Assembly (NCBI GenBank): GCA_048881705.1
Contig: JBHLSH010000090.1
Location: forward strand, 1-13,912
DNA from: Candidatus Heimdallarchaeota archaeon
GTDB lineage: Archaea > Asgardarchaeota > Heimdallarchaeia > Hodarchaeales > Hodarchaeaceae
Length of the DNA: 13,912 bases
Direction: 5' to 3'
Translations under genes and position numbers: made by a program
Part shown: positions 1-13,912 of the stretch, one piece after another
Position numbering within the stretch: the first letter of the stretch is position 1
Layout: the number at the start of each line of letters is the position of its first letter
The notes under the pieces: model-generated
The model's input: the letters and a program-made list of their open reading frames with translations, nothing else
What the model was told of the DNA's origin: nothing
The model's database searches: none

Positions 1-342
1 GGGTAGTACAAAGATACCTCGACAAGCAGCATGGCCACAATACGATAGCTGGGGAACCACATTTATCTTGCGAAAGATAGCGGGATCATAGACGAGTAGT
101 ATCCATGCTTAGGGCATCTCATAATACCAGTTTTTTGTTGAATACCTGAATGTAGCCAAATATCTAAAGATATAACGAAATCACAAGGTGAGAGGGTGTA
201 AAATAATTTAAATAGGATGTTGATCATCTTTAAAATAATGATGCACCTGTATTGGGATCGAAAACAGGTTCCAACCGTATAACGGGTAAAAATCAATAAA
301 AAGGTGTCAGAAGTAGGAGATCTGAACCGTTTTTAAAAGGAC

Positions 343-350
343 TTTATAAA
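343..350 (+). promoter_or_regulatory. Candidate TATA box (TTTATAAA) for the 513-aa gene
   Basis: TTTATAAA at 343-350, preceded by purine-rich AAAAGGA (BRE-like), ~70 nt upstream of the GTG at 419. GGAGAG at 406-411 is an SD-like site 7 nt before the start. Confidence 0.45.
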
Positions 351-418
351 GCGACAAAAAGCTATTTATTATTCTGGCTCCGATTCAATGCTGTTAACAG
401 GAACCGGAGAGATGTGAG

Positions 419-1960
419 GTGGTGAAAACTCATGAATCCCTTAAGAAGTCCATTTCCACAGTTTTACAGCAGCTTTCTCTTCGTACCAGTAGTTATCCTC
501 ATTCGGAACAAAAAAGGCTGGATGAATTACTGGATTTAATCCGTCATTACGAAGAAGCGGACTTTAATAGAAAGAAATTAGTACTAAGGTTTGCTAAATA
601 TAATAAGGGGACTCTTCAGGATGAAGAGTACCTTGGGCTTCCATTCTTATGGTTTAGTGGTATCTATTCTCAAAATGCAAAAGTCTTGTTAGAACATTCC
701 AAGTTTCATGCAATATCATTCTATGAATTCTTGGCAAAGCATTTACGGGGAGCTTTTCGACTGGTTAATAACTTGGAACCACTGTCCTCGATATTATGGG
801 AAGATTTACAATACGAAGCCAATAAATTACTCCAATATCTCACCAAAAGAGATCTAGAGACTTTAAGGGTGGAATTTCGACTTTTGAAAGAGAAAGGAGT
901 AGTTGCCCTAAGCGCACGACGGCAAAGGGAATTCATTATGGATTATATTGAATTTTTCAGAGATGAAACACCATCCGCAGAACTAAAGCGGCTATTCTCA
1001 ATTCTAAACGGAAAATGGGTGCTACACTTTTTTCCTCCCGCATTTGACCTTAATCGTGTCTTCTTTGAACTTCAGATCGTCGATGCTATTTCCTTAAATG
1101 AAATAATAGATTTTACAAATTTCAAAAACACTACATTAGCAATGAGCGATATCTATAACACTCGTGAAGATCCAAAACGATATCTTGGATTTCTAATTGT
1201 TCCAACTAATTGTGTCACTGTGTTAAAAGCAAATCTAGTTAAATTCCGGGATAAGGGGAAAATAAAACTAGAAAAATTTTCTTCGGTATTAGATTATAGG
1301 AAAAATATATCCTTAAGACAATATCATTCCGAAAAAGGGTGGCTCAATACCAGTTCAACATATCTTCGCAAGCTAAAACGAATTATTTTATCAAGCGGAT
1401 CGGCTGAGCTAGAATATTCCACAAATAGTACTGGAGATGATTACTATATCCCAAATGCAATGGACACGAATTGGAATTATCGAGATCATCCCCTTCCTCA
1501 TCGGATAATTGAGCTAGTTTGTAGAATGACGAAAGAGTTCACATTTAGTGATTTACCCATTGGTTCAGATGATTTAAGGAATCCTAGTTCTCTAGCCATC
1601 GATGAATTAGGACTCTTAAAGCAATTATATTACAACAGAGTGGTCTATCCAGTTTTTATCCCCTGGCAAATTGTATATGAATTTTCACTAAACAATTTCT
1701 GCGTATATATCCCGAAAATCTCATTTTCTAACTTGAAAAAAATAGTAGAGATCATTCCATACAGTGAGGTGATATTCACCAAAGAGTTCAATTTCCTATT
1801 TGGGAGACTAACCCCTCGATTGGTTAATTGGATTCGATCAGATTTAGGCTGGGATGTCCATATGGTCAGTAGAACACACAAAAAGCCCATGGAATTTAAT
1901 TCTGACTGGTTTGACAAAAGATCATTGACCTGGGTGGTTCCAGAGGTATTATCCCAATAA
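419..1960 (+). CDS. Uncharacterised 513-aa soluble protein, possibly a tandem Lrp/AsnC-like (wHTH + ferredoxin-like) regulator
   Basis: Long ORF with GTG start and SD-like GGAGAG. Its C-terminus is conserved at protein level in the paralog remnant at 2135-2391, which shows it is coding. The fold guess rests only on weak resemblance (LTKRDLETL to the Lrp N-terminal helix; alternating beta/alpha segments), so the product is low confidence. Confidence 0.85.
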   Translation: MVKTHESLKKSISTVLQQLSLRTSSYPHSEQKRLDELLDLIRHYEEADFNRKKLVLRFAKYNKGTLQDEEYLGLPFLWFSGIYSQNAKVLLEHSKFHAISFYEFLAKHLRGAFRLVNNLEPLSSILWEDLQYEANKLLQYLTKRDLETLRVEFRLLKEKGVVALSARRQREFIMDYIEFFRDETPSAELKRLFSILNGKWVLHFFPPAFDLNRVFFELQIVDAISLNEIIDFTNFKNTTLAMSDIYNTREDPKRYLGFLIVPTNCVTVLKANLVKFRDKGKIKLEKFSSVLDYRKNISLRQYHSEKGWLNTSSTYLRKLKRIILSSGSAELEYSTNSTGDDYYIPNAMDTNWNYRDHPLPHRIIELVCRMTKEFTFSDLPIGSDDLRNPSSLAIDELGLLKQLYYNRVVYPVFIPWQIVYEFSLNNFCVYIPKISFSNLKKIVEIIPYSEVIFTKEFNFLFGRLTPRLVNWIRSDLGWDVHMVSRTHKKPMEFNSDWFDKRSLTWVVPEVLSQ

Positions 1961-1973
1961 GAAAAAAATAAAG
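1961..1973 (-). terminator. T-rich terminator-like tract downstream of micro-ORF 1
   Basis: The minus strand reads CTTTATTTTTTTC about 25 nt after the micro-ORF stop. Oligo-T tracts are established archaeal termination signals. Confidence 0.45.
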
Positions 1974-1996
1974 GGGGTAGTTATTCACAATTCCTT

Positions 1997-2032
1997 TCAC
2001 ATTCCGCCATTTCCGCCGTCTTGAGGGGGCAT
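1997..2032 (-). CDS. Micro-ORF 1, 11-aa peptide MPPQDGGNGGM
   Basis: ATG CCC CCT CAA GAC GGC GGA AAT GGC GGA ATG TGA. AGGTGA lies 6 nt upstream of the ATG. A near-identical second copy is at 2428-2463. Confidence 0.65.
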   Translation of the reverse strand: MPPQDGGNGGM

Positions 2033-2037
2033 TGATT

Positions 2038-2074
2038 CTCACCTAATATCGTGTGGATAGGATAGTTATTAAAA
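2038..2074 (-). promoter_or_regulatory. SD (AGGTGAG, 2044-2038) and candidate TATA (TTTTAATAA, 2074-2066) for micro-ORF 1
   Basis: The SD matches the archaeal GGAGGTGA-type consensus. The TATA position would give a short leader just covering the SD. Confidence 0.5.
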
Positions 2075-2111
2075 CTCCCAACTTTCGTTGTTTCGACGGT
2101 CAATTTGCGTC

Positions 2112-2391
2112 ATTTTCAACCATCTCTCCCCTATGTATGGTTACCCAAAAATTACTTTTATAACTTGAAAGAACTTATCAAAATGATTCCGTATAGTGAG
2201 GTGTTTTTCACCGAAGCATTTATCTGTTTACTTGGGAGATTAACTCCACAACTAGTTACTTGGATGCGTTCAGACTTAGATTGGGATGTCCATATGATCG
2301 GTAGAGGGCGTAAAAACCTATCGAACTTAATCCAGACTGGTTTAACAAGAGATTGTTGTCCTGGGTAGTTCCAGAGGTCTTGATCTCGTAA
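2112..2391 (+). pseudogene. 5'-truncated, frameshifted paralog of the C-terminus of the 513-aa gene
   Basis: 2135-2391 aligns to 1703-1960 with about 51-52 of 85 residues identical by manual count (IPYSEV, GRLTP, WDVHM, DWF.KR, WVVPEVL). There is a 1-nt deletion at ~2317-2319, the stop codon is equivalent (TAA 2389-2391), and the 5' ~420 codons are absent. Confidence 0.9.
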
Positions 2392-2408
2392 GAAAAAATA
2401 AAAGAAAG
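2392..2408 (-). terminator. T-rich terminator-like tract downstream of micro-ORF 2
   Basis: The minus strand reads CTTTCTTTTATTTTTTC, at the position equivalent to the tract in copy 1. Confidence 0.45.
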
Positions 2409-2427
2409 GGATTCTTGACGGTTCTTC

Positions 2428-2466
2428 TCAGTGTCCGCCATTTCCGCCGTCTTGTGGGGGCATCAT
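2428..2466 (-). CDS. Micro-ORF 2, peptide (M)MPPQDGGNGGH (11-12 aa)
   Basis: ATG ATG CCC CCA CAA GAC GGC GGA AAT GGC GGA CAC TGA. GAGGTGAGGT lies at 2480-2471, and the TGA is at the same codon position as in copy 1. Confidence 0.65.
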   Translation of the reverse strand: MMPPQDGGNGGH

Positions 2467-2470
2467 TTTA

Positions 2471-2480
2471 ACCTCACCTC
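2471..2480 (-). promoter_or_regulatory. Strong SD (GAGGTGAGGT) for micro-ORF 2
   Basis: GAGGTGA is 7 nt from the ATG at 2466, and GAGGT is 7 nt from the ATG at 2463. AT-rich TATA-like tracts lie upstream (2497-2506, 2518-2526). Confidence 0.55.
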
Positions 2481-3022
2481 TTCGATACATTTGGAGTATA
2501 ATAATATCCCAAAATATTGATTAAAACTAAATGCGGACATGCTTGAGCGTCTTTTTAATACTGGGCCATTCCAGAGGTTCTGTCATAAATGCAAACAAAG
2601 GCTATGGAATATCACTGACACTTCTTTTTCGTGCCCCATTTAACCGTCCTATCGAAGTACCATCTTATTCGCGCCCCTTTCCCATGTTCACGGTTGTTGA
2701 AAACCTAAAAACCAGATTGGTAAACAACCTTATTCATATAGGGCTGTACGGATCAGATCCATTACTTGCCATTTAATGAATGAACTCTCCTCAGTTGATT
2801 CGCCAAAATTATCACGAAAATCCTGAATCTTTCCTTATGTGCTCCAGAAATGGGGACAAAAATCTTGCGTTTGTGCATCCGTTAAACATGGGATAGTTTG
2901 TCAAAAAATGTAAGTAAGAAGGAGGTCTGGATAATACCAAGATCATCCATACGAGTTACTGTGATTAGATCTCCAAACAACAGACTTGAATCATCGAAAA
3001 AAATCAAAACCCATTACCTGAA

Positions 3023-3379
3023 ATGACTGTTGTTCTGAGAAACATGGCGTCCATAATTGCAAAGTGGCAGAAATGTGGAAAATCTACGTGTCGCTGCAAA
3101 TCGGGGGCACTGCATGGGCCCTACTTTTGGTTAATCACGTACGTGTCCAGAAAGGCAGAACATCCGCAAAAGGGGCGGTACAGCTGGAAATACCTGGGCA
3201 AACATCCTGAAACCGCGTGGATCCGACTTAAAGAAATCGATGAGCGTTTCGATCAACAATATGATCTACAGGATCTAAAGAACAAAATAACGGATATGAT
3301 ACAGATCCGAAAAATTCAAAGAGATATTTCGGTTACTGAACCGGTTTTGGTTGTGGATGATCCGCGTTTGGACCATTGA
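3023..3379 (+). CDS. DUF6788-like small basic protein with Cys/His (probable Zn-binding) motif
   Basis: KCGKSTCRCKSGALHGPYFWL matches the CG-x3-C-x-C...HGPY signature as I recall it for DUF6788. An HMM check is needed. Confidence 0.75.
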   Translation: MTVVLRNMASIIAKWQKCGKSTCRCKSGALHGPYFWLITYVSRKAEHPQKGRYSWKYLGKHPETAWIRLKEIDERFDQQYDLQDLKNKITDMIQIRKIQRDISVTEPVLVVDDPRLDH

Positions 3380-3482
3380 ACATTAGGGCTTATTTTGGCC
3401 GCTATACGATGCGTACATGCCAGAATGGCGCGAATTTTCTGGGGGACCCCGACGAAATAATACCATGGTGTGTTAATGATTC

Positions 3483-3505
3483 TTATATGTACAGTGGAAA
3501 TAGAG
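3483..3505 (+). promoter_or_regulatory. TATA-like box (TTATAT) abutting an ORB-like site (TACAGTGGAAATAGAG) upstream of cdc6
   Basis: CAGTGGAAA matches the core of the Pyrococcus-type ORB (TTCCAGTGGAAA). It lies 60-75 nt upstream of the cdc6 ATG, and SD-like GAGG is at 3555-3558. Confidence 0.5.
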
Positions 3506-3565
3506 CCATTGCGAATGGAACCCGTGGATCGGGTAGCCTTCAACGGTCGGTTATGAGGAATTCAA

Positions 3566-4822
3566 ATGGCACAATTAGACCGCACGTCAGGGGATAGAAA
3601 TCGTGAAGAAGAGGAGGTCACTTTAGACGATATTTTTGAAGGATATTTGAAGCAACCAAAGCTGTTCACCAACCGCGATGCGCTTGAGAGTTCGTTTGTT
3701 CCAGAAAACTTACCCCACCGGACTGAACAAATCAAGCAGCTCGGATATATCCTAGCATCAGTGCTTCGTGGGGCCAAACCGAGCAATATCTTGTGTTTTG
3801 GGAAAACGGGAACAGGAAAAACGGCTGTCTCTAAATATGTCTTGAATACCTTGGGGAAAAAGGCACCACAGCATGGCCTGAAAATTGAAGTAGCATATAT
3901 GAACTGTAATTCCGTCGATACCAATTATCGGGTTTTCGCAGATTTATGCAGCTCCTTGGGGATTGAGGTACCGTTTACCGGGCTTGCCACAGATGAAGTA
4001 TTTACACGGTTCAAACGGGGATTAGATCAGCGGAATTCATTGTTTATTGTCGTTCTTGACGAAATCGATTCATTAGTGAAAAAATCAGGGAATGAAACCC
4101 TTTACAATCTGACTCGTATTAATACTGATCTCACCAGAGCTAAAGTGAGTCTAATTGGGATCTCGAATGACCTTAAGTTTAAAGAATACCTAGATCCTAG
4201 GGTTCTTTCCTCGTTGTCGGAGGAGGAGATTGTTTTCAAGCCTTATGAGGCACCTGAAATCATGGATATTCTGATTGACCGTGCAAGGCTGGCGTTCAAA
4301 GAAAATGTCCTATTGGAAGGGGTCCTCAATATGATTGCCGCGATAGCGGCCCAGGAGCACGGTGACGCACGTCGGGCTATTGATTTGTTACGAGTATCTG
4401 CTGAAACTGCGGAACGGGAAGGCAGTGAACAAATACTTCAAAGACATGTCAAGATCGCCCAGGGGGCCATAGAGAGGAACACGATCACGGAAGTGTGTGC
4501 ATCTCTGCCGCTTCAATCTAAGATAGTTATCTCTTCGATTTATCTCTTAGAAAGCACACAGGAAACATCTCAAACGGTATCCACTGGCGATGCTTATGAC
4601 GAATATGTCCGTTTGTGTCGTGAAATGGGAATGGATTCCCTAACACAACGTCGTGTAGGGGATCTCATTAATGAGCTTGATGCCCTGGGCATAATTAGTG
4701 CCCGAGTGGTTTCACGTGGACGTCATGGACGGACAAAAGAGATACGTATTTCAGTCCCCCGCCCGTTGGTGGCAAAAATTTTACGAGAAGACAAAATCAT
4801 CGGAAATAAGTTAACGAACTAG
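3566..4822 (+). CDS. cdc6: Orc1/Cdc6 replication initiator
   Basis: Walker A GKTGTGKT, Walker B VVLDEID, sensor ISND, GDARRAIDLL, and a C-terminal wHTH (RRVGDLINELDALGII...GRHGRTKEI). Confidence 0.97.
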   Translation: MAQLDRTSGDRNREEEEVTLDDIFEGYLKQPKLFTNRDALESSFVPENLPHRTEQIKQLGYILASVLRGAKPSNILCFGKTGTGKTAVSKYVLNTLGKKAPQHGLKIEVAYMNCNSVDTNYRVFADLCSSLGIEVPFTGLATDEVFTRFKRGLDQRNSLFIVVLDEIDSLVKKSGNETLYNLTRINTDLTRAKVSLIGISNDLKFKEYLDPRVLSSLSEEEIVFKPYEAPEIMDILIDRARLAFKENVLLEGVLNMIAAIAAQEHGDARRAIDLLRVSAETAEREGSEQILQRHVKIAQGAIERNTITEVCASLPLQSKIVISSIYLLESTQETSQTVSTGDAYDEYVRLCREMGMDSLTQRRVGDLINELDALGIISARVVSRGRHGRTKEIRISVPRPLVAKILREDKIIGNKLTN

Positions 4823-4876
4823 CTTCTGATTTCAATAATTGGATTAAATCCATTTGGGAGAGAGCAGGTCTCACCA

Positions 4877-6448
4877 TTAGGAGGGAATTATCTGCATTTT
4901 TCTGAGATCAATCGTGGCAATTTGACCAGTATGGATATCCAAAATATGGACAACCCCCACCGATGTTTTCTGCGAGATTTTCAAATGATCTGGGCCTTTG
5001 CCTTGAAATGTACCACAAGCGATTATTTTCACTCCTTTGTACTCGGCCACAGATGCTTGATGGCTGTGCCCGACGACAAGTACTTCTGGAACTCGATCAA
5101 TGACAAGATAGTCCCGTTTTGCAGGTACAAGCGGAATGGTGACTCCATACTCTGGAGCTAAATGCCGATATTCCAATAATTGTTGAATGCTCGAAATAGG
5201 ATTAATCGGGTCGAGCTGTTCGATCCCTTGCCCGTGATAGACTAGAAGGTTTAAACCATCGATTGTTACCCGAAGTGGGTTGCCATGAGGTAATACGTTC
5301 GGAAGGGAAAAAATCGAATTTCCTATTTCTCGATCAATAGCAGGCTGGGGTAAGGCTATTTGGGTGGCATCATGCTCCCCTGGGATTACTATTATCTGAA
5401 TGTAAGAAGGAATTTTAGAGAATAGACCTGATAAACCATCATATTGAGCTTGAAGTGAAGATACACTTAAATTTGCTTGCTGGTCAGGAAATTGTCCAAC
5501 GCCATCGCAAAGATCTCCAGCAACAATAACAACTTTGATATCTTGGGCTAGGGAAGCCAGATTAGGAGGTAGGTCATCTAATTGAACCAATTTTAGTAGA
5601 TTTGCAAAAGCCCTTGTGGCGAAGGATTTTGCGCCAAAATGGATATCTGCAAGAAAAAGTATTTTTCCAGAGCGGGGATTTGGTTGAAATCGGATAGGAG
5701 TGAGACTAGGCCGAATAACATCTTTTCCCCAAAAGGCAGTAATAGCTCCCTCCTCGTATTTCTTAGGTAGATCTCCTTCAACCCCGATCACAGTATCACG
5801 GAGAATTTCGTGATACCCTGAAAAGGATGTACTTTCTTGAACCATGACACATCGAGTAAGCATTTCATCATTAGGGTCTTCTAACTGGATGACAAACTTC
5901 CCGGTATGTAGGACCCCGGTATCTTGCACCATTCCAATCAATATTCCGCTTTTGTCAAGAGGAACTTCCTCTATCGTCAGGTTTCGGCCAAGAACCAGTC
6001 CTTGATCTGGTAGTTGATCCCTTATGATTCTTGAGAGTCGCTGAAACCTGTCAAGAAACAGATCCCGAAACGTGTCAACTTCAACAGGATCAGAAGGGGA
6101 AGTCGGGATATCAAGGTCAATAACAATTTCGGGCAGAGATGGGGGTTGTTTTGGGGTAGAGATGTGAGATTTTTGTTGTGTAGAAATTTGGTCTGAGTTA
6201 CGGATTGATATAGAATCGTTCGTAGAAGGCATTTCAAGACCTTTCGATATCTCAGGACGGTGTTGAGTTGACATCAGGGCCTCCTGAATGACAGGGACAG
6301 TTACAACGGGGACTTCTTGAGGTAATTGGGAAACAAGAGTATTCATTTGGCTTTTGGAGAGCGAAATGTTTCTTAGATAATCCAGAACCTCACCTGTGAC
6401 ATTAAACCCATGTTTCAAGAACAGAGCGATTAGTTCAGCTCGATCCAT
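4877..6448 (-). CDS. polB: DNA polymerase D small (proofreading exonuclease) subunit DP1
   Basis: N-terminal helical domain, OB-fold region, and calcineurin-like phosphoesterase motifs ADIHFG, GDLCDG, PGEHD, YHG, RHLAPEYG and GHSH. It is adjacent to cdc6. Confidence 0.92.
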   Translation of the reverse strand: MDRAELIALFLKHGFNVTGEVLDYLRNISLSKSQMNTLVSQLPQEVPVVTVPVIQEALMSTQHRPEISKGLEMPSTNDSISIRNSDQISTQQKSHISTPKQPPSLPEIVIDLDIPTSPSDPVEVDTFRDLFLDRFQRLSRIIRDQLPDQGLVLGRNLTIEEVPLDKSGILIGMVQDTGVLHTGKFVIQLEDPNDEMLTRCVMVQESTSFSGYHEILRDTVIGVEGDLPKKYEEGAITAFWGKDVIRPSLTPIRFQPNPRSGKILFLADIHFGAKSFATRAFANLLKLVQLDDLPPNLASLAQDIKVVIVAGDLCDGVGQFPDQQANLSVSSLQAQYDGLSGLFSKIPSYIQIIVIPGEHDATQIALPQPAIDREIGNSIFSLPNVLPHGNPLRVTIDGLNLLVYHGQGIEQLDPINPISSIQQLLEYRHLAPEYGVTIPLVPAKRDYLVIDRVPEVLVVGHSHQASVAEYKGVKIIACGTFQGKGPDHLKISQKTSVGVVHILDIHTGQIATIDLRKMQIIPS

Positions 6449-6619
6449 ACCGCTGACAAACCTAACTTTCTGATGGCAAACCTATCCCACGTACCTGACC
6501 CGTAGTTCCTTTTATTATTTTTCTCCATGATAGGCACGTCCCTCACTTAGAAGGCAGTCAGAGCATGGTCTCGCTCCTAAATCCTTAAAACGGCCGTAAT
6601 TTACATGGGATAAGAAGGA

Positions 6620-8785
6620 TTATGGAGCAATGGCACCTGGTGGAATACTATCCCACTTAATTCTCCAGATATAAACCCAGTCATGAGAGGTTTTATACGC
6701 CAGTTCATAATAGTCGGCATATTCCGCGTAATCTGGGGAAAACCCTTTTTCCGCGGGGGCATTATCTGAAATGGGGGCATAGCTGGTGATTCGATCATAG
6801 GTGGCCTGTTCGACTTCAGCGGTGTACAATGACCAAAAGACCGAGTCATAGAATTTGTTGACGTATCCTTCGATGAACTGCCCTCTGTCATCATAGTCTA
6901 GGTACTCATCTTCCACAATTTGGACAATATTACCATTTTTTTCACCAATCTTTACAAACCAAGGAACTTTTCCAAGATCTGAATCCAAACCTTGGGCTCC
7001 GAACCCATCCGAGACCAACAGAACGATATATGAGATATCATAAATCTTGGCGATCTTGAGACTTTCACGAGGGTTCAAAACTAACATACAGCCGATATTG
7101 GCAATCTTGGTACTATTTATGGTCGCATTATCCACTAGGATCGTCGTATTCGAGGTTCCACTGATCCAATACCCGTAATCCCACCAGGACGCCACAGTAC
7201 CATCATTAATGGTGACGTGATAATCGAGCCACCCGATGGCTTCTTGCCAATCATTTCCTATGATCAATCTATTCTCTTCTACAACAAGAGTGAGAATCGA
7301 AGGTGCATGAGTACTTTGGACCGCGGCATCGCTAGCCAGCATCACCGAGGAGAGTAGAAAGAGGCCGATAAAGGCAAAGGCGATGGCCGTATGCTCATTG
7401 GTCAGAGGTTGGCTGATTCGGGTCTTTCGCCGAGAGAGGGCAAACCGTTCCTGAAAAGTGAGTACAAAGGGGAGTAGGGTTTGATCTACTCCTTTTGCTA
7501 TGAGCAGAGCCGCCGCTGGGGCCAAAATAAGAGCCAGTCGTACCATGCTTCCCGCAAAAAAGATCGCCGTACCCCCAAAAAGTAACAACAAGATATTCTT
7601 CTCAGTTGGCTGTTCCCATAGATAATACAGACTAAGAGGTAAGAAAACAATAAGAATGCCGATATTATTGAAAAACGCCAGCCAAGTGACAAGTTGATGC
7701 TCCGAAACGGATTTGAGAATCGGGGTTTCATCTCGAAAGAACGGAAGTATGACCGTGATAAACTTGGAAGAAAAATTGGTCAGAAAACCAGTCAACATGA
7801 GAATGATGATTCCGATCCCAGTAAGGATAATCAAATATGGAAAGAGAGGGCGGATCCGATCATAAACTAAAGAAGTATCATAGTATTCGCCAATATAGTT
7901 CCATAACGCCACTAAGATAAGGAAGCCCACAACCCCGAGCGGCACCAAGCCATTTGTGGATAAGAGTGATGCGGGTCCATTACGGGGGATAAGGGTCATG
8001 ATGAATGATCCAATGAGGATGGAGCCAGAATATGATATCAGCAGGCGATCCGAGTATTTCTTGGAAAGGACAAGCAGAAAGGCATAAAGAGCCAATAAAT
8101 TGAAAACATATGTAGAGGCCCCCCAAGAACCTGATATTATTCCCAGTGAAATACCCGATAAAACCGTGGTAAATATGGATCCTGTTCGTAATGCTCGGGC
8201 GAAAAAATACAAACAAACAACTAGTAAGAGGATTCCTAAGCCTTCATTGTCAAAAAAACCAACAACAGTGCGTTGAAGATGGCCTGCGGACACAGCCAAC
8301 AACAATGCAGACAGAATCCCGACTTTTTTGTTGGCTAGCTCCTTTCCTAAAAAGTAAATTGCGATGACGGTTAAAGACCCGGTAATGGCTGGTTGAAAAT
8401 AGGCAGCAACCTGTAACGGAACATCAATTCCTAAAATGAGCGCTAATTCGTGAAGGAGGACAGCCGAGAGGGGCGTGCCAATATACTGAGATTTTCCCCA
8501 GAAACGGCCTTCAGGATACCAAGTCTGGTAATCCACCCAGGAAAAAAAGGCGAACAATCCGTTTTCAGAGATGTACTCGGCCGCCCGTAACTGAGAGTAG
8601 GGATCATTGGCAGAAAGGATCACCTCATACCGAAAAAAAGGGAAAATTCGCACTATGAAAGCTATCACAAAGATGAGAACCAGAGAGGAGTAGAGAAGGA
8701 TATGCTGCCTGGTAAGGGTTGTTGTTGCAAAATTATACCGAGTTCTGAGGTCATCAGTAATTCTAGATGTAAGACTAGGCGACAA
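6620..8785 (-). CDS. aglB: Oligosaccharyltransferase AglB/STT3
   Basis: Multiple transmembrane segments; motifs NDPY, FFDNE, SVSEHQ, WWDYG, DNAT and DLGK. TTG start with GGTGA 6 nt upstream. Confidence 0.96.
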   Translation of the reverse strand: MSPSLTSRITDDLRTRYNFATTTLTRQHILLYSSLVLIFVIAFIVRIFPFFRYEVILSANDPYSQLRAAEYISENGLFAFFSWVDYQTWYPEGRFWGKSQYIGTPLSAVLLHELALILGIDVPLQVAAYFQPAITGSLTVIAIYFLGKELANKKVGILSALLLAVSAGHLQRTVVGFFDNEGLGILLLVVCLYFFARALRTGSIFTTVLSGISLGIISGSWGASTYVFNLLALYAFLLVLSKKYSDRLLISYSGSILIGSFIMTLIPRNGPASLLSTNGLVPLGVVGFLILVALWNYIGEYYDTSLVYDRIRPLFPYLIILTGIGIIILMLTGFLTNFSSKFITVILPFFRDETPILKSVSEHQLVTWLAFFNNIGILIVFLPLSLYYLWEQPTEKNILLLLFGGTAIFFAGSMVRLALILAPAAALLIAKGVDQTLLPFVLTFQERFALSRRKTRISQPLTNEHTAIAFAFIGLFLLSSVMLASDAAVQSTHAPSILTLVVEENRLIIGNDWQEAIGWLDYHVTINDGTVASWWDYGYWISGTSNTTILVDNATINSTKIANIGCMLVLNPRESLKIAKIYDISYIVLLVSDGFGAQGLDSDLGKVPWFVKIGEKNGNIVQIVEDEYLDYDDRGQFIEGYVNKFYDSVFWSLYTAEVEQATYDRITSYAPISDNAPAEKGFSPDYAEYADYYELAYKTSHDWVYIWRIKWDSIPPGAIAP

Positions 8786-8993
8786 AAGGCTTCACCGAAA
8801 TAGATCTAAACGGGTACCCTCGGATTTTATGGAATAGTGGATTTCCTAACAAGGATAACGAAACGCTTGATGAATGGTCTACTTCTCCATTTTGTTTTTT
8901 GTTTTTTGCTGTTCGATGTTCTTTTAGATGGTTCTTTTTACACGATGTCAGGGTAGATTGAAAATCATTTACTAAATAAAAGCAGTTTTAAAG

Positions 8994-9353
8994 GTGCTAT
9001 TCGTGACGAAACCATCGATTGCCCCAGATATTGATCTAGAGTTGTTCGAACTAAAATTTCCTGGCAAAATTATAGGTAAAGCAGTCATAGATGCCAATGC
9101 CCAGATGATTGGGGTAATTCGTAATGTTAGAGTACAAATCGGATTAACATCAACCGCAACGAGCTTAACGATCAAGGGTTTGAATACTGAATTTGAAATA
9201 AAATCAGAAGATATCAAAGCAATCGGGAATGTCGTCAATTTAAATGTCACTATCAAGCACTCCGAACCTATAGAGGTACAAGATGTTATCCGCTTACGTA
9301 ACGAAATCCAAGAGGAGCTCCTCCACTTCTATCAGGTAATCCAGCCCCGATGA
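8994..9353 (+). CDS. PRC-barrel domain protein (CdpB-like) with C-terminal helical extension; true start probably GTG 9003
   Basis: IGKAVIDANAQMIGVIRNVRV ... SEDIKAIGNVVNL is a typical archaeal PRC-barrel pattern. AAGGTG (8991-8996) lies 6 nt before the in-frame GTG at 9003. Confidence 0.8.
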   Translation: MLFVTKPSIAPDIDLELFELKFPGKIIGKAVIDANAQMIGVIRNVRVQIGLTSTATSLTIKGLNTEFEIKSEDIKAIGNVVNLNVTIKHSEPIEVQDVIRLRNEIQEELLHFYQVIQPR

Positions 9354-9359
9354 CAAGGT

Positions 9360-9731
9360 TTATTGATCAAAATTGGCGATCTTTAATGTAATGTCTACTA
9401 TGGTGTCAATTGTCCGAAGAAGACGCTTGATTTCGTCCAAAGATTCCGTAGCAGCTAGCTGATGACTTAGGGCAAGGAGTTTTCCTACGAGAATGTCCTG
9501 CAACTGTTCAATTGTTTCACCAAGAGAATATCTATGCTCAATTTGCTTTGCTTCTATGTCTGATCTGGCAAAAACTGCTTCTCTATTGCATTTAGGGCAA
9601 AAAATCTTGTTTTCTTTCTTAAAGAGGGGAACATGACAGTCTGGACAGGAATCTGATAACATTGTTGCTCCTGTTAGAAGTAAAGAACTCATACGTGCAA
9701 TGGGATCTGATTCTGAGGGTTCTTTTGCCAT
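9360..9731 (-). CDS. UPF0148 / SSSCA1 (autoantigen p27)-type Zn-ribbon protein
   Basis: MSSLLLTGATMLSDSCPDCHVPLF...IFCPKC followed by a helical C-terminus. Confidence 0.88.
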   Translation of the reverse strand: MAKEPSESDPIARMSSLLLTGATMLSDSCPDCHVPLFKKENKIFCPKCNREAVFARSDIEAKQIEHRYSLGETIEQLQDILVGKLLALSHQLAATESLDEIKRLLRTIDTIVDITLKIANFDQ

Positions 9732-9804
9732 GATGGTAACCCGTTTTTACGTGATTCTTGCCAAATTCAGGTAGTAATATAATATTAGCCTACAATCCAT
9801 ACCA

Positions 9805-12402
9805 TTAGAATTTGATGATAGAGGAGATATGGTCGTTTGCTCCATAAATAATGGATTCGCGGTTGCTGAGAATAATTTTCTGGACATTGTGCATGGCCTT
9901 AAAATCATCGGCGAAGGCTGCGAGCGTAGGAGGAATACTTAGACTAGTGAGAGGGGCCTTAAAAGATAGCTTTTTGAGTTTTTTACTTCTCCAGATTAAA
10001 GAGTTAAGTTCCATGATTTTCGGAGTGCGAAAATCTTCTTCTGCAGAATTAGTCTCCGATTCTGGCATTAATTTTCTATGGATACTTTGAGAAGGTTCGT
10101 AAAGTTTTTGATAAATAGCTTCGGCTATAAACGGGGTGATGGGAGCGAGAAGTTTGAGAATGGTTTTGAAAACGTAGTGTATGGTGAAGTGGGCACTTTC
10201 AGTCGCCTCTTGGCCCGAAACGTCATCGCTATACGCACGAGTTTTCGCCAATTCTATATAATGGGCCGCAAAAATCGTTCGTACCCAATTGTAGATGTTT
10301 ATCGCTGGAACGGAAAAATCGAGTTGTTGATAACCTTTGTGACATCTATTGATAAGCCCATTTAAACTTGATAAAATCCATTCGTCTGTGGGGTATAATA
10401 TGGAGGGTTGGGTGCTATTGGGAAACACGGAGACAAATCGGGCGATATTCCAAAGTTTGGTGATAAATTTGGTATGACCGTTCAACTTGTCCAAAGAAAA
10501 TCGAATGTCGGTTCCATGGCTACCCTGTAAACATGATGAAAGCCTGACACTATCGGCGCCGCAGAAGAGATTCGGGAGTTTATTCTTATCCTTAAAGCGG
10601 TTGGAGATTTCCTTCTCAGCAATGTTTGTCCAGCTGTCTATTTCGGGTTTTAACGTTTCAGGAGTATTTAAAGGCAAATTAGGCGGTTGAATGAATACCA
10701 ATGGGTCTACACTGTTACCTAAACTTTTAGACATTTTCCCACCAAATGGATCAAGAACAAGGCCAGATATCCATACTTGCTTGAACGCTGATTTCTTAAA
10801 AAGAAGATAGGCGCGCAGAATAGTATAGTAAAGCCAAGTCCGTACGATTTCTTTCCCTTGGGGCCGTATCGAGCAGGGGAAATTCTGGGTGAAAAAAGAC
10901 TGATCAGGATCTTCAAAAAAGATCTCGCCATAATTGCATACTGCGAGTTCTGAGATTGAAGAATCGTACCAAGTGTCAAATGTTCTTTCCTCTCCTATGG
11001 CATCTACAAGCGTATTTCCACATTGAGAACACCGAGAAAGGCTAGCTGGGGGATTCTCTTTCCAAGCTTCATAATAACGATCGAGTACTTTCGGTACGTT
11101 TGGAAACTGACATTTCTGGCAATACCAAATTGGAATTGAAGTACCGTAAAACCGTCTTCTGCTTATCGCCCAGTCCATAGATAGATCTTTCATCCAGTTC
11201 TCTAGGATATTCTGACTAGATTGAGGATAGAAATGCATAAGCTCAGATATCTTTCTGAGCTCAGGAAGAAATTCTACCTGCTGGAGATAATATTCCTCTT
11301 GACCGATAATTTCTATCACTGTTTTGGATCTCCAACAGATAGGTACACGTCGAGAAATGGCTGACGATTTGATCAAGAAATCTGCTCTTTTCAGATCAGA
11401 TAGGATAGCTTCTTGTGCTTCTTTAACCGTTTTTCCTTGATACTTCCCTGCTACCGCATTTAATTTCCCATCAGTAGTAATAACGGTTTTGGGATGATTA
11501 ATGCCGAAATCTCGAAGGATTTTTACGTCTGATTTATCACCATACGCACAAATCATCATGATTCCAGTACCTAATCCAGGATCAGCTTCTGGATGAGAGA
11601 ATATGGGAACTGATTTGCTATATAGAGGTGTTAATGCCTGTTTTCCCTCCAGATGAACGTAGCGGAAATCATCGGGATGATAAATTATTAGTTCACAGGT
11701 TGCAATTAGTTCTGGTCGTGTCGTGGCAATTTTGATTGTTTCATCCGAATCAGCCAGATTAAACTTTATTTCATGAATTAATGAGTCATCGTTTCGGTAT
11801 TCGATTTCCGCATCAGCTATTGTCGTCCCACAGTCTATGCACCAATTATTTGGCCTGGTAGATCTATAAACTAATCCATCATGCCAAGCTTGAATAAAAG
11901 TACGTTGTGTTAGCACACGGTATTGTGGAGAGTCTGTCTGGTAATAAATGTTTGGGGTTCCGTAAAATGTGTTACAAGACAACCCCATCCACTTCATTAC
12001 TGCCAATGTGTTTTCTTCGGCCTCATCTAGCTCAATTTTACAGATTTTAAGGAATTCCACACGATCTATATCATGCATCGATTGACCTAGTTTACGTTCA
12101 ACTTTGACCTCCACAGGAAGGCCATTTCGATCAGTGCAGGCTGGAAATAACACTTCACACCCCATCATTCTGTAATAACGTGCGATCATGTCTATTTGTG
12201 CGTAGTGTATGGCAAAACCCAGATGGGCCCGGCCAGAAACATATGGAGGGGGAGTATCTATGATATAAACGGGTTTATTTGTCTTAGGATTGAACTGAAA
12301 GGTTGCATCCTTTTCCCAATAAGCAATAATGTCCCGCTCGATGTTCGGGTTCCAATTTTTCATATCTAGCTTTGGTTTACTTCTCATTGATTTTATCTCC
12401 AT
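9805..12402 (-). CDS. valS: Valyl-tRNA synthetase, archaeal type
   Basis: IDTPPPYVSG, HIGH variant HLGF, DRNGLPVE, editing domain ATTRPEL/GTG, W.ISRRR..G, DTW.DSS and KMSKSLGN. The C-terminus is short and lacks the bacterial coiled coil. Confidence 0.96.
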   Translation of the reverse strand: MEIKSMRSKPKLDMKNWNPNIERDIIAYWEKDATFQFNPKTNKPVYIIDTPPPYVSGRAHLGFAIHYAQIDMIARYYRMMGCEVLFPACTDRNGLPVEVKVERKLGQSMHDIDRVEFLKICKIELDEAEENTLAVMKWMGLSCNTFYGTPNIYYQTDSPQYRVLTQRTFIQAWHDGLVYRSTRPNNWCIDCGTTIADAEIEYRNDDSLIHEIKFNLADSDETIKIATTRPELIATCELIIYHPDDFRYVHLEGKQALTPLYSKSVPIFSHPEADPGLGTGIMMICAYGDKSDVKILRDFGINHPKTVITTDGKLNAVAGKYQGKTVKEAQEAILSDLKRADFLIKSSAISRRVPICWRSKTVIEIIGQEEYYLQQVEFLPELRKISELMHFYPQSSQNILENWMKDLSMDWAISRRRFYGTSIPIWYCQKCQFPNVPKVLDRYYEAWKENPPASLSRCSQCGNTLVDAIGEERTFDTWYDSSISELAVCNYGEIFFEDPDQSFFTQNFPCSIRPQGKEIVRTWLYYTILRAYLLFKKSAFKQVWISGLVLDPFGGKMSKSLGNSVDPLVFIQPPNLPLNTPETLKPEIDSWTNIAEKEISNRFKDKNKLPNLFCGADSVRLSSCLQGSHGTDIRFSLDKLNGHTKFITKLWNIARFVSVFPNSTQPSILYPTDEWILSSLNGLINRCHKGYQQLDFSVPAINIYNWVRTIFAAHYIELAKTRAYSDDVSGQEATESAHFTIHYVFKTILKLLAPITPFIAEAIYQKLYEPSQSIHRKLMPESETNSAEEDFRTPKIMELNSLIWRSKKLKKLSFKAPLTSLSIPPTLAAFADDFKAMHNVQKIILSNRESIIYGANDHISSIIKF

Positions 12403-12452
12403 AAGAACAGAGACCGTGACATAAAGTCCCCTTCAGAAGTCCTAAGGAAGAG

Positions 12453-12466
12453 AATTCAGCTGAATT
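12453..12466. promoter_or_regulatory. Perfect 14-bp palindrome AATTCAGCTGAATT in the valS / kinase divergent intergenic region
   Basis: The sequence equals its own reverse complement and lies 51 nt upstream of the valS ATG. Its function is inferred only. Confidence 0.4.
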
Positions 12467-12556
12467 AGGGGATAAAAAAATGTAGATAAGATTTTCCCCC
12501 GCCAAAAATCCATTCCATCTCTGTTGAGAGCTGTAAGAAAAGAGCGTTACGGGAAA

Positions 12557-12635
12557 TGGTGTTGTCTCATACGAGGCCAGGATTGAGGGATCTAACAAAG
12601 TGATCCCGGCTGGGAGACACCACTAATTCACCATT
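12557..12635. other. Potential multi-stem RNA hairpin in the valS / kinase intergenic region
   Basis: Nested pairs TGTCTC/GAGACA (12563-68/12614-19), CCAG/CTGG (12577-80/12610-13) and GGGATC/GATCCC (12587-92/12602-07). AATGGTG can also pair with CACCATT (12629-35). Confidence 0.4.
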
Positions 12636-12717
12636 CGTTTCTGAAAAACACAGCTTTAAAAAGCCGTCTATTTTTGATCGTCGTTGCTTGATGACAAGAT
12701 AAAAAGCTTCATATGGA

Positions 12718-13839
12718 TTGCGTGAGAATAAAGGTATGAGTCGAGATATTTTAGCAGAAGAACAACTTAAATTTGAAATAATACGCGTTCTTTCTCGTTA
12801 CTTCCTCCGTCAAATTGAAGATTTAGTTAGAACTAAAACAGGGGCTTTCTTTCCTGTAGAAAAAATCGAAAATATAGAACTGGGCCGAAGGCTTGGGAAA
12901 CGCAGGGAATTGCAGTTAGCGACACTCACGGTTCGAGATGCAATTTCTGATCGCCAATTCAGTTTCGAACTGGCCTTTAAATTCCATGCAAATCAAGATA
13001 CTGCCATTAAAGAGGGAAATGGTGCGTTATGGCTAGGAGATGTCCTAAAGAACAATTCTAAGGTGCACACACCTCAATTACTGTATTTATCTAGAGAAAG
13101 TTCTCTATTAATTTATGAGGGGGTTCAAGCAAAGGAATTCTATGACAGTGAGCTTGAAGAGCCCGAAAAACTGCTTTTGGCTGGCATGGCACTACCTTAT
13201 GTTCATGGTATTTTCAAACAGAGGGTGCAAGTGGATCGCTATCTCCATCTAATTTCAGGGGTAACCGCTGGTTTACGAATGTCTCCAGATGAGAAAACAG
13301 AGTTTAATTCTCTTTTTAAACCGTTTCTCCGCCATGTAGGCATCAGTGAAGCGGGAGGAAATTGTTTTGGCGATTTCCACCCTGGAAATATCATGTTTCA
13401 ACATGGCGGGGATATAAATGCATCTACCAGCAATACGGGGAATGTTCTGGTAGATCACACGGATATTTTTTTAATCGACCCAGCTTATTTAGATAACGAA
13501 GGAAACGTTGATAGAACTGAGGATATCGGAACTTTTTTTTCAAAAATTGCCTCGAATGAATGGTTATTGAACCAATCGTTTGACACCAGTATACGCCAAA
13601 TTGAGCAATTCGTTAAAGGTTACAATTACATCACCCAAATGAACGGTATGACGCTACAGGATTATTATGTAGACGGAAAACCTTCTTTTGATTTTCAAAT
13701 TGGGTTGGGGATTCTGCTTGATACCTTATATAAAATGAAAACACCTGGTGGAGATTTTGGAGCCAAAACGAGTACTAATGTTGAGGCGGCCAAACAGATT
13801 TTGACTCGGCAACCGTTTGAAGCAGTTGAACCTGTCTAG
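12718..13839 (+). CDS. APH/choline-kinase-like phosphotransferase (protein-kinase fold), substrate unknown
   Basis: LAFKF (catalytic Lys region), Brenner-type motif FGDFHPGNIMF, metal-binding FLIDP and downstream EDIG. The start is uncertain (TTG 12718 or ATG 12737). Confidence 0.85.
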   Translation: MRENKGMSRDILAEEQLKFEIIRVLSRYFLRQIEDLVRTKTGAFFPVEKIENIELGRRLGKRRELQLATLTVRDAISDRQFSFELAFKFHANQDTAIKEGNGALWLGDVLKNNSKVHTPQLLYLSRESSLLIYEGVQAKEFYDSELEEPEKLLLAGMALPYVHGIFKQRVQVDRYLHLISGVTAGLRMSPDEKTEFNSLFKPFLRHVGISEAGGNCFGDFHPGNIMFQHGGDINASTSNTGNVLVDHTDIFLIDPAYLDNEGNVDRTEDIGTFFSKIASNEWLLNQSFDTSIRQIEQFVKGYNYITQMNGMTLQDYYVDGKPSFDFQIGLGILLDTLYKMKTPGGDFGAKTSTNVEAAKQILTRQPFEAVEPV

Positions 13840-13912
13840 CCATATTTTTGTTATTTTCGACAGACTCTTAACAAAATATTAGAAGGACTGAGAATTTTCG
13901 CACTACCTGCCT

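Follow-up and report, generated by a model that had tools for sequence, protein, structure and literature searches.

The window analysed here, i.e. the whole stretch of 13,912 nucleotides of an Asgard archaeal contig, raises the question of why a large gene and a very small reading frame should face each other, and why this arrangement should be repeated. The large gene (419..1960, plus strand) was called as an ORF for a 513-aa protein that belongs to a genus-restricted, multi-copy family. Convergent to it lies micro-ORF 1 (1997..2032, minus strand), of 11 codons plus stop for MPPQDGGNGGM, which is read from the sequence and is supported by codon periodicity and length conservation throughout the family. 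Our results indicate that this module is very probably a conserved functional unit. On a more tentative level, with a chance that we would place somewhat below even, the translated micro-peptide may act together with the neighbouring Lrp-like protein. The joining of nearly every such Lrp-like gene to its own Pro/Gly mini-gene is an undescribed pairing, which may represent an archaeal peptide-plus-receptor unit or a new translation-based switch.

Layout and decay of the repeated module

Micro-gene 1 has candidate expression signals on the minus strand. A Shine-Dalgarno sequence, AGGTGAG (2038..2044), is located 5 nt upstream of the ATG, and a BRE/TATA-like box, TGGGAGTTTTAATAA (2064..2082), about 35-45 nt upstream of the ATG is its putative promoter. 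Spacer 1 (1961..1996, 36 nt) separates the two stop codons; its minus strand holds a pyrimidine-rich stretch and an oligo-T run (complement of 1962-1977), which is probably the terminator of micro-gene 1. The same order recurs downstream. A pseudogene (2105..2391, plus strand) derived from the 3' part of a paralogous large gene is followed by spacer 2 (2392..2427, 36 nt), with a minus-strand oligo-T run as candidate terminator, and by the intact micro-ORF 2 for (M)MPPQDGGNGGH plus stop (2428..2466, minus strand), whose large-gene partner is decayed. This ORF reads 2463..2428 or, from an alternative start one ATG earlier, from 2466. Its Shine-Dalgarno sequence is GAGGTGAGGT (2471..2480) and its BRE/TATA-like box, TTTTGGGATATTATTATAC (2496..2514), is again a putative promoter. 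A third, decayed unit (~2561..2700, plus strand) consists of a large-gene tail, WAIPEVLS, with the stop at 2585-2587, and a degenerate, start-less remnant of a micro-ORF. A scan for bacterial-type promoters and terminators was uninformative, the host being an archaeon.

The two micro-ORFs share a 30-nt core (2003-2032 vs 2434-2463) with 1 base different, while the flanking duplicated DNA is 72-76% identical. In the 3.96-Mb assembly this core has two copies only, even when up to 3 mismatches are allowed. A preliminary description of the locus had taken it as a duplicated module of large protein and micro-peptide. Both micro-ORFs agree with this, but the second large gene is a mosaic fragment of about the last 95 codons, frameshifted by a 1-nt deletion near 2317. 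Its last 25 codons encode protein 100% identical to that of an intact gene on the metagenome contig L109, and the rest is only ~55% identical. L109 itself repeats the window layout with two micro-genes and a decayed second large gene. Micro-genes that stay intact beside a decayed large gene were found in unit 2 of the window, in unit 2 of L109 and in the fragments on L010 and L075. The window is best explained as holding the same two-gene module three times, once intact and twice in decay.

The exactly conserved spacing noted in the preliminary description was confirmed for both stop-to-stop gaps, and their equality is accounted for by shared descent, with no indel in the spacer since the duplication. 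A functional meaning of the distance was not borne out, since the spacing between large gene and micro-ORF ranges over 3-204 nt in the family (median 67; 36-37 in close relatives, with one of 18). The idea that the last residue (M vs H) determines specificity found no support either: peptide 2 has no intact partner and everything after PP varies family-wide.

Other origins of the repeat were rejected. Replication-origin (ORB) repeats beside cdc6 do not fit an element that is present only twice in the genome, and equivalent micro-ORFs adjoin paralogs elsewhere, both on further contigs and in further genomes. A diversity-generating retroelement was discarded since the window contains no reverse transcriptase, every kind of mismatch occurs and intergenic DNA is part of the repeat. 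The end of a mobile element or IS was discarded as well, since the copies are 20-40% identical in protein, have no terminal inverted repeats and lie amid diverse housekeeping genes, in part syntenic between genomes.

Linkage of the micro-gene with two families of large genes

Among 67 full-length paralogs of the large protein from 22 genomes of one Thorarchaeota-type genus, 52 have beside them a micro-ORF that starts M(x)PP..., spans 9-16 codons and converges on the large gene. The chance rate of such a micro-ORF is 3.8% in random 350-nt windows and 0.37% with a Shine-Dalgarno sequence, and among 74 matches scanned, the control strand of these regions yielded a single hit. It is evident that the association of gene and micro-ORF is far above chance. 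In the window genome, there are 9 entries (7 loci) of micro-ORFs bearing a Shine-Dalgarno sequence and at least 40% Pro+Gly: C14, C90 twice (three entries) and C115 adjoin family members, C88:13764, with Shine-Dalgarno sequence and terminator, is near a family member, and C86:7959 has no family gene nearby. In 120 kb from two other genomes, the linkage is one to one (8/8 family genes with exactly one micro-ORF each), apart from one stray hit. The preliminary description expected most homologues to carry a micro-ORF and the micro-ORF to keep away from unrelated genes; the counts above agree with the first expectation, and the second holds in the window genome and the 120 kb, where the micro-ORF is almost exclusively beside the family.

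The micro-gene is ancestral, being found on the deepest branches of the large-protein tree and lost in two orthologous subgroups. Moreover, the earlier proposal that gene and peptide form one unit of duplication is substantiated across the 67 paralogs and 22 genomes, down to these branches and in a distantly homologous second family. Hereafter, the family of the window is called family A and the second one family B. Family A is present in 21/21 other genomes of the genus, with no more than 10 divergent matches per genome, and comprises 194 clusters at 50% identity among 1.84 billion proteins. The neighbours of its members are diverse housekeeping genes, and these surroundings conserve no further genes for modification or export. 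DUF6788 was rejected as a third component, because it adjoins only the orthologous group of the window and one other subfamily and is single copy in the genome.

Family B, with proteins of 575-600 aa from another taxonomic family of Asgard archaea, is a distant homolog of family A (435 homologous columns, hhalign probability 95%, E 3e-8) and carries the micro-gene too. Its micro-gene is on the same strand after B1 (15/15 loci), convergent after B2 and, in one genus, upstream of the large gene. In some units of family B, the order of promoter, micro-ORF, hairpin plus T8 and next paralog makes an attenuator-like layout. The more distant homologs in the taxonomic families f8, f9, f11 and f27 had no micro-ORF by the criteria used. 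A full-text search of the literature gave no account of such a pairing, and to our knowledge no Lrp-family gene with a dedicated micro-gene has been described.

The large protein was modelled by AF2 with pLDDT 93.3 and pTM 0.90. With high confidence, the model is predicted to comprise a helical N-domain (~1-135) and two tandem modules of wHTH and RAM-like domains (~143-513). The closest solved fold is the siroheme decarboxylase NirDL (4czc_A, Z 12.5, rmsd 5.1, 269 residues over 143-513), with a Z score far above the next rows of the fold search, and Foldseek matched 4ch7 (E 9.5e-5). Siroheme decarboxylases of the NirDL/AhbAB kind work in alternative heme/d1 heme synthesis and are encoded together with ahb/nir genes. 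The NirDL match is one of fold alone, with 10-11% identity and with unrelated housekeeping genes as genomic neighbours. Structural neighbours in the ESM Atlas carry HTH_AsnC-type/HTH_24 domains. On the other hand, none of the 67 members had any Pfam hit, and the Lrp/AsnC models (PF13404/PF13412, PF01037) did not match any of them at E up to 1. Thus, the link to Lrp/AsnC drawn in the preliminary description stands at the level of fold (NirDL, HTH_AsnC-type neighbours) and fails at the level of Pfam sequence models. The idea that MPPxD imitates Y-P-x-x-D-Q, a conserved internal motif of the large protein, was dismissed, since the two are only weakly alike and the latter resembles a helix cap.

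Possible roles of the micro-gene

Signals, composition and substitutions were compared among the units. GAGGT/GGTGA lies 5-9 nt upstream of nearly all family micro-ORFs, GGGNG-TTAWAWA is common to the register-aligned upstream regions of 56 units, ~40 nt before the ATG, and 49/53 family loci have a T5+ run at a variable distance after the stop, so that a transcript of ~100 nt is predicted. Pro makes up 36% of the peptide residues and Gly 22% (58% together), hydrophobic residues are nearly absent, and half of the peptides have D/E at position 4. The length from PP to the stop is 9-10 codons in 49/56 units. Substitution is of a coding type: Pro and Gly codons are free to change at their third positions, and close pairs share 78% identity at codon positions 1+2 against 63% at position 3. 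In the same pairs, 29 synonymous and 50 non-synonymous codon differences were counted, and the peptide body can differ strongly between units whose promoter and Shine-Dalgarno regions are 80-93% identical. The body evolves almost neutrally, with composition, frame and length mainly kept.

We propose that the micro-gene, with its own BRE/TATA-like promoter, strong Shine-Dalgarno sequence, M(x)PP ORF of 10-13 codons rich in Pro and Gly and oligo-T terminator, would be translated, and that the peptide would be a trans-acting partner dedicated to the large protein encoded next to it. Most likely it would be a ligand of the paired effector-binding (RAM-like) domains and would tune the DNA binding or assembly of the large protein, each paralog having its own peptide variant. 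RAM domains of Lrp/AsnC proteins bind small effectors at domain interfaces, and the large protein is a plausible receptor, as it is confidently modelled as a NirDL-like tandem Lrp/AsnC pseudo-dimer. Action in trans rather than as a cis-antisense element is suggested by the varied strand and position of the micro-gene in family B and by the solo micro-genes that outlive decayed partners. In its strongest form, this proposal would mean that Asgard archaea have cognate pairs of micro-peptide and transcription factor, in which unprocessed Pro-rich peptides of 10-13 residues set the activity of the neighbour and the variants serve as private channels; we regard this form as possible, albeit doubtful. 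On the other hand, the near-neutral body of the peptide would fit a function at the level of translation at least as well as a sequence-specific ligand. Moreover, CCC encodes the first Pro in 68% of family A units and 86% of family B units, compared with a share of 23% genome-wide. This preference is a constraint at the nucleotide or decoding level, which a ligand role leaves unexplained.

These last observations bring in a second explanation, namely that the micro-gene senses translation: a Pro/Gly ORF that is hard to translate would report aIF5A activity, the supply of Pro- and Gly-tRNA or decoding fidelity, and the peptide itself would be functionless. The behaviour of the ribosome would decide termination at the oligo-T run or the stability of the transcript, and read-through would produce antisense RNA into the large gene (family A and convergent B2) or, with the micro-gene ahead of a family B paralog, a sense transcript that enters this next gene. 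The Pro/Gly content, the frequent D/E at position 4 and the fixed length with poorly conserved sequence are what such a sensor would show, as P, G and D abound in eIF5A-dependent pause motifs. So is the preference for CCC, since CCC-C beside the start codon is a classic context prone to +1 frameshifting and sensitive to EF-P. In the two units of the window, the +1 frame after CCC-C differs in length. The oligo-T terminators and the attenuator-like layout in family B also suit this explanation, as does the large-gene strand of family A, which has no T5+ run before the micro-gene in 41/53 loci, so that the two transcripts probably overlap there. However, downstream of the micro-ORF, family A has only the terminator and large-gene antisense sequence, and the T-run comes at no fixed distance. 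No conserved or alternative structure was detected in the predicted transcripts (mean z -0.48 against shuffles), solo micro-genes persist, and the micro-gene is neither oriented nor placed uniformly with respect to the large gene. We also know of no demonstration of attenuation of this kind in archaea. Taken together, we consider the sensor unlikely, though still the main rival.

An improbable explanation is a small regulatory RNA, in which the ~100-nt transcript would be active and the ORF would be incidental or one half of a dual-function RNA; its C-rich CCCCC and CCUCC motifs could, for example, pair with Shine-Dalgarno sequences or with the large-gene mRNA, which is convergent, in its 3' UTR. 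A discrete transcript is expected from promoter and terminator, a C5 run after the start exceeds the expectation from codon usage in both families, and a convergent overlap with the large-gene transcript is likely in most family A loci. In many of the predicted folds, pyrimidine-rich CCUCC-like tracts ahead of the T-run form pairs with the 5' GAGG, and this pairing of 5' GAGG with 3' CCUC is recurrent but weak. Against an RNA function, the Shine-Dalgarno sequence is strong and at the canonical distance, start, frame, stop and PP-to-stop length are kept and codon position 3 is the more variable one. Rfam showed no known RNA family at E up to 1 and the folding energy was not significant. Moreover, the same-strand units of family B cannot be cis-antisense, which makes an obligatory antisense mechanism unlikely.

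It is quite improbable that the peptide is a substrate or precursor, which the NirDL-like protein would modify or consume, as in a RiPP-like or cofactor-like pair, or would scaffold. RiPP loci usually place a precursor gene beside an enzyme gene. The nearest solved fold is indeed an enzyme, NirDL, which is reported to have evolved from the Lrp/AsnC fold (PMC4145669). However, known RiPP precursors are much longer than the peptides here, which show no division into leader and core, conserved modifying or export neighbours are absent from the surroundings of family A, and up to 10 divergent matches per genome would be unusual for a biosynthetic enzyme. Finally, chance ORFs without function in a conserved terminator or intergenic element, carried passively by segmental duplication, are extremely improbable: in the window alone, 30 nt with one mismatch in a duplication of 75% identity is weakly significant (estimated ~0.2-0.3 after scanning) and the mosaic structure points to gene conversion, but the family-wide data already contradict this explanation, as the micro-ORF is kept between paralogs of 20-35% protein identity and in the second family, and Shine-Dalgarno sequence, frame, length and composition are conserved despite differing nucleotides, over a background of 0.37%.

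Significance and comparison with known systems

Genes of 10-13 codons are invisible to annotation, and more than 80 were recovered here by comparative evidence alone, with promoter-like, Shine-Dalgarno and terminator signals and tied to two related Lrp/AsnC-like families. Their hosts are Asgard archaea, the archaeal lineage closest to eukaryotes, and they reveal a hidden second component in a regulator family that has expanded and evolves fast. Should the peptide prove to be a ligand, the most widespread regulator fold of archaea would gain an effector class that is new to it, and bacterial peptide-receptor cassettes would have a first archaeal counterpart. If cognate pairs are real, archaea would have their first regulatory or signalling system with a genetically encoded peptide ligand, and its genes would be among the smallest free-standing protein-coding ones known. 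If the micro-gene is a translation sensor, it would be a new free-standing regulatory unit built on the difficulty of Pro/Gly decoding (aIF5A-type). Either way, the pairs of protein and peptide are testable and come with natural variants.

With regard to known systems, the two wHTH plus beta-alpha-beta-beta-alpha-beta modules resemble Lrp/AsnC (feast/famine) proteins, NirDL and AhbA/B, being arranged as in the NirDL pseudo-dimer. Unlike Lrp/AsnC and NirDL, the large protein has an extra helical N-domain of ~135 residues, and its 67 members have no Pfam Lrp/AsnC domain. Like the his/trp leaders, mgtL/mgtP and the AZIN1 uCC, the micro-gene is a very short ORF rich in hard codons (Pro, Gly, Asp) followed by a terminator. 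Unlike leader-peptide attenuators, the unit of family A has its own promoter, converges on its partner and has no same-strand gene downstream. Alternative hairpins, as used by those attenuators, were not detected here, but some family B units do precede a paralog. The small convergent unit, which from the terminator positions probably overlaps the 3' end of the neighbouring transcript, recalls type I toxin-antitoxin systems of the TxpA/RatA type. On the other hand, the peptide is no hydrophobic toxin, the partner is a 513-aa regulator-like protein and the units of family B can be on the same strand.

In heterocystous cyanobacteria, patS is a free-standing gene for a peptide of 13-17 aa that binds and switches off the DNA-binding transcription factor HetR. 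This example shows that a peptide as small as ours can be a dedicated regulator. However, patS is neither linked to hetR nor co-duplicated with it, the HetR fold is different and RGSGR is unrelated to M(x)PP.

Finally, the preliminary description compared the module with the RRNPP systems, to which Rgg/SHP can be added (Rap-Phr, NprR-NprX, PlcR-PapR, AimR-AimP and Rgg-SHP, of Firmicutes and phages). In those systems also, a tiny peptide gene adjoins a regulator-type gene, and some shp genes are convergent with rgg. Their cassettes multiply within genomes with one peptide variant per copy, just as the peptides of the 52 carriers differ. Unlike their receptors, the large protein has a tandem wHTH and RAM-like fold in place of a TPR-type domain (no TPR family appeared among the Pfam scans of the 67 members), has no sequence homology to them and belongs to an archaeal host. 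Moreover, RRNPP and Rgg/SHP peptides start as longer precursors that bear an export signal or hydrophobic segment and are cut to mature 5-10-mers, whereas the hydrophilic ORF of 10-13 codons has no signal or hydrophobic segment and leaves no room for a pro-peptide. Thus, the analogy breaks down for the receptor fold and for the signals of peptide export and processing, whereas it holds for adjacency and for the diversification of the cassettes.

Tandem units of the large gene and its micro-ORF

The source assembly of the window is archaeal (3.96 Mb, 41% G+C), and the module lies near the genes for Cdc6/Orc1, the DNA polymerase D small subunit, AglB/STT3 and ValRS. The large gene (419-1960, +) is an ORF of 513 aa, whose nearest named homologue comes from a Candidatus Thorarchaeota MAG (74% identity). 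Unit 1 is completed by a micro-ORF of 11 codons, MPPQDGGNGGM (2032..1997, -), and unit 2 carries its copy, MPPQDGGNGGH (2463..2428, -; possible start at 2466, MM...). The two units form a tandem duplication (period 431-432 nt, identity 72-76%), and the 30-nt core of their micro-ORFs (2003-2032 vs 2434-2463) differs by a single synonymous base, with no further copy elsewhere in the window's genome. The preliminary description had counted a second large protein here, but only about 95 C-terminal codons are left within 2084-2391, with a 1-nt deletion near 2317. What is left of unit 3 (~2561-2700) is only the tail of the gene (WAIPEVLS, stop) and a remnant micro-ORF that lacks a start. Therefore, region 1961-3022 is a tandem array whose units represent successive stages of decay.

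The unit 2 fragment has a mosaic composition. Over its final 25 codons, the encoded protein matches the end of an intact gene on metagenome contig L109 at 100%, and its gene end plus spacer share 93% DNA identity with that gene end, while the remainder is ~55% identical to all relatives. Comparison of 2084-2391 with L109:31-1137 showed that the frameshift near 2317 falls at the mosaic junction. The pseudogene fragment is a recombinant, and tandem units of the family appear to exchange segments. That the micro-ORFs are nearly identical although their flanks are mosaic suggests gene conversion, purifying selection or a combination of the two.

The stop-to-stop gap is indeed 36 nt in both units, as had been noticed before, but this spacing is not family-wide: close relatives have 36, 36, 37 and 37 nt and in one case 18 nt, and the range across the family is 3-204 nt. 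The equal spacing in the window reflects that no indels have occurred since the duplication. The final residue (M or H) had been proposed as a specificity determinant, which is not supported: unit 2 has no intact receptor that its peptide could match.

The DUF6788 gene after the module (3023-3379, +; CxxC, GPYFW motif) is the single copy in the genome, and its homologues adjoin family members both at the orthologous loci (L009, L109) and in a single further subfamily (L064, L076, L095). Cdc6/Orc1 (3566-4822) is convergent with the DNA polymerase D small subunit gene (4877-6448), and two more, distant Cdc6 paralogs are present in the genome (contigs C22, C1). The gene-poor 560 nt ahead of DUF6788 (2467-3022) could be a candidate replication origin site.

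Linkage and ancestry of the micro-gene

The 513-aa protein belongs to a multi-copy family (family A), which was found in 21/21 other genomes of the genus (≤10 matches per genome, often clustered) and in 0/62 genomes from other genera of the class. Further paralogs lie on contigs C14, C88 and C115 of the window's genome, and convergent micro-ORFs are found just past those on C14 and C115 (MPPDEGPGSSK and MPPEESPGFP). A profile search of 400 phylum genomes added just three weak partial matches, in another taxonomic family, and an exhaustive search of 1.84 billion representatives gave only 194 clusters.

A convergent micro-ORF lies within 350 nt in 52/67 full-length family A genes (for three of the other 15, the available downstream sequence is shorter than 270 nt), compared with 3.8% of 350-nt windows drawn at random from this genome under the same ORF definition, or 0.37% with SD; the opposite-strand control of the same regions yielded one such ORF for 74 matches scanned. 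In the window's assembly, a genome-wide scan for SD-bearing micro-ORFs with ≥40% Pro+Gly returned nine entries at seven loci, of which C14, C90 (two micro-ORFs, three entries) and C115 are family-linked and four are not (C18, C24, C66, C68). Moreover, 120 kb from two other genomes contained exactly one micro-gene at each of eight family genes and one stray match. This one-to-one linkage and the co-duplication bear out the earlier idea that large gene and peptide duplicate jointly. Literature searches returned no prior description of such a pairing.

Intact micro-genes also stand next to decayed partners, namely in unit 2, in the second unit of L109 (~25 nt of large gene left) and beside fragments at L010 and L075. 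Homologous solo micro-genes occur at G000:C88:13764-13793 (+; MPPEEPTSQ; found by a looser scan) in the window's assembly and at L009 (~3480-3540, +; ...SPPEQPTGQ), each with an SD and an oligo-T putative terminator, in the same orientation as a family gene ~400 nt upstream and with no intact convergent partner; they probably remain from paralogs that were lost while the micro-gene was kept. The C14 paralog (C14:4773-6305, -), which retains its micro-gene, has one in-frame TGA; the gene may be a pseudogene or undergo recoding, or the TGA may be a sequencing error. Another micro-ORF of this type from the looser scans (C86:7959-7988, +; MPPNEPDLP, SD AAGGGGGT) has neither a clear T-run nor a family gene within 2.5 kb, and may represent a solo copy or have arisen by chance.

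The three weak matches, which come from a different Asgard family, led to family B, proteins of 575-600 aa present in 19/19 genomes of their taxonomic family, mostly as a tandem pair of paralogs, with homology to family A across 435 columns (hhalign, 95% probability, E 3e-8). Family B too has Pro-rich micro-genes of 10-12 codons, with perfect SD (GGAGGC), TTTAAA box and, frequently, a hairpin with T-run. That of B1 (M[WY]PP[RS]RP[DE]P...) is on the same strand ~150 nt past the stop in 15/15 loci and is sometimes tandemly duplicated; that of B2 is convergent (MSYPRIRPxPGx, MYPPRDPFPC, MYPARPTDPY), and in one genus the micro-gene is upstream of the large gene (MYPPDRPEPLPG). The orientation is not fixed. 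Duplicated same-strand copies between the tandem paralogs, present in several genomes (L102/L118, L116, L113, L120/L122), each have their own SD, and their ends sometimes differ (MWPPSRPEPF / MWPPSRPEPDQD). Since both homologous families carry micro-genes, the pairing predates their split. In a FastTree tree of 67 proteins, whose deep order is uncertain owing to long branches, the micro-gene is on the deepest branches and was lost in a few clades, two of them well-defined orthologous groups; its presence requires a minimum of eight changes vs 13.8 with shuffled labels.

Micro-gene anatomy and possible modes of action

We aligned 56 units on the PP codons. A BRE/TATA-like element (GGGNG-TTAWAWA) lies ~40 nt ahead of the ATG on the micro-gene strand, followed by GAGGT or GGTGA 5-9 nt ahead of it. 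The ORF consists of M, 0-2 residues, PP and 7-8 further codons (PP-to-end 9-10 codons in 49/56 units), and a pyrimidine-rich tract with a T5-T10 run comes 20-100 nt past the stop. This T-run falls between micro-ORF and large-gene stop in 49/53 loci. The median length of the predicted transcript is 99 nt. The micro-gene looks like a self-contained unit with a putative terminator ahead of the large gene. At C115:1-120, a few hundred nt separate a tRNA gene from the most divergent paralog's micro-gene; the intergenic region contains repeated TTAGGAGATTA-type motifs that resemble the BRE/TATA box and may be the genus's general promoter consensus.

Pro makes up 36% and Gly 22% of the peptide residues; half of the peptides have D/E at position 4, G/P is dominant at 5-8 and K is often last. 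All third bases are used in the Pro and Gly codons. Across 26 close pairs, identity is 78% at codon positions 1+2 and 63% at position 3, and 29 synonymous stand against 50 non-synonymous codon differences. This substitution pattern is of the coding type, with weak constraint on the exact sequence; what is conserved is the frame, length, M(x)PP start and composition. Units whose large proteins share just 21-35% identity can have promoter and SD regions that are 80-93% identical, yet different peptide bodies. CCC serves as first Pro codon in 38/56 family A units (68%) vs 23% genome-wide and 10% at later Pro codons of the same ORFs, and in 25/29 family B units (86%). This conserved AUG(-NNN)-CCC-CCN start, a C5 run in both families, is not explained by coding and may provide a decoding or frameshift-prone context or pair with the G-rich SD.

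We tentatively rank first the model in which the micro-peptide would be the cognate partner of the adjoining large protein, because tight one-to-one linkage and co-duplication are expected of cognate partners. A somewhat unlikely alternative is that translation of the micro-ORF is itself the signal; such a translation-sensing unit fits the almost neutral evolution seen in the peptide body, the extreme bias toward Pro, Gly and Asp, and an ORF beginning with AUG-CCC-C, and would also accommodate both orientations, read-through yielding sense or antisense RNA. A T5+ run ahead of the micro-gene is missing from the large-gene strand in 41/53 family A loci, and thus overlap between the two transcripts is probable. 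Antisense action is unlikely to be obligatory, however, because family B units can share the large-gene strand and solo micro-genes stay intact beside decayed partners. A pure sRNA, a substrate or precursor role of the peptide and chance ORFs are less likely.

Fold of the large protein

For the large protein as cognate partner, the preliminary description had hinted at Lrp/AsnC. At sequence level, no member of the 67-protein family matched Pfam. The AlphaFold2 model from the 67-sequence alignment (pLDDT 93.3, pTM 0.90) shows a helical bundle (1-135) and then two repeats of a wHTH plus a beta-alpha-beta-beta-alpha-beta domain. In the ESM Atlas, its neighbours are clusters from archaea (Thor-, Bathy-, Heimdallarchaeota) bearing HTH_AsnC-type/HTH_24. 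The top solved match, clear of all others, is the siroheme decarboxylase NirDL (VIA-align Z 12.5 over 269 residues within 143-513; Foldseek E 9.5e-5), which is a fused pair of Lrp/AsnC-like units. Thus, the hint was right at the level of the fold.

Follow-up and report, generated by a model that had tools for sequence, protein, structure and literature searches.

A candidate micro-gene of 10-13 codons paired with a regulator-like partner gene in an archaeal genus

Small peptide genes and arrest ORFs in other organisms

In the Rgg/SHP and RRNPP systems of the Firmicutes, a tiny cognate peptide gene adjoins the gene of its regulator, often in convergent orientation, and many paralogous pairs are present per genome. 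The RRNPP receptors are of the TPR type, and their peptides are derived from precursors of 20-45 aa that are exported, processed, and re-imported. The locus reported here lies in a window of 13,912 nt (the whole stretch of DNA that was analysed) and resembles these systems in the adjacency of a tiny candidate peptide gene to a regulator-like gene and in its recurrence as many paralogous pairs, each with its own peptide. It is unlike them in the Lrp/AsnC-like fold predicted for the partner, in the 10-13 hydrophilic residues of the putative peptide, and in having no export machinery nearby.

Proline-codon leader peptides are represented by mgtP and mgtL in Salmonella. Like the micro-gene, these and the AZIN1 PPW and AMD1 MAGDIS uORFs (PMC11900008) comprise few codons with hard-to-translate Pro-Pro or Gly/Asp motifs. 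The motifs of such arrest ORFs depend on EF-P or eIF5A (PMC5499558), and head and length are conserved in preference to the full sequence, as in the micro-gene. The enrichment in hard-to-translate codons that marks leader peptides is found here too, the Pro-Pro being invariant and the tail rich in Gly, Pro, and Asp. Leader peptides and uORFs, however, lie upstream on the transcript of their target, whereas the micro-gene appears to possess its own promoter and terminator with the partner convergent to it, and the alternative RNA structures of leaders and attenuators were not found in the micro-gene family.

PatS (13-17 aa; Anabaena/Nostoc) is likewise encoded by a very small stand-alone peptide gene with its own promoter and no signal sequence (PMC4649674, PMC7761841). 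It acts on the DNA-binding HetR, as the micro-peptide would act on its regulator, thereby providing a precedent for a tiny peptide binding a transcription factor (PMC4649674), and its active part, a short Gly-rich motif, may be likened to the micro-peptide. Conversely, PatS carries RGSGR, which is absent from the micro-peptides, the fold of HetR differs from that of the partner protein P0001, and patS is not obligately adjacent to hetR, unlike the paired micro-gene and partner. PatS moreover acts between the cells of a filament and its binding to HetR has been solved, whereas any binding of the micro-peptide to P0001 is putative. P0001 itself is likened through its predicted fold to the NirDL/AhbAB siroheme decarboxylase and to Lrp/AsnC (feast/famine) proteins, with which it shares consecutive wHTH and RAM units, but it has no sequence-level similarity to them and bears an extra helical N-terminal domain of 140 residues. 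A search for a published description of the micro-gene/partner module returned no paper.

Two micro-ORFs at the ends of a duplication

The two micro-ORFs, their signals, and the partner gene with its decayed copy are placed in the window as follows.

419-1960, plus strand: partner gene for the 513-aa P0001, of a genus-restricted multi-copy family, convergent to micro-ORF A
1962-1968, minus strand: T7 run, terminator-like end of micro-gene A, 28 nt past the micro-ORF stop
1997-2032, minus strand: micro-ORF A, 11 codons plus TGA (ATG 2032-2030, TGA 1999-1997), MPPQDGGNGGM
2039-2044, minus strand: Shine-Dalgarno (SD) sequence of micro-ORF A, AGGTGA, 6 nt before the ATG
2065-2082, minus strand: promoter motif of micro-gene A, GTTGGGAGTTTTAATAAC, PWM score 16.2, starting exactly 50 nt before the ATG
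2123-2391, plus strand: decayed partner copy, the last ~89 codons (residues ~425-513), from tblastn and DNA alignment to 1700-1960
2393-2398, minus strand: T6 run, terminator-like end of micro-gene B, 29 nt past the micro-ORF stop
2428-2466, minus strand: micro-ORF B (ATG 2463-2461, TGA 2430-2428), (M)MPPQDGGNGGH
2471-2480, minus strand: SD of micro-ORF B, GAGGTGAGGT, read in the sequence
2496-2513, minus strand: promoter motif of micro-gene B, TTTGGGATATTATTATAC, PWM score 15.0, starting 47 nt before ATG 2466

The sequence-only reading of this DNA had drawn attention to two minus-strand micro-ORFs that share 29 of 30 nt over codons 1-10, each with an SD and a following T-rich tract, and all of this was borne out: the sole difference is the synonymous CCT/CCA, codon 11 differs (M in A, H in B), TGA follows at the equal position in both, and the signals lie at the positions listed above. 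Micro-ORF B has an extra in-frame ATG at 2466-2464, giving 12 codons from ATG 2466 or 11 from ATG 2463, plus the TGA. The T7 run lies 1 nt from the stop codon of the partner gene (1958-1960) and the T6 run 1 nt from that of the decayed fragment, and the stop-to-stop gap is 36 nt in both instances (micro-ORF A against the partner gene, micro-ORF B against the fragment). Downstream of the micro-ORFs on the minus strand no further cistron was found, and nothing but 513-aa gene antisense lies past the T-run.

The micro-ORFs constitute the ends of a ~350-nt duplication that spans the 3' end of the 513-aa gene and its decayed copy. The latter was recovered by tblastn in two pieces that lie in separate frames, with identities of 60% and 74%, a frameshift near 2314, and a stop at 2389-2391; at 2561-2580, where a third partner-gene remnant was suspected, no significant similarity was obtained. 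Both the partner gene and the duplication had escaped the sequence-only reading. Its statement that identity starts at the ATG holds for the upstream side, but on the downstream side the copies remain alignable for ~300 columns at 71% identity, because the duplication that they terminate also takes in the 3' portion of the 513-aa gene. The upstream flanks, which it had called dissimilar, both turn out to carry the family promoter motif.

Measured against this 71% background, the 29/30 match has P = 4e-4 per window of the alignment, the second-best 30-column window in the duplication reaching 26/30. The 20-nt core of the micro-ORFs occurs twice in the window of DNA against 0 expected, and the 30-mer has two copies only in the 3.96-Mb genome, in which no inverted copy was found; the motif is absent from other genomes of the genus. 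A mobile-element end had been suspected because identity stops abruptly at the edge of a repeat in which the 3' end of a gene is contained. Given the mere two 30-mer copies with no inverted one, the absence of the motif from other genomes of the genus, the Lrp-like and not nuclease-like partner fold, and the lack of RNA structure or an Rfam match, an IS200/IS605-type end or a TnpB omega-RNA-like 3' RNA was rejected.

The micro-gene and its partner across the genus

At 56 of the 71 readable partner-family loci (22 genomes, one Thorarchaeota genus), the partner gene is faced convergently by an M-(x)-P-P micro-ORF, 9-16 codons long, in which start codon, Pro-Pro, SD, length, stop, and T-run are kept while the nucleotides have diverged almost to randomness; the other 15 readable loci have no micro-gene within 700 nt. 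The proposal of a micro-peptide gene family missed by gene callers, with SD, ATG, and stop conserved in relatives, is thus supported by comparison at these 56/71 loci. The family form is an ATG or GTG start, one optional residue, and Pro-Pro, with a length of 9-13 (rarely 16) codons, mostly 10-13; ATG-ATG ahead of Pro-Pro, as displayed by micro-ORF B, is the commonest form. Such micro-ORFs were seen 41 times in the searched DNA against ~2.5 expected by chance, and merely 13% of the chance ATGCCNCCN frames in this genome have the family length. In the nearest genome, the orthologue reads MPPNDGPTGGL, with start, length, TGA, and the spacing of AGGTGA unchanged.

Family nucleotide identity falls to 25-50%, yet start, Pro-Pro, frame length, stop, SD, and periodicity persist. 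The 3-nt periodicity is strong across the family, G making up 0-5% of third positions in codons 2-9 and 30-70% of first positions from the codon after Pro-Pro onwards. The tails are enriched relative to the proteome in Gly (4.1x), Pro (4.3x), and Asp (1.8x) and depleted of hydrophobic residues (0.1-0.3x), with Gly and Pro interchanging freely. The bias of substitutions towards third positions that had been anticipated, its lack being named as evidence against a coding role, was not found in the tail (25/28/35 by codon position; pN/pS 0.78), a result that tells in part against the earlier proposal. Since tail substitutions show no third-position bias, the putative peptide tail appears to be constrained in length and in its Gly/Pro/Asp-rich composition but barely in sequence, and the argument for coding draws on start, length, composition, and periodicity.

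The signals around the frame are shared in the same manner. The family SD profile places GAGGT(T) at -19 to -14, counted from the Pro-Pro codons, and 51 of 55 copies have a T5+ run in the gap between micro-ORF and partner, its median distance past the stop being 35 nt (range 1-89 nt). Stop-to-stop gaps to the convergent partner span 36-204 nt, an outlying value of 467 nt, which is micro-ORF B measured from the stop of gene A, being set apart from this range. Between partner stop and micro-ORF start, a plus-strand T5 run is missing at 40 of 55 loci, so that the 3' UTR of the partner probably runs antisense across the micro-ORF. The idea that the convergent gene terminates at an oligo-T tract supplied by the A-rich SD-to-ATG spacer was discarded, with a plus-strand T5 run there in 11/55 copies only. 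RNA folding revealed no conserved structure and no SD/anti-SD switch (median z -0.11; SD paired with the post-stop tract in 13/54 copies), which disposes of a hairpin enclosing the ORF, and an Rfam search of the stretch gave no match.

The promoter motif, TTTGGGWGnTTATAAA, consists of a G-rich element abutting a TATA box and starts 48-50 nt ahead of the start codon in 36 of 54 family copies. Elsewhere in the genome the motif shows no enrichment (46 matches vs 70 in the control), and it is absent upstream of the partner genes, which rules it out respectively as the general promoter form of the organism and as a site common to the partner gene's promoter. The full signature occurs four times in the 3.96-Mb genome, on each occasion adjoining a partner-family gene. 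The SD plus ATGATGCCNCCN pattern has 15 matches in the genus vs 0 in the control, and the two matches among 61 other genomes of the class are both chance ORFs. No module was found outside the genus with either the partner protein profile (190 genomes; one marginal match) or the micro-ORF pattern. Intact micro-genes adjoin decayed partner fragments in this genome (G000, copy B) and in G005 (L088); in the latter, promoter and leader are 84-90% conserved vs 25-54% for tails and 29-40% for regulators at the amino acid level.

The partner family is present in 21/21 genomes of the genus and in 0/19 elsewhere in the class. P0001 has no Pfam or NCBIfam match, nor did Pfam recognise any of 18 family members. 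Its AlphaFold2 model (pLDDT 89.6, pTM 0.87) predicts an N-terminal helical domain followed by two tandem Lrp/AsnC-like (wHTH + RAM) units, in each of which the wHTH precedes a RAM domain of beta-alpha-beta-beta-alpha-beta order. The model matches NirDL (4ch7) with Z 13.0 over residues 143-513 (Foldseek E 6e-5), the Lrp regulators 8q90, 2efn, and 2p5v can be superposed over their full length on residues ~141-302 (Z 5.5-5.8), and the nearest ESM Atlas clusters are of HTH_24 or HTH_AsnC-type domains. When compared by hhalign with four bona fide AsnC regulators encoded in this genome, the partner family attained a probability of 0.3%; given this figure and the missing Pfam match, membership of the Lrp/AsnC family at the sequence level, for which matches to the HTH_AsnC-type or HTH_24 and AsnC_trans_reg (RAM) profiles would be expected, is unsupported, and the assignment is one of predicted fold. 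The genes beside the modules are a mixed set (HerA-like ATPase, SatD, NosD, saccharopine dehydrogenase, FGGY kinase, PadR); no common target operon was found, and no transporter, peptidase, or modifying enzyme recurs among them; the window adjoins cdc6/orc1 and the gene for the PolD small subunit.

What the micro-gene may do

On the demonstrated anatomy of the unit, its conservation, its exclusive pairing, and the fold of the partner, the best reading would be a translated micro-gene that stands alone and acts in trans with the regulator-like partner, a reading given a probability of about 0.45. From its own promoter, ~50 nt ahead of the start codon, the unit would extend through a very short leader with the SD and a frame of 10-13 codons to the stop and an oligo-T terminator; it is taken as stand-alone because of the promoter motif, the T-run, and the lack of a following cistron on that strand. 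Together with the convergent 513-aa gene of a duplicated Lrp/AsnC-type (ligand-sensing, DNA-binding) fold, it would make up a two-gene module. Action in trans is suggested because intact micro-genes persist beside decayed partner fragments (G000, G005). That the product is an unprocessed peptide, short and rich in Pro and Gly, which works in trans together with its regulator-like neighbour, is proposed a little more tentatively. Such a peptide would be expected to keep its initiator Met, whose removal is blocked by Pro at position three. The regulator-like protein might then be the likeliest reader of the G-rich promoter element, a purely conjectural step, and the peptide its likeliest small partner or feedback ligand, with the invariant Met-(x)-Pro-Pro head as a common anchor and the variable tail as the paralogue-specific part. 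Against this reading, a near-neutral tail with free Gly/Pro exchange seems odd for a ligand that is specifically recognised, the promoter and leader in G005 are far better conserved than tails or regulators, and 15 readable partner loci have no micro-gene within 700 nt. We know of no Lrp/RAM protein that binds a peptide.

In the main rival explanation, judged unlikely although several observations speak for it, the translation of Met-(x)-Pro-Pro plus the Asp/Gly/Pro tail matters rather than the peptide and tunes the regulator in cis. Ribosomes would stall unless aIF5A (hypusine/polyamine state) or the supply of Pro/Gly-tRNA is adequate, and their occupancy would set the fate of the tiny mRNA, either by read-through of the T-run into the partner or by pairing with the partner 3' UTR, which probably lies antisense across the micro-ORF at the 40/55 loci. 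The interchange of Gly and Pro and the nearly neutral tail sequence speak for this, the head, SD, and leader are the most conserved parts, and the peptide is never longer than the exit tunnel. Yet the micro-gene has no same-strand downstream cistron, which every leader peptide or uORF known to us possesses. Intact copies also stand beside dead gene fragments, where the cis target is gone, the stop-to-T-run distance is loose (1-89 nt), and RNA folding shows neither a conserved structure nor an SD/anti-SD switch (median z -0.11; 13/54). Ribosomes of eIF5A-depleted yeast pause at Pro, Gly, Asp, Lys/Arg, D-x-x with P/G, PG/GP, and termination (PMC5499558), and the composition of the micro-peptides agrees with these residues; this genome has genes for aIF5A and deoxyhypusine synthase, and the AZIN1 PPW and AMD1 MAGDIS uORFs are eukaryotic precedents (PMC11900008). 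The stalling behaviour is, however, inferred from yeast and bacterial data and not from archaeal ones.

Very short precursor genes do exist, the MccA gene (microcin C7 heptapeptide) having 7 codons, and the convergent position beside a regulator-like gene, together with the paralogue-specific tails, might recall an exported signal or RiPP precursor, secreted or enzyme-modified and acting between cells in the manner of Rgg/SHP, RRNPP peptides, or microcin C7. This is considered very unlikely. The 10-13 residues contain no hydrophobic or signal segment and are too short for a leader plus core, as the sequence-only reading had partly foreseen in noting the lack of a signal peptide; its further remark that no modifying enzyme is visible in the window also stands, with no known RiPP enzyme among the neighbours and no transporter, peptidase, or modifying enzyme recurring beside the modules. 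The partner fold is Lrp-like and resembles neither TPR receptors nor the enzymes of known RiPP classes. Scarcely credible is a non-coding element in which the frame is incidental to a DNA or RNA signal (terminator, antisense RNA, mobile-element end, or origin repeat), even though synonymous sites are also conserved between the window copies (1 change in 30 nt), the stretch falls within the probable partner 3' UTR, and cdc6/orc1 and the PolD small subunit gene are adjacent. Coding features and periodicity persist in the family at 25-50% nucleotide identity, neither RNA structure nor an Rfam match was found, the 30-mer occurs twice only in the genome with no inverted copy, and the partner fold is not that of a transposase or nuclease. 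The element, furthermore, travels with the partner family round the genome and not with the origin; its company with that family on other contigs rules out an origin-recognition (ORB) repeat.

Returning to the micro-gene acting in trans, a bolder form would posit several orthogonal, purely intracellular circuits of peptide and transcription factor in Asgard archaea of this genus, the unprocessed 10-13-residue peptide being in each the cognate ligand of its own tandem Lrp-fold regulator, with aIF5A controlling how fast it is made through its action at Met-(x)-Pro-Pro and along the Asp/Gly/Pro tail; this is regarded as distinctly improbable. Were it true, the module would signal to transcription how much elongation capacity is available (hypusine/polyamine or Pro/Gly supply) and would be the archaeal equivalent, built as a separate gene, of the eukaryotic PPW/MAGDIS polyamine-sensing uORFs. 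Should the peptide be the ligand of the regulator, it would add a novel type of ligand to those of the Lrp/RAM fold, and no earlier archaeal pair of regulator and micropeptide is known to us. A stalling sensor, by comparison, would connect gene control in Asgard archaea with elongation that depends on aIF5A. On either reading the module is compact and clearly delimited (a synthetic 11-mer, one protein, and an 18-bp motif) and is therefore directly testable. The micro-genes, locked to a fast-evolving, multi-copy regulator-like protein, would rank among the shortest conserved stand-alone protein-coding genes known; they sit, invisible to gene callers, in the archaeal lineage closest to eukaryotes.

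Two micro-genes at the ends of a duplication

Two minus-strand micro-ORFs lie in the region downstream of a plus-strand gene (419-1960) encoding a protein of 513 aa, which is convergent to the first of them and is referred to here as the partner or regulator.

1997-2032, minus strand: ORF A (micro-gene A), read from 2032 to 1997 as MPPQDGGNGGM-stop
2428-2466, minus strand: ORF B (micro-gene B), read from 2463 (or 2466, second ATG) to 2428 as (M)MPPQDGGNGGH-stop
2123-2391, plus strand: frameshifted remnant of the 513-aa gene, in the second half of the duplication

The sequence-only reading had claimed a match of 29/30 nt over codons 1-10 with a single, synonymous change, which was confirmed by reading the sequence, as were the SD of each ORF (AGGTGA at 2039-2044 for ORF A, GAGGTGAGGT at 2471-2480 for ORF B) and the T-rich tract following each (T-runs at 1962-1968 and 2393-2398, respectively). 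The 20-nt core shared by the ORFs occurs twice in the window against zero expected, and their 30-mer has only these two copies in the 3.96-Mb genome. A point missed in that reading is that a stretch of ~350 nt is duplicated, with ORFs A and B at the distal ends of its two copies. In the DNA alignment, plus-strand 1700-2032 and 2100-2466 are 71% identical up to the ORF, and the duplicated stretch takes in the last ~89 codons of the 513-aa gene. Against this duplication background, the 29/30 match has P = 4e-4 per window, the next-best window reaching 26/30. In copies A and B alike, only 1 nt separates the T-run from the plus-strand gene's stop codon, and the two stop codons are 36 nt apart.

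Distribution, anatomy and constraint of the micro-gene family

The source genome is a MAG of Thorarchaeota (Asgard archaea), and its 513-aa protein is one of a multi-copy family. Each of 21 further genomes of the genus has this family, against none of 19 that represent other genera of the class; a family profile search was positive in all 10 genus genomes and gave a single marginal match in 190 other Asgard genomes. At the orthologous locus of the nearest genome, where the partner is 73% identical, MPPNDGPTGGL stands at the aligned place, and the SD, start and stop recognised in ORF A are upheld in this relative, which keeps the ATG position, 11 codons, TGA and the AGGTGA spacing. The two micro-ORFs differ at 10/33 nt, with four of the seven changed codons synonymous.

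The 3' end and 700 nt downstream were fetched for 74 family members, yielding 55 convergent M-(x)-P-P ORFs of 9-13 codons at 54 loci. Two further copies were recovered, one of 16 codons via a promoter probe and one just outside a fetched stretch, and the micro-ORF is present at 56 of the 71 family loci long enough to judge. As a length control, 52 of 389 (13%) ATGCCNCCN frames in this genome end after 9-12 codons, and ~2.5 strings of this type with that length would be expected in the searched DNA vs 41 seen. The full signature (SD, M-(x)-PP, 9-14 codons, a G/P/D-rich tail after Pro-Pro and a T-run) occurs four times in the genome, every time adjoining a family gene. The pattern GAGGT-N5-9-ATGATGCCNCCN gave 15 matches in the genus and none in the reversed control; its two matches in 61 other genomes of the class were both hydrophobic chance ORFs. 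By such sequence comparison, the micro-gene is shown to be conserved, self-contained and exclusively paired with the 513-aa protein family. The genes adjoining the modules (micro-gene plus convergent partner gene) are heterogeneous, and a literature search found no paper describing the module.

Anatomy of the micro-gene, with positions counted from the first base of the Pro-Pro codons
Start, -6 to -4: ATG in most copies (G 0.91 at -4), second ATG often next
SD, -19 to -14: consensus GAGGT(T)
Stop, +27 to +32: TAA in 38/56
T-rich run, from about +53

In 51/55 copies, the interval from the micro-ORF stop to the partner's stop contains a T5+ run, which follows the micro-ORF stop at a median distance of 35 nt (range 1-89 nt). 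The promoter motif TTTGGGWGnTTATAAAGG begins 48-50 nt before the start codon in 36/54 copies (exactly 50 nt in 24). Its TATA part is ~38 nt before the ATG and, given the TATA-to-start distance usual in archaea, the leader would be only ~11-12 nt long. That the motif is the organism's general promoter form was rejected, with 46 genomic matches of at least 15 bits vs 70 in the reversed control; upstream of partner genes it is likewise lacking, just 1/33 reaching 13 bits. The motif is thus a site dedicated to the micro-gene.

G shows codon periodicity, making up 0-5% at third positions of codons 2-9 and 30-70% at first positions, beginning with the codon that follows Pro-Pro. Substitutions unbiased by codon position had been named beforehand as evidence against a translated family, and this is in part what the tail displays: over 11 disjoint pairs, its differences by codon position are 25/28/35 and its pN/pS is 0.78, so that its sequence is barely constrained. 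Tail length and composition, as judged from the sequences, are constrained. Relative to the proteome, Gly (28%, 4.1x), Pro (19%, 4.3x) and Asp (9.5%, 1.8x) are enriched and hydrophobic residues are scarce (0.1-0.3x). At tail positions 3-7, Gly and Pro stand in for one another, and the last residue is Lys in 17/56 micro-peptides. Three modules of another genome of the genus (G005) are 84-90% identical in promoter and leader, 25-54% in their tails and 29-40% in the regulator C-termini, which places promoter, leader and Met-(x)-Pro-Pro ahead of the regulator, and the regulator ahead of the tail, in order of conservation. Similar promoters and leaders stand there beside old regulator paralogues (29-40% aa, C-terminus) on contigs C314 and C9 (L019, L062, L088, L026) and C139 (L147); this likeness, at the sequence level, points to a control region that either is under very strong constraint or evolves in concert.

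The partner fold and a candidate mechanism

The partner has no sequence match in Pfam, NCBIfam or PDB. An 18-member alignment gave a confident AlphaFold2 model (pLDDT 89.6, pTM 0.87). Its best structural match, at Z 13.0 against 6.7 for the runner-up, is NirDL (4ch7), in which two Lrp/AsnC-like units are fused; this match spans residues 143-513. Single Lrp regulators (8q90, 2efn, 2p5v) align over their whole length with residues ~141-302, at Z 5.5-5.8. The Foldseek fold search gave E 6e-5, and the ESM Atlas clusters closest to the partner comprise proteins of Thorarchaeota, Bathyarchaeota and Heimdallarchaeota that carry HTH_24 or HTH_AsnC-type domains. Profile-profile comparison with four genuine AsnC regulators of this genome was negative (probability 0.3%). 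Given structural matches and negative sequence-level comparisons, the partner as modelled is Lrp/AsnC-like by fold only, with a 140-residue helical domain and two wHTH + RAM units.

As the micro-gene has its own promoter and terminator with no cistron following, and intact micro-genes persist by decayed gene fragments (copy B in the window, L088 in G005), we infer that it would act in trans. The reading preferred, at a probability of roughly 0.4, is that the Lrp-fold protein would read the G-rich promoter element and that the Pro/Gly peptide would serve it as a small partner or feedback ligand, in which the invariant head would provide a common anchor and the tail the paralogue-specific part. 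The nearest precedent for a peptide acting on a regulator is PatS-HetR (PMC4649674).

The main rival, unlikely yet deserving of consideration, is that the micro-ORF serves as a stalling sensor. The peptide composition fits the residues at which ribosomes without eIF5A pause, namely Pro, Gly, Asp, Lys/Arg, PG/GP and D-x-x with P/G, besides termination (PMC5499558); the genome encodes aIF5A and deoxyhypusine synthase, and the eukaryotic PPW and MAGDIS uORFs offer precedents (PMC11900008). At 40/55 loci, moreover, no plus-strand T5 run precedes the micro-ORF, so that the 3' UTR of the partner probably extends over it in antisense. Three points weigh against such a sensor: the want of a downstream cistron, the loose spacing to the T-run and the copies beside dead fragments. 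A role as exported signal or RiPP precursor fits poorly and is improbable. A non-coding element, likewise a poor fit, is slightly more improbable still; no conserved RNA structure was found in the micro-gene (median z -0.11, SD/anti-SD pairing in 13/54), nor any match in Rfam.

Surroundings and variant loci

Compared with the nearest genome (G001, locus L002), the window is a divergence mosaic. The DUF6788 gene region (window 2996-3481, L002 4051-4536) is 95% identical and the regulator gene with micro-gene A (window 1-2117, L002 1083-3196) 78% identical; window 2118-2995 (~880 nt), with the gene fragment and micro-gene B, is matched by nothing in G001, where ~850 nt of different sequence take its place. 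Window 3566-12402 is likely a replication-origin neighbourhood.

3566-4822, plus strand: Cdc6/Orc1
4877-6448, minus strand: PolD small subunit
6620-8785, minus strand: AglB/STT3
9805-12402, minus strand: ValRS

A minus-strand 14-codon ORF (MTQIDRRNNESWEF) at 2069-2113 overlaps the promoter motif of micro-gene A; its first codons are kept in G001 (MTQND...) and its length is not, and it is probably not a gene.

In the 513-aa family, two or three subfamilies of orthologues (L061, L063, L071, L074-L077, L079 and others) lack both the M-(x)-PP ORF and the promoter motif in the 700 nt downstream, and the absence could reflect loss, relocation or a different partner. A paralogue of the 513-aa gene in the source genome (L113, G000:C14:4773-6308) has one in-frame TGA, which could mark a pseudogene, a sequencing error or recoding, and still has an intact micro-gene, MPPDEGPGSSK (C14:4661, plus strand). 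The orthologous family genes L068 (G000:C88:13764, plus strand) and L073 (G001:C2) are followed, ~430 nt downstream and in the same orientation, by a 9-codon ORF (MPPEEPTSQ and MPPNEPTGQ, respectively) with the SD AAAGGAGGTC and without the dedicated promoter motif, perhaps the module in a rearranged form.
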